Part shown: positions 1 to 52,542 of the stretch, piece after piece
Numbering within the stretch: position 1 is the first letter of the stretch
Layout of the letters: every line of letters begins with the position of its first letter
Source: Bacteroidales bacterium
GTDB taxonomy: Bacteria; Bacteroidota; Bacteroidia; Bacteroidales; UBA12077
Direction: 5' to 3'
NCBI GenBank assembly: GCA_028282585.1
Contig: JANQHR010000145.1
Coordinates: forward strand, 1 to 52,542
DNA: 52,542 nucleotides
Program-made: the position numbers and the translations under genes
Notes under the pieces: model-generated
What the model was told of the DNA's origin: nothing
The model's database searches: none
Seen by the model: only the letters and a program-made list of their open reading frames with translations

Positions 1-1
1 G

Positions 2-484
2 GTTACGGTAAAGGGACCAAAAGGAGAAATTTCGCAGCAAGTAGACCCTGAAATCAAAATAGAAGTAAAAGAAAACCAGGTTGTAGTTGAAAGACCAAGG
101 GATGAAAAGAGACATAAATCATTACATGGCTTATATCGTTCATTAATTAACAATATGGTAGTTGGTGTATCGAAAGGATATACAATTAAGCAAGAGCTTG
201 TGGGTGTTGGATATAGAGCAGAAGCTAAAGGACAAATATTGGAGTTAAGCTTAGGTTTTTCTCATGATATTCATTTCCAAATACCTGTTGATGTTAAAGT
301 TGAAGCAGCGCAGGAAAGAAGAGCTAACCCTATTATAACTTTAACAAGTGTTAATAAACAATTAATAGGTGAAGTTGCTGCAAAAATACGTTCTCTTAGA
401 CCACCTGAACCATATAAAGGTAAAGGTATTAAGTTTGTCGGTGAGCAATTACGTAGAAAAGCCGGTAAATCTGCAAGTGTATAA
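2..484 (+). CDS. rplF: 50S ribosomal protein L6 (5'-truncated by window edge)
   Basis: Frame is open from base 2 (VTVKGPKGE...); contains GVGYRA and RPPEPYKGKGI motifs; precedes rplR. Confidence 0.97.
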   Translation, partial: VTVKGPKGEISQQVDPEIKIEVKENQVVVERPRDEKRHKSLHGLYRSLINNMVVGVSKGYTIKQELVGVGYRAEAKGQILELSLGFSHDIHFQIPVDVKVEAAQERRANPIITLTSVNKQLIGEVAAKIRSLRPPEPYKGKGIKFVGEQLRRKAGKSASV

Positions 485-503
485 CGTTTAAAAAACAAGA
501 GTC

Positions 504-863
504 ATGGCTTTAACAAAGCAAGAGAGAAGATTTAGAATAAAAAAGCGAATTCGTAAGCACATTAGCGGTTCTGCAACAAGACCAAGAATGTCTGTTTTTA
601 GAAGCAATAACCAGATTTATGTGCAGTTTATAGATGATCTTGAAGGAAAAACATTACTTTCAGTATGTTCTAGAAATAAAGAAATAGCTGAAAAAGGAAA
701 TGTGCCTAAAATGGAGCAAGCAAAATTAGTAGGTGATTTAGCTGCTAAAAAAGCTTTGGAAAATGGAATCAAAGAAGTTGTTTTCGATAGAAACGGCTAT
801 TTATATCATGGTAGAGTAAAATCATTAGCAGAGGCTGCCAGAGAGGGTGGACTTAAATTTTAA
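504..863 (+). CDS. rplR: 50S ribosomal protein L18
   Basis: [24 protein letters not shown]; spc operon order. Confidence 0.98.
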
Positions 864-874
864 GATAAGATATT

Positions 875-1390
875 ATGTCAACAAGTATAAGAAAAGTTAA
901 AACCAGCGATTTAGAATTAAAGGACAGACTCGTTAGTATTCAAAGAGTAACAAAAGTTACTAAAGGGGGTCGTAATTTTGGTTTTACTGCCATTGTTGTT
1001 GTTGGTAACGAAGATGGTATCGTAGGTTACGGTCTTGGTAAGGCAAAAGAGGTAACAACCGCAATCGCAAAAGGAGTTGAAGCTGCAAAGAAAAATTTAG
1101 TTAAAGTTCCTATTTATAAAGGAACAATTCCGCACGAACAAATTTCTCGCTTTGGCGGTGCACAGGTTTTTCTAAAACCTGCTTCAAGTGGTACAGGAGT
1201 AAAAGCGGGTGGTGCAATGCGTGCGGTACTAGAGAGTGTTGGTGTTACCGATGTATTAGCAAAATCTAAGGGATCAAGTAATCCTCATAACTTAGTGAAA
1301 GCTACGATTAATGCATTATTACAATTACGCGATGCAAGATCAGTAGCCGAACAAAGAGGTGTAACCCTTGACAAAGTATTTAATGGATAA
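875..1390 (+). CDS. rpsE: 30S ribosomal protein S5
   Basis: [22 protein letters not shown]. Confidence 0.98.
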
Positions 1391-1410
1391 TGACCTTTAA
1401 TTAAAATCTC

Positions 1411-1590
1411 ATGGCGAAGATAAAAGTTACACAAATAAAGAGCGGGATTGGAAGTACCAAACGCCAAAAAAGAACCTTAGAAGCACTTGGTATTCGTAAG
1501 TTGAATAATACAGTGGAGGTTGAAAGTACACCTCAAATACAAGGTATGATTGCCAAGGTAAGACATTTACTAAAGGTTGAAGAAAAGTAA
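1411..1590 (+). CDS. rpmD: 50S ribosomal protein L30 (not in ORF track)
   Basis: Hand translation MAKIKVTQIKSGIGSTKRQKRTLEALGIRKLNNTVEVESTPQIQGMIAKVRHLLKVEEK; lies between rpsE and rplO. Confidence 0.96.
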   Translation: MAKIKVTQIKSGIGSTKRQKRTLEALGIRKLNNTVEVESTPQIQGMIAKVRHLLKVEEK

Positions 1591-1614
1591 TAACGATTAA
1601 TTGAAAGTAAAGAT

Positions 1615-2061
1615 ATGGATTTAAGTAACTTAAAACCAGCTGAAAATTCAACAAAAACTAACAAAAGAGTAGGTCGAGGACAAGGATCAGGTAAAGGTGG
1701 AACTTCTACAAGAGGTCATAAAGGACAAAAGTCGAGATCTGGGTACTCAAAGAAAGTTGGTTTTGAAGGTGGACAAATGCCTTTACAGCGTCGTGTACCA
1801 AAATTTGGTTTCACAAATATTTCGCGTAAAGAATATAAAGGAATTAATATAGAGACTTTAGAAAAATTAGCTGAAAAGAAAGGTTTAACTACAATTGATG
1901 TTGAAGCTTTAGTTGATGCTGGATTAGTAAAGAAGAATGCCTTGGTTAAAATCTTAGGTAATGGAACACTTACTAAAAAATTAGAAGTAAAAGCTCATGC
2001 TTTTTCTAAATCAGCTCAAGAGGCAATTGAAAAAGTAGAAGGAACCATAGTAAAATTATAA
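1615..2061 (+). CDS. rplO: 50S ribosomal protein L15
   Basis: GRGQGSGKGGTSTRGHKGQ, GFEGGQMPLQRRVPK. Confidence 0.98.
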   Translation: MDLSNLKPAENSTKTNKRVGRGQGSGKGGTSTRGHKGQKSRSGYSKKVGFEGGQMPLQRRVPKFGFTNISRKEYKGINIETLEKLAEKKGLTTIDVEALVDAGLVKKNALVKILGNGTLTKKLEVKAHAFSKSAQEAIEKVEGTIVKL

Positions 2062-2065
2062 TTTA

Positions 2066-3406
2066 ATGAGAGCCTTAATACAGACAATAAAGAATATAGC
2101 TAAAATTGAAGACCTTAGGTATCGTATTGTTTATACTTTATTTATACTATTAATTTATCGGTTAGGTAGTTTTATTAGTTTACCAGGTATTGATCCAAGT
2201 CAACTAGCTGCATTAAAAAATCAAACTTCTGAAGGTGTTTTAGGTCTTTTAAACATGTTTTCAGGTGGTGCATTTGCAAATGCATCTATTTTTGCGTTGG
2301 GTATCATGCCTTATATTTCTGCTTCTATTGTAATTCAGTTATTGGGAATTGCTATTCCGTATTTCCAAAGATTGCAACGTGAAGGAGAAAGTGGTAGGAG
2401 AAAAATTAACCAAATTACAAGGTATCTAACTGTAGCTATTTTAATAATGCAGGCTCCAGCTTACTTGAGGAACTTACAAGTTCAGCTACCTGAAGCAGCG
2501 TTTGTATTAAAAGGAACCTTTTTCTGGTTTTCGTCAGTTGTAATTCTTACATCAGGAACCATGTTTGTAATGTGGCTTGGTGAAAAAATTACCGATAAAG
2601 GTATTGGTAATGGTATTTCATTAATCATTATGATTGGTATCATTGCTAATTTACCATTTGCGTTTTTTGCAGAATTTATCAGTAGATTAGAAGATCAGGG
2701 AGGTGGTTTAGTAGCTTTCTTACTAGAAATAGTTATATTGTTCTTTGTATTTATTGCAACAATTTTATTAGTTCAGGGTACAAGAAAAATCCCTGTACAA
2801 TATGCTAAGAGAATCGTTGGTAACAAGCAATACGGAGGTGTTCGACAATATATACCATTGAAAGTAAATTCTGCAGGTGTAATGCCTATCATTTTTGCAC
2901 AAGCTTTAATGTTTATTCCATTAACCATTGCTGGATTTGCGAATTCAGAAACTCTAACAGGTTTCGCGGCTGCATTTGCAAATATTACTGGCTTTTGGTA
3001 CAATTTTACTTTTGCAATAATGATTATTCTCTTTACATATTTTTATACTGCCATTACAATAAATCCTTCTCAAATGGCAGAAGATATGAAAAGAAATGGA
3101 GGGTTTATTCCGGGAGTAAAACCTGGTAGAAAAACAGTTGAATTCTTGGATACAGTTATGTCAAGAATTACGCTACCGGGATCTATATTCTTAGCAATAA
3201 TTGCTATCTTACCAGCTTTTGCACAATTAGGTGGTGTTAATAGTCAATTTGCGCAGTTTTATGGTGGAACATCATTATTAATTCTAGTAGGTGTTGTTTT
3301 AGATACTTTACAACAAATTGAAAGTCATCTATTAATGAGACACTATGATGGATTAATGAAATCTGGAAGAATTAAAGGTAGAGCTGGTGGAGGTTCTGCT
3401 ATTTAA
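2066..3406 (+). CDS. secY: Preprotein translocase SecY
   Basis: SIFALGIMPYISASI, GIGNGISL, FIPGVKPG; multi-TM. Confidence 0.98.
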   Translation: MRALIQTIKNIAKIEDLRYRIVYTLFILLIYRLGSFISLPGIDPSQLAALKNQTSEGVLGLLNMFSGGAFANASIFALGIMPYISASIVIQLLGIAIPYFQRLQREGESGRRKINQITRYLTVAILIMQAPAYLRNLQVQLPEAAFVLKGTFFWFSSVVILTSGTMFVMWLGEKITDKGIGNGISLIIMIGIIANLPFAFFAEFISRLEDQGGGLVAFLLEIVILFFVFIATILLVQGTRKIPVQYAKRIVGNKQYGGVRQYIPLKVNSAGVMPIIFAQALMFIPLTIAGFANSETLTGFAAAFANITGFWYNFTFAIMIILFTYFYTAITINPSQMAEDMKRNGGFIPGVKPGRKTVEFLDTVMSRITLPGSIFLAIIAILPAFAQLGGVNSQFAQFYGGTSLLILVGVVLDTLQQIESHLLMRHYDGLMKSGRIKGRAGGGSAI

Positions 3407-3432
3407 TTCTAAAAATATTATTACAACGTTCT

Positions 3433-4215
3433 TTGATGTTAGTTTATAAGTCAGAAGAGGAAATCGAAATTATCCGAAGAAACAATTTGCTAGTTTCAAA
3501 AACTCTGGCTGAAGTTGCAAAGCTTATTAAACCTGGTGTTACAACATTAGAATTGGATAAGCGAGCGGAAGAATATATTAGAGATAATGGAGCGGTACCC
3601 GGTTTTTTAGGTTATGGCGGATATCCAAATACATTGTGCACTTCAGTTAACGATCAGGTGGTACATGGAATACCTTCTGATTATGTTTTGAAAAATGGCG
3701 ATATTGTTTCGGTTGATTGCGGAACTTTTATGGATGGCTATTATGGAGATACGGCATATACATTCCCAGTTGGAGAGGTAAGTGAAGAAGCAATGAATTT
3801 GCTTAAAGTCACAAAAGAATCCTTATTCAAAGGAATTGAAAATGCGGTTGTAGGAAAAAGAATAGGAGATGTTGGAAATGCCGTTCAGGTTCATGCAGAA
3901 AATGCTGGTTATTCAGTTGTAAGAGAAATGGTAGGGCACGGATTAGGTAAAAATATGCATGAGGCACCGGAAGTACCTAATTACGGAAAAAGAGGAAGAG
4001 GAGTACTTCTTAAGGAAGGTTTGGTTTTATGTATTGAGCCAATGATAAATATGGGAAGTAAATATATTCGACAGGAAAACGATGGGTGGACTATAAAAAC
4101 GATTGATGGAAAACCATCAGCTCATTATGAACTAGCAGTTGTTGTAAATAAAGGAAAAGCAGATATATTATCAACATTTGATTATATAGAAGAAACAACA
4201 AAATATAAGATTTAA
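3433..4215 (+). CDS. map: Type I methionine aminopeptidase
   Basis: VVHGIP, DIVSVD, GHGLG..HE, IEPM, SAHYE; start may be the ATG at 3436. Confidence 0.96.
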   Translation: MMLVYKSEEEIEIIRRNNLLVSKTLAEVAKLIKPGVTTLELDKRAEEYIRDNGAVPGFLGYGGYPNTLCTSVNDQVVHGIPSDYVLKNGDIVSVDCGTFMDGYYGDTAYTFPVGEVSEEAMNLLKVTKESLFKGIENAVVGKRIGDVGNAVQVHAENAGYSVVREMVGHGLGKNMHEAPEVPNYGKRGRGVLLKEGLVLCIEPMINMGSKYIRQENDGWTIKTIDGKPSAHYELAVVVNKGKADILSTFDYIEETTKYKI

Positions 4216-4218
4216 TTT

Positions 4219-4437
4219 ATGGCAAAACAACCTTCGATTGAACAAGACGGAACTATTATTGAAGCTTTATCGAACGCAATGTTCAGAGTAGAGCTTGAAA
4301 ATGGTCACGTAATAACAGCTCATATTTCTGGTAAAATGAGAATGCATTACATTAAAATTTTACCTGGAGATAAAGTTAAGGTTGAGATGTCACCTTATGA
4401 TCTTACTAAGGGAAGAATAACATATAGATATAAATAA
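4219..4437 (+). CDS. infA: Translation initiation factor IF-1
   Basis: [18 protein letters not shown]. Confidence 0.98.
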
Positions 4438-4449
4438 AAAAATTGAGAA

Positions 4450-4566
4450 ATGAAAGTCAGAGCATCTGTTAAAAAACGCAGTAGCGATTGCAAAATTGTT
4501 AGACGCAAAGGTAGACTATACGTTATTAACAAAAAAAATCCCAAGTTTAAGCAGCGTCAGGGATAA
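4450..4566 (+). CDS. rpmJ: 50S ribosomal protein L36 (not in ORF track)
   Basis: Hand translation [38 protein letters not shown]. Confidence 0.97.
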
Positions 4567-4604
4567 ATTATTATTTTTGTACTTTTAATTTTTAAAAAAG
4601 ATTT

Positions 4605-4982
4605 ATGGCAAGAATTGTTGGAGTAGATTTACCAAAGAATAAAAGAGGTGTAATAGGTTTAACCTATATCTACGGAATTGGTCGTAGTACTGCAGAAGCT
4701 ATTCTGGATGAAGCAGGAATTGATTATGATATAAAAGTAAAAGACTGGAACGACGAGCATATTGCAAAAGTCAGAAAAGTAGTGAACGAAAAGTACAAAG
4801 TTGAAGGTGCTTTACGTTCCGAAACACAAATGAACATTAAGCGATTAATGGATATTGGTTGTTACAGAGGTATTCGTCATCGTATTGGTCTTCCTGTTAG
4901 AGGGCAAAGTACAAAGAATAACGCGAGAACCAGAAAAGGAAAAAAGAAAACGATTGCTAATAAAAAGAAAGCAACTAAATAA
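4605..4982 (+). CDS. rpsM: 30S ribosomal protein S13
   Basis: [29 protein letters not shown]. Confidence 0.98.
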
Positions 4983-4993
4983 TAGTTAAGGAA

Positions 4994-5383
4994 ATGGCAA
5001 AAAAGACTGGATCATCTAGGAAAAGAGTTGTAAAGGTTGAAGCTTCGGGACAAGCGCACATTCATGCTTCTTTTAATAACATTATTATTTCATTAACAAA
5101 TAATAATGGACAGGTAATTTCTTGGTCTTCATCTGGAAAGATGGGTTTTAGAGGATCTAAGAAAAATACTCCTTATGCAGCACAAATGGCTGCCGAAGAT
5201 TGTGCAAAAGTAGCTTACGACTTAGGGTTGAGAAAAGTAAAAGTATTTGTAAAAGGACCTGGTGCTGGTAGAGAGTCTGCTATCCGTACTATCCATAATG
5301 CTGGTATCGAAGTTACTGAAATTACGGATGTAACTCCATTACCACATAATGGTTGTCGTCCACCAGCACGTAGAAGAGTTTAA
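4994..5383 (+). CDS. rpsK: 30S ribosomal protein S11
   Basis: [23 protein letters not shown]. Confidence 0.98.
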
Positions 5384-5429
5384 TACGTGTTTAAATTAGT
5401 TGATTGAAAAAGATTAATATTAAAGATTC

Positions 5430-6038
5430 ATGGCTAGATATATTGGACCAAAATCGAAAATAGCGAGGAAATTAGGAGAACCTGTTTACGGACCTGATAA
5501 ACATTTTGAGAAGAAAAATTATCCTCCTGGAGAACAAGGTGCGAATAAAAGAAGAAAGAAAGTATCTGAATATGGTATTCAGTTAATGGAAAAGCAAAAA
5601 GCTAAGTACACTTATGGTGTTTTAGAAAAGCAATTCTTTAACTTATTCGAACAAGCTTCAAGAAAAAAGGGTATTACAGGTGAAAACTTGTTGCAATTAC
5701 TAGAATCACGTTTGGACAATGTAGTGTTCAGAATGAGTATTGCTCCTACAAGAGCTGCTGCAAGACAGTTTGTAACTCATAAGCATATTACAGTTAATGG
5801 ACATGTTGTTAATGTTCCATCATATACTGTAAAAGCTAATGATATTATTGGTGTTAGAGAAAAATCAAAATCTCTTGAGGCTATAACAAGCAGTTTATCA
5901 TCAGCTCGTTACAACAAATATTCTTGGCTTGAATGGGATAATGATCAGATGGCAGGGAAATTCTTAAATGTACCTGAAAGATCAGAAATTCCTGAGAATA
6001 TTAAAGAACAGTTAATCGTAGAATTATATTCTAAATAA
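5430..6038 (+). CDS. rpsD: 30S ribosomal protein S4
   Basis: [18 protein letters not shown]. Confidence 0.98.
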
Positions 6039-6057
6039 AAATAATTACTCATTATTT

Positions 6058-7050
6058 ATGGCAATTTTAGCATTTCAAAAGCCCGATAAGGTCATAATGG
6101 TTGAGGCAAACGAAACGTACGGTAAGTTTGAGTTTCGTCCTTTAGAACCAGGATATGGAATCACAGTCGGCAATTCTTTAAGAAGGATTCTTCTATCATC
6201 ATTAGAAGGATACGCCATTACAGCAATTAAAATTGAAGGTGTAGAACATGAATTTTCTACAATCGCTGGTGTTGTTCAAGATGTTAGTGAAATTATCCTT
6301 AACTTAAAGCAAGTACGCTTTAAATGCAATGTAGAAGAAGCAGAAGATGAGAAATTTACTGTAACTATAACAGGGCAAAATGAATTTAAAGCTGGAGATA
6401 TAAATAACTTTTCAACCAATTTTAAAATTTTAAATCCTGATCACGTTATTTGTGAAATGGAGCCAGATGTAAAACTTCAAATGGAAATATCTGTAAACAA
6501 AGGCAGAGGATACGTTCCTTCAGAAGAAAACAAACCGGTTGATGGAGAATTTGGCATTATTGCTATAGATTCTATTTATACTCCTATCAAGAACGTAAAA
6601 TACACAATCGAAAACTATCGTGTAGAGCAAAAAACCGACTTCGAAAAACTAATTTTCGAAATTGAGTCTGACGGGTCAATTCATCCAAAAGAAGCATTAA
6701 AAGAAGCAGCTAAAATTCTGATTTATCATTTAATGTTATTCTCTGATGAAAAGATAACACTTGATTCTGATGAAAAATATGCAAACGAGGAGTTCGATGA
6801 GGAAGTATTGCATATGCGTCAGCTTCTAAAAACTAGATTAGTTGATATGGATCTTTCGGTAAGAGCATTAAATTGCTTAAAAGCTGCTGAAGTTGATACA
6901 TTAGGAGATCTGGTTAAATACAATAAAAACGATTTATTGAAGTTCAGAAACTTTGGTAAAAAGTCATTAACAGAATTAGAAGATTTACTTAGCCAAATGA
7001 ATTTGACATTTGGAATGGATATCACTAAGTATAAATTAGACAAAGAGTAA
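6058..7050 (+). CDS. rpoA: RNA polymerase alpha subunit
   Basis: [37 protein letters not shown]. Confidence 0.98.
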
Positions 7051-7056
7051 ACGGAG

Positions 7057-7767
7057 ATGAGACATAGAAAATCATTTAACCACTTAGGAAGAAAGAGTGC
7101 GCATAGAAAGGCAATGTTGGCAAACATGGCAGCGTCGTTGGTTTTACATAAAAGAATTACAACTACAACTGCTAAAGCAAAAGCTCTTAAAATGTATGTT
7201 GAGCCTTTAATTACCAAGGCTAAAGATGATTCAACTCATTCGAGAAGGGTTGTATTTAGTTACTTACAAAATAAAGATGCTGTCACAGAGCTTTTCAGAG
7301 AGGTTGGGACAAAAGTAGCAGATAGACCAGGTGGTTATACAAGAATATTAAAAACAGGAACTCGTTTAGGAGATAATGCTGATATGTGTATCATTGAGTT
7401 AGTTGACTATAATGAGAACTTATTAGCAGCTAAGGAAGAAACAACTAAGAAATCAACAAGACGTAGAAGGGGTGGTAGTAAAAAAGCTACAGCTCAGGCA
7501 ACGGAACAAGTTGAAACCGCTGTAACAGAAGAAGCTCCAGAAGAAGTTAAAGCTGAAGATACAACTGTCGTAGAAGAACCGAAAGCAAAGGTTGAAGCAA
7601 AAGAGGAAGTTAAACCTGATAGCATTTCCGCCGACAAGGCAGATCCGACAAGTGAGGCTGAAACCGTTGAAGCTAAAACAGAGGAAAAAGTAGAAGATAA
7701 GAAGAAAGAAGAACCTGCTAAGGAAGAAAAGAAAGAGGAAGGCACTGAAGAGAAAACAGAAGAGTAA
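7057..7767 (+). CDS. rplQ: 50S ribosomal protein L17 with long acidic C-terminal tail
   Basis: [15 protein letters not shown]; about 110 aa E/K/T/A-rich extension. Confidence 0.97.
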
Positions 7768-7785
7768 AAAATACTTCATATATTT

Positions 7786-7813
7786 AAAAGGGCGGTTAAT
7801 ACCGCCTTTTTTT
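7786..7813 (+). terminator. Intrinsic terminator of ribosomal operon
   Basis: aaaagggcggt-taat-accgccttttttt hairpin plus U tract. Confidence 0.88.
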
Positions 7814-7859
7814 ATGAATTTATTAAACATTACTTTATTTAAAAATGCCTAAAATTGAC

Positions 7860-7867
7860 TAAATTTG
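7860..7867 (+). promoter_or_regulatory. Bacteroidota sigma-A -7 element for eno
   Basis: TAAATTTG matches TAnnTTTG, about 45 nt upstream of the ATG. Confidence 0.55.
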
Positions 7868-7901
7868 ATAGCTTATTGGGTTTTTATAAATATTAATTTA
7901 A

Positions 7902-9197
<1,296 letters not shown>

Positions 9198-9216
9198 ATT
9201 CTTTAAATAATCAATC

Positions 9217-9254
9217 AAAGGCTGGAAACTGATTATGGATTTCAGCCTTTTTTT
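9217..9254 (+). terminator. Intrinsic terminator after eno
   Basis: aaaggctggaa...ttcagccttttttt. Confidence 0.8.
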
Positions 9255-9286
9255 GTATATTTCAACTCTACTCATAAATTAAGCTT

Positions 9287-11185
9287 ATGGCATATAAATC
9301 ATTACTTCAATACATAGATAGATTAGAAATGAAAGGAGAACTGATTCGTGTTAAAGAATTTGTTGATCCTGAGTTAGAAATAACGGAAGTTATAGATCGT
9401 TTATCCAAATCAGAGGATGGCGGAAAAGCACTTTTATTTGAAAATACCGGAACTGGCTTTCCTCTACTTATAAACGCAATGGGTTCTTATAAAAGAATGT
9501 GTATATCATTGGGAGTAAAGTCTTTAGATGATTTCGGAAAGGAAATTGAAGAATTGTTTACAGATATAACCGGACCAAAATCAAATATTTTTGATAAGTT
9601 GAAACTTTTACCCAAGCTATCAAGCATTTCCTCTTGGATGCCCAAAACTATTGCAGGCAGAGGTAAATCACAAGAAGTTATTTGCAAAGAACCTGATCTA
9701 AGTAAGTTGCCTGTACTGAAGTGTTGGCCAGAAGATGGAGGTCCGTTTGTAACTCTACCAATGGTAATTACAAAAGATCCAGTTTCGGGAATTAGAAATG
9801 TTGGGATGTACCGAATGCAGGTTTTTGAGAAAGATTTAACAGGAATGCATTGGCATAAGCACAAAGTTGGAGCAAGACACTTTGATGAATATAAAAAAAT
9901 GGGTAAAAAGATGCCAATTGCTGTTGCTTTGGGTGGAGATCCGGCATATACTTATGCTGCTACTGCACCCTTACCAGATAATGTAGATGAGTTTTTGTTA
10001 GCAGGATTTTTGAGGAAACAAAAGGTGGAATTAATAAAATGTATAACACAGGATATAGAAGTTCCAGTTGATGCTGATATAATCATTGAAGGTTATGTTG
10101 ATCCTGAGGAAGATTTTATTTGGGAGGGTCCATTTGGTGATCATACAGGATTTTATTCATTAGCTGATTGGTATCCTAAATTTCATGTTACGTGCATAAC
10201 CCATCGAAAAGATGCTGTTTATCCGGCCACAATTGTTGGGGTACCTCCAATGGAAGATGCCTGGATAGGAAAGGCGACAGAACGCATTTTTTTAGCGCCA
10301 ATTCGTTTAGCAATGTTACCTGAAATTATTGATTATGATTTACCTTTTGAAGGTGTTGCTCATAATATTACAGTAGTAAAAATCAATAAAACTTATCCGG
10401 GACAAGCTCTAAAGGTTATGCATGCTCTTTGGGGAGCAGGACAAATGATGTTTAATAAAATAATGATTGTTGTAGATCAGGACATTAATGTTCATAATTA
10501 CAAAGAGTTAGCAAAAATCATATATGATAATTTAAATCCCGAAAGCGATATTCACTTTAGCACTGGTCCTTTAGATGTTTTGGATCATTCATCTTCAAAA
10601 TATACCTTTGGAAGTAAACTGGGCATTGATGCAACTAAAAAATTTAAAGAAGAAATTGATGAATCAATTTTAATCAATAAAGTTGAACCTAAAGAATTTA
10701 ATATTGATGAATTAAATATATCCCCTGAAATTCAGGAACTTAAATTGCTTGCAGAATACGGCATTTTAGTTGTGTCAATTAAAAAGGAAAGCAAACAACA
10801 AACTGAGAGATTATCGGAACTATTATATAAACAAAAAGCTTTATCATCTATAAAAATCATAATTTTTGTAGACCATGAGATCGATATCGAAGATGTAAGT
10901 ATGATAGCTTGGATTTCATCAGGAAATATTGACCCAAAAAGAGACTCGGTAATTTTAAAAGGGAATGAAAAAACTTGCTCAAAAGTATTTATAGACGCAA
11001 CTAGAAAATCATTAAAACGTGATGGTTTTAAAAGAGATTGGCCAAATGTCGTAGTTTCTGATGAGGAAACAATAAAAAAAATTGATCAAAAATGGAATAA
11101 TTTAGGATTAGGAGATTTTATTGTTTCACCTTCTTTAAAGTATAGAAAACTAAATAGAAATAAAGGTGCTGTTGCAAATGATTAA
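9287..11185 (+). CDS. UbiD-family prFMN decarboxylase, menaquinone (futalosine pathway, MqnL-like) type
   Basis: NVGMYRMQ, EGPFGDHTGFY, GVPPMED, GIDAT; long form with duplicated C-terminal subdomain. Confidence 0.85.
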   Translation: MAYKSLLQYIDRLEMKGELIRVKEFVDPELEITEVIDRLSKSEDGGKALLFENTGTGFPLLINAMGSYKRMCISLGVKSLDDFGKEIEELFTDITGPKSNIFDKLKLLPKLSSISSWMPKTIAGRGKSQEVICKEPDLSKLPVLKCWPEDGGPFVTLPMVITKDPVSGIRNVGMYRMQVFEKDLTGMHWHKHKVGARHFDEYKKMGKKMPIAVALGGDPAYTYAATAPLPDNVDEFLLAGFLRKQKVELIKCITQDIEVPVDADIIIEGYVDPEEDFIWEGPFGDHTGFYSLADWYPKFHVTCITHRKDAVYPATIVGVPPMEDAWIGKATERIFLAPIRLAMLPEIIDYDLPFEGVAHNITVVKINKTYPGQALKVMHALWGAGQMMFNKIMIVVDQDINVHNYKELAKIIYDNLNPESDIHFSTGPLDVLDHSSSKYTFGSKLGIDATKKFKEEIDESILINKVEPKEFNIDELNISPEIQELKLLAEYGILVVSIKKESKQQTERLSELLYKQKALSSIKIIIFVDHEIDIEDVSMIAWISSGNIDPKRDSVILKGNEKTCSKVFIDATRKSLKRDGFKRDWPNVVVSDEETIKKIDQKWNNLGLGDFIVSPSLKYRKLNRNKGAVAND

Positions 11186-11259
11186 TTATTAATTTAAATA
11201 AGTATATACGGTTATCACTTTGCTTTCACCTGATTAAATATTAAATTAGCAATAAATAA

Positions 11260-14200
11260 ATGAAGCTCCAACTCTCCATATTATTTGCTATTCTAATCGG
11301 GTTTTACCCTTTTTTCTTTATTGCTAATAGTCAGGCACAGGTTTTAAGAGCTGAACATTATACTATCGAACATGGACTTTCGCAAACCAGTGTGAATTGT
11401 CTAATTCAGGATAGTCGTGGCTTTATATGGATTGGCACCCAAGATGGTTTAAATAAATTTGATGGTTACAATTTTAAGGTACTAAAGAACGATCCTGCTG
11501 ATACGAATTCTCTAAGTAATAATTTCGTTAATTGTATATATGAAGATATAGATGGGAACATTTGGGTCGGAACAAATTATGGATTAAACCGATACAATAT
11601 TTACTCTGAGGTATTTACTCATTTCTTTTCTGGCAATGATAATATAAACACTTTACGCGAAAATGAAGTTTATACCGTATATCAAGACAAAAGCGGCTAT
11701 ATATGGATAAAAACTGAAAATTATTTATCAAGATTTAATCCAAGAAGTAATAAGTTCAGACACTATGAGCATTATAATGATGTATTTAATTTCGTTTCTG
11801 TTAATGCACAGTTTTCAATTTTTGAAGATCATAAGGACCAACTCTGGGTTGGTACAAAGGACGGTTTAAATTATTTCGATAGAAAATTGGAAATATTTAA
11901 AAGGTACAGGAATAATCCAGAAGATAAAAGAAGTTTGAGTAATGATGCTGTAAAAATTATATATGAAGATAGTGAATATAATTTATGGATAGGAACTGAG
12001 AATGGATTAAACAAGTTCGATTGGGATTCCGAAACATTTACAAGATTTTACAGTGATAAAAGTAAAGCCGGAAGTTTAAGCAATAATATCATAAATGATA
12101 TTTTCGAGGATAAAGAAGGTAACTTGTGGATAGCTACTAATGATGGTTTAAATAAATATGACAAATCAACTGAAGCCTTCAAGGTTTACAATAGTTTTAT
12201 ATATAATAACGAATTAATTCTTACAACCACTTTTACAGATATTGTTCAAGACCACACAAATATTCTTTGGATGGGAACCTTTCAAGGATTACTAAAATTA
12301 GAAAACAAGAAGAAAAAGTTTAAACTTTATAATAAATCTGAGGATAATACACCATTATTTTCAAATAACTATGTGACGGCCATTCATAAAGTTGACGATC
12401 TAATTTGGATTGGCACCTGGGGTTACGGGTTGCATATATTTAATCCCAAAACAAAAGAAATAGTGTTATACAATTCTTCAAATAGTAGTATTATAGACAA
12501 CTATATTCATCGAATATTTCAAGATGAAAGTGGAAAATTGTGGCTGGGGACTCAAAATGGTTTATGTTTTTATAATAAAAAGACAAATAGTTTCGAGTTA
12601 TTTGAAAAAACTGCTCTTAAAAATCTTTTAAAGAATAATCGAATATATAATATTCTTGAAGATCAGAATAATAATTTATGGGTAGCATCTAAATTTGGCC
12701 TACATCATATTTTAGAAGATACTGTTGTTAGCTACTATCATAATCCGGAAGATTCAACAAGCCTAGGCTCGAATGTGGTCTATGATATCTGGTTATCAAA
12801 AAGTAATGACTTGTTGTGGATTGCTACACAAAGAGGATTAGGTAAATTAAACCTTAAAACAAATAAATTACAAAGATTTGAGAGAGCCAGTAATAATTGT
12901 TCTGATTGTTTTAGTAGCAATGAGATTTTTTGTATTTATGAAGATACTTCGAATAATTATCTCTGGCTAGGAACCAATGCAGGATTAAACCGATTTGATC
13001 TTAATACAAACCAAGTAAAAGTTTTTAATGAAAAGGATGGATTATCTAACAATTTAATTTACTCGATTTTAAGTGATGACTCAGGAAACATTTGGATAAG
13101 TACAAATAAAGGACTTTCAAAGTTCAATATCGAAACAGAGATTTTTAATAATTTTGGAATTTCCGATGGATTGCAAGACTTTGAATTTAATCATGGTGCT
13201 TCGTTTAAATCTGAAGATGGTGAGTTATTTTTTGGAGGAATAGCAGGTTATAATTCTTTTTATCCGGATTCAATTGTAAAAAATCAAAATAAACCTAATA
13301 TTGAAATAACTGCTGTTGAGGTACTTGCTGATCAATATTCTCAAAATTTAACGGTTGGAAAGAATAGGCAAATCGAAGTTTCTTATAAAAGCAACCTAAT
13401 AACTATTGAATTTGCAGCTCTTGATTTTACTTCTCCAGAAAAAAATAACTATGCATATAAATTAGAAGGGGTTGAAGAGGAATGGATTCATTTAGGAAAT
13501 AGAAGGTATGCAACATTCACTAATTTACCTCCGGGAAAGTATACTTTTACTGTTAAAGGCTCCAATAGCGATAATATTTGGAACGAGGAAGGCGCGAGTA
13601 TTGATATCATAGTTCAAACGCCAATATGGAAAACAAGTTTTGCTTATTTAGCTTATATTTTAATTTCGGTTGGATTGATTTTTTGGTTAATTCAATACAG
13701 GACAAGAACATTAAGAAGATCAAATCAGGAACTTAAAGAAAAAGAACAAATAGCCAAGCAAATTGCTAAGCAAAAAGAAGAATTAACAATTAAAAATAAG
13801 AGTATTACGGATAGTATTGTATACGCAAAACGAATTCAAGAGGCATTAATGCCAAGCAAAGATCAATTCAAATCTGTTTTACCATCTTCATTTATTCTTT
13901 ATAAGCCTAAAGATATTGTAAGTGGAGATTTCTACTGGATAAATGAAAAAAATGATAAAATCTTCGTTGCAGTTGTAGACTGTACAGGTCATGGAGTGCC
14001 GGGAGCTTTTATGTCAATCATAGGTTTTGAATTGTTACGTAATATTACAGAAGAACAAAAAATTGAAGACACAGAAAGTATATTAAGGCAGCTTAATAAT
14101 GGTGTGGCAACAACCTTCGGAAAAACTGCAGATAAAGCGAGAATAAAGGATGGAATGGATATTGCTCTTTGTGTTATTGATAAAAAGAAGGCTGAATTGG

Positions 14201-14565
14201 AATTTGCCGGAGCATTCAGACCATTGTATATGATTCGTAATAATAAAATTGAGGAAATTAGAGGGGATAGGTTCTCAGTAGGATTATTAGGTGAAGGAGA
14301 AAGTGATGAAATTACTAAAACGCAAGTAAAACTTCAAAAAAACGATATTTTTTATATGTTCTCTGATGGTTACGCAGATCAGTTTGGAGGTCCAGAAGGA
14401 AAAAAATATAAATATCGCAGATTTAGACACTTGTTACTTACCATACATAAATTGCCTCTTGAACAACAATTAACATATTTTGATAGGAGTTTCGAAGATT
14501 GGAAAGGTGACTTTGAGCAAGTAGATGATGTTCTTATTCTAGGATTTAGACCAGAAATTGAGTAA
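11260..14565 (+). CDS. Membrane sensor: two-component-regulator beta-propellers + Y_Y_Y domain + TM + coiled coil + SpoIIE/PP2C phosphatase
   Basis: About 14 repeats of D..G.LW.GT..GLN; YAYKLEG/LPPGKYTF; VSGDFY, DCTGHG, SDGYADQFGG, DDVL. Confidence 0.9.
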   Translation: MKLQLSILFAILIGFYPFFFIANSQAQVLRAEHYTIEHGLSQTSVNCLIQDSRGFIWIGTQDGLNKFDGYNFKVLKNDPADTNSLSNNFVNCIYEDIDGNIWVGTNYGLNRYNIYSEVFTHFFSGNDNINTLRENEVYTVYQDKSGYIWIKTENYLSRFNPRSNKFRHYEHYNDVFNFVSVNAQFSIFEDHKDQLWVGTKDGLNYFDRKLEIFKRYRNNPEDKRSLSNDAVKIIYEDSEYNLWIGTENGLNKFDWDSETFTRFYSDKSKAGSLSNNIINDIFEDKEGNLWIATNDGLNKYDKSTEAFKVYNSFIYNNELILTTTFTDIVQDHTNILWMGTFQGLLKLENKKKKFKLYNKSEDNTPLFSNNYVTAIHKVDDLIWIGTWGYGLHIFNPKTKEIVLYNSSNSSIIDNYIHRIFQDESGKLWLGTQNGLCFYNKKTNSFELFEKTALKNLLKNNRIYNILEDQNNNLWVASKFGLHHILEDTVVSYYHNPEDSTSLGSNVVYDIWLSKSNDLLWIATQRGLGKLNLKTNKLQRFERASNNCSDCFSSNEIFCIYEDTSNNYLWLGTNAGLNRFDLNTNQVKVFNEKDGLSNNLIYSILSDDSGNIWISTNKGLSKFNIETEIFNNFGISDGLQDFEFNHGASFKSEDGELFFGGIAGYNSFYPDSIVKNQNKPNIEITAVEVLADQYSQNLTVGKNRQIEVSYKSNLITIEFAALDFTSPEKNNYAYKLEGVEEEWIHLGNRRYATFTNLPPGKYTFTVKGSNSDNIWNEEGASIDIIVQTPIWKTSFAYLAYILISVGLIFWLIQYRTRTLRRSNQELKEKEQIAKQIAKQKEELTIKNKSITDSIVYAKRIQEALMPSKDQFKSVLPSSFILYKPKDIVSGDFYWINEKNDKIFVAVVDCTGHGVPGAFMSIIGFELLRNITEEQKIEDTESILRQLNNGVATTFGKTADKARIKDGMDIALCVIDKKKAELEFAGAFRPLYMIRNNKIEEIRGDRFSVGLLGEGESDEITKTQVKLQKNDIFYMFSDGYADQFGGPEGKKYKYRRFRHLLLTIHKLPLEQQLTYFDRSFEDWKGDFEQVDDVLILGFRPEIE

Positions 14566-14766
14566 AACCAATAATTAAGTAGATATAATTTTTATTGAGT
14601 ATATTTCAAGGTATTTGATGGCATATAAAACGCCTTTTCCAAAATACAATATCTTTAATGTTAATGTTCCCTTTAGGTAGATATAATTGCTCTAAAAAGG
14701 GGCGTTTTCATAATTTTTACAGGAAATTTATCCATAGTTTTCCCAAATAAGAGTGGGAGTTGGTCG

Positions 14767-16506
14767 TTAATTGTTAAGTTGTTGTTCCATCTTATTAATA
14801 AGTGTTTCTATTTGGAATGGTTTGCTAATATAATCATCCATCCCCGCAGCTAAACACTCCTCTTTATCGCCTAACAATGCGTTTGCGGTAATAGCTATAA
14901 TTGGAGTGTGTGAATTGGTACTTTTTTCCAAACTCCTTATTTTTTTGGTAGTAATAATACCATTCATAATTGGCATCTGAATATCCATTAAAATAATGTC
15001 ATATTTAGCTGATCCGAACTTATCAAGTGCTTCTTTGCCATTATTAGCAATATCAACAGTTTTTACAACCTTTTTTAAGCTTAATAATACAATTTTCTGG
15101 TTTATTAGGTTATCCTCTACTAACAAGATATTAGCATCTTTTAAATCAATCTTACCTTCAGATTTGATCTCAGGTAAATCAAATTCAGAAATTCTTCTTG
15201 TCGTTTCATCTAACAGAGGTTCACCTTTTGTGAACTTAAGTATAAATTTGAATTCAAATTTGTCAGTAGAAAGCTCAAATTCTATATCACCTCCAAGTGA
15301 TTCAATAATCTTATTCGCAATATTAAATTCAAGTAGTTTTATTACTGCTTCATTTCTTCCCTTTTTTGTTTTTTCTGTATTCTGAATTTTAGTTATTTCA
15401 GAAATTTGTTCCAATTCAGCAGTTGAAACATTAAATAATATTTCAGCAACATTATTTATTTCACTTAACTTTTTAATATTTATATCTACTAACTTTTTAC
15501 CACCTTTTGTCTTCTTAAGAATATTTTCGATAAGATTTAGAAATACTTGTTTAATCTTAACAGGATCGCCATATAATTGAAAATCTATATCTTCTGAGAT
15601 TTTTAAAGGAAATTTTAAATCATCTGAATCTTCATCAGTAAATAAATTAATTGTGTTTCTAATTGTTGATTCTAAATTAAAATTCTGATTGTAGTCCTTA
15701 CTTTGTAACAAGTCGACATTAGAAATTTCAGCTATATTATTAACCACATTGACCAAATTATTGGTAGAGGCTTGTATAGTATCAATTAGGTCTTTTTGCT
15801 TTTCATCAAGATTAAATGTATTAACTATGTTTGTTACAACGACCAAATTATTAAGTGGAGTTCGTATCTGATGTGATATTTTTGAAATAAACTCTTCTTT
15901 GGATTGTGTTTCGTGTTTTGCTTTTTGAATTTCAACATTAAGCTCCGCTATTCGACCTTCCCAAATATTTTCATAAATATTTACGAAAATAAAAAAAATA
16001 AAAAAAAGCAAAACATACATGATTTGATTAAGCAATTCATAATCAGTTAAAATACCAAAAAAGGACGGAATAAAAATTACTATACTAGATAAAACAAAGA
16101 ATACAAGTGAAGAAATATTTCCCCTTTTTTTACCTAACATTAAGATAATAAAAGCAGGATAAAGGGCATAAAACACTGTACCTTGGTTACTGACATTCCC
16201 TTTAAATAAAAGCCATAATAAAAATAGCCCAAAGCCAATGGAATAAAATAGAGATGCGTTTAAAAAGTTACCACGTTTTCTGAATACAATTACATTTACT
16301 GTAAGCAATACAAATAAAACAGCTTCAATTATAACATTAATAAAATTTTCTTTGAATACATTTAATACAGTAAAAATTAAAAGTAAAGCAAGCGAAGTAT
16401 AACTATAAAAATTAAGAATTGTCGATTTATAAAAATACTCATTTTTAAAGTCCAGCTTATCGGGGCTTATCGTGCATAGTTTAATAATCTTATCGATAAA
16501 ATTCAT
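14767..16506 (-). CDS. Membrane hybrid histidine-kinase-like protein (HisKA + degenerate HATPase + receiver)
   Basis: About 6 TM; ISHQIRTPLNN H-box; GDPVKIKQV; receiver LLVEDN...LMDIQMP...TANA...SKP. Confidence 0.85.
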   Translation of the reverse strand: MNFIDKIIKLCTISPDKLDFKNEYFYKSTILNFYSYTSLALLLIFTVLNVFKENFINVIIEAVLFVLLTVNVIVFRKRGNFLNASLFYSIGFGLFLLWLLFKGNVSNQGTVFYALYPAFIILMLGKKRGNISSLVFFVLSSIVIFIPSFFGILTDYELLNQIMYVLLFFIFFIFVNIYENIWEGRIAELNVEIQKAKHETQSKEEFISKISHQIRTPLNNLVVVTNIVNTFNLDEKQKDLIDTIQASTNNLVNVVNNIAEISNVDLLQSKDYNQNFNLESTIRNTINLFTDEDSDDLKFPLKISEDIDFQLYGDPVKIKQVFLNLIENILKKTKGGKKLVDINIKKLSEINNVAEILFNVSTAELEQISEITKIQNTEKTKKGRNEAVIKLLEFNIANKIIESLGGDIEFELSTDKFEFKFILKFTKGEPLLDETTRRISEFDLPEIKSEGKIDLKDANILLVEDNLINQKIVLLSLKKVVKTVDIANNGKEALDKFGSAKYDIILMDIQMPIMNGIITTKKIRSLEKSTNSHTPIIAITANALLGDKEECLAAGMDDYISKPFQIETLINKMEQQLNN

Positions 16507-16768
16507 AGAAACTTAAACTTTGGGTTAATAGAAAATTAGCTGCTTTTTGAAATTAGTTTTGTAAATTTACTGAAATATCCGTTATAAAAATTCATTGTGA
16601 ATTAAATATACAAATTTTTTGATAAAAACATGATAATCTTTGATTATTGATAGTATTTACGGAACAATTTCCCAACAATAAAGAGTATTATTTCTAACGG
16701 ATAATTAACAAAGAATTTCAAACGTATTTAAATTAAACTAAAAACACAAAATCAACAAATATCCAGAT

Positions 16769-17626
16769 ATGAAAAAAATTATTTTAGCCATTATTATTAG
16801 TATTTCAGCTCTGACCTTAAAGGCGCAAGAATATCTTCCTACCGAAGCTGACTTAAACCAATTCTTAAATTCGAAACTCTATGTTGTATTGGAATCGAAT
16901 CCGATTGCAGCATATAATTTTAAAATTCAGGAGGCAGTTAAGAATGCCTGGAGTTTAACGGAATTTGAATTTATTTCATTAGACCAGTTTGAAGAAATGT
17001 ATAATGATCCTGATAAATCATTTTTAATGATGACCCAGGTAGTGTTCCAGAATGATAAGACAAAAGTACGTTATAACTTTTTACATATATTCATTGGGAA
17101 AGAAGGGCTTGATACATTCGAAGATCTACCTGATATTGCAGCAATCCCACTTTCGTATACAGAAGTAGACGAGGAGTTTTGGGTATATAAAATGGAATCG
17201 TTGGTTAGATTTATGCAAACTCACATTCAGAATATGCGCGATAATCCGGGCATGATTAAGAAAAATATCTTCGAGTATTATAATGAGTTTACAAAAGATA
17301 TTAAGCAAAAAACATTGTATTTGGTTAAAGATGAAGTAGCTCCAAATATTAATACAGAAGCCAAAATTAAAAAAATCTATCCTTATAAAGTGAAGTTTGT
17401 AACAAGAAAAGAAATCGAAGAAGCTATAGAGAATAGAGATGAAGATGTTGTTTATCTTCATAAAGTAGGTCCGCAGGGAACTCGTTTAAGAGCAAGATGT
17501 TATAAAATAATTATTGGTGCTCAGGATGCCAATTTCTATTATTTCAATTGGCACTGGGTTCAAAAGGGTAAGAATTTTGATGGTTTTCTCGATAAAGATT
17601 TTAAAGAATTAGCCAAGAAAAAGTAA
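16769..17626 (+). CDS. Secreted hypothetical protein
   Basis: SPI signal peptide ending LKA-Q (Bacteroidota Q-rule); own terminator. Confidence 0.75.
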   Translation: MKKIILAIIISISALTLKAQEYLPTEADLNQFLNSKLYVVLESNPIAAYNFKIQEAVKNAWSLTEFEFISLDQFEEMYNDPDKSFLMMTQVVFQNDKTKVRYNFLHIFIGKEGLDTFEDLPDIAAIPLSYTEVDEEFWVYKMESLVRFMQTHIQNMRDNPGMIKKNIFEYYNEFTKDIKQKTLYLVKDEVAPNINTEAKIKKIYPYKVKFVTRKEIEEAIENRDEDVVYLHKVGPQGTRLRARCYKIIIGAQDANFYYFNWHWVQKGKNFDGFLDKDFKELAKKK

Positions 17627-17644
17627 AAAATAAAAAAATGAAAT

Positions 17645-17687
17645 AGAAGAGGCTTCCAGGTTGTAAAGCAAGAGAAGCCTCTTTTTT
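17645..17687 (+). terminator. Intrinsic terminator
   Basis: aagaggcttc...gaagcctctttttt. Confidence 0.8.
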
Positions 17688-17728
17688 ATGTTATTAAACG
17701 AAAGCTTTATAACAGTATAATTTTATTC

Positions 17729-17736
17729 TATATTTG
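17729..17736 (+). promoter_or_regulatory. -7 element for hisS
   Basis: TATATTTG, 28 nt upstream of the ATG. Confidence 0.7.
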
Positions 17737-17763
17737 CACAATAATTAAATAAACAGGACAAAA

Positions 17764-19134
17764 ATGGCTGCACAAAAACCATCTGTTCCAAAGGGTACCA
17801 GGGATTTTTCGCCAGTTGAGATGGTGAAGCGAAACTTTATATTTGATACCATAAAAGATGTTTTCAAACGATATGGATATTTACCTATTGAAACTCCTGC
17901 TATGGAGAATCTTTCAACGCTATTAGGTAAATATGGAGAAGAAGGAGATAAACTTCTTTTTAAAATTTTGAATTCTGGAGATTATCTTTCAAAAGTAAAC
18001 TCTAATTTATTAGACGTAGAATCGAGTAAATTGGCATTAGAGATTTCTGAAAAAGGTCTTCGTTATGATTTAACTGTTCCTTTTGCACGTTTTGTTGTGC
18101 AGCATCGAAATGATATAACATTCCCTTTTAAAAGATATCAAATACAACCGGTTTGGCGCGCAGATCGTCCGCAAAAAGGAAGATATCGCCAATTTTACCA
18201 ATGCGATGTAGATGTTATTGGAAGCAACTCGCTTTTTAATGAGGTAGAGTTAATTCAAATCATTGATCAGGTATTTCAAAAACTGAATATTAAAACAGTT
18301 GTAAAGTTAAATAATCGTAAGATTTTACTTGGTATTGCAGAGGTGATAGGTGAACCGGATAAATTTATTGATATAACGGTAGCTATTGATAAACTAGACA
18401 AAATAGGAAGAGAAAAGGTAAATGAAGAGCTTCTTTCAAAAGGAATCAAGGAAAGCGCTATTGGAAAATTAGATCCAATATTTGAGTTATCAGGATCAAA
18501 TTATGCTAAACTAAATTCTTTAAGAAACGTATTGAAAGAATCTGAAGTAGGATTACAAGGAATTGAAGAAGTTGAGACTGTTCTTAACTATTTTGAAACA
18601 TTAGAAATAAAGACTGAACTAGAACTTGATTTGACGTTGGCACGAGGGTTAAATTATTATACGGGAGCAATTATTGAAGTAAAAGCAAAAGATGTAGAAA
18701 TTGGCAGCATTTGTGGAGGAGGTCGCTATGATGATCTTACCGGGGTTTTTGGTTTAAATGATGTTTCAGGAGTGGGGGTTTCGTTTGGTGCCGATCGTAT
18801 TTATGATGTAATGCAGCAATTGAAAATTTTTCCAGAAGAAATAGTTTCATCTACGAAAGTAATGTTTGTTAACTTTGGATCAAAGGAAGAGGCTTATTGC
18901 TTACCACTGTTACAAAAGCTAAGAGACAATAAAATAAATGCAGAGATATTTCCGGAATCGACTAAAATGAAGAAGCAAATGGCCTACGCAAACAATAAAA
19001 ACATTCCTTATGTTATTTTAGTCGGTGAAAGCGAAATGGACGAAGGAATGATAACTGTTAAAAATATGAACTTGGGTGAACAATCAAAGATGAAATTCGA
19101 AGAATTATTGAATAAAATTCAAAATGAGATATAA
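17764..19134 (+). CDS. hisS: Histidine--tRNA ligase
   Basis: [39 protein letters not shown]. Confidence 0.97.
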
Positions 19135-19268
19135 AAACCTGAAAATTAATAGAAAAGAACGAAAACGTCCTGTTCATTTTGTTGGAGGAGATACTCGCTT
19201 TCCATGACTTTAAGTGCTTTTGTGAATAAGGTTAATTAAAACAATGACATTTTAAAATTTTATAATAG

Positions 19269-20774
19269 ATGGGAAAAATACATCATATATCAAACGATCA
19301 GTTAACTTTTGATAGAATTAATGAAATACTAAAAGAAGGTTATAAGCTTGCGTTATCGGAAGAATCAAAAAATCAAATTATCAAATGCCGCGAATATCTT
19401 GATAATAAAATGTCAAGCCAATGTGAACCTATTTATGGTATTAATACAGGATTTGGTGCGTTGTACGATAAGCGAATTTCTAAAGAAGATCTAGGTAATC
19501 TTCAAAAAAATTTGGTAATGTCTCATGCTTGTGGTACAGGAGATGAAATTCCGCAAGAGATTGTCAAAATAATGATTCTCCTGAAGATACAGTCGCTTTC
19601 GTACGGACATTCAGGAGTGCAATTATCTACAGTTGAGCGATTAATTGATTTCTTTAACCAGGATATACTACCCGTAATATACCAGTATGGTTCATTAGGA
19701 GCATCCGGAGATTTATCACCATTGGCTCATATGTGTTTACCATTAATAGGAATGGGAGAAGTAAATTATAAAGGAGAAAGGTTAAAAGGCGAAGATTTAT
19801 TGAAAAAGATGAATTGGAACTCGATTGAATTGAAATCGAAAGAAGGATTGGCTTTATTGAACGGAACCCAATTTATGAGTTCTTATGGTGTTTATCTGAT
19901 CTTAAAAGTTTGGAAATTATCCCAGTTAGCCGATGTAATAAGCTCTGTTTCGTTGGAAGCTTTTGATGGTAGGGTTGAACCGTTCCATGATTCAGTTCAT
20001 CAGGTTCGACATCATTTGGGGCAAATTAAAACTGCTCGCAGAATGAGGTTCTTATTAGAAGGAAGTGAATTAATTAACCGCCCGAAAGTGCATGTTCAGG
20101 ATCCATATTCTTTCCGCTGTATACCTCAGGTTCATGGTGCTTCTAAAGATTCAATCAATTATGTTTCTTATGTTTTTAATAATGAAATAAATGCTGTAAC
20201 AGATAACCCAACAATTTTTCCAGATGAAGACTTAGTTATTTCAGCAGGTAATTTTCATGGACAACCACTAGCTTTGGGATTGGATAATTTGTGTATAGCA
20301 ATGGCCGAACTAGGAAGTATTTCTGAAAGAAGAACATATCAATTGTTAGCCGGAAAACGAGGGTTGCCTCCTTTTTTAGTAGCAAATCCAGGTTTAAATA
20401 GCGGTTTTATGATTCCGCAATATACCGCGGCATCAATTGTAAGTAGAAATAAACAACTTTCTACGCCGGCTTCTGTTGATACGATTGAGTCATCTCAAGG
20501 ACAGGAAGACCATGTAAGTATGGGAGCTAATTCTGCATCTAAGGCATACCAGGTTGCGGAAAATTTAGAAAGAATATTAGCAATTGAATTATTTAATGCT
20601 GCTCAAGCATTAGAATTCCAACGTCCTGCAAAATCTTCACCTTTTATTGAGAAATTTGTAGAAGGTTATCGTAAAAAAGTGAAATTTATCGAAGATGACA
20701 AAACCATGTATGATGATATTGCTCGTTCGGTTGAGTATTTGCAAGAAGTTGAATTAGGTTTGCCGGAAAAATAA
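19269..20774 (+). CDS. hutH: Histidine ammonia-lyase
   Basis: YGINTGFG, LVMSHA, MIO motif GASGD, QDPYSFRC, GNFHG, QEDHVSM. Confidence 0.95.
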   Translation: MGKIHHISNDQLTFDRINEILKEGYKLALSEESKNQIIKCREYLDNKMSSQCEPIYGINTGFGALYDKRISKEDLGNLQKNLVMSHACGTGDEIPQEIVKIMILLKIQSLSYGHSGVQLSTVERLIDFFNQDILPVIYQYGSLGASGDLSPLAHMCLPLIGMGEVNYKGERLKGEDLLKKMNWNSIELKSKEGLALLNGTQFMSSYGVYLILKVWKLSQLADVISSVSLEAFDGRVEPFHDSVHQVRHHLGQIKTARRMRFLLEGSELINRPKVHVQDPYSFRCIPQVHGASKDSINYVSYVFNNEINAVTDNPTIFPDEDLVISAGNFHGQPLALGLDNLCIAMAELGSISERRTYQLLAGKRGLPPFLVANPGLNSGFMIPQYTAASIVSRNKQLSTPASVDTIESSQGQEDHVSMGANSASKAYQVAENLERILAIELFNAAQALEFQRPAKSSPFIEKFVEGYRKKVKFIEDDKTMYDDIARSVEYLQEVELGLPEK

Positions 20775-20801
20775 TATTTTTTTGAAACTTTTATAAATAA
20801 G

Positions 20802-20824
20802 AAAGCCCCAACCAGGGGCTTTTT
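20802..20824. terminator. Likely bidirectional terminator
   Basis: aaagcccc-aacca-ggggctttt between convergent genes. Confidence 0.8.
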
Positions 20825-20847
20825 ATATAATTAGCGCAATTTGGCTA

Positions 20848-21333
20848 TTAATCTTTCTTTTTATCATCCTTCCCACTTTCTTTTATTTTCTTAAGCAGAT
20901 AGGTTTTAAATTCATAATCAGCCAGATAAATTTTCATTACTTTATCAATGGGTAATATTTCTTTAAATTTTACATGATACTCATCTAAAAGTTCTGCTAA
21001 TTCCATTTCGTAATGAATATACTGATCAGCGTATTTTATCATTTCTTCATTAGTCATGATTTCAGAATTTTCGGCAAAATAGGTCATCTTTTCTTTTCGA
21101 TCAGCAATAATACTATTTTTCCTGTCCCAATAGGCATTGTAAATTGGCCAAAAAACTTGAGCTTCACCAGGAGTTAAACCAATTTTATCAGTAAAAAATG
21201 CAATTCTTTCAGATTTGATTTCTTGTTCTTTATGTGATTTAGATTCTTCTTGTGCATTTGTTGAAATGGCACAAATAATTAAAGTTACAACTAGAACTAA
21301 TGTTTGGACGTGTTTAAATTTTATCGCTCTCAT
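20848..21333 (-). CDS. Periplasmic helical protein (Spy/CpxP-like), third gene of ECF cassette
   Basis: Signal peptide ..TNA-Q; LTPGEAQVFWPIYNAY motif. Confidence 0.7.
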   Translation of the reverse strand: MRAIKFKHVQTLVLVVTLIICAISTNAQEESKSHKEQEIKSERIAFFTDKIGLTPGEAQVFWPIYNAYWDRKNSIIADRKEKMTYFAENSEIMTNEEMIKYADQYIHYEMELAELLDEYHVKFKEILPIDKVMKIYLADYEFKTYLLKKIKESGKDDKKKD

Positions 21334-21779
21334 AACTCATCAATTAAAGTTCCATAGTCGATATCTTCATCAACTAAGTAATGAATATAGAAATCCGTTT
21401 CTTCTTTTTTATCTTCCTCAAATCTTTTTTCATCCTCTAACAAAATATCTATAAAATGTTGCTCTGTAAATTCAGACGGGTCGACTTCTATTGTTCTTGT
21501 AAATAACTCAGAATCGATATTGTTGGTACGATTTGATAAAATAAAATTTGCTGTGGTATAAGCGATGACTGTAAAAGCAACGATCATAAAACCTAGAGCA
21601 AATTGAGGCTTTACATATTTAAATAGCTTAAATATCCAGCTATATTCCTTATTTTCAGATATAATCTTATCTTGAATTCTTGTAGGAAAGTCTTCAAAAT
21701 ATCCATCCGGAACGTAAAACGGATTACTGCTATTTGCCTTAATTTTATCCAATTTCTTGTTAAAATTTTTCATTTTCAT
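21330..21779 (-). CDS. Putative single-TM anti-sigma factor
   Basis: PFYVPDGYFEDF N-terminal motif, one TM, directly downstream of ECF sigma. Confidence 0.65.
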   Translation of the reverse strand: MKMKNFNKKLDKIKANSSNPFYVPDGYFEDFPTRIQDKIISENKEYSWIFKLFKYVKPQFALGFMIVAFTVIAYTTANFILSNRTNNIDSELFTRTIEVDPSEFTEQHFIDILLEDEKRFEEDKKEETDFYIHYLVDEDIDYGTLIDEL

Positions 21780-21833
21780 AAGGTCCCCTAATTGTTTTTC
21801 CCTGCCTTTTTGACATTTAAATAAATTAATAGT

Positions 21834-22382
21834 TTAATCTTCCTTAAAATAATTCTCAATTTTCTTTACCGCATGATGATATGATGCTTTTAATGCACCT
21901 ACTGATGTCTTAAGTATTTTCGCCATATCGTCATATTTCATTTCATCGAAATATTTCATATTAAAAACAATGCGCTGTTTTTCAGGTAAATCGAGAATAG
22001 CCTTTTGAAGCCTACGTTGTATTTCATCCCCATTAAAATACTCATCGCTTTCAAGGCTTTCCTTTAATTGGTTTTCATAATCAACTAAAGGCATTAAATA
22101 TTTTGTTTTTTGTTGCTTTAAAAATGTTAATGATTCATTAGTTGCTATTCGATACAACCACGTATATAGTTTTGAATCTTCACGAAATCCATCCAGTCCT
22201 TTCCACGCCTTTACAAAAGTGTTTTGGAGTATATCATCTGTATCTTCATGTTTGATTACAATTTTTCGAATATGCCAATATAGTTTAACCTGATATTTTC
22301 TGACTATCAGGTTAAATGCATAATTGCGCTTTTCGTTGTCTTTAAAGAGAGTTAATAACTCCTTATCGCTGTAATCTGACAT
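21834..22382 (-). CDS. ECF RNA polymerase sigma-70 factor
   Basis: DDILQNTFVKAW, TWLYRIATN, LPEKQRIVF, region 4 HTH. Confidence 0.93.
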   Translation of the reverse strand: MSDYSDKELLTLFKDNEKRNYAFNLIVRKYQVKLYWHIRKIVIKHEDTDDILQNTFVKAWKGLDGFREDSKLYTWLYRIATNESLTFLKQQKTKYLMPLVDYENQLKESLESDEYFNGDEIQRRLQKAILDLPEKQRIVFNMKYFDEMKYDDMAKILKTSVGALKASYHHAVKKIENYFKED

Positions 22383-22420
22383 AGTGCAGTGAAGAGTTCA
22401 CCGTTTATAAAAAGTGATTA

Positions 22421-22428
22421 CAAAGATA
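22421..22428 (-). promoter_or_regulatory. -7 element for ECF sigma gene
   Basis: caaagata on + strand = TATCTTTG on - strand. Confidence 0.55.
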
Positions 22429-22431
22429 ATG

Positions 22432-23385
22432 TTATTTTCTTTTTAGAACATTTTCTACAGCAGAAACTATATTAATAGTATCAATCCCGTACTTGGTTAA
22501 AAGTTCATCAGGTTTTCCGCTTTCACCAAATTCGTCATTGACAGCAACTAATTCTATTGGAGTTGGCATTTTTCTACCTAAAAGCTGAGCAACAGAATCT
22601 CCTAGTCCACCATTCAAAAGATGTTCTTCTGCTGTAACAATTGCATTTGTTTTAGAAACTGAACTTAAAATGGTTTCTTCGTCAAGAGGTTTTATAGTAT
22701 GTATGTTAATTAACTCTACTGATATTCCTTTTTCTTCAAGTTTTGTAGCAGCTTCGATAGATTTCCATACTAGATGACCCGTTGCAACAATCGTTACATC
22801 AGTTCCTTCATTTAATATTATCGCTTTACCAATTTCAAATTTTTGATCTTCTGGGGTAAAATTTGGAACTTTTGGGCGTCCAAAGCGAAGATAAACAGGT
22901 CCTTCGTATTCAGCAATTGCAATTGTGGCAGCTTTTGTTTGGTTGTAATCACAAGGGTTGATGACTACCATCCCCGGAAGCATCTTCATTAAGCCGATGT
23001 CTTCCATTATTTGATGAGTTGCTCCGTCTTCACCAAGTGTTAATCCTGCATGTGAGGCACATATCTTTACATTTTTTTCTGAATAAGCTATCGATTGCCT
23101 TATTTGATCATAAACACGTCCGGTAGCAAAATTTGCAAATGTTCCGGCAAATGGAATCTTTCCACCAATTGTTAAACCTGCTGCAACTCCCATCATATTT
23201 GCCTCTGCAATACCACATTGATAAAATCTATCAGGAAACTCATCAGCAAACATATTCATTTTTAATGATCCCGTTAAATCCGCACATAATGCAACTATAT
23301 TTTCATTTTTTTTTCCTAATTCAAATAATCCGGCTCCAAAACCCGATCGCGTATCTTTCTTCTCTTTATATTCGAACTTTTTCAT
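22432..23385 (-). CDS. Transketolase C-terminal subunit
   Basis: [38 protein letters not shown]. Confidence 0.93.
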
Positions 23386-23391
23386 ATTATT

Positions 23392-24768
23392 TTAATAAAG
23401 TATTATTCTATTTGATGATCCTGATTTTATTGTGAATTTTTTATTTACTGTATAAATTGATTGTTTGGTATTTTTTGGCCTAAATACTACCCGGTAATTT
23501 CCGGGTTGCATATATATATTTTGTCTAGATAGTTTTTGATCCAAATTGTAAATCCATTTTAAGGTATCTGCTGTTTCTACATATAAACTTCCAAAACCAC
23601 TAGATGAAAGTGAAAAGTTAGCAATCCCCGGTCGGGGAATTTCAATATAAGTTGTAGAGCTTTGGTCAATTTTAACATTTTCAATATAAATCCTAGGTAT
23701 GGTTAATACCTCTAAATCATATTCGCCGACTATGTATTTTTCTGTAGTACTATTTTTTTGCACATTTAAAGTTTCAGATTGTCCATCTTTTCTAATAATA
23801 ATATCCAAGTTTTTATATTGGCTACTTCCGGGACATGAAATATTCAAATAGCCCTGCGGAGCATTTAAACCTATCATTGTATGTTTTCCTTCTGATAAAG
23901 AAATGTTGTCTTTTCTTACTGGTGGTATAGTGTGAACAACGAGATCATAGTTTATTAGAGGGTCTATGATTAAAGTATCCGGATTGCCCATATAATTAAT
24001 TGTATGCACAAAATTATATTTTACTCTACCTGAAACATGGTTGAAAAACGTCATATTAACATCAGTTTCAGTAGGTTTTCCATAAATATCAAGTAAATTA
24101 ACTTGGGCTGTTGTTGAGTTTAATGCGCGGGAAATTACGATACCCAGCACCTCTTCAAATTTTTCTTCATCGGGAGTATTAAAAAAATGCCCAACACATT
24201 CAAAGGTTTTTTCAAAATGATGATCAATACCAATACCGATTATAAAAGGCTTAAGTATAATTCCTTTCTTTTGCAGATTCAAAGATGCCTGGCAAGGATC
24301 ACCATCACACTCCTCTTTACCATCTGTTATAAGAATAATAATGTTTCTACAATTATCACATTCAGGAAAATCATTTGCAGCTAATTCTAATGAACTGGCT
24401 ATTGGAGTGGTCCCTCTTGGTATAATATGCCTAAGTGTTTGCCTTATTTGTCCGGCATTTCCAAATGTAAATGGAACCTCAAGCTTCGTATCGCTACAAT
24501 CTTGAGGAGGTACCGGGCTTTGATGACCATAAACTCTTAATGCCATTTGAATATTTGGCATCTTTTCGAGGCTATCAATAATATGAATTAAATAATTTCT
24601 AGCAATACTGATTTTTTTATCGCTTTCCCAAGTACCGTACATACTCTGGGATGCATCAAAAATAAACAATATTCTCGAAGTAGGTGGTTCCGATTTTTTC
24701 TGTGCACTTAAGTTAAGAGCAAAAGCTATAAAAAAGCAAAAAAAGATGTATTTTAAAATATTTTTCAA
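23392..24768 (-). CDS. Secreted VWA-domain protein with C-terminal beta-sandwich repeats
   Basis: Signal peptide; MIDAS DASQS, GTTP, ITDG; TTG start. Confidence 0.85.
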   Translation of the reverse strand: MKNILKYIFFCFFIAFALNLSAQKKSEPPTSRILFIFDASQSMYGTWESDKKISIARNYLIHIIDSLEKMPNIQMALRVYGHQSPVPPQDCSDTKLEVPFTFGNAGQIRQTLRHIIPRGTTPIASSLELAANDFPECDNCRNIIILITDGKEECDGDPCQASLNLQKKGIILKPFIIGIGIDHHFEKTFECVGHFFNTPDEEKFEEVLGIVISRALNSTTAQVNLLDIYGKPTETDVNMTFFNHVSGRVKYNFVHTINYMGNPDTLIIDPLINYDLVVHTIPPVRKDNISLSEGKHTMIGLNAPQGYLNISCPGSSQYKNLDIIIRKDGQSETLNVQKNSTTEKYIVGEYDLEVLTIPRIYIENVKIDQSSTTYIEIPRPGIANFSLSSSGFGSLYVETADTLKWIYNLDQKLSRQNIYMQPGNYRVVFRPKNTKQSIYTVNKKFTIKSGSSNRIILY

Positions 24769-24785
24769 TTAATTTTTATTTGAAA

Positions 24786-25187
24786 TTATTTATCCATTGA
24801 TCTTCTTCGCTCGTAATCTTCTTTTTTAATATGACCAAGAATCATTAATTCTGCACTTGCATAATTTGTAGCCAACGGAATGTTATACATATTACAGGCT
24901 TCAAGTAATTTTTGGATGTCTTCATGATGTCCTTGCTTGATTAACGGATCACGCAAGAAAATCACAATATTTACTTCTTTCTTTTTAATCAGTTCTGTTA
25001 TTTCCGTGTAACCCCCAGATTTACCTGGACTTAAATGCTGAACTTTAATACCTTGCGATTCTACATATTCGGCAGTTCTTCCGGTTGCAATAAGGTTTAC
25101 TCCAAAAATCCAGTCTTTTCGATCATTTAAAAACTGAACCATTTCCGGTTTTTTTACATCGTGTGCAATAATAACTATGTTCTTCAT
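24786..25187 (-). CDS. Methylglyoxal synthase-like (MGS domain) protein, catalytic Asp apparently absent
   Basis: IAHD, ATGRT, DP....HH.D, NIPLATN motifs; GGDQ replaced by GGYT. Confidence 0.8.
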   Translation of the reverse strand: MKNIVIIAHDVKKPEMVQFLNDRKDWIFGVNLIATGRTAEYVESQGIKVQHLSPGKSGGYTEITELIKKKEVNIVIFLRDPLIKQGHHEDIQKLLEACNMYNIPLATNYASAELMILGHIKKEDYERRRSMDK

Positions 25188-25218
25188 AACCCTTTCATTT
25201 TAAAATTTAAATTGAAGT

Positions 25219-26064
25219 TTAATAATCTCCTAAAGTTTCTTCAAGCTGATCAAGTGCAATTTCCAATTGCTCATCGTTAGGCGCAACTCCATGCCACTTA
25301 TGTGTTCCCATCATGAAATCTACACCCATACCCATTTCAGTTTTCATTAATATAACAATAGGCCTACCTTTACCAATTAACGATTTAGCTTTATTTAAGG
25401 TTTCTAAAACTTCTTCAATAATATTACCATCCATTTCTAAAACTTCCCAGCCAAAGCTTTCCCATTTAGCTTTTAAGTTTCCCAAAGAGATAATATTATC
25501 AACTGGTCCATCAATTTGCTGACCGTTATAATCAATGGTTGAAATTAAATTGTCAATCTTATGTTGAGCAGCAAACATGGCAGCTTCCCATATTTGACCT
25601 TCTTGTAATTCACCATCACCGTGCAGAGAATAAACTATTTTATTATCTCCGTTTAACTTTTTGGTAAGAGCCGCACCGCATGCTACAGATAATCCCTGAC
25701 CTAAAGAGCCTGATGCCATTCTAACCCCCGGTAATCCTTCCATAGGTGTTGGATGCCCCTGAAGCCTGGAGTCTAGTGTTCTAAAAGTAGAAAGTTCGTT
25801 TGGTTTAAAATAGCCTGTACGAGCCAAAATGCTATACCAAACTGGAGAAATGTGTCCGTTTGATAAAAAGAATAAATCCTGATCTTTACCATCCATGGTA
25901 AATTTTTTAGGATTATGGTTTAAAATTTCAAAGTATAATGCAGTAAAAAAATCCGTACAACCTAAAGATCCGCCAGGATGTCCTGAATTTTGGGCATGAA
26001 CCATTCTCACAATATCTCTCCTAACTTGTGATGCTATTTGTTTTAAGTTTTGAATATTAGTCAT
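25219..26064 (-). CDS. Transketolase N-terminal subunit
   Basis: SGHPGGSL, LSNGH, LQGHP, GSLGQG, ThDP motif GDGELQEG; probable start MTNIQ at 26064 rather than 26127. Confidence 0.92.
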   Translation of the reverse strand: MTNIQNLKQIASQVRRDIVRMVHAQNSGHPGGSLGCTDFFTALYFEILNHNPKKFTMDGKDQDLFFLSNGHISPVWYSILARTGYFKPNELSTFRTLDSRLQGHPTPMEGLPGVRMASGSLGQGLSVACGAALTKKLNGDNKIVYSLHGDGELQEGQIWEAAMFAAQHKIDNLISTIDYNGQQIDGPVDNIISLGNLKAKWESFGWEVLEMDGNIIEEVLETLNKAKSLIGKGRPIVILMKTEMGMGVDFMMGTHKWHGVAPNDEQLEIALDQLEETLGDY

Positions 26065-26228
26065 TTTATATTTTAAGTGTGAATTTAATATTCTAGAGAA
26101 CAAGGCTGTAAAATTACAGTTTTTCAATAGAATATAAGGAAAATGAACTCAATTTATTATTAACATGTTTTAAATAATTGTTTTTATATTTTTTATTTAA
26201 AAGCTCTTTATAAAATACTGAAAAAATG

Positions 26229-26236
26229 TAATTTTG
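26229..26236 (+). promoter_or_regulatory. -7 element for ychF-like operon
   Basis: TAATTTTG, 33 nt upstream of the ATG. Confidence 0.6.
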
Positions 26237-26268
26237 AGCCTTCATATAGATCTTTAAATATTTAAATT

Positions 26269-27366
26269 ATGAGTTTACAGTGCGGTATTCTTGGAATAAC
26301 AAATGTTGGTAAATCAACAATTTTTAATTGTATGTCGAATACCAAAGTTGAGACAACAAATTTTGCATTTAGTTCAAATAAATCAAATATAGGAATTATT
26401 AATGTCCCGGATAATCGTTTGTTAGAACTTGAAAAACTTCAACCTACAGAAAAACTTATTCCTGCTACAGTAGAAATTGTAGATATTCCGGGGCTAACCA
26501 AAGGTGCAAATCAAGGAGAAGGTGTTGGTAACAAATTTTTAGGTGATATTAGAAATACAGATGCCCTAATTCATGTTTTAAGATGTTTCGATGATGAAAA
26601 CTTGCCTCATGTTGATGGTTCAGTTGATCCTGTTCGTGATATCGAAACTATTGATTTTGAGCTGCAAGTTAAAGATGTTGATTCGGTAAGCAAGAAAATT
26701 GAAAGATATCAGAAACTTGTTAAAATAGGAGATAAAGATGCAAAACAAGGCGTTGAAGTTTTAATAGGATTGAAAGAGCATCTGGAATCAATGCAAAATG
26801 CAAGGGATTATGAAATCTCCGATGCAGATAAAAAGCATCTGGATGATCTGTTTCTATTAACTTCAAAACCAATAATTTATGTTTGTAATGTAGATGATGC
26901 ATCGGCTATAAATGGGAATGCTTATGTTGAAAAAGTTAAACAAGCATTAAAAGATCAAAATACAGAAATTCTTGTAATTGCAGGCAAATTGGAGGCGGAA
27001 ATATCTGACCTAGAGGATGAAACGGATAGAAAAGAATTCCTTGATGATGCTGGTTTAGTTGAGCCGGGAGTAAATAAACTGATTAGAAGTGCTTACTCTT
27101 TATTAAATCTTATGTCCTTTTTTACAGTTGGCCCGAAGGAAATCAGAGCATGGACAATTAAGAAAGGAATGACTGCTCCACAAGCGGCAGGAGCAATTCA
27201 TAGTGATTTGGAACGTGGTTTTATCCGAGCTGAGGTTATGAAATATAATGACTTTATTGAACTAGGTTCGGAGGCTAAGGTTAAGGATGCTGGAAAGTTC
27301 CATGTTGAGGGTAAGAATTATGTAGTTGAGGACGGTAATATTATGCATATAAGATTTAATGTATAG
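26269..27366 (+). CDS. ychF: YchF/Ola1 family NTPase, divergent switch I
   Basis: NVGKST, DIPGL, GEGVGNKFL, TGS domain AAGAIHSD..RGFIRAE, EGKNYVV. Confidence 0.88.
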   Translation: MSLQCGILGITNVGKSTIFNCMSNTKVETTNFAFSSNKSNIGIINVPDNRLLELEKLQPTEKLIPATVEIVDIPGLTKGANQGEGVGNKFLGDIRNTDALIHVLRCFDDENLPHVDGSVDPVRDIETIDFELQVKDVDSVSKKIERYQKLVKIGDKDAKQGVEVLIGLKEHLESMQNARDYEISDADKKHLDDLFLLTSKPIIYVCNVDDASAINGNAYVEKVKQALKDQNTEILVIAGKLEAEISDLEDETDRKEFLDDAGLVEPGVNKLIRSAYSLLNLMSFFTVGPKEIRAWTIKKGMTAPQAAGAIHSDLERGFIRAEVMKYNDFIELGSEAKVKDAGKFHVEGKNYVVEDGNIMHIRFNV

Positions 27367-27375
27367 TAGATTTAA

Positions 27376-27741
27376 ATGAATATACTTATTGGAATTTTTA
27401 TTGGAGGAGGATTAGGAAGTCTTGCCCGATTTGGAATCTCGAAATTAGTAACTTCAAATTTTAAGGATATAAATCCTGTTGGGACCTTAGCAGCGAATTT
27501 TATAAGCACATTTTTGTTAGGTGTTATTTTGTACCTTACCGCAGAAAGATTTGTAGTTTCTCCAAATATAAAAGCGTTATTGATTATAGGATTTTGTGGT
27601 GGATTTAGTACTTTTTCAACGTTTAGCTATGAAACTTTCGAGCTTATAAGATCTGGTAATTATTTTTTTGCTGTGGCAAATTTGTTAATAAGTATTTTCT
27701 TAGGTATTGGAGTTTTATTTATTTTAGCACGGAGTATATAA
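27376..27741 (+). CDS. crcB: Fluoride channel Fluc/CrcB
   Basis: GGGLGSLARF, GTLAAN, GFCGGFSTFSTF. Confidence 0.93.
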   Translation: MNILIGIFIGGGLGSLARFGISKLVTSNFKDINPVGTLAANFISTFLLGVILYLTAERFVVSPNIKALLIIGFCGGFSTFSTFSYETFELIRSGNYFFAVANLLISIFLGIGVLFILARSI

Positions 27742-27758
27742 TCAATTTCGTTGTTAAA

Positions 27759-29408
27759 ATGCAGCTAAAATCAGCACTTAAAATATCTGTCTTTTTAATA
27801 TTTTCATTTGTACAAATAAATAATTTATTTGCACAAAATCAATTTAAAAAACCACCAAAGCTTGTTGTAGGAATTGTTGTGGAGGAAATGAGGTATGAAA
27901 TGCTTCTTCGTTATTGGGATTCGTTTGGAGAAAATGGATTCAAAAAAATAATTGATGAAGGAGCATTTTGTACACAAACCTATCATAACTACTTAATTAC
28001 TCAAAATGGTGTGGGGCAAGCAAGTATCGCGACTGGAACCTATCCATCTTATCATGGCATTATATCCGATGTTTGGTACAATAGGCTTGCAGATGAAATA
28101 GTTGAATGTGCCGATCAGTCTAAATTTAATTTGATTGATGGTTTTCTATCAGTAGGAAATTACTCACCAGATCATATTTTAACATCAACATTAGGTGATG
28201 AACTTAAGTTAGCAACAAATGACAGCTCAAAAGTAATTTCAATTTCTTTAAATCCTGTTTCTTCTGTTATAGCGGGAGGGCAATTGGCTGACTATGCTTT
28301 TTGGTTTAACCATCATAATGGGGGCTGGATTACAGGAAATTATTATACAAACAGTCTCCCGGCCTGGGTTGAGCAATTTAATCTGAAAGGTTTTCAGGAT
28401 ATTTATATGAAAAAGAACTGGGCAAGCATGTATTCACTAACAAATAATTATAAAAAGAGCCTGCCCGATGATAGTGATTTTGAAATTGGTTTCAGAAATT
28501 ATCGTTATACTTTTCCCTATGACTTAACATATTTGAAAAATCGTTCCGGAAACTATAAATATTTAAAATATACGCCTTTTGGAAATACCTATACAAAGGA
28601 TTTCGCAGTTTCCGCAATAATAAATGAGGAATTAGGAAAAGATGAATATACGGATTTGTTATTAGTAAGTTTTGCTGCAACCCATTTTAGTGGAGAACTT
28701 TTTGGCCCCAGATCAGTTGAGATGGAAGATTTGTTCTTAAGGTTGGATTATGACATTGAACATTTTATTAGATTTTTAGATGATGAAATAGGATTAGAAA
28801 ATGTACTCTTATACTTAACGTCTGATCGGGGTGTTTCGGACGTTCCCGAATACTTAATTTCTAAAAAGCAAAATGCGGGTGTATTTGACGGGGAAAAATC
28901 TTTGACTTTACTCAACAGCTATCTAAGTATTCTCTATGAGGAAGGAGAGTGGGTTAAAACATATTTTTCCAGACAACTATATTTCAATCAAACGTTAATT
29001 GATGAATCAGGTATAGATTTATATGAAATACAAAACAAAGTAGCAGATTTTATGGTTCAGTTTAACGGGGTTGCTAATGCTTTGCCGGCCAGAACAATAA
29101 ACTCAACTAACTTTGAATCGGGCATTAATCAAAAAATTCAAAATAGCTTTCATCAAAAAAGATCCGGTGATGTGATCATAAATTTAGAACCTGGCTGGAT
29201 CGAGAAGAACGGATATGTTACTAAATCAGGATCGGGATATAATTATGATACTCATGTTCCTTTAATATGGTTAGGCTGGGGAATTAAAAATTCCAAAATT
29301 GATAGGCCAACAGAGGTAATAGATATTGCACCAACTATTTCCTGGATATTGAATATAACTGCTCCGAATGCTTCAATTGGCAAACCAATTTTTGAATTGA
29401 AGGAATAG
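27759..29408 (+). CDS. PafA-like alkaline phosphatase superfamily protein, active site degenerate
   Basis: PKLVVGIVV, TLGDELK, TPFGN, RSGDV, YDTHVPL, DIAPT scaffold; signal peptide. Confidence 0.85.
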   Translation: MQLKSALKISVFLIFSFVQINNLFAQNQFKKPPKLVVGIVVEEMRYEMLLRYWDSFGENGFKKIIDEGAFCTQTYHNYLITQNGVGQASIATGTYPSYHGIISDVWYNRLADEIVECADQSKFNLIDGFLSVGNYSPDHILTSTLGDELKLATNDSSKVISISLNPVSSVIAGGQLADYAFWFNHHNGGWITGNYYTNSLPAWVEQFNLKGFQDIYMKKNWASMYSLTNNYKKSLPDDSDFEIGFRNYRYTFPYDLTYLKNRSGNYKYLKYTPFGNTYTKDFAVSAIINEELGKDEYTDLLLVSFAATHFSGELFGPRSVEMEDLFLRLDYDIEHFIRFLDDEIGLENVLLYLTSDRGVSDVPEYLISKKQNAGVFDGEKSLTLLNSYLSILYEEGEWVKTYFSRQLYFNQTLIDESGIDLYEIQNKVADFMVQFNGVANALPARTINSTNFESGINQKIQNSFHQKRSGDVIINLEPGWIEKNGYVTKSGSGYNYDTHVPLIWLGWGIKNSKIDRPTEVIDIAPTISWILNITAPNASIGKPIFELKE

Positions 29409-29486
29409 TTGGATAAGAAGCTATATATATCTTTTAGAAAATCTATACTTGCTTTTTTAATGCCGTGTTTGTTAATTGTGTTTATA

Positions 29487-29513
29487 AAAAAGCATCAGTT
29501 TCTACTGATGCTT
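29487..29513. terminator. Terminator between convergent genes
   Basis: aagcatcagt-ttct-actgatgctt with flanking A tract (U tract on - strand). Confidence 0.8.
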
Positions 29514-29549
29514 ATCATATGATTGATTGATTTTATGAATTAATTATTT

Positions 29550-32501
29550 TTACTTGGTAAAAACAAATAACCTGCTATCTCTACTTAAGGTGATTGTTTT
29601 GTCAACAATCATACTTGGGGCTTCAATATTTTCATTGTTTGCCCTAATGGCTTTGCCAGTAATCAGAACTCCAATTTTATCTTCCAAATCTATATTACGC
29701 ACCTTTTTTGCAAGTATTAATTCACCGTTAGATAACATTTTTTGTATATCAGAGTGCTGCATTTTATTATAGGGTTTGTGTTCGGAAATAATATTTTCTG
29801 TTAGCCTAGGAGCAGCGATTTGCCATAATTTATCTTCTAATGTATGGTTATCATGAATAACTTGTTGCATACTTACCGAAGTTAAACGAAGCACTGTTAC
29901 AGGCGATTCTGCAGTTACTGTTGCTGTTCTTGGAACATTTGTTAATACTGCTATTTCGCCAATTACACTTCCTTTTCCCAATATATCGATAAGCTTTTTA
30001 TTTATTGTTACTTTAACCGATCCACGAGCAACGACGTATAAACCATCTACTTGCCCATGTTCCTTTATAATTTTTTCACCTACTGTATAATTTCTATGCT
30101 GGAATAAACTTACCACTTTATTAAACGAGGTTTTATCCAGTTCTTTTAACCACTGAATTTCCTGTAATAATTTAGCTTTTTCCGGTGGTTTAATTTCCGG
30201 AGGAGAATCAACCAGTTTCTTCATTCTTTCTTCGATGCTTTCGATCATTTTATATGCTTCGTCTGAACCAATTTGTCCCTTCTTTTGAAGCCTTTCAACA
30301 ATTTTAAGCTCAGTATTCAAATTAGAACGAATTGCCTGACGGGTTGCAATTGAGTCATAAATTTCGGGGAAAGTGTTTTTAAGGTTTCTTAAAAAGGTTA
30401 ATCCATGTATTCTGTTTTCATTAATTTCACTTTCTATAGTTGCAATATCTTGATCAATTGTTAATTCTTCTGTATCAGAACTAATAGCCATACCTTCTGC
30501 TAATTTTAATGTTTCATATTGAGCTTCAACAAACCCCCTGGCCGCATCATAACTATTTGCTAATCTTTCAATAAAGAATCTTTGTGATATCTTACCTAAA
30601 ATTGGTAATGATTGGAGTTTGCTTAAAAATTTAGGTGTTTGCCATAATTGTTCGAGATCTTTTCTCTCAGAAAGAGATATTTTTCCTTCTGAGTCAATTA
30701 TTTCATTGATAGCATCTGTTAAATTTCGCACGGCAATTGGGCCTAACAGTCCTTCTTTGAATTGATTCCAATAGCTACTTTTTTCTTTTTCCAGAACACG
30801 GCGTCTAGCTTCATAAAGACTGGCAAATTTTCCTTCTTGTAATACTATTTCAACATTTTCTGGTTCTTCAGGAAGATATGTTTTTACGCTATCCCAATTA
30901 GCTCTTCCGAGAAATCTATCGTTTTTAAGTTTTTCCATAGAGTTTTCAGCAGCTGTTCTTAGATAACTTTTAGCATTTAAGATCATTTTTTGCTTGGCCG
31001 GTGGAATACTTGTTAATCCTAACTTATTTAAAAGCGCTTTTATAGTAGTTGCATTTACAAGTAAAGTCAGGGTTACTATTCCGGCGGTATAAAACAAGAA
31101 CTGGTCACGAATATGTCTATCAATTGATTCTTCTCCTGCTACAATTAGCGCTAATGCCAAACCAATTGCCCCACGAAGAGCTCCCCACCATATAACATAA
31201 GCATTTTTTTTAGATAAACCATAACCTGCTTTTTTCATTACGGGGAAGAAAATTGTTATCACAATAGCTCGGACAACATGAATTCCTATGTATAATAAAA
31301 TAAGTACAACAAAATCGTTGGCTGTAAAAACTATATTATCTGATATAACAACTCCAACAATTAAAAAAATCAATGTATTTGCTATAAATGCAAAAAGCTC
31401 CCAGAATTCATGTAAGAAATGTTCTACCTCAGGACTGATTCTTGTTCTTCCTGTGCTAGCCATTAATAATCCAAGAGAAACTAAACCTAAAACTCCGGAA
31501 ACATGTAAGAAATGTTCTGCAATATAGAACGTCATATAAGCTGCAGCCACGATTACCGTTATTTCTACTAAAGCATCATTAAATACTTTTTTTACCCAGG
31601 CAATTATTATGTAACCAACAACAAGTCCAACCAGAATTCCACCAACTGCCACTCTTAAAAATTCAACAATAGGTGAAGCGTCAGAAGCAGTTCCCGTAAT
31701 CCCTAATAAGAGAACCATGAATATTACAATTGCAGTACCATCATTTAGCATGGATTCTCCTTCCACCAGTGTTCCAAGTTTTTTACTGGCTCCAAGTTCT
31801 TTTAAAAGTGAAACAACAGCAACCGGATCGGTAGCGCTAATTACTGTTCCAAAAAGCAATGCAATAGACAAGGTCCAAGTTGTAAGTCCGATACCTAAAG
31901 CTTTTATACCTAAAACTATGATAGCCGTTAATACTAATGCAACTATAATGCCCGGAACTGCGAGTATAAAAGCATTTACAGCAGTTTTTTTAAACGTATG
32001 AACATCCATTGCGAATGCGGCCTCAAATATTAATGTCGGAAGGAAAATGTATAAAATTAAATGTGGGTCAATTTTTCCTGCCCACCCGACAGCATCACTT
32101 ATAAAAGATGTGTTTAATTTTAATCCAATGATATGCCATTCTCCAAAATATCCAAGGCGCGTTAATGCTCCTAAGATTAATCCAATCAATAGTAGCGTAA
32201 CAGTATAAGGTAAAGGGCTTTTCTTGAGCCAATGCCTAGTTCCTGAACCAATAATTAAAGCAATTATAAGAAAGAAAAGGGGACTCATATTTCCTCCATG
32301 CCCTGATTCTTTATGCCCATTTGATTGTTTTTCTTCATGAATTGCATGTTCTATATCACCTTTTTCATGATGAATTGAGGTTTCCATTCCATCTACTGGA
32401 GTAGGTTTATCTTGTACATGCTTTTGAGCAAAAATATGGTTTTGTGAAAAACTTATGCTTAAGATTAAGAGCATAAGTAAATAACGAATAGGCTTTTTCA
32501 T
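29550..32501 (-). CDS. CPA1 Na+/H+ exchanger with long cytosolic helical domain and cyclic-nucleotide-binding domain (SOS1/SLC9C-like)
   Basis: FLPTLIFE, ATDPVAV, EGESMLNDG, LRGAIGLAL; CNBD GEIAVL...PRTATV. Confidence 0.9.
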   Translation of the reverse strand: MKKPIRYLLMLLILSISFSQNHIFAQKHVQDKPTPVDGMETSIHHEKGDIEHAIHEEKQSNGHKESGHGGNMSPLFFLIIALIIGSGTRHWLKKSPLPYTVTLLLIGLILGALTRLGYFGEWHIIGLKLNTSFISDAVGWAGKIDPHLILYIFLPTLIFEAAFAMDVHTFKKTAVNAFILAVPGIIVALVLTAIIVLGIKALGIGLTTWTLSIALLFGTVISATDPVAVVSLLKELGASKKLGTLVEGESMLNDGTAIVIFMVLLLGITGTASDASPIVEFLRVAVGGILVGLVVGYIIIAWVKKVFNDALVEITVIVAAAYMTFYIAEHFLHVSGVLGLVSLGLLMASTGRTRISPEVEHFLHEFWELFAFIANTLIFLIVGVVISDNIVFTANDFVVLILLYIGIHVVRAIVITIFFPVMKKAGYGLSKKNAYVIWWGALRGAIGLALALIVAGEESIDRHIRDQFLFYTAGIVTLTLLVNATTIKALLNKLGLTSIPPAKQKMILNAKSYLRTAAENSMEKLKNDRFLGRANWDSVKTYLPEEPENVEIVLQEGKFASLYEARRRVLEKEKSSYWNQFKEGLLGPIAVRNLTDAINEIIDSEGKISLSERKDLEQLWQTPKFLSKLQSLPILGKISQRFFIERLANSYDAARGFVEAQYETLKLAEGMAISSDTEELTIDQDIATIESEINENRIHGLTFLRNLKNTFPEIYDSIATRQAIRSNLNTELKIVERLQKKGQIGSDEAYKMIESIEERMKKLVDSPPEIKPPEKAKLLQEIQWLKELDKTSFNKVVSLFQHRNYTVGEKIIKEHGQVDGLYVVARGSVKVTINKKLIDILGKGSVIGEIAVLTNVPRTATVTAESPVTVLRLTSVSMQQVIHDNHTLEDKLWQIAAPRLTENIISEHKPYNKMQHSDIQKMLSNGELILAKKVRNIDLEDKIGVLITGKAIRANNENIEAPSMIVDKTITLSRDSRLFVFTK

Positions 32502-32682
32502 TGGTTCCGGGTTAAAATTTTAAAACCCAAGATACAAAAAAATATCCTAAAAAATTAAAAGCTAATCTCAAAAAGCTTTTTAATATTTTATATTAATCTC
32601 TTTGATGAATCCTAAATTACAAAGAAGAATGCTTATGAGATTAGCAATGAAGGCTACTGGTAACCTCTTATCTTATATTAGT

Positions 32683-33249
32683 TTAATCCACCTGAATATG
32701 CCCCCAATTTTCACCTCGTCTTATCCTGTTTAATTGAGTGTGCGTTATTCCAAACTCTTTAGCTAATTTATATAGTTTGTTTTTTCCTCGTTTAAGTTTT
32801 TTCTTTAAACGTATAACGTCGGTTTCTGTTAACTTTGCATAATTAATGGCACCACGTTTATAGTTTGGATTGATCTTCTGATGGGCAAACATAGTTTCCT
32901 GTGTTACCCATTTTAAATTATCCGTATGGTTGTTACTTTTATCAAAGTCAAGATGTATAACGTAATTTTGAAGATCATTATCCCTAGGAATAAAAGTTTC
33001 AGCAACTAATTTATGTATATACTTTGTTGTTCTTTTTTCAGTTTCTAGCTTAATATTTAAGATTTTGTAACCTTTTAAGGTAGAGCCTTTTATAATAGAG
33101 CCTTCAATTTTATTTACCTTATAACTTTTAATTCTACCATAATTAGATATGGCATACTTTTCGTTAGCAGCCATCCCATTAATTTGCAATGGTTTCCAAA
33201 CTTCACCTATAAGTTCTTGATGTACGGTGTTCAAATTTTGATTGTTCAT
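32683..33249 (-). CDS. NUMOD4 + HNH-like + HTH protein
   Basis: EVWKP, YAISNYGRIKS (NUMOD4); HKLVAETF...HLDFDKSNN..NLKWVT; AKLTE...LAKEFGI HTH. Confidence 0.82.
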   Translation of the reverse strand: MNNQNLNTVHQELIGEVWKPLQINGMAANEKYAISNYGRIKSYKVNKIEGSIIKGSTLKGYKILNIKLETEKRTTKYIHKLVAETFIPRDNDLQNYVIHLDFDKSNNHTDNLKWVTQETMFAHQKINPNYKRGAINYAKLTETDVIRLKKKLKRGKNKLYKLAKEFGITHTQLNRIRRGENWGHIQVD

Positions 33250-33361
33250 TCTTAAAGATACATTTGCGGTAATGCATACACATAATAGACTACAAATAAT
33301 ATTATTGGTTTAATATTAAACGAAGAAAGAGATTAAATATTTCTAAAATTTTGTTAAGAAA

Positions 33362-34090
33362 TTAATTCTTACACGCTTTTACAAGAAAGGGTAATACATG
33401 AGGTTTTTGTTCTAATGTGGTACCGACAACAATAATATCTGCACCGGCAAATGTTGCTTTTTTGATATCATCTTCTGTTCTGAATCCACCTCCAACAATT
33501 AAAGGGATGCTAATATTTTTCTTTACATTCGTTATCATTCCCAAATTAACTACATTATTAGCTCCACTTCCTGCTTCTAAATAAATATATTTTAATCCAA
33601 GCATTTCACCAGCAATGGCGGTTGCAACAGCAATGTCTATTTTATCGGAAGGAATTGGTTTTGTATTGCTCATGTATTCAACCGAAGTAGTTTTCCCACC
33701 TTCAATTAATATATAACCGGTTGGTAAAACCTCTAAATTACTCCTCTTGATGTGAGAAGATGCAATCACATGGTTTCCAATTAGTAAATCGGGATTTCTT
33801 CCTGAAATTAACGATAAAAGAAGAATTGCATCAGCTTTATTTGATATTTGCAGGAGGTTACCAGGGAAAAGCAAAGTCGGAATTTTAGAAATGGATTTGA
33901 TAATTTCTATTGAAGAACCGATATCATTATTTAGCAAACTTCCTCCAACAAGAATTAAATCAACGCCAGAGTCATTAGCATTTTTACAAAGATCAATTAG
34001 AGATTTGGTTGTATGCTTATCAGGATCTATTAATAAAGCGAAAAGTTTTTTTTTGTTGGCAATGCTTTTACTGATAAAATCTGAAATCAT
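33362..34090 (-). CDS. Geranylgeranylglyceryl-phosphate synthase family (PcrB/GGGPS, group II)
   Basis: LIDPDK, VGGS, LFPG, SLISGRNP, YLEAGSGA, VGGG. Confidence 0.9.
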   Translation of the reverse strand: MISDFISKSIANKKKLFALLIDPDKHTTKSLIDLCKNANDSGVDLILVGGSLLNNDIGSSIEIIKSISKIPTLLFPGNLLQISNKADAILLLSLISGRNPDLLIGNHVIASSHIKRSNLEVLPTGYILIEGGKTTSVEYMSNTKPIPSDKIDIAVATAIAGEMLGLKYIYLEAGSGANNVVNLGMITNVKKNISIPLIVGGGFRTEDDIKKATFAGADIIVVGTTLEQKPHVLPFLVKACKN

Positions 34091-34144
34091 TTCCTGAAAT
34101 TTGCTTAATGTAATTAAAAGTAATAAAATTTGTTAAGTATGACT

Positions 34145-34777
34145 TTATTTATAACACCAAACTATAGAGTAATTTTTAAGCGTAAAGTAATTTAAGCTGA
34201 ATTTTTCGTTCATGTAACTATTATTTACAGTTCCTGTGATAATACCTCTTTCTTTTGGTTTAAATGGTTCAATGCTCAGGTTTGTTACAAAGTTTATATC
34301 AACTTTATCACAGATCTTGTATAGTGCTTCTTTTGCACACCAATGCAAATACAAATGATATAATTCCTGGTCTTTTTCTATGTGCTCCAATTCTTCAGGA
34401 CGTAGAAATTTGTCAGCTATTCTTAATATTTTACTAGCCATAAATTCCAGATCCAGACCAACTCTTTTCTTTTTACTCATTAAGATTGCAGTAAAATTTT
34501 TTGAATGTGATATACTAATGTTAAATGAATTATTGTGCAAATATGGTTTCCTTTCCGGTCCGTACACGATTTTTCCATCCTTACCAAGCATTTCTTTAAG
34601 TAAAGTTCTTACACTTAACCACTCAAGCTTTCTTTGATGATTTTTAAAGCTTTCAACCGTGGTTATATCTTTATCATCTAGTATAAGTTTTGATCTTAAT
34701 GTGTTATAATCTTCGGTAATTTCCCAAATGCCGAACTCAACGTCATCATTAAAATGTTCTCTAATAATCAATCCCAT
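34145..34777 (-). CDS. Sfp-type 4'-phosphopantetheinyl transferase
   Basis: KPY, ISISHS, GLDLE, WCAKEALYK; probable start MGLII at 34777. Confidence 0.88.
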   Translation of the reverse strand: MGLIIREHFNDDVEFGIWEITEDYNTLRSKLILDDKDITTVESFKNHQRKLEWLSVRTLLKEMLGKDGKIVYGPERKPYLHNNSFNISISHSKNFTAILMSKKKRVGLDLEFMASKILRIADKFLRPEELEHIEKDQELYHLYLHWCAKEALYKICDKVDINFVTNLSIEPFKPKERGIITGTVNNSYMNEKFSLNYFTLKNYSIVWCYK

Positions 34778-34788
34778 CTTCAAGCAAA

Positions 34789-35376
34789 TTATTTCCACTC
34801 AAGTGATTCAATCAATCTTATGATATCTTTTTTAACAAAATTCAAAACAGGAGCTAATGAATCTTTATTAGGAGCAACGTTAAAATATAAAGCTCCTCTC
34901 AAATAATGATTTGTACTGTCAGTTAAAAAAAATTGTACTGATGAGGCAGCATTACCTTCAATCTCATACAAAATACCAAAAACATTCTTTTCCGGTTTAA
35001 TAAACATTCTTTCGTTTATAGCATCCGCTTTTATAGTGTGTTTATAGGCCAATTTTCTCGTATCTTCAAGAATCTGTTCAATATTATTATTAATATCTTT
35101 ATAACTGATATGTATTTTTCCATTTAAATCTGGATATTCAATATTTATCCAATACTTTTCTGCAGCTTTGGTTCTGTCTTCTGCAATTTTAGTATACGCA
35201 GGATAATCAAATTTATACGGAAAAGTTGTGTCAAATCGAGTATAATTCTTGTCGGGTAGATCTATTCTAAAATATCCTCTTGGTTTTGGGGTGTAGTTTC
35301 TTTTACATCCGCTTAAAATAATTAAGCCAACAATTGCAAACACACCAATGTATGTTAAACTACGCGATTTATACAT
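34789..35376 (-). CDS. gldD: Gliding motility lipoprotein GldD
   Basis: Lipobox LSGC, PKPRGYFRI, QFFLTDS..HYLRGALYF..PN.DS; follows gldE. Confidence 0.88.
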   Translation of the reverse strand: MYKSRSLTYIGVFAIVGLIILSGCKRNYTPKPRGYFRIDLPDKNYTRFDTTFPYKFDYPAYTKIAEDRTKAAEKYWINIEYPDLNGKIHISYKDINNNIEQILEDTRKLAYKHTIKADAINERMFIKPEKNVFGILYEIEGNAASSVQFFLTDSTNHYLRGALYFNVAPNKDSLAPVLNFVKKDIIRLIESLEWK

Positions 35377-35385
35377 TTAATTTGA

Positions 35386-36708
35386 TTATTTGTTAATCGT
35401 TACCCTGATTTGTTTAATCCTTCTTTTATCAACAGATTCGATAGTAAAGGTAAGATTTTTAAAATCAATTTTTTTGCTTTTGGCAGGTATTTCACCTGTT
35501 AACTCCAGAATTATACCTGCAACGGTATCTGCATCACCTTTTACATCTTCGAACAAATCATCATCAATATCAACTATTTTTAAAAAGTCGTTTAAAAGAG
35601 TTTTTCCTTCAAAAATATATGTATTTTCGTTTATCTGAGAATAAATGATTTCGTCTTCATCAGATTCATCGGTAATTTCACCGACAATTTCTTCTAAAAC
35701 ATCTTCTAAAGTTACAATACCACTTGTTCCGCCATATTCATCTATTACAATTGCCATATGTATTTTGTTCGCTTGAAACTCTTGAAGTAAATCATTAATT
35801 TTCTTGTTTTCAGGCACAAAATAAGGAGGTCTGATTAACGATTGCCATTTAAATCCATCGTTTTCATCAAAATGAGGTAGTAAATCCTTTATAAATAAAA
35901 TACCTTTAACATTATCAAAAGTTTCACTATAAACGGGGATTCTAGAATGTCCTGATTCGATAATATAACCGATCAGCTCTTTAAATTTGGTTTCAACTTC
36001 AACTGCAAAAACATCAACACGGGATTTCATAATTTCTTTAGCATCAATATTTCCAAATTTTACTATACCCTTTAGTATGTTTTCATCTTCTGTAATTTGA
36101 TTAGTAGTTAGGTTCAGAGCTTGAGAAAGATCATCAATTGTTATGTTTTGTTTGATATTGGCTAATTTTTTACCAATAATTGATGTAGTATTAACCATTA
36201 AATTACTAAAAGGGTGAAGGATTTTATCAAATATGATTATTAAAATAGCTGTTCTGCGTGCAAACTTTTTAGGTTTGTTTTTTGCATAAAATTTCGGAAA
36301 TACTTCACCAAAAAGTAGTAATATAAATGCTATAAAAGAAATTTGAATAATAAATCCAAGCGTTAGAATATTAGAAAAATCAAAAATTTGATTTAATAAA
36401 ATACCCATTGCTAATATAAAACAAACATTAACAAAACCATTGGCAATAGTAATTGTCGCAAGAAATTTCTTTGGCTTATTAAGATGACGAATTATTAACC
36501 GGCTTCTAACATCAGATTGTTTTTCGGTTTCTTTAATATCTTCCGATTTAAGACTAAAGTAAGCTATCTCAGCTCCAGATAACATAGCTGAGATAAGTAC
36601 AAGTACAATAGCAATTAATATATTAACAATAGAAAATATATCAAGTGAATGAATAACAATTCTTGATAAAAATACCAAAATAAACGGGGATGGTTCTGAA
36701 GGTTCCAA
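35386..36708 (-). CDS. gldE: Gliding motility-associated GldE (CNNM/CBS/CorC)
   Basis: SGAEIAYFSL, GEVFPK, HSRIPVY, DEYGGTSGIVTLED..EEIVGEI; ssb-gldE-gldD order. Confidence 0.85.
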   Translation of the reverse strand: MEPSEPSPFILVFLSRIVIHSLDIFSIVNILIAIVLVLISAMLSGAEIAYFSLKSEDIKETEKQSDVRSRLIIRHLNKPKKFLATITIANGFVNVCFILAMGILLNQIFDFSNILTLGFIIQISFIAFILLLFGEVFPKFYAKNKPKKFARRTAILIIIFDKILHPFSNLMVNTTSIIGKKLANIKQNITIDDLSQALNLTTNQITEDENILKGIVKFGNIDAKEIMKSRVDVFAVEVETKFKELIGYIIESGHSRIPVYSETFDNVKGILFIKDLLPHFDENDGFKWQSLIRPPYFVPENKKINDLLQEFQANKIHMAIVIDEYGGTSGIVTLEDVLEEIVGEITDESDEDEIIYSQINENTYIFEGKTLLNDFLKIVDIDDDLFEDVKGDADTVAGIILELTGEIPAKSKKIDFKNLTFTIESVDKRRIKQIRVTINK

Positions 36709-36733
36709 CTACAGATGGTTTAAGTTCTACAAA

Positions 36734-37153
36734 TTAAAATGGTAAATCGTCTTCTTCAGGGATGTTTCCAATATCAATTCCATTACTATTTTCAGGTGTA
36801 GATGCAGCAGTTTCTTCCTGACTTTGTCTGGAACCAAGCATTTGCATATTGTCTGCAATAATTTCAGTGGTATATCTTTTGTTTCCATCTTTATCTTCCC
36901 ATGATCTGGTTCTGATTTTTCCTTCGATATAAAGAGGATTACCTTTTTTAACATACTTTTCAGCGACTTCTGCTAAACCTCTCCAAAGTACAATGTTGTG
37001 CCATTCAGTGTTTGTAACCTTTTGACCTTCTTTGTTTCGGTATGTTTCACTCGTTGCTAGAGGAAAAGTTGTTACTGCAACTCCACTATCAAGATGACGA
37101 ACTTCAGGATCTTTACCAACATTCCCTACCAGGATAACTTTGTTAATTCCCAT
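36734..37153 (-). CDS. ssb: Single-stranded DNA-binding protein
   Basis: [19 protein letters not shown]-terminal DDLPF. Confidence 0.97.
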
Positions 37154-37226
37154 AATAATTTTTAAGTTTATTAAATTAATACGAATGTAAAGGTATAAAT
37201 TTTTAAAGAACAGCCAAAGCTAATAA

Positions 37227-38282
37227 TTATTTGTTAATTTCCTTGAAATAATTCTCTATAAGCTTAGGTATTCCAAGTGTTGAGAGTTGTTCAATATCGA
37301 TTTTCATATATTTTTTAAGTAAGTAAGAATTAGTTTTATTTATCTTCACTCTATAAAATGTAGTGTTTAATTTTTGATGTGATAATATATGTTTTTTTTC
37401 AATGAAGTCAATATCAATTTCAGGCTTAGTACCTTGGAAAATGTCTTTCCATTCATTGGTCTGTTCAAGTTCCAGGATAGTTAATTTTTTATTTGTTTCA
37501 ATTAAAGGTAGTTGATAAAGTAATTTCCATATATCATTATTGGTTCGTTGCTCCATAAAAGTTTGTTTCTTATAGGTTATATAAAGATAATTGAAATACC
37601 TTATTTGCTGTTTTACTTTTTGTTTTTTTAGAGGTAAATCCGAGACCAGATTATTATTGTATGCAAAACATATTGTATTAAATAGACAAGTTTTACAATC
37701 CGGGTTACTGGGAATACATTGTAAAGCTCCAAACTCCATAATAGCTTGATTGAAAGATCCAGGATCTTCTTTTGGTATTAGTTCATATAGTTTTTGTTTA
37801 AATTTCTTTTTTCCTTTGTTGGTTTGTGTTGATTCAGAAATTCCAAATAATCGGGCAATAACCCTAAAAACATTTCCATCTAAAACAGGAGTTTGTTCAT
37901 TAAAGGAAATAGAGGCAATAGCACTTGCAGTGTAATCACCAATTCCCTTAAATTTTAGTAATTCATCATAACTTGAAGGAAATTTACCTTTATATTCTGA
38001 TGTTATTATTTGAGCTGTATGGTGCATATTTCTTGCGCGCGAATAATAGCCTAATCCCTGCCAAACCTTGAGCAGTTCTTCGATTTTAGCTTTTGATAAA
38101 GCTTTAATATCAGGGAATCTTTCAATGAATTTATAGTAATAATCTAATCCTTGATTTACCCTTGTTTGCTGCAATATTATTTCTGAAACCCAGACGTTAT
38201 AAGGATTTTTCGTATCGCGCCATGGAAGATCTCTTTTATTGTATGAGTACCACTCTATAAGGTTTTCACTTATATTCATCAT
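37227..38282 (-). CDS. mutY: A/G-specific adenine glycosylase
   Basis: RDLPWR, SEIILQQT, WQGLGYYSRARN, HhH, DGNV.R, Cys4 Fe-S motif. Confidence 0.95.
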   Translation of the reverse strand: MMNISENLIEWYSYNKRDLPWRDTKNPYNVWVSEIILQQTRVNQGLDYYYKFIERFPDIKALSKAKIEELLKVWQGLGYYSRARNMHHTAQIITSEYKGKFPSSYDELLKFKGIGDYTASAIASISFNEQTPVLDGNVFRVIARLFGISESTQTNKGKKKFKQKLYELIPKEDPGSFNQAIMEFGALQCIPSNPDCKTCLFNTICFAYNNNLVSDLPLKKQKVKQQIRYFNYLYITYKKQTFMEQRTNNDIWKLLYQLPLIETNKKLTILELEQTNEWKDIFQGTKPEIDIDFIEKKHILSHQKLNTTFYRVKINKTNSYLLKKYMKIDIEQLSTLGIPKLIENYFKEINK

Positions 38283-38358
38283 AATTACCGAACAAAATAA
38301 TTTTCAATTAATTGACAAATTTAACCGAATTGTGTTTTATTAATCGAAAGAAATCATT

Positions 38359-38366
38359 TATATTTG
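38359..38366 (+). promoter_or_regulatory. -7 element for HU-bS22-rne
   Basis: TATATTTG. Confidence 0.65.
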
Positions 38367-38419
38367 CAGTTCAAATTATGTAAATGATCTAAAATATTGA
38401 TAATTAAAGTTTTTAAAAA

Positions 38420-38707
38420 ATGACAAAAGCAGATATCGTTAACGAAATTTCAAAAAACACAGGAATCGAAAAAATAACTGTGCAAAAGACAGTTGAAGCA
38501 TTCATGGAAACCATAAAGGATTCATTAGTAAATGATAAGAATGTTTATTTAAGAGGTTTTGGTAGCTTTATCGTTAAGAAGAGAGCTGAAAAAACTGCTA
38601 GGAATATTTCTAAGAATACTACTATTATTATTCCAGAGCATTTTATTCCTTCATTCAAACCTTCAAAAAGATTTGTAACTAAGGTAAAAAATAACGTTAA
38701 GCGTTAA
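38420..38707 (+). CDS. HU/IHF family DNA-binding protein
   Basis: MTKADIV, LRGFGSF, ARN, PSFKPS. Confidence 0.95.
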   Translation: MTKADIVNEISKNTGIEKITVQKTVEAFMETIKDSLVNDKNVYLRGFGSFIVKKRAEKTARNISKNTTIIIPEHFIPSFKPSKRFVTKVKNNVKR

Positions 38708-38738
38708 TTTGAATAAGTTAAATTAAATAATTGAGATT

Positions 38739-38828
38739 ATGCCAAGCGGAAAGAAGAGAAAAAGACATAAGATGGCAACTCATAAGCGAAAAAAACGCTT
38801 AAGAAAAAATCGTCACAAAAAGAAATAG
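38739..38828 (+). CDS. Small basic 30S ribosomal protein bS22-like (not in ORF track)
   Basis: Hand translation MPSGKKRKRHKMATHKRKKRLRKNRHKKK (29 aa). Confidence 0.85.
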   Translation: MPSGKKRKRHKMATHKRKKRLRKNRHKKK

Positions 38829-38937
38829 GATTAACAATCCTTACCATTTAATAATTTGAACCTATCGAAGTATATCTTCTTTAGGTTTAAGTTGTTTTAT
38901 GTAACTAATTAGTATTACTAAATTTGAAGTAGGAAAA

Positions 38938-40488
38938 GTGAGCACTGAACTAGTAATTAATGTAACCACCTCTGAAATTGCCATAGCTTTATTAGAAAAT
39001 AAGCAGCTCGTTGAGTTAAATAAAGAAAAAAGAAATTTACAGTTTGCGGTTGGAGACATTTACCTTGCCAAGGTAAAAAGAGTAATGCCTGGACTTAATG
39101 CAGCTTTTATAGACGTAGGTTATGAAAAAGATGCATTTTTACATTATCTTGATTTAGGTCCACAATTTAGAACATTAAGTAAATTTGTTAAAAGTTCTTT
39201 ATCTAAAAAAGGGAAGGCTCCATCTATTCCTAAGCTTAAGATTGAGCCGGATATTGATAAAAATGGTAAAATTACGGATGTATTAAAAGCTGGTCAGTTA
39301 GTTTTAGTTCAGATTGCAAAAGAACCGATTTCCACAAAAGGCCCTAGGTTAAGTTCAGAAATCTCAATTGCCGGAAGGAATTTAGTATTAATTCCTTTCT
39401 CTAACAAAGTTTCTATCTCACAGAAAATAGAATCTCCTGAAGAAAAGAAACGATTAAAAAAGCTTGTTGAGAGTATTAAACCCAAAAATTATGGCGTAAT
39501 TGTAAGAACGGTAGCCGAGGGGAAAAAAGTTGCCGTACTGGATTCTGAATTAAGAGGCTTAGTACAAAAATGGGAGACGGCATTTCAAAAAATAACATAT
39601 GGTGAAGTGCCACGCCTTGTTATAAGCGAGTTAAATAGAACTTCTGCTGTTCTTCGCGATGTTCTCAATGGTTCTTTCAATCATATTTTTGTAAACGAAG
39701 ATACAGTTTATCGAGAACTAAAAGATTATATACGTACCATTGCTCCTGAGAAAGGTAAAATAGTTAGACTTTTTGAGGGGGAACAACCCATTTTTGATCA
39801 TTACGGTGTTGATAAACAGATTAAGTCATCATTTGGCAAAACAGTTTCTTTTAAAAGTGGAGCATATTTGATTATTGAACATACTGAAGCACTTCATGTT
39901 ATTGACGTAAATAGTGGTAATAGATCAAAGTTAGGTGAAGATCAGGAATCAAATGCTTTGGAAGTAAATCTAGCAGCAGCAGATGAAATTGCCCGCCAAC
40001 TGAGACTTCGTGATATGGGAGGGATAATCGTTGTTGATTTCATTGATATGCATAATGCTGAAAATAAACATCGAGTTTATGAAAAGATGAAAGAAGCAAT
40101 GGCCTCCGATCGTACAAAACATAATATACTTCCTCTTAGTAAATTCGGTTTAATGCAGATTACGCGACAACGCGTAAGACCTGAACTGAATTTAGAAGTG
40201 ATGGAAAAATGTCCAACCTGTAAAGGAACTGGAGAAATTGCACCTAGTGTTTTATTGGTTGATGACATTGAAAATCACTTGAACTTTTTAGTAAACGAAG
40301 CAAAGTATAAAAATCTCACCTTAAAGGTTCATCCGTTTATTGCCGGTTATCTTAAAAAGGGACCATTATCCAAGAAATTTAAATGGTTTCTTAAGTTTAA
40401 GAAAAACATTAAGATAGAAGCTATAAATTCTTATCAACTTCTAGAGTTCCATTTTTTTGATACAAATGGAGAAATTATTAAGGATTAA
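38938..40488 (+). CDS. Ribonuclease E/G family
   Basis: S1 domain AAFIDVG..KDAFLH, KEPISTKGP, IDVNSG, RLRDMGGIIVVDFIDM, CPTC.G; GTG start. Confidence 0.94.
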   Translation: MSTELVINVTTSEIAIALLENKQLVELNKEKRNLQFAVGDIYLAKVKRVMPGLNAAFIDVGYEKDAFLHYLDLGPQFRTLSKFVKSSLSKKGKAPSIPKLKIEPDIDKNGKITDVLKAGQLVLVQIAKEPISTKGPRLSSEISIAGRNLVLIPFSNKVSISQKIESPEEKKRLKKLVESIKPKNYGVIVRTVAEGKKVAVLDSELRGLVQKWETAFQKITYGEVPRLVISELNRTSAVLRDVLNGSFNHIFVNEDTVYRELKDYIRTIAPEKGKIVRLFEGEQPIFDHYGVDKQIKSSFGKTVSFKSGAYLIIEHTEALHVIDVNSGNRSKLGEDQESNALEVNLAAADEIARQLRLRDMGGIIVVDFIDMHNAENKHRVYEKMKEAMASDRTKHNILPLSKFGLMQITRQRVRPELNLEVMEKCPTCKGTGEIAPSVLLVDDIENHLNFLVNEAKYKNLTLKVHPFIAGYLKKGPLSKKFKWFLKFKKNIKIEAINSYQLLEFHFFDTNGEIIKD

Positions 40489-40593
40489 GTAACTAATAAT
40501 TCAACTGAAACCATACCCTGTTAATAATTGTTAATATCTAAATATGTAGATATTAATTATTGTATGTCTGTTTTTTATTTAATACTTAATGTT

Positions 40594-40601
40594 TAAATTT
40601 G
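40594..40601 (+). promoter_or_regulatory. -7 element for dsbD
   Basis: TAAATTTG. Confidence 0.55.
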
Positions 40602-40623
40602 GGATCTTAAAATTGATATAACC

Positions 40624-42612
40624 ATGAAAAGAATAGCATTATTAACAAGCATTTTAATTGTTTTTACTTATGGAGTTTTTGCTCAAGTTGTTGATCCCGT
40701 AAAATGGAAAAATAGAGTTAAACTGGGTGAAGACGGAATGGCTGAAGTTATTTTTGAAGCTAATATAGATATGAACTGGCATTTATATTCTCAATATTTT
40801 GATGAAGGAGGACCAGTTCGTACAACATTTTATTTTGATGAATCTGATAAATTTGAATTGATTGGCACTCCATCTGAAAGCCCTGAACCTAAAGAGGTAA
40901 TGGACGAAATATTTAAAATGAAGGTTAAATATTTTAGTCATAAAGCAACATTTGTTCAAAAAATAAAATTACTAACCGAAGAATCTTTTACAATAACAGG
41001 TTCTGTTGAATACCAGGTTTGCCAGGATGATAAATGTGTTTATTTTAATCCGGATTTTAAGGTAAACGTGAAAGGAACAACGTCACCAACAGCTTTGACA
41101 GAAACTTTAACATCTCATGTAGAAATTGAGGATGAACCATCTTCAAGTACAGATATGGAATCCAAATCAATTTGGGGTTTTTTCTTATTGTCATTTGTTT
41201 TGGGATTGGCTGCAATACTTACGCCCTGCGTTTTTCCAATGATTCCGATGACGGTTTCATTTTTTATGCAAGGACAAACTTCAAAGTTTAATTCAATAGT
41301 TAAGGCTTTAATATTTGGAATATCAATTGTATTACTATATACAAGTGTTGGGTTAATTGTATCGCTAACCAGTGCCGGAGCAGATTTTACAACAGGTTTA
41401 AGTACACACTGGATTCCAAACACTATATTTTTTGTATTGTTTTTAGCATTTGCAGCATCATTCTTTGGAATGTTTGAAATAGTTCTTCCTTCAGGTTTAG
41501 CTAATAAAGCTGATCGACAGGTTGATAAAGGAGGTTTTTTAGCTTCATTTTTTATGGCATTTACATTGGTTGTTGTTTCATTTAGTTGTACAGGACCTAT
41601 TGTAGGGGCTTTGTTAGTGAAAGCGGCAGCAGGTGATGTTTTGGAGCCTTTAATTGGAATGTTTGCATTTGGTTTCGCTTTTGCCCTGCCTTTTACATTA
41701 TTAGCAATTTTCCCAAGATTACTTAAAAACATGCCTAAGTCTGGCGGATGGATGAATGCTGTTAAAGTAGTATTAGGATTTGTTATTCTAGCCTTTTCGT
41801 TAAAGTTCATTTCAAATATTGACCAAACTTACCATTTAGGAATTTTAAGCCGTGATGTATTTTTGGCAATTTGGATAATTTTATTTGTTTTGATGGGAAT
41901 ATATTTATTAGGAAAGATAAAGTTTTCGCATGATAGCGATGTAAAATTTGTTTCAGTTCCAAGATTAGTACTAGCAATAGCTTCTTTTACATTTGCATTA
42001 TACCTGTTACCTGGTATATTTGGGGCCGACCTGACTGCTGTATCTGCTTTAATTCCTCCGAAATCTGCTCAGCAATTTGATATTTCAAAAACCCAGGTTA
42101 ATGTTGGCGTTTCAAAAACTGAACCTATTTCATTATGCGAAACTCCTAAATACTCAGATATTTTACATTTGCCGCATGGATTAGAAGGCTATTTTGATTA
42201 TGAAGAAGGAATAGCTTGTGCAAAAAAAATGAATAAGCCTGTTTTATTAGATTTTACAGGTCATGCATGTTCTAATTGTAAAGAGATGGAAAGTAAGGTA
42301 TGGTCAGACCCCGAAGTATTAAAACGCCTTCGGGAAGATTATATAATAATTGCTCTTTACGTTGATGATAGGACAAAACTACCAGAAAGTGAATGGGTAG
42401 AGTCAACTGTTGATGGTAAAGTTAAAAAAACCTTAGGTAAAAAGAATGCTGATTTTCAGATTGCTAAATACAATATTAATACTCAGCCATATTATGTTTT
42501 AGTTGATACCAATGGCGAAACATTGGTGGAGCCTGGAGGACATGACTTGAATATTGATAATTTTGTTAAATTCCTTGATTCGGGATTAGAAGAGTTTCAA
42601 AAAAGAAACTAA
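40624..42612 (+). CDS. dsbD: Thiol:disulfide interchange protein DsbD
   Basis: N-terminal C....C (CQDDKC), TM domain TPCVFP / SCTGP, thioredoxin CSNC. Confidence 0.9.
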   Translation: MKRIALLTSILIVFTYGVFAQVVDPVKWKNRVKLGEDGMAEVIFEANIDMNWHLYSQYFDEGGPVRTTFYFDESDKFELIGTPSESPEPKEVMDEIFKMKVKYFSHKATFVQKIKLLTEESFTITGSVEYQVCQDDKCVYFNPDFKVNVKGTTSPTALTETLTSHVEIEDEPSSSTDMESKSIWGFFLLSFVLGLAAILTPCVFPMIPMTVSFFMQGQTSKFNSIVKALIFGISIVLLYTSVGLIVSLTSAGADFTTGLSTHWIPNTIFFVLFLAFAASFFGMFEIVLPSGLANKADRQVDKGGFLASFFMAFTLVVVSFSCTGPIVGALLVKAAAGDVLEPLIGMFAFGFAFALPFTLLAIFPRLLKNMPKSGGWMNAVKVVLGFVILAFSLKFISNIDQTYHLGILSRDVFLAIWIILFVLMGIYLLGKIKFSHDSDVKFVSVPRLVLAIASFTFALYLLPGIFGADLTAVSALIPPKSAQQFDISKTQVNVGVSKTEPISLCETPKYSDILHLPHGLEGYFDYEEGIACAKKMNKPVLLDFTGHACSNCKEMESKVWSDPEVLKRLREDYIIIALYVDDRTKLPESEWVESTVDGKVKKTLGKKNADFQIAKYNINTQPYYVLVDTNGETLVEPGGHDLNIDNFVKFLDSGLEEFQKRN

Positions 42613-42626
42613 AATGAAAAACTAAG

Positions 42627-42660
42627 GAGCGAATCAATTTTTAATAATTGATTCGCTCTT
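42627..42660. terminator. Terminator between convergent dsbD and apbE
   Basis: gagcgaatcaatt...aattgattcgctc 13-bp stem. Confidence 0.82.
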
Positions 42661-42667
42661 TAGTATA

Positions 42668-43672
42668 TTAAATATTTTCAAGTAAATTTTCCATCGCAGG
42701 AGTCATCTTAACCTGATAATTGCCTTTTTCATCGTTATAAACAAAGTAAGCTTCCAGTTCCGGGATTTTCATTACTACATCATAAGCTTTTTCTAACCCC
42801 ATTACTAAAAAGGCTGTAGCAAATGCATCAGCAGTAATACAATCATTTCCAATTACAGTTACACTTAATAAAGAATGGTTAACCGAGTATCCTGTTTTTG
42901 GGTTAATTGTGTGAGAATATTTGACGCCATCTCGTATATAGAATTTACGATAGTTACCAGAAGTAGCTAATGATTTATTCGAAAGTTTGATAATAGCTTG
43001 TAAATTTTCTCCTGGAACGTTATTATTATCAAAAGGTTTATCAATTCCAATTTTCCATACTTTATGTTTTCGATTAACACCTTTTGCTTTTACCTCTCCG
43101 CCAATTTCAACTAGATAGTTATTTACACCGCGTTCTTCGAGAAACTGAGCAACTATATCTACTGAATATCCTTGAGCAATAGCATTCATATTTATTTTTA
43201 CTCGGTCATCATGTTTGATAATAACAGAGTCTTTTATATAGATTAAGTCAAAACCTACAAATTCAAGGATGCTATCAATCTTTGCATTCGTTATGTTCTC
43301 TTTATTCTTAAAACCAAACCCCCAGGCATTAACCAATGGAGCAACAGTAATGTCAAAATATCCATTTGTGGCATTGTATACTTCATCCGCTTTTTTAAAT
43401 ACAGTTCTTAAATATTCATCTGTTTTATCCGATTCGTTTTTATTAATTTTTGAAATAACAGAATACGGATTATAGGTAGAAAGAGATGAGTCAAACTCTG
43501 CTAATAAGTAATCAATTTCTTTTTTATAGTTAATACTATCGGGGCTTTCATAAGTAATACTATAAGTAGTTCCTTGGGCAAAACCTCCAAATCCGACATA
43601 ATCTTTTGAAGGGTTTAAATTACAACTTGTTAAAATAACAGTGATAAGGATAAGTAATAATAAATTTCTCAT
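42668..43672 (-). CDS. apbE: FAD:protein FMN transferase ApbE
   Basis: Lipobox, QGTTY, FDITV.PL..WGFG, VEIGGE, ATSGNY, HTINP.TG, ADA.AT. Confidence 0.93.
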   Translation of the reverse strand: MRNLLLLILITVILTSCNLNPSKDYVGFGGFAQGTTYSITYESPDSINYKKEIDYLLAEFDSSLSTYNPYSVISKINKNESDKTDEYLRTVFKKADEVYNATNGYFDITVAPLVNAWGFGFKNKENITNAKIDSILEFVGFDLIYIKDSVIIKHDDRVKINMNAIAQGYSVDIVAQFLEERGVNNYLVEIGGEVKAKGVNRKHKVWKIGIDKPFDNNNVPGENLQAIIKLSNKSLATSGNYRKFYIRDGVKYSHTINPKTGYSVNHSLLSVTVIGNDCITADAFATAFLVMGLEKAYDVVMKIPELEAYFVYNDEKGNYQVKMTPAMENLLENI

Positions 43673-43760
43673 GGCGAGTTTAATTAGTTTTTTAATGAGT
43701 AATACGAATTTACTAAGAATTTAAAGTATAAATCAACTTTATTGCAAGATTTTTGACATA

Positions 43761-43791
43761 AAAAAGCCGGAAAGCTTTTTGCAATCCGGCC
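43761..43791 (-). terminator. Terminator after nqrF
   Basis: aaaaagccgga...tccggc hairpin with U tract on - strand. Confidence 0.7.
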
Positions 43792-43809
43792 TGATATGTA
43801 TTGATTATT

Positions 43810-45072
43810 TTAACCACCAAAATCGTCAAATGCTAACATTTCATCAGGTATTCCTAAGTCGTAGATCATTTTCTGAACTGCATCATTCATCATAGGAGGC
43901 CCACATAAGTAGTATTCAATCTCTTCCGGTTCTTCATGTTTACTTAAATATTCATTGTAAACCACCTGATGAATAAATCCTGTTAAACCATCCCACTTAT
44001 CTTCTTCTTTAGGCTCAGATAAAGCCAGATAGAATTTGAAATTAGGAAACTTCTTTTCAATTTCTCTAAATTCATCTTCATAAAAAACTTCCCTCTTTGA
44101 TCTTGCACCATACCAATATGTGACTTTCCTTCCAGTTTTTAAGGTGTGGAAAAGATGGAATATATGAGAACGTAATGGGGCCATTCCAGCACCGCCACCA
44201 ATATACATCATCTCACGGTCAGTTTCCTTAATAAAGAATTCACCATATGGACCTGAAATTGTTATTTTATCACCTGGTTTCAATGAAAAAATATAAGATG
44301 AGCAAACTCCTGGATTAACATTCTGGAATGCACCTTTTGACCTATCCCAAGGTGGAGTGGCAATACGAATGTTCAATTTAACTATATTCCCTTCTTTAGG
44401 GTAGTTTGCCATTGAGTATGCTCTGTATGTAGGTTCTGTGTTTTTCATCTTTAAATCCCACATATTGAACTGATCCCATTCATCCCGGAATTCTTCTTCA
44501 ACAGATATATCTTTAAAGTTGACTTCAACCTTAGGTACATCAATTTGAATGTACCCGCCAGATTGGAAATCAAGATCTTCTCCTTCGGGTAGCTTAACCA
44601 CAAATTCCTTGATAAAAGTTGCAACATTTTTATTGGAAATAACTTCGCATTCCCATTTTTTGATTCCCATAACTTCTTCCGGGATACCCAATTTCATGTC
44701 GTTACGAACTTTCACCTGGCAACCCAACCGCCAGTAATTTTGTGCTTCTTTTCTGGTAAAAAAATCGGTTTCTGTTGGAAGTATGCTTCCACCACCTTCA
44801 AAGACCTGACATTTACACATAGCGCAAGTACCACCACCACCACAAGCGGATGGTAAAAATATTTCGCTATTAGATAAAGTTGCTAGTAGAGTGCTACCAG
44901 GGCTAACTTCTAATTCTTTTTCTTCATTGATAGTTAACTTAACATTTCCCTGCGGGATAAGTTTTTTTCTTGCATATAGAAGAACCAGTACTAATGCAAG
45001 AATAATTGTTAAGAATATTGCAATACTTAACAGAATAACCGTAAAATTTGATGTTAGTAGGATCATTCTCAA
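43810..45072 (-). CDS. nqrF: Na+-NQR subunit F
   Basis: [37 protein letters not shown]. Confidence 0.96.
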
Positions 45073-45087
45073 AGTTCTTTATAATAT

Positions 45088-45705
45088 TTATAATTTAATT
45101 CCCATGAATCCCATAAAAGCCATTCCCATTAAACCTGTAATAATAAATGTAATACCAAGGCCTTTTAGAGGATCTGGAATATTCGAATATCTTATTTTTT
45201 CTCTAATTGCTGCAATACCAACAATTGCAAGGAACCAACCTAAACCTGAACCAAGCCCGAAAGCAGTTGCTTCTGCAATGTTATTATACTCGCGCTCTTG
45301 CATAAATAACGAGCCACCTAAAATTGCACAGTTTACCGCAATAAGTGGTAAAAATATGCCTAATGAGTTATACAATGTTGGTGAGAATTTCTCAATAATC
45401 ATTTCTACCAATTGTACCATTGATGCAATAACCGCAATAAATATAATGAAACTCAAGAAACTTAAATCAACATCAATAAACTTCGGGCTTAACCAAACTA
45501 AAGCACCTTCTTTAAGCAAGAAATTATGAATTAAATAATCTACCGGAACAGTAATTCCTAATACAAAAATTACAGCTATTCCCAAACCTGTGGAAGTTTT
45601 TACCGTTTTTGATACTGCTAAATATGAACACATACCTAAAAAATATGCAAATATCATATTATCAATAAAAACTGACTTGACAAATATATTTACTAAGTTT
45701 TCCAT
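45088..45705 (-). CDS. nqrE: Na+-NQR subunit E
   Basis: [23 protein letters not shown]. Confidence 0.96.
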
Positions 45706-45729
45706 TTTTCTAATTTTTGAGATTAAGAA

Positions 45730-46377
45730 TTAGTTTGATTCAACCAGTTTTCTATTCTTAGCGCGTTGTACCCAAATAATTACACCAACAACAATTAATG
45801 CCATTGGAGGAAGAATCATAAAACCGTTATTTTCATAACCAAAATCGTAAAAACCTTCCGGTATTACCTGGTATCCCCAGATAGTCCCCGAGCCTAAGAA
45901 TTCTCTAAAAAACGCTACAATGATAAGAATTACACCATATCCGGCAGCATTTCCAAGTCCATCAAGAAAAGCGGGCCAAGGTTTATTACTTAATGCAAAA
46001 GCTTCCAAACGTCCCATGATAATACAATTTGTAATAATCAAGCCAACAAAAACAGATAATTGCTTACTAATATCGAATAAGAAAGCTTTTAAGAATTGGT
46101 CAACTAGGATTACCATTGCTGCAATTACCACCAATTGAACAATAATTCTGATTCTTGGGGGAACCGTTTTTCTTAATAATGATATTACTACATTAGATAC
46201 TGCCATAACAAATACCACCGATACTGCCATAACAAATGCCGGTTTCACTTTAACAGTAATAGCTAAAGCCGAACAAATTCCCAGAACCTGAACAGTAATA
46301 GGATTACTGTCGTTTAGAGGTTCTGTTAATAATTTGATATTCTTGCCCGAAAAGAGAGGTTCTTTTTCTTCGCTCAT
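45730..46377 (-). CDS. nqrD: Na+-NQR subunit D
   Basis: LGICSALA, GLIITNCIIMGR.EA. Confidence 0.96.
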   Translation of the reverse strand: MSEEKEPLFSGKNIKLLTEPLNDSNPITVQVLGICSALAITVKVKPAFVMAVSVVFVMAVSNVVISLLRKTVPPRIRIIVQLVVIAAMVILVDQFLKAFLFDISKQLSVFVGLIITNCIIMGRLEAFALSNKPWPAFLDGLGNAAGYGVILIIVAFFREFLGSGTIWGYQVIPEGFYDFGYENNGFMILPPMALIVVGVIIWVQRAKNRKLVESN

Positions 46378-47087
46378 TATATGTTATTTTTTAATGTTTT
46401 AAAATAAGGTTCATAACTACTTAAGCAGTCTTTAAGCATATCATCAACACCATTGCTGGTAATTGTGCCACCAGAAACTCCGTCTACTTCGTACTTAGAA
46501 TTAGGGTCTGCTGTTCCACCTTTCACTACACTAACTGAAACAAACTTTCCTGTTTCATTAAAAATCTGCTTTCCAAAAAACTGCTGCTGGAATTCGGCTG
46601 TTTCAATTTCCGCACCTAAACCGGGAGTTTCAGCCTTGTGCGCAAAATTTGCACCGAAAATAGTTGAAAGGTCATTCTCTAACGAAACATACCCCCAAAC
46701 CGGGCCCCATAGCCCTTTTCCATAAACCGGCAATATGTATTGCTTAGAATCTTCTAAAGAACTAACAAATATAGGAAGGCTCCTTTCTTCAAGAGGTTTT
46801 GATAACTCCTTTTTCATGTCAACTTTAAAAGCATCAACATCTTCCTTTAATTCTCCTTTAGAATCTACAGCATAACTTTCTATGATATATTTATCATAAA
46901 GTTCTTCTGCATTTTGAGCTGTACTTTCAATATTAATTGAAGTAAGAATATTTTGCTTTTTGTTAATTTCTACATTTCTTTTTTGAAACGGTTGTAATGT
47001 CATCGCCGCAACAGAAAGTATAGCTGCAACAGATACAACCATTATTGAAGAAAAAATGAAAATATACGTGTTACTATATGATCTCAT
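46377..47087 (-). CDS. nqrC: Na+-NQR subunit C
   Basis: GKGLWG, ETPGLG, FMN site DGVSGGT. Confidence 0.95.
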   Translation of the reverse strand: MRSYSNTYIFIFSSIMVVSVAAILSVAAMTLQPFQKRNVEINKKQNILTSINIESTAQNAEELYDKYIIESYAVDSKGELKEDVDAFKVDMKKELSKPLEERSLPIFVSSLEDSKQYILPVYGKGLWGPVWGYVSLENDLSTIFGANFAHKAETPGLGAEIETAEFQQQFFGKQIFNETGKFVSVSVVKGGTADPNSKYEVDGVSGGTITSNGVDDMLKDCLSSYEPYFKTLKNNI

Positions 47088-47097
47088 ATCTATATTT

Positions 47098-48282
47098 TTA
47101 AGCTTTTATTTTTGCTCGTTTTAATCGTTTTTTGATGTTATTTTCTATTACATAGTGATCGATGAGTGGAGCAAATACATTCATTAAAAGTATTGCTAAC
47201 ATTACTCCTTCAGGATATGCAGGATTAACCACGCGAATTAAAATTGCAAGAAATCCAATTAAGAAACCATAAATAATTTTACCTTTAGGAGTTTGTGAAG
47301 CAGAAACCGGATCTGTTGCCATAAATACAGCTCCAAATGCAAATCCTCCTAACATTAAATGCTGCCATGCCGGTACACTGAAAAACGCCTGAGCTGTTTC
47401 CGAAAGCCCTTCAGCAGTTGAAAATGCATTCAGCAATAACCCCATTACTAAACCTCCAACAAAAGTAGAGATCATAATACGCGCACTACCAACTCCAGTG
47501 AATAGCAATATTGCTGCTCCGATTAAAATAGCTAGAGTTGATGTTTCTCCAATTGAGCCTAGAATTGTTCCAAAGAACATTTCAGATAGTTGAGGTAGTT
47601 TATCGATATTTCCTGCTGCAGCTTCTGCTAAAGGTGTAGCGCCTGAAAAAGTATCAACTATTCCTTCGCCTTGGATCATACCATGGGTCCAAACTTCATC
47701 TCCGGACATATAGGAGGGATACGCAAAAAACAAGAAAGCTCTTGCCGTTAAAGCAGGATTTAAAATGTTCATTCCTGTTCCACCAAAAACTTCTTTGCCA
47801 ATAATCACAGCAAACGCCGTAGCTAAAGCTACCATCCATAAAGGAACATCAACTGGAAGTACCAAAGGTATTAACATTCCTGATACCAGGAATCCTTCAT
47901 TAACTTCATGCCCTCTGAATTGTGCAAAAGCAAATTCAATTCCTAAACCAACTCCGTACGAAACTACTATTATTGGAAGTACTCTAAGGAAACCCAACCA
48001 AAATATTTCAAATAATGTACCTTCTTGGCCTGTGGCCTTAAAATGGTGGAATCCTATATTCCACATTCCAAATAAGATAGTTGGAACCAACGCAAACACG
48101 ACGATAGACATTGTTCTTTTCATGTCGACAGAATCGCGAATATGTGCTCCTTTGGTAGTTACTTTATCTGGAACAAACATGAAAGTTTCAAAAGCATCAA
48201 ATGTAGAATGCAGCTTTTCAAATTTTCCTCCTTTTTCAAAGTGAGGTTTTAATTTATCTAAATATCTTCTTAACGATTTCAT
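47098..48282 (-). CDS. nqrB: Na+-NQR subunit B
   Basis: HIRDSVDMKRTM, KEVFGGTG, FMN site SGAT, GETS, FMATDPV. Confidence 0.96.
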   Translation of the reverse strand: MKSLRRYLDKLKPHFEKGGKFEKLHSTFDAFETFMFVPDKVTTKGAHIRDSVDMKRTMSIVVFALVPTILFGMWNIGFHHFKATGQEGTLFEIFWLGFLRVLPIIVVSYGVGLGIEFAFAQFRGHEVNEGFLVSGMLIPLVLPVDVPLWMVALATAFAVIIGKEVFGGTGMNILNPALTARAFLFFAYPSYMSGDEVWTHGMIQGEGIVDTFSGATPLAEAAAGNIDKLPQLSEMFFGTILGSIGETSTLAILIGAAILLFTGVGSARIMISTFVGGLVMGLLLNAFSTAEGLSETAQAFFSVPAWQHLMLGGFAFGAVFMATDPVSASQTPKGKIIYGFLIGFLAILIRVVNPAYPEGVMLAILLMNVFAPLIDHYVIENNIKKRLKRAKIKA

Positions 48283-48287
48283 TAATA

Positions 48288-48364
48288 TTTTAGCTTTTAG
48301 CTTTTAGCTTTTGGCTTTTAGTGAATAAAGGATCAAATTCACTAATAGTTGGAAGCCGGTAGCT
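48288..48364. repeat. Heptamer tandem repeat plus hairpin in nqrA-nqrB spacer
   Basis: (ttttagc)x3, ttttggc, ttttagt, then stem tagtgaat...attcacta. Confidence 0.8.
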
Positions 48365-48368
48365 TAAT

Positions 48369-49721
48369 TTAACTCATTTCCTTTCTCATCAAATCAAGTC
48401 CATCTCTAATAATCGATTGAACTTCGGTTTTTGAAGTACAAACATATTCGCAAAGGGCAAAATCTTCTTCGTCAACTTCATAAATACCCAATTGTTCCAT
48501 TTTATCAATATCTTCAACCATAATTGCTTTTATCAGTTGAACCGGGTAAATATCCATTGGAAATACTTTTTCATACTCACCAGTTACTACATAAGCTCTA
48601 GGGCCCCCGTGAAAGTTGGTGTCCAGACGATACTTTTTTCCTGGGATTAACCATGATAAAAGTGTACGAGAAGCAGTATATTTCTTAAAACCAGGTGCTG
48701 CCCAACCAAAAAATTCGTGATACTTACCCTCCGGAATAATAGTTATTTGATTGTCGTAGAAACCAATATAACCATCATCTTCTATTTTTGATCCTGTTAA
48801 AACATTCCCGCTTATATATCTTAATTCTCCATCATTAACATTATTTTTTACAAGATTTTTAATAGAAGCTCCATTTAATACTTTAAAATATTTTGGGTTC
48901 TTTACTTCAGATCCGGTTAAAGCAACAATCTTAGTTGCGTCGTAAATACCTTTTTCAAAAAACCTTCCGATTGCAGCAATTTCTTGAGGATACGTATACC
49001 AAACAATATCCCCTTTATTGATCGGATCAATTTTGTTAATTTGTACTCCTACATTACCAGAAGGATGTGGACCTGTGAAATAGTTTAACTGAACATTTTT
49101 TGCTTTTGTGTAAGTATCAGCTGGAGGATAGTCAGCGTTCAAATTCAGATGAATCTTCCCATTAGTTAATTTTGATAAAACATTAATTCCTTTCTGGAAA
49201 CACTCAACACAGTCCTTAACCATATAATCCATATCAGGAGCAAGAGGGGCACTGTCAAAAGCTGAAATAAAAATTGCTTTTGGAATATCATTTGGATTTG
49301 CAATTGTAGAATATGGCCTTTGTCTTAAAGATGGCCAAAGTCCACTATTTTGTAAAGCTTCAACTATTTCTTCTCTTGAAAGATCTTTAGGATCGGCAAC
49401 CTTAAATTGTTCATATTCAATTATTGCGTCGGCTTTTACAACCACCTCAAGAATAGCTCTTCGTTCACCTCGATTAATTTCAACAACTTCGCCGCTTACG
49501 GGAGAAACAAATTGCACTTCCGGTTGAAATTTGTCAAAGAAAAGTGGTGTTCCGGCTTTTACATTATCGCCAACTTTTACAACTAATTTAGGGCGAATAC
49601 CTATGAAATCTGTTGGCTTTATTGCATAAAGATCTGCCTGATCTGCCTTTTTCATTATCTTTTCGGCAGTACCAAGCAGGCTTATATTTAAGCCTTTTTT
49701 GATTTTTATAACTTTAGACAT
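48369..49721 (-). CDS. nqrA: Na+-NQR subunit A
   Basis: IKKGLNI, GPHPSGNVG, ISGNVLTG, EVDEEDFALCEYVCTSK. Confidence 0.96.
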   Translation of the reverse strand: MSKVIKIKKGLNISLLGTAEKIMKKADQADLYAIKPTDFIGIRPKLVVKVGDNVKAGTPLFFDKFQPEVQFVSPVSGEVVEINRGERRAILEVVVKADAIIEYEQFKVADPKDLSREEIVEALQNSGLWPSLRQRPYSTIANPNDIPKAIFISAFDSAPLAPDMDYMVKDCVECFQKGINVLSKLTNGKIHLNLNADYPPADTYTKAKNVQLNYFTGPHPSGNVGVQINKIDPINKGDIVWYTYPQEIAAIGRFFEKGIYDATKIVALTGSEVKNPKYFKVLNGASIKNLVKNNVNDGELRYISGNVLTGSKIEDDGYIGFYDNQITIIPEGKYHEFFGWAAPGFKKYTASRTLLSWLIPGKKYRLDTNFHGGPRAYVVTGEYEKVFPMDIYPVQLIKAIMVEDIDKMEQLGIYEVDEEDFALCEYVCTSKTEVQSIIRDGLDLMRKEMS

Positions 49722-49756
49722 GCTTAGTTATTCTTATAATTTTTATTCAGTGTTAA

Positions 49757-49957
49757 CAAATTTAAAAAATATATAAAACAATCTGTTTTTTTATTCTTTT
49801 TGATGGTTAAAACTATTCAAATTTAACTTTGTTTATCAAAACTGTGAAAAAAATAACACTATAAATCAAAAAAATAAAAAACCTTATACAAGTATTTCAA
49901 TTACTGATTTTTGTGAGCTAGTGTTAAACCCAAAATAAACTCGTGTTGGCAAAGATA
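49757..49957 (-). promoter_or_regulatory. nqr control region with three candidate -7 elements
   Basis: TAAATTTG at 49757-64 and 49818-25, TATCTTTG at 49950-57 (all - strand). Confidence 0.5.
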
Positions 49958-50131
49958 AATTTTATTTTTTTATAAACATATATAAATTATTGCATAAATG
50001 ACATTTGTCATAAAATGTAATTCAGTATATATAGTGTTTAAATTTTATAAATAACTTAATATTACAAAATATCAATAAAAACAATTATTTTAAGTTCATT
50101 GTTTACTATTTATTATTAAATTATAAAAAAT

Positions 50132-51118
50132 ATGATAAATCTTTCGACAAAATATATGGGATTTGATTTAAAGAATCCAATTATTGCTGCGAGTTCGGGA
50201 ATGACAGATACAGTCCATAAAGTAAAAAATTTACATATTAATGGTGCTGGTGCGGTGGTGTTAAAATCATTATTTGAAGAACAAATAATGATGGAAATTG
50301 ATGCTGTCGCAACTTCAAATATTTATAGTAACTATGGTGATGCCAACGATTACATTTCGTATTATACGCGTAAGCATAATATTGATAATTATTTAAGGTT
50401 AATAGAAGAATCTAAAACAGAAGTTGATATTCCTGTTATAGCTAGTCTTAATTGTTTTTCAATAGGAAGATGGGTTAACTTTGCAGAAAGAATTGAATCT
50501 GCAGGTGCAGATGGTCTGGAATTAAATATGTTTGTTTTGCCTGGTGACCAGAAGTTTAATGGTGCTGAGATAGAGGAAACATATTTTGATATTATACGAA
50601 GTATTCGAAAAAATACAAAATTACCCGTAGCGGTTAAGTTGAGTACATATTTTACAGGAATGGCTGACACTTTAATAAAAATGTCGCATGAAGATATATC
50701 GGCAATGGTTTTATTTAATCATTTTTACAGCCCTGATGTGGATTTGGAAATGGAAGAAATTGTTTCTTCGAGGATTTTTAGTTTACCTGAAGAAAATTCA
50801 AATTGTATTCGTTGGATAGGAATGATCTCTGATAAAGTAAATTGTGATTTAGCTGCATCAACGGGCATTACGAATGGTTATGATGCTCTTAAGAATATTT
50901 TGGTTGGAGCCAGTGCCGTGCAGGTTGCAACAACATTATATAAAAATACTGCAAAGCAAATCAATGTAATGAAACAGCAAATGGAAAGCTGGATGAGCCA
51001 GAAAGGTTATGATTCACTGGAAGAGCTTAAAGGTAAATTAAGCCTTAAAAAGATTGAAAAACCAATGATTTATGAACGAGCTCAATTTATGAAATATTAT
51101 AGTTCTGCAGAACAATAA
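50132..51118 (+). CDS. Dihydroorotate dehydrogenase-like flavoprotein (DHOD_like family)
   Basis: LKNPII, GAVVLKSLFEEQI, PVIASLN, DGLELN, PVAVKL, GASAVQV. Confidence 0.85.
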   Translation: MINLSTKYMGFDLKNPIIAASSGMTDTVHKVKNLHINGAGAVVLKSLFEEQIMMEIDAVATSNIYSNYGDANDYISYYTRKHNIDNYLRLIEESKTEVDIPVIASLNCFSIGRWVNFAERIESAGADGLELNMFVLPGDQKFNGAEIEETYFDIIRSIRKNTKLPVAVKLSTYFTGMADTLIKMSHEDISAMVLFNHFYSPDVDLEMEEIVSSRIFSLPEENSNCIRWIGMISDKVNCDLAASTGITNGYDALKNILVGASAVQVATTLYKNTAKQINVMKQQMESWMSQKGYDSLEELKGKLSLKKIEKPMIYERAQFMKYYSSAEQ

Positions 51119-51130
51119 AAAGTTAAAAAC

Positions 51131-51163
51131 AAAGCCAGCATAATTCTTGCTGGCTTATTTTTT
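51131..51163 (+). terminator. Intrinsic terminator
   Basis: aagccagca-taattct-tgctggctt plus T tract; followed by a TATCTTTG -7 element at 51164-71. Confidence 0.82.
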
Positions 51164-51187
51164 TATCTTTGTTTCAAATCAAATATT

Positions 51188-52441
51188 ATGAGGTATTTAA
51201 TAATTATTAGTGCAATGATATTTTTTACTAAATCAACCATTGCACAAGAGGTTTTACTGGATAGAATTTATAAAAAAAATATAAAAACTGCCTTAATGTT
51301 TTTAGGAGATGATGACTTGTCGTTTCCTGTTTGGGATTTAGGTAGCAGAAAATTTCTTACGTTAACTTTTGATGATCTGGATATAAAAAGCAAAGATTAT
51401 TACTATACGATAGTTCATTGTAATTCAGATTGGACAAGATCAGACCTGGATCAAAGCGAATATATTGATGGGTATTTCGAAGATCGGATATCAGATTATC
51501 AAACCTCATTTAATACAACAGTTGATTATATTCATTACAAACTTCAAATCCCGAACGATTATATACGCCCAGTACTATCGGGTAATTATATTTTACAGGT
51601 TTTTGAAAACTCTAATCCTGATGAAGTTATATTAAGTAAAAGATTTTTGGTTGTTGAACGGAAAACCGATATCCAAGCCTTAGTAAAGAGCATGAATCAG
51701 GGAGCTTATTTTTATAATGATCAGGAAATGGAAATTGTAGTTGAATATTTCGAAAATGAATTTTATGATATTGCTCAGAATATAAAGCTTCAAGTATTAC
51801 AGAACAGGAATTGGGTTCAATCTTTAATTTTAGACCGACCCGATTTGATCAAGGATAATGAATTTATTTACAATAATTTTTCTAAACTTAAGTTCAAAGG
51901 TGGAAATGAATTTCATCATTTTAACACAAAAAATATTCATTATGTTGCTGAAAACATAAAAAATATAAGTTTTGTTGATAACATGTATCATTTTCTTTTA
52001 GTTGAAAATAGGGACAGAACATTTGATGATTACTTGTTTGTTCCGGACATAAATGGATTGTTCAAAGTAGATGTTACAAAGAGTGATTATCCTGAAACAG
52101 AAGCAGACTATTCTTACGTCTACTTTACTCTAAATATGGATGCCCCAATGCATCAAGGAGATATTTATGTATGGGGTGCATTAACAAATTATGATTTTAC
52201 ATCAGATAATAAATTAAAGTATAATTTTGAACAAAAGGCATATGAAGGAAGGTTACAACTAAAGCAAGGTTATTATAATTACCAATATGTTTATCTGGAA
52301 AAAGGGAAACCAGATTTTACTTATATTGAAGGAAATCATTCTGAAACAGAAAATACTTACACGATATTGGTTTATTATAAAGATTATAGGGGAGGTTACG
52401 ATCGCCTGATCGGGCATACAGAAGTTAGTTCAAAACAATAA
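51188..52441 (+). CDS. DUF5103 / type IX secretion plug-like protein
   Basis: Signal peptide; FDDL, HCNSDW, SFNT..YIHY, SGNY, GGNEF, LKQGYYNYQY, EGN..ETEN.Y, YDRLIG. Confidence 0.8.
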   Translation: MRYLIIISAMIFFTKSTIAQEVLLDRIYKKNIKTALMFLGDDDLSFPVWDLGSRKFLTLTFDDLDIKSKDYYYTIVHCNSDWTRSDLDQSEYIDGYFEDRISDYQTSFNTTVDYIHYKLQIPNDYIRPVLSGNYILQVFENSNPDEVILSKRFLVVERKTDIQALVKSMNQGAYFYNDQEMEIVVEYFENEFYDIAQNIKLQVLQNRNWVQSLILDRPDLIKDNEFIYNNFSKLKFKGGNEFHHFNTKNIHYVAENIKNISFVDNMYHFLLVENRDRTFDDYLFVPDINGLFKVDVTKSDYPETEADYSYVYFTLNMDAPMHQGDIYVWGALTNYDFTSDNKLKYNFEQKAYEGRLQLKQGYYNYQYVYLEKGKPDFTYIEGNHSETENTYTILVYYKDYRGGYDRLIGHTEVSSKQ

Positions 52442-52442
52442 T

Positions 52443-52471
52443 AAAAAAACCTGCCAGAACGCTGACAGGTT
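52443..52471. terminator. Terminator-like hairpin
   Basis: aaaaaaacctgccag-aacg-ctgacaggtt. Confidence 0.6.
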
Positions 52472-52542
52472 AAAATTTCATTATATGATTTGCGTTATAA
52501 ATTCTTTTCCGGGTACAAATCATTCCATTGTTGCGGTTGGTT

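Follow-up and report, generated by a model that had tools for sequence, protein, structure and literature searches.

The window, that is, the whole stretch of 52,542 nucleotides from a Bacteroidales bacterium that was analysed, carries at positions 29550..32501(-) a gene for a bacterial relative of two eukaryotic exchangers, SOS1 of plants and SLC9C1 of sperm, complete with the full architecture of that family. We put at roughly 0.6 the probability that this protein works as a Na+(Li+)/H+ exchanger in which a cytosolic restraint is relieved by a cyclic nucleotide, most likely cAMP. Homology to the two eukaryotic exchangers extends along nearly the entire chain, the residues of the transport site and of the nucleotide pocket are conserved, and the same genome encodes class III cyclases; transport and its control by a cyclic nucleotide would be the functional counterpart of these features.

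The gene is a single open reading frame with an ATG start, 983 codons and a stop, and it has its own terminator-like hairpin (10 pairs and a T run, 29490..29513(-)), situated 37 bases past the stop. [quoted passage not shown] An earlier note, made from the sequence alone, had described this layout, and all the motifs it quoted are found in the translation; Pfam and an AlphaFold (AF2) model of the 983-residue protein (mean pLDDT 86.2, pTM 0.78) agree with it. Ahead of the membrane domain, residues 1–26 (MKKPIRYLLMLLILSISFSQNHIFAQ; 32424..32501(-)) form a hydrophobic, signal-peptide-like N-terminus, modelled as a helix at 2–17, which may be cleaved; among relatives, a comparable extension is confined to Bacteroidota. 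Residues 27–70 (32292..32423(-)) are His/Glu-rich and disordered (pLDDT <50 over 19–68), and from CPA1 topology this stretch is probably periplasmic. In relatives, too, the stretch before TM1 is rich in His, and it ends there in a conserved H-x-x-N.

A search of PDB sequences returned the sea-urchin exchanger SpSLC9C1 as the top match (E 1.5e-148), over residues 55–539 (388 bits for the membrane domain), 558–623 and 633–969. Arabidopsis SOS1 (AtSOS1) followed with E 7.7e-123 over one continuous stretch (70–949 against 32–911), and NHE1 was matched at just 1.2e-23. With the model as Foldseek query, at least the 30 top matches were all SLC9C1 or SOS1 (E 1.8e-46 to ~1e-41), with NHE1 at ~1e-13. 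Structural alignment with VIA-align paired 842 residues with AtSOS1 (model 70–983 against 32–972, Z 51.1) and ~800–860 residues with SLC9C1 (model 71–983 against 74–1191). Since NHE1 also reaches a Z of ~42 through its membrane domain alone, it is the aligned length, rather than Z, that carries the structural argument. The global rmsd to the solved structures amounts to 14–17 Å because the domains are placed differently in the monomer model.

The layout of the Bacteroidales protein is shared with both eukaryotic families, each of which has been elaborated in its own way. In common with SLC9C1 (PDB codes 8pcz, 8otq, 8xq8 and others) it has the CPA1 domain, a CNBD of the G-E...R-x-A type, the terminal beta domain, and the coupling helices that lie on both sides of the point at which the voltage sensor is inserted. 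The S1–S4 voltage sensor itself (residues ~612–791 of SLC9C1) has no counterpart: as had been claimed, no hydrophobic TM-like window is found after about residue 494 and no Ion_trans match was returned by Pfam. Among the relatives scanned, Ion_trans was present in 0 of 9 bacterial and 3 of 7 eukaryote-type proteins. The Bacteroidales protein differs from SLC9C1 further in its signal-like N-terminus and His/Glu-rich stretch, and in falling outside the eukaryotic clade. SOS1/NHX7 (7y3e, 8jd9, 8iwo) has the same order of membrane domain, alpha-helical domain, CNBD-like domain and beta domain, likewise with no voltage sensor. The last residue, 983, corresponds to about residue 972 of SOS1, the chain of which comprises 1146 residues; the Bacteroidales protein thus stops directly after the beta domain and lacks the SOS1 autoinhibitory tail of ~170 residues.

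Ordinary NhaP proteins (TIGR00831 a_cpa1; MjNhaP1, PaNhaP) share the NhaA-fold CPA1 membrane domain and the ND motif, but the longest reading frames at NhaP loci of the same class encode 410–551 residues, with no such tail, and against the TIGR00831 equivalog model the protein scores 182.9 bits, below the NCBIfam cut-off of 279.6. Bacterial membrane proteins that are alike in principle, in having a C-terminal cytosolic ligand sensor, include the CNBD-gated channels MloK1 and SthK and the RCK-gated CPA2 protein KefC; the channels, however, have unrelated membrane domains, KefC has an unrelated RCK/KTN sensor, and none has the alpha-helical and beta domains. In KefC the cytosolic domain inhibits through a TM7 linker helix, a parallel drawn for the sperm exchanger in PMC10620092.

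The alpha-helical cytosolic domain (coupling helices) occupies residues 497–770 (30192..31013(-)), with helices spanning 501–765 in the model. The translation contains EARRRVLEKEKSSYWNQFKEG (from residue 563), SYDAARGF, FPEIYDSIATRQAIRSNLN and RMKKLVDSPPEIKPP, the helical motifs quoted beforehand. Pfam gave nothing significant for residues 500–800; a DUF7219 match at 732–762 (E 0.14, under the cut-off) was dismissed as noise. By HMMER the domain aligns continuously with SOS1, and with SLC9C1 at 558–623 and 633–770, and the model fits SLC9C1 over 71–766 (8xqa_A, 74–944) with 4.3 Å rmsd for 661 residues at 40% identity. The helices therefore align with both eukaryotic exchangers, and the claim of an SOS1/SLC9C layout, as opposed to a fusion of an ordinary NhaP protein with a CNBD, is supported by sequence, predicted structure and phylogeny alike. 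In the register counted from the HMMER alignment, K761 (30219..30221(-)) is aligned with Lys939 of SpSLC9C1, the residue of helix ICH7 described as touching TM7' in the autoinhibited state (PMC10620092). This position is Lys in 53 of the 66 rows of our alignment A1, which is weighted towards close kin.

The CNBD is composed of residues 771–910 (29772..30191(-)) and is recognised by Pfam as cNMP_binding (PF00027, 803–884; E 2.3e-15, 56.7 bits versus a cut-off of 27.5). In the model a beta-roll (801–874) is followed by the B/C helices to residue 905. The phosphate-binding cassette GEIAVLTNVPRTATV (residues 848–862) lies at 29916..29960(-), exactly where the earlier note had placed it, and follows the canonical pattern G-E-x-A...R-[ST]-A throughout (G848, E849, A851, R858, T859, A860); the Gly between beta2 and beta3 is the invariant G827. 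The ligand pocket is intact, and nucleotide binding is predicted. Residues 911–983 (29553..29771(-)) form a second beta-roll-like domain with no cassette, whose strands (927–982) are modelled with pLDDT ~88. This domain is included in the whole-model alignments, which run to residue 972 of SOS1 and 1191 of SLC9C1, and the HMMER alignment with SLC9C1 reaches residue 969 of the query.

An intact fold is no guarantee of ligand gating, as the two eukaryotic relatives indicate. The CNBD-like domain of SOS1, which has Tyr820 at the cassette position where the Bacteroidales protein keeps Arg, is said not to bind nucleotide and yet to be essential (PMC10372031), and cAMP alone is reported not to activate SpSLC9C1 but only to shift its voltage dependence (PMC10620091). 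The protein could accordingly be a genuine exchanger in which the CNBD serves as a structural or dimerisation module, either binding no nucleotide or binding it with no effect on transport, any regulation coming from pH, lipids or partner proteins. The family evidently tolerates loss of the pocket: the full G-E..R-x-A pocket is seen in just 10 of the 20 carriers from the same order, 3 others keep the Arg with the Glu or Ala lost, 5 lack the Arg, 2 have no CNBD match in the stretch fetched, and a short form of the exchanger with no CNBD at all occurs in gut Bacteroides. On the other hand, every cassette residue conforms to the canonical pattern in the Bacteroidales protein and in 30 of 30 sampled close relatives, and likewise in 18 of 18 members of a second, distant bacterial group; the cassette Arg is found in 64 of the 66 rows of the kin-weighted A1 and in all 18 of the distant group. 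This argues for selection on the pocket where it is kept and, together with the cyclases in the genome, leads us to regard a purely structural CNBD as unlikely.

A genome search for cyclases, as had been proposed, returned five PF00211 class III domains. The Lys of the EKIKT[IV]GDAY motif is present in four of the five and the Asp of YDI[WF]G in three; this Lys/Asp pair is typical of adenylyl cyclases, and the presence of five such domains makes cAMP the likelier ligand. All 10 same-order carriers whose cassette is intact have a cyclase, against 110/180 non-carriers. Cyclases are present also in 8 of the 10 carriers lacking the full cassette; for carriers as a whole the comparison is 18/20 against 110/180 (one-sided Fisher p 0.007, uncorrected for kinship). 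No cyclase or phosphodiesterase gene adjoins the exchanger in 80 related loci, and a tblastn search of these loci with the genome's own cyclase proteins found no cyclase, the sole match being a receiver domain. The neighbours in the window (ychF, crcB, an AP-superfamily protein, NUMOD4, PcrB and others) recur in 3–5 of the 80 loci, all of them from kin of ~80% identity, and no operon-level clue emerged across the 80.

Regulation by cGMP, or by another nucleotide in place of cAMP, would be suggested by T859, the Thr directly after the cassette Arg (conserved as Thr in 43/66 rows of A1); cGMP-dependent kinases have Thr there as well, and the best PDB matches to the CNBD alone are Plasmodium PKG chains (E ~1.4e-23). 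The earlier note had regarded the Arg-Thr pair as compatible with cGMP binding. This hint carries little weight given the adenylyl-type cyclases and the behaviour of SpSLC9C1, which binds both nucleotides and prefers cAMP (2.4 uM, versus 9.3 uM for cGMP; PMC10620091). Moreover, in bacteria the CNBDs attached to mechanosensitive channels have Arg-Thr-Ala as their consensus too (PMC2246266). A ligand other than cAMP is, in our estimation, distinctly improbable.

The exchanger domain itself comprises 13 helices in residues 71–496 (31014..32291(-)). Pfam matches residues 80–493 to Na_H_Exchanger (PF00999, E 2.5e-58), and the modelled domain superposes on the SOS1 membrane domain (8jda_A) with 1.9 Å rmsd for 413 residues. 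The unwound part of TM4 carries the ion-site motif A223-T224-D225-P226 (31824..31835(-)), seen in the translation as SATDPVAV, with A223, D225 and P226 conserved in 66/66 and T224 in 65/66 rows of A1. The sequence EGESMLND supplies E249, S250, N253 and D254; of these, E249 and N253-D254 (31740..31757(-)), with R411 on TM10, make up the CPA1 electroneutral motif in the rules of PMC6181914. All four residues, R411 and R443 are each invariant (66/66). By those rules the ion-site residues fit an electroneutral CPA1 protein of Na+ type, and exchange activity is predicted from the motifs.

Exchange of K+ (or NH4+) for H+, as in the K+-specific NhaP-II clade of CPA1, is a slightly fainter prospect than a different ligand. 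Sequence gives no certain ion specificity, and NCBIfam models for K+/H+ antiporters do match weakly (E 2e-23, far under their cut-off), but the TM4 motif is A-T-D-P, with a non-polar first residue and Pro in fourth place, against the S-T-D-A of K+-specific proteins (PMC6181914), and SOS1 and SLC9C1, the nearest relatives to have been characterised, exchange Na+ for H+.

The gene is patchily distributed: among other genomes, it is carried by 4 of 400 from the phylum and 20 of 200 from the order. Relatives are spread over Bacteroidota, Verrucomicrobiota, Planctomycetota, Myxococcota, Desulfobacterota, Gemmatimonadota, Gammaproteobacteria, Dadabacteria and Margulisiibacteriota, and about 2,260 sequence clusters match at E <1e-30. 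A cultured Novipirellula strain is one of the carriers whose cassette is intact. Trees were calculated (IQ-TREE) and rooted at first with the genome's own CPA2 proteins; these proved too distant to serve as root, and six NhaP-type CPA1 proteins took their place. The eukaryote-type rows all fall into one clade, with no bacterial row among them (support 99 with 66 rows; 100 and 99 with 45 rows), and the Bacteroidales protein groups with Bacteroidota sequences outside it. Of the two origins proposed beforehand, a relative of the SLC9C/SOS1 lineage that lacks the voltage sensor therefore fits, and horizontal acquisition from eukaryotes does not. The gene did not come recently from a eukaryote: acquisition of an SLC9C or SOS1 gene minus its sensor or tail might account for the very high similarity to the sea-urchin membrane domain and for the patchy spread, but it is at odds with a family that is found across bacterial phyla and that the one eukaryotic clade does not include, nor is the GC content around the gene (0.33–0.35) different from that of the remainder of the window, and we consider it very improbable.

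The bacterial proteins could conceivably represent the ancestral, minimal architecture, from which eukaryotes took the complete protein (membrane, alpha-helical, CNBD and beta domains) once; the voltage sensor of SLC9C would be a later addition, as would the kinase-controlled tail of SOS1, where the pocket was lost. On this view the Bacteroidales protein would be a secondary-active transporter for which cAMP is the direct and sole switch. We offer this proposal tentatively and think it somewhat doubtful. In an AU test a single clade of the 43 bacterial long and short forms was not rejected (p 0.164), which reduces the nesting of eukaryotes within bacteria to a possibility.

Regarding the mechanism of a nucleotide-relieved exchanger, the protein would most likely be homodimeric and electroneutral, by analogy with its solved relatives. 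The cytosolic helices would hold back the transport domain, with K761 at the place of the locking Lys939 of SLC9C1. Once a cyclic nucleotide is bound by the CNBD (cAMP from the class III cyclases of the same cell is the likeliest candidate), the cytosolic assembly may loosen and turnover may rise. The window also contains, as had been noted, an nqrA-F and apbE cluster (42668..49721(-)) for Na+-NQR. With this enzyme as the primary pump, second-messenger control could extend to how the Na+ and H+ gradients are converted into one another, and hence to cytoplasmic pH and Na+ load.

No description of bacterial SOS1/SLC9C-like proteins was found in the searchable literature, and a 2020 review states that the combination of exchanger and CNBD is absent from bacteria (PMC7573149). 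That record is corrected here, as the combination is found across many bacterial phyla. According to PMC10620092, no transporter other than SLC9C1 is known to be under the control of voltage-sensing domains. The complete set of cytoplasmic control domains, until now described just for plant SOS1 and sperm SLC9C1, is here seen in a bacterium.

Salt tolerance in plants depends centrally on SOS1, and sperm cannot function without SLC9C1; as large eukaryotic membrane proteins, the two are difficult to handle. With the whole cytoplasmic module, an intact pocket and no voltage sensor, the Bacteroidales protein offers a simple bacterial model of the family: in 983 residues and with no extra sensor, it would allow the control exerted by a CNBD and coupling helices over an elevator-type exchanger to be studied directly. 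If the ancestral proposal is true, it would be a bacterial counterpart for carriers, a place that MloK1 and SthK hold for CNG and HCN channels. For the organisms themselves, the findings suggest that some bacteria put Na+/H+ exchange under the control of cAMP alongside Na+-NQR.

The exchanger is encoded by a single long open reading frame in the window (29550–32501, minus strand; 983 aa). Its translation contains every motif quoted in the earlier note, with the cassette GEIAVLTNVPRTATV (29916–29960) found as described at residues 848–862. [quoted passage not shown] The score against the NCBIfam NhaP equivalog (182.9 bits) is under the cut-off of 279.6, and the protein is therefore not an ordinary NhaP.

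A phmmer search against all PDB chains returned the sea-urchin sperm exchanger SLC9C1 as the top match (E 1.5e-148), in three stretches of chain 8otq_A (query 55–539, 558–623 and 633–969 on chain residues 59–526, 574–638 and 819–1170). The Arabidopsis Na+/H+ antiporter SOS1 was second (E 7.7e-123), with one unbroken stretch (query 70–949 on 32–911), and rice SOS1 was matched over query residues 75–966 (chain 12–908). NHE1 reached only E 1.2e-23, through the membrane domain alone. A helical region of about 270 residues and the C-terminal part can thus be aligned with both SLC9C1 and SOS1, an alignment on which the earlier note had made its proposal depend. The main claim of the earlier note's interpretation, that the exchanger is related to the SLC9C1/SOS1-type regulated exchangers, is supported.

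An AlphaFold2 model from an alignment of 66 bacterial sequences (mean pLDDT 86.2, pTM 0.78, weak only at residues 19–68 and 678–681) is composed of membrane helices up to residue 494, cytosolic helices (residues 501–765), a CNBD beta-roll (801–874, with helices to 905) and a terminal beta domain, the beta-CTD (927–982). The last of these corresponds to what was noted earlier as a short degenerate beta-roll; Kalienkova et al. describe the beta-CTD as a CNBD-like roll without the C-helix and cassette (PMC10620091). The top ranks from Foldseek were SLC9C1 and SOS1 entries only (E 1.8e-46 to about 1e-41), with NHE1 and NHE3 (about 1e-13) and MjNhaP1 (3e-9) at lower ranks. VIA-align paired 842 residues with AtSOS1 (model 70–983, chain 32–972, Z 51.1) and about 800–860 with SLC9C1 (model 71–983, chain 74–1191); as NHE1 attains a Z of about 42 from the membrane domain alone, the argument rests on how long the alignment is and what range it spans, and not on Z. 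The membrane domain and helices superpose on chain 8xqa_A with 4.3 Å rmsd (661 residues, 40% identity) and the membrane domain alone on SOS1 with 1.9 Å (413 residues). The whole-chain rmsd to the solved structures is 14–17 Å, because the domains are placed differently in the monomer model and the solved dimers.

SLC9C1 carries a voltage sensor at residues of about 612–791, for which the exchanger has no counterpart in the sequence alignment. No hydrophobic window of transmembrane strength follows residue 494 or so, and the Pfam Ion_trans profile matched neither the exchanger nor any of nine scanned bacterial relatives, bearing out the earlier remark that no voltage-sensor segment is visible. 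SOS1 has an autoinhibitory tail beyond its beta-CTD; the exchanger ends at this domain and so lacks the tail as well. Ion_trans is present in three of seven scanned eukaryote-type relatives, from Triparma (P0149), Chromosphaera perkinsii (P0158) and Tubulanus (P0171), together with Na_H_Exchanger and cNMP_binding. SLC9C-type exchangers with a voltage-sensing domain (VSD) thus occur in a stramenopile and an ichthyosporean, in contrast to a statement that VSD-bearing sNHE is confined to Metazoa (PMC6660944).

The canonical pocket residues of the CNBD are all present (G848, E849, A851, R858, T859 and A860). In the alignment of 66 bacterial sequences the cassette Arg is retained in 64, and the Glu and the Ala in 63 each; the cassette is intact in all 30 close relatives sampled from the 120 matches listed (57–88% identity). 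Since this alignment is weighted to close kin, the CNBD stretch was taken from all 20 carrier genomes of the same order: ten have the full G-E..R-x-A, three keep the Arg and have lost the Glu or Ala, five have lost the Arg, and two gave no CNBD match within the stretch fetched. In a second alignment the pocket is intact in all 18 rows of group B, which is bacterial and distant, in 7/12 of a group A, 15/45 eukaryote-type rows and 0/5 of a gammaproteobacterial group with proteins of about 820 aa (one row of which is from Margulisiibacteriota), and the CNBD is absent from all eight short forms. The pocket has thus been kept in the exchanger's own lineage and in other phyla and has decayed repeatedly elsewhere, as in plant SOS1.

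The residues of the transport site (A223, D225, P226, E249, S250, N253, D254, R411 and R443) are invariant in the alignment of 66, and T224 is found in 65. According to Masrati et al., Glu-Asn-Asp on TM5 with an Arg on TM10 is the electroneutral CPA1 signature, and a TM4 motif with a non-polar first position marks the Na+ type, the K+-specific CPA1 motif being S-T-D-A (PMC6181914). The A-T-D-P of the exchanger fits a predicted Na+ type.

A genome search for cyclases, suggested in the earlier note, identified five class III cyclase domains above the Pfam cut-off, and 16 CNBD matches, in the 4.89 Mb genome (98% complete). Substrate choice in class III cyclases follows a residue pair, Lys/Asp for ATP and Glu/Cys for GTP. 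The motif EKIKT[IV]GDAY occurs in four of the cyclase reading frames and YDI[WF]G in three, and by the Lys/Asp rule we take the domains to be adenylyl cyclases, which would make cAMP the likelier ligand. By eye, two adenylyl-cyclase-type domains (on contigs C44 and C167, loci L001 and L004) are followed by a region with HD-like motifs, and a third has a receiver and a sensor-like region fused to it. The Arg-Thr pair proposed to be compatible with cGMP is present; it is no strong argument for that nucleotide, as Arg-Thr-Ala is also the consensus of the bacterial CNBDs found on mechanosensitive channels (PMC2246266). SpSLC9C1 has affinities of 2.4 µM for cAMP and 9.3 µM for cGMP (PMC10620091). 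A cyclase was found in 18/20 same-order carriers versus 110/180 non-carriers (one-sided Fisher p 0.007, kinship ignored), and in all ten carriers whose cassette is intact and eight of the other ten; in one of the two cyclase-free carriers (G434) Gln replaces the cassette Arg. As a sign of a cAMP link this co-occurrence is suggestive only.

With the helical region alone (residues 500–790) as query, matches were found in 4 of a sample of 400 other genomes of the phylum, one of them weak, and in 20 of 200 sampled from the order. An exhaustive profile-free search returned 2,260 clusters at E < 1e-30. Named carriers belong to Bacteroidales, Flavobacteriales, Ignavibacteriaceae, Kapabacteria, Dadabacteria, Margulisiibacteriota, Opitutales, Planctomycetota (including cultured Novipirellula), Polyangiaceae, Desulfobacterota, Gemmatimonadota and several gammaproteobacterial genera. 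The cultured planctomycete Novipirellula sp. SH528 (L062, complete genome) has a 985-codon open frame with the cassette GEIALLTGEPRSA and is a possible experimental host.

Shorter forms also occur. Gut Bacteroides, Parabacteroides and Phocaeicola carry proteins of about 680–730 aa that match only residues of about 72–763, comprising the membrane and helical domains without CNBD or beta-CTD (loci L044, L047–L050, L052–L055, L057, L059–L061, L063, L067 and L088; proteins P0146, P0159 and others); in the tree, the exchanger's group has five of these rows as its sister. Gammaproteobacterial forms of about 810–840 aa, from Agarivorans, Pseudoalteromonas, Vibrio salinus and Agaribacterium (P0147, P0161, P0212 and P0253; L051, L058 and L068), have a CNBD-like region without the cassette, and Pfam detected no CNBD in the two scanned.

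The earlier note had also considered horizontal acquisition, and the trees do not bear out a transfer from a eukaryote into Bacteroidales: the eukaryote-type rows form one separate clade, and the exchanger falls among Bacteroidota sequences, within a starred set of 15 rows. This clade was recovered by FastTree on full-length sequences (66 rows, support 99), by FastTree on 405 membrane-domain columns (45 rows, support 100) and by IQ-TREE with LG+G4 on the same columns (45 rows, support 99). Organism names were available for nine of 20 rows looked up in this long-protein clade, all eukaryotes (Triparma, Tubulanus, two from Chromosphaera, two from Diplonema, Erythranthe, Entosiphon and Artemidia). 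Six NhaP-type proteins of the same class served to root both membrane-domain trees, in which the eukaryotic clade is nested among bacterial groups. An AU test in which the 43 bacterial rows were forced together did not reject that arrangement (p 0.164, log-likelihood difference 29.7), so the best tree favours a bacterial origin for the eukaryotic family without demonstrating it.

The exchanger gene looks monocistronic, with a 10-pair hairpin and T run 37 bases 3' of its stop and 181 bases between its start and the upstream gene. Its neighbours are unrelated housekeeping genes, common only to kin of about 80% identity. Directly upstream is a 188-aa protein (32683–33249, minus strand) with a NUMOD4 motif, which occurs in homing-endonuclease-like proteins; it is kept in four of five syntenic loci. 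Convergent with the exchanger (27376–29408, plus strand) are a CrcB fluoride channel gene and, following it, a gene for a 549-aa secreted protein of the alkaline-phosphatase superfamily (Pfam Phosphodiest), with a nucleotide pyrophosphatase-type fold and not that of a cNMP phosphodiesterase. A complete Na+-NQR set lies 10 kb away (nqrA-F and apbE; 42668–49721, minus strand), comprising NqrA, NqrB-type, FMN-binding NqrC-type, two Rnf-Nqr subunits and an NqrF-type reductase, followed by the ApbE flavin transferase. No other CPA1 protein turned up in the genome; the remaining PF00999 matches look CPA2-like.

The residues before TM1 (32292–32501, minus strand) form a signal-peptide-like helix and then a His/Glu-rich disordered stretch, a combination seen in the Bacteroidota group only. 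Group B proteins start M-H-H-G-P-E, six residues ahead of TM1; a His immediately ahead of TM1 recurs, and SpSLC9C1 is likewise His/Asp-rich there. About 45 hydrophilic residues of the extension would sit in the periplasm, in keeping with the N-out topology that 13-helix CPA1 proteins have, and may act as a pH or metal sensor.

The coupling helices of SpSLC9C1 keep its transport domain locked, and Lys939 on helix ICH7 contacts TM7' of the partner. With cAMP the cytosolic assembly becomes looser and the dimer contact between the beta-CTDs is lost; cAMP by itself is insufficient and shifts the voltage dependence (PMC10620092, PMC10620091). K761 occupies the position of Lys939 (register counted from the alignment), and a Lys is found there in 53 of the 66 sequences. 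As the exchanger has neither a voltage sensor nor a phosphorylated tail, the CNBD is its sole recognisable input, and we propose that the cytosolic assembly would autoinhibit the exchanger and that cAMP would relieve this state. We infer the direction of the cAMP effect, the dimer, the ion and the ligand alike.

The two-domain fusion as such is already on record, since databases carry relatives under the label 'NhaP-type antiporter/CRP-like cAMP-binding protein'. In the open literature searched, no description was found of bacterial proteins with the whole SOS1/SLC9C cytosolic module. A passage in Isayenkov et al. 2020 calls the pairing of exchanger and CNBD 'not present in bacteria' (PMC7573149), the trees of Chanroj et al. 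2012 were built from sequences whose C-tails had been trimmed (PMC3355601), and for Romero and Nishigaki 2019, whose survey was confined to eukaryotes, SOS1 is the homologue that lacks a VSD (PMC6660944). A term search of SOS1 and SLC9C1 structure papers turned up no mention of full-length relatives in bacteria. The earlier observation as a whole is confirmed: the exchanger is a bacterial version of the regulated SOS1/SLC9C-type exchanger, without VSD or tail and with an intact pocket, whose function we so far only infer. It is clearly interesting both as a model system and for the question of how the SOS1/SLC9C family arose.
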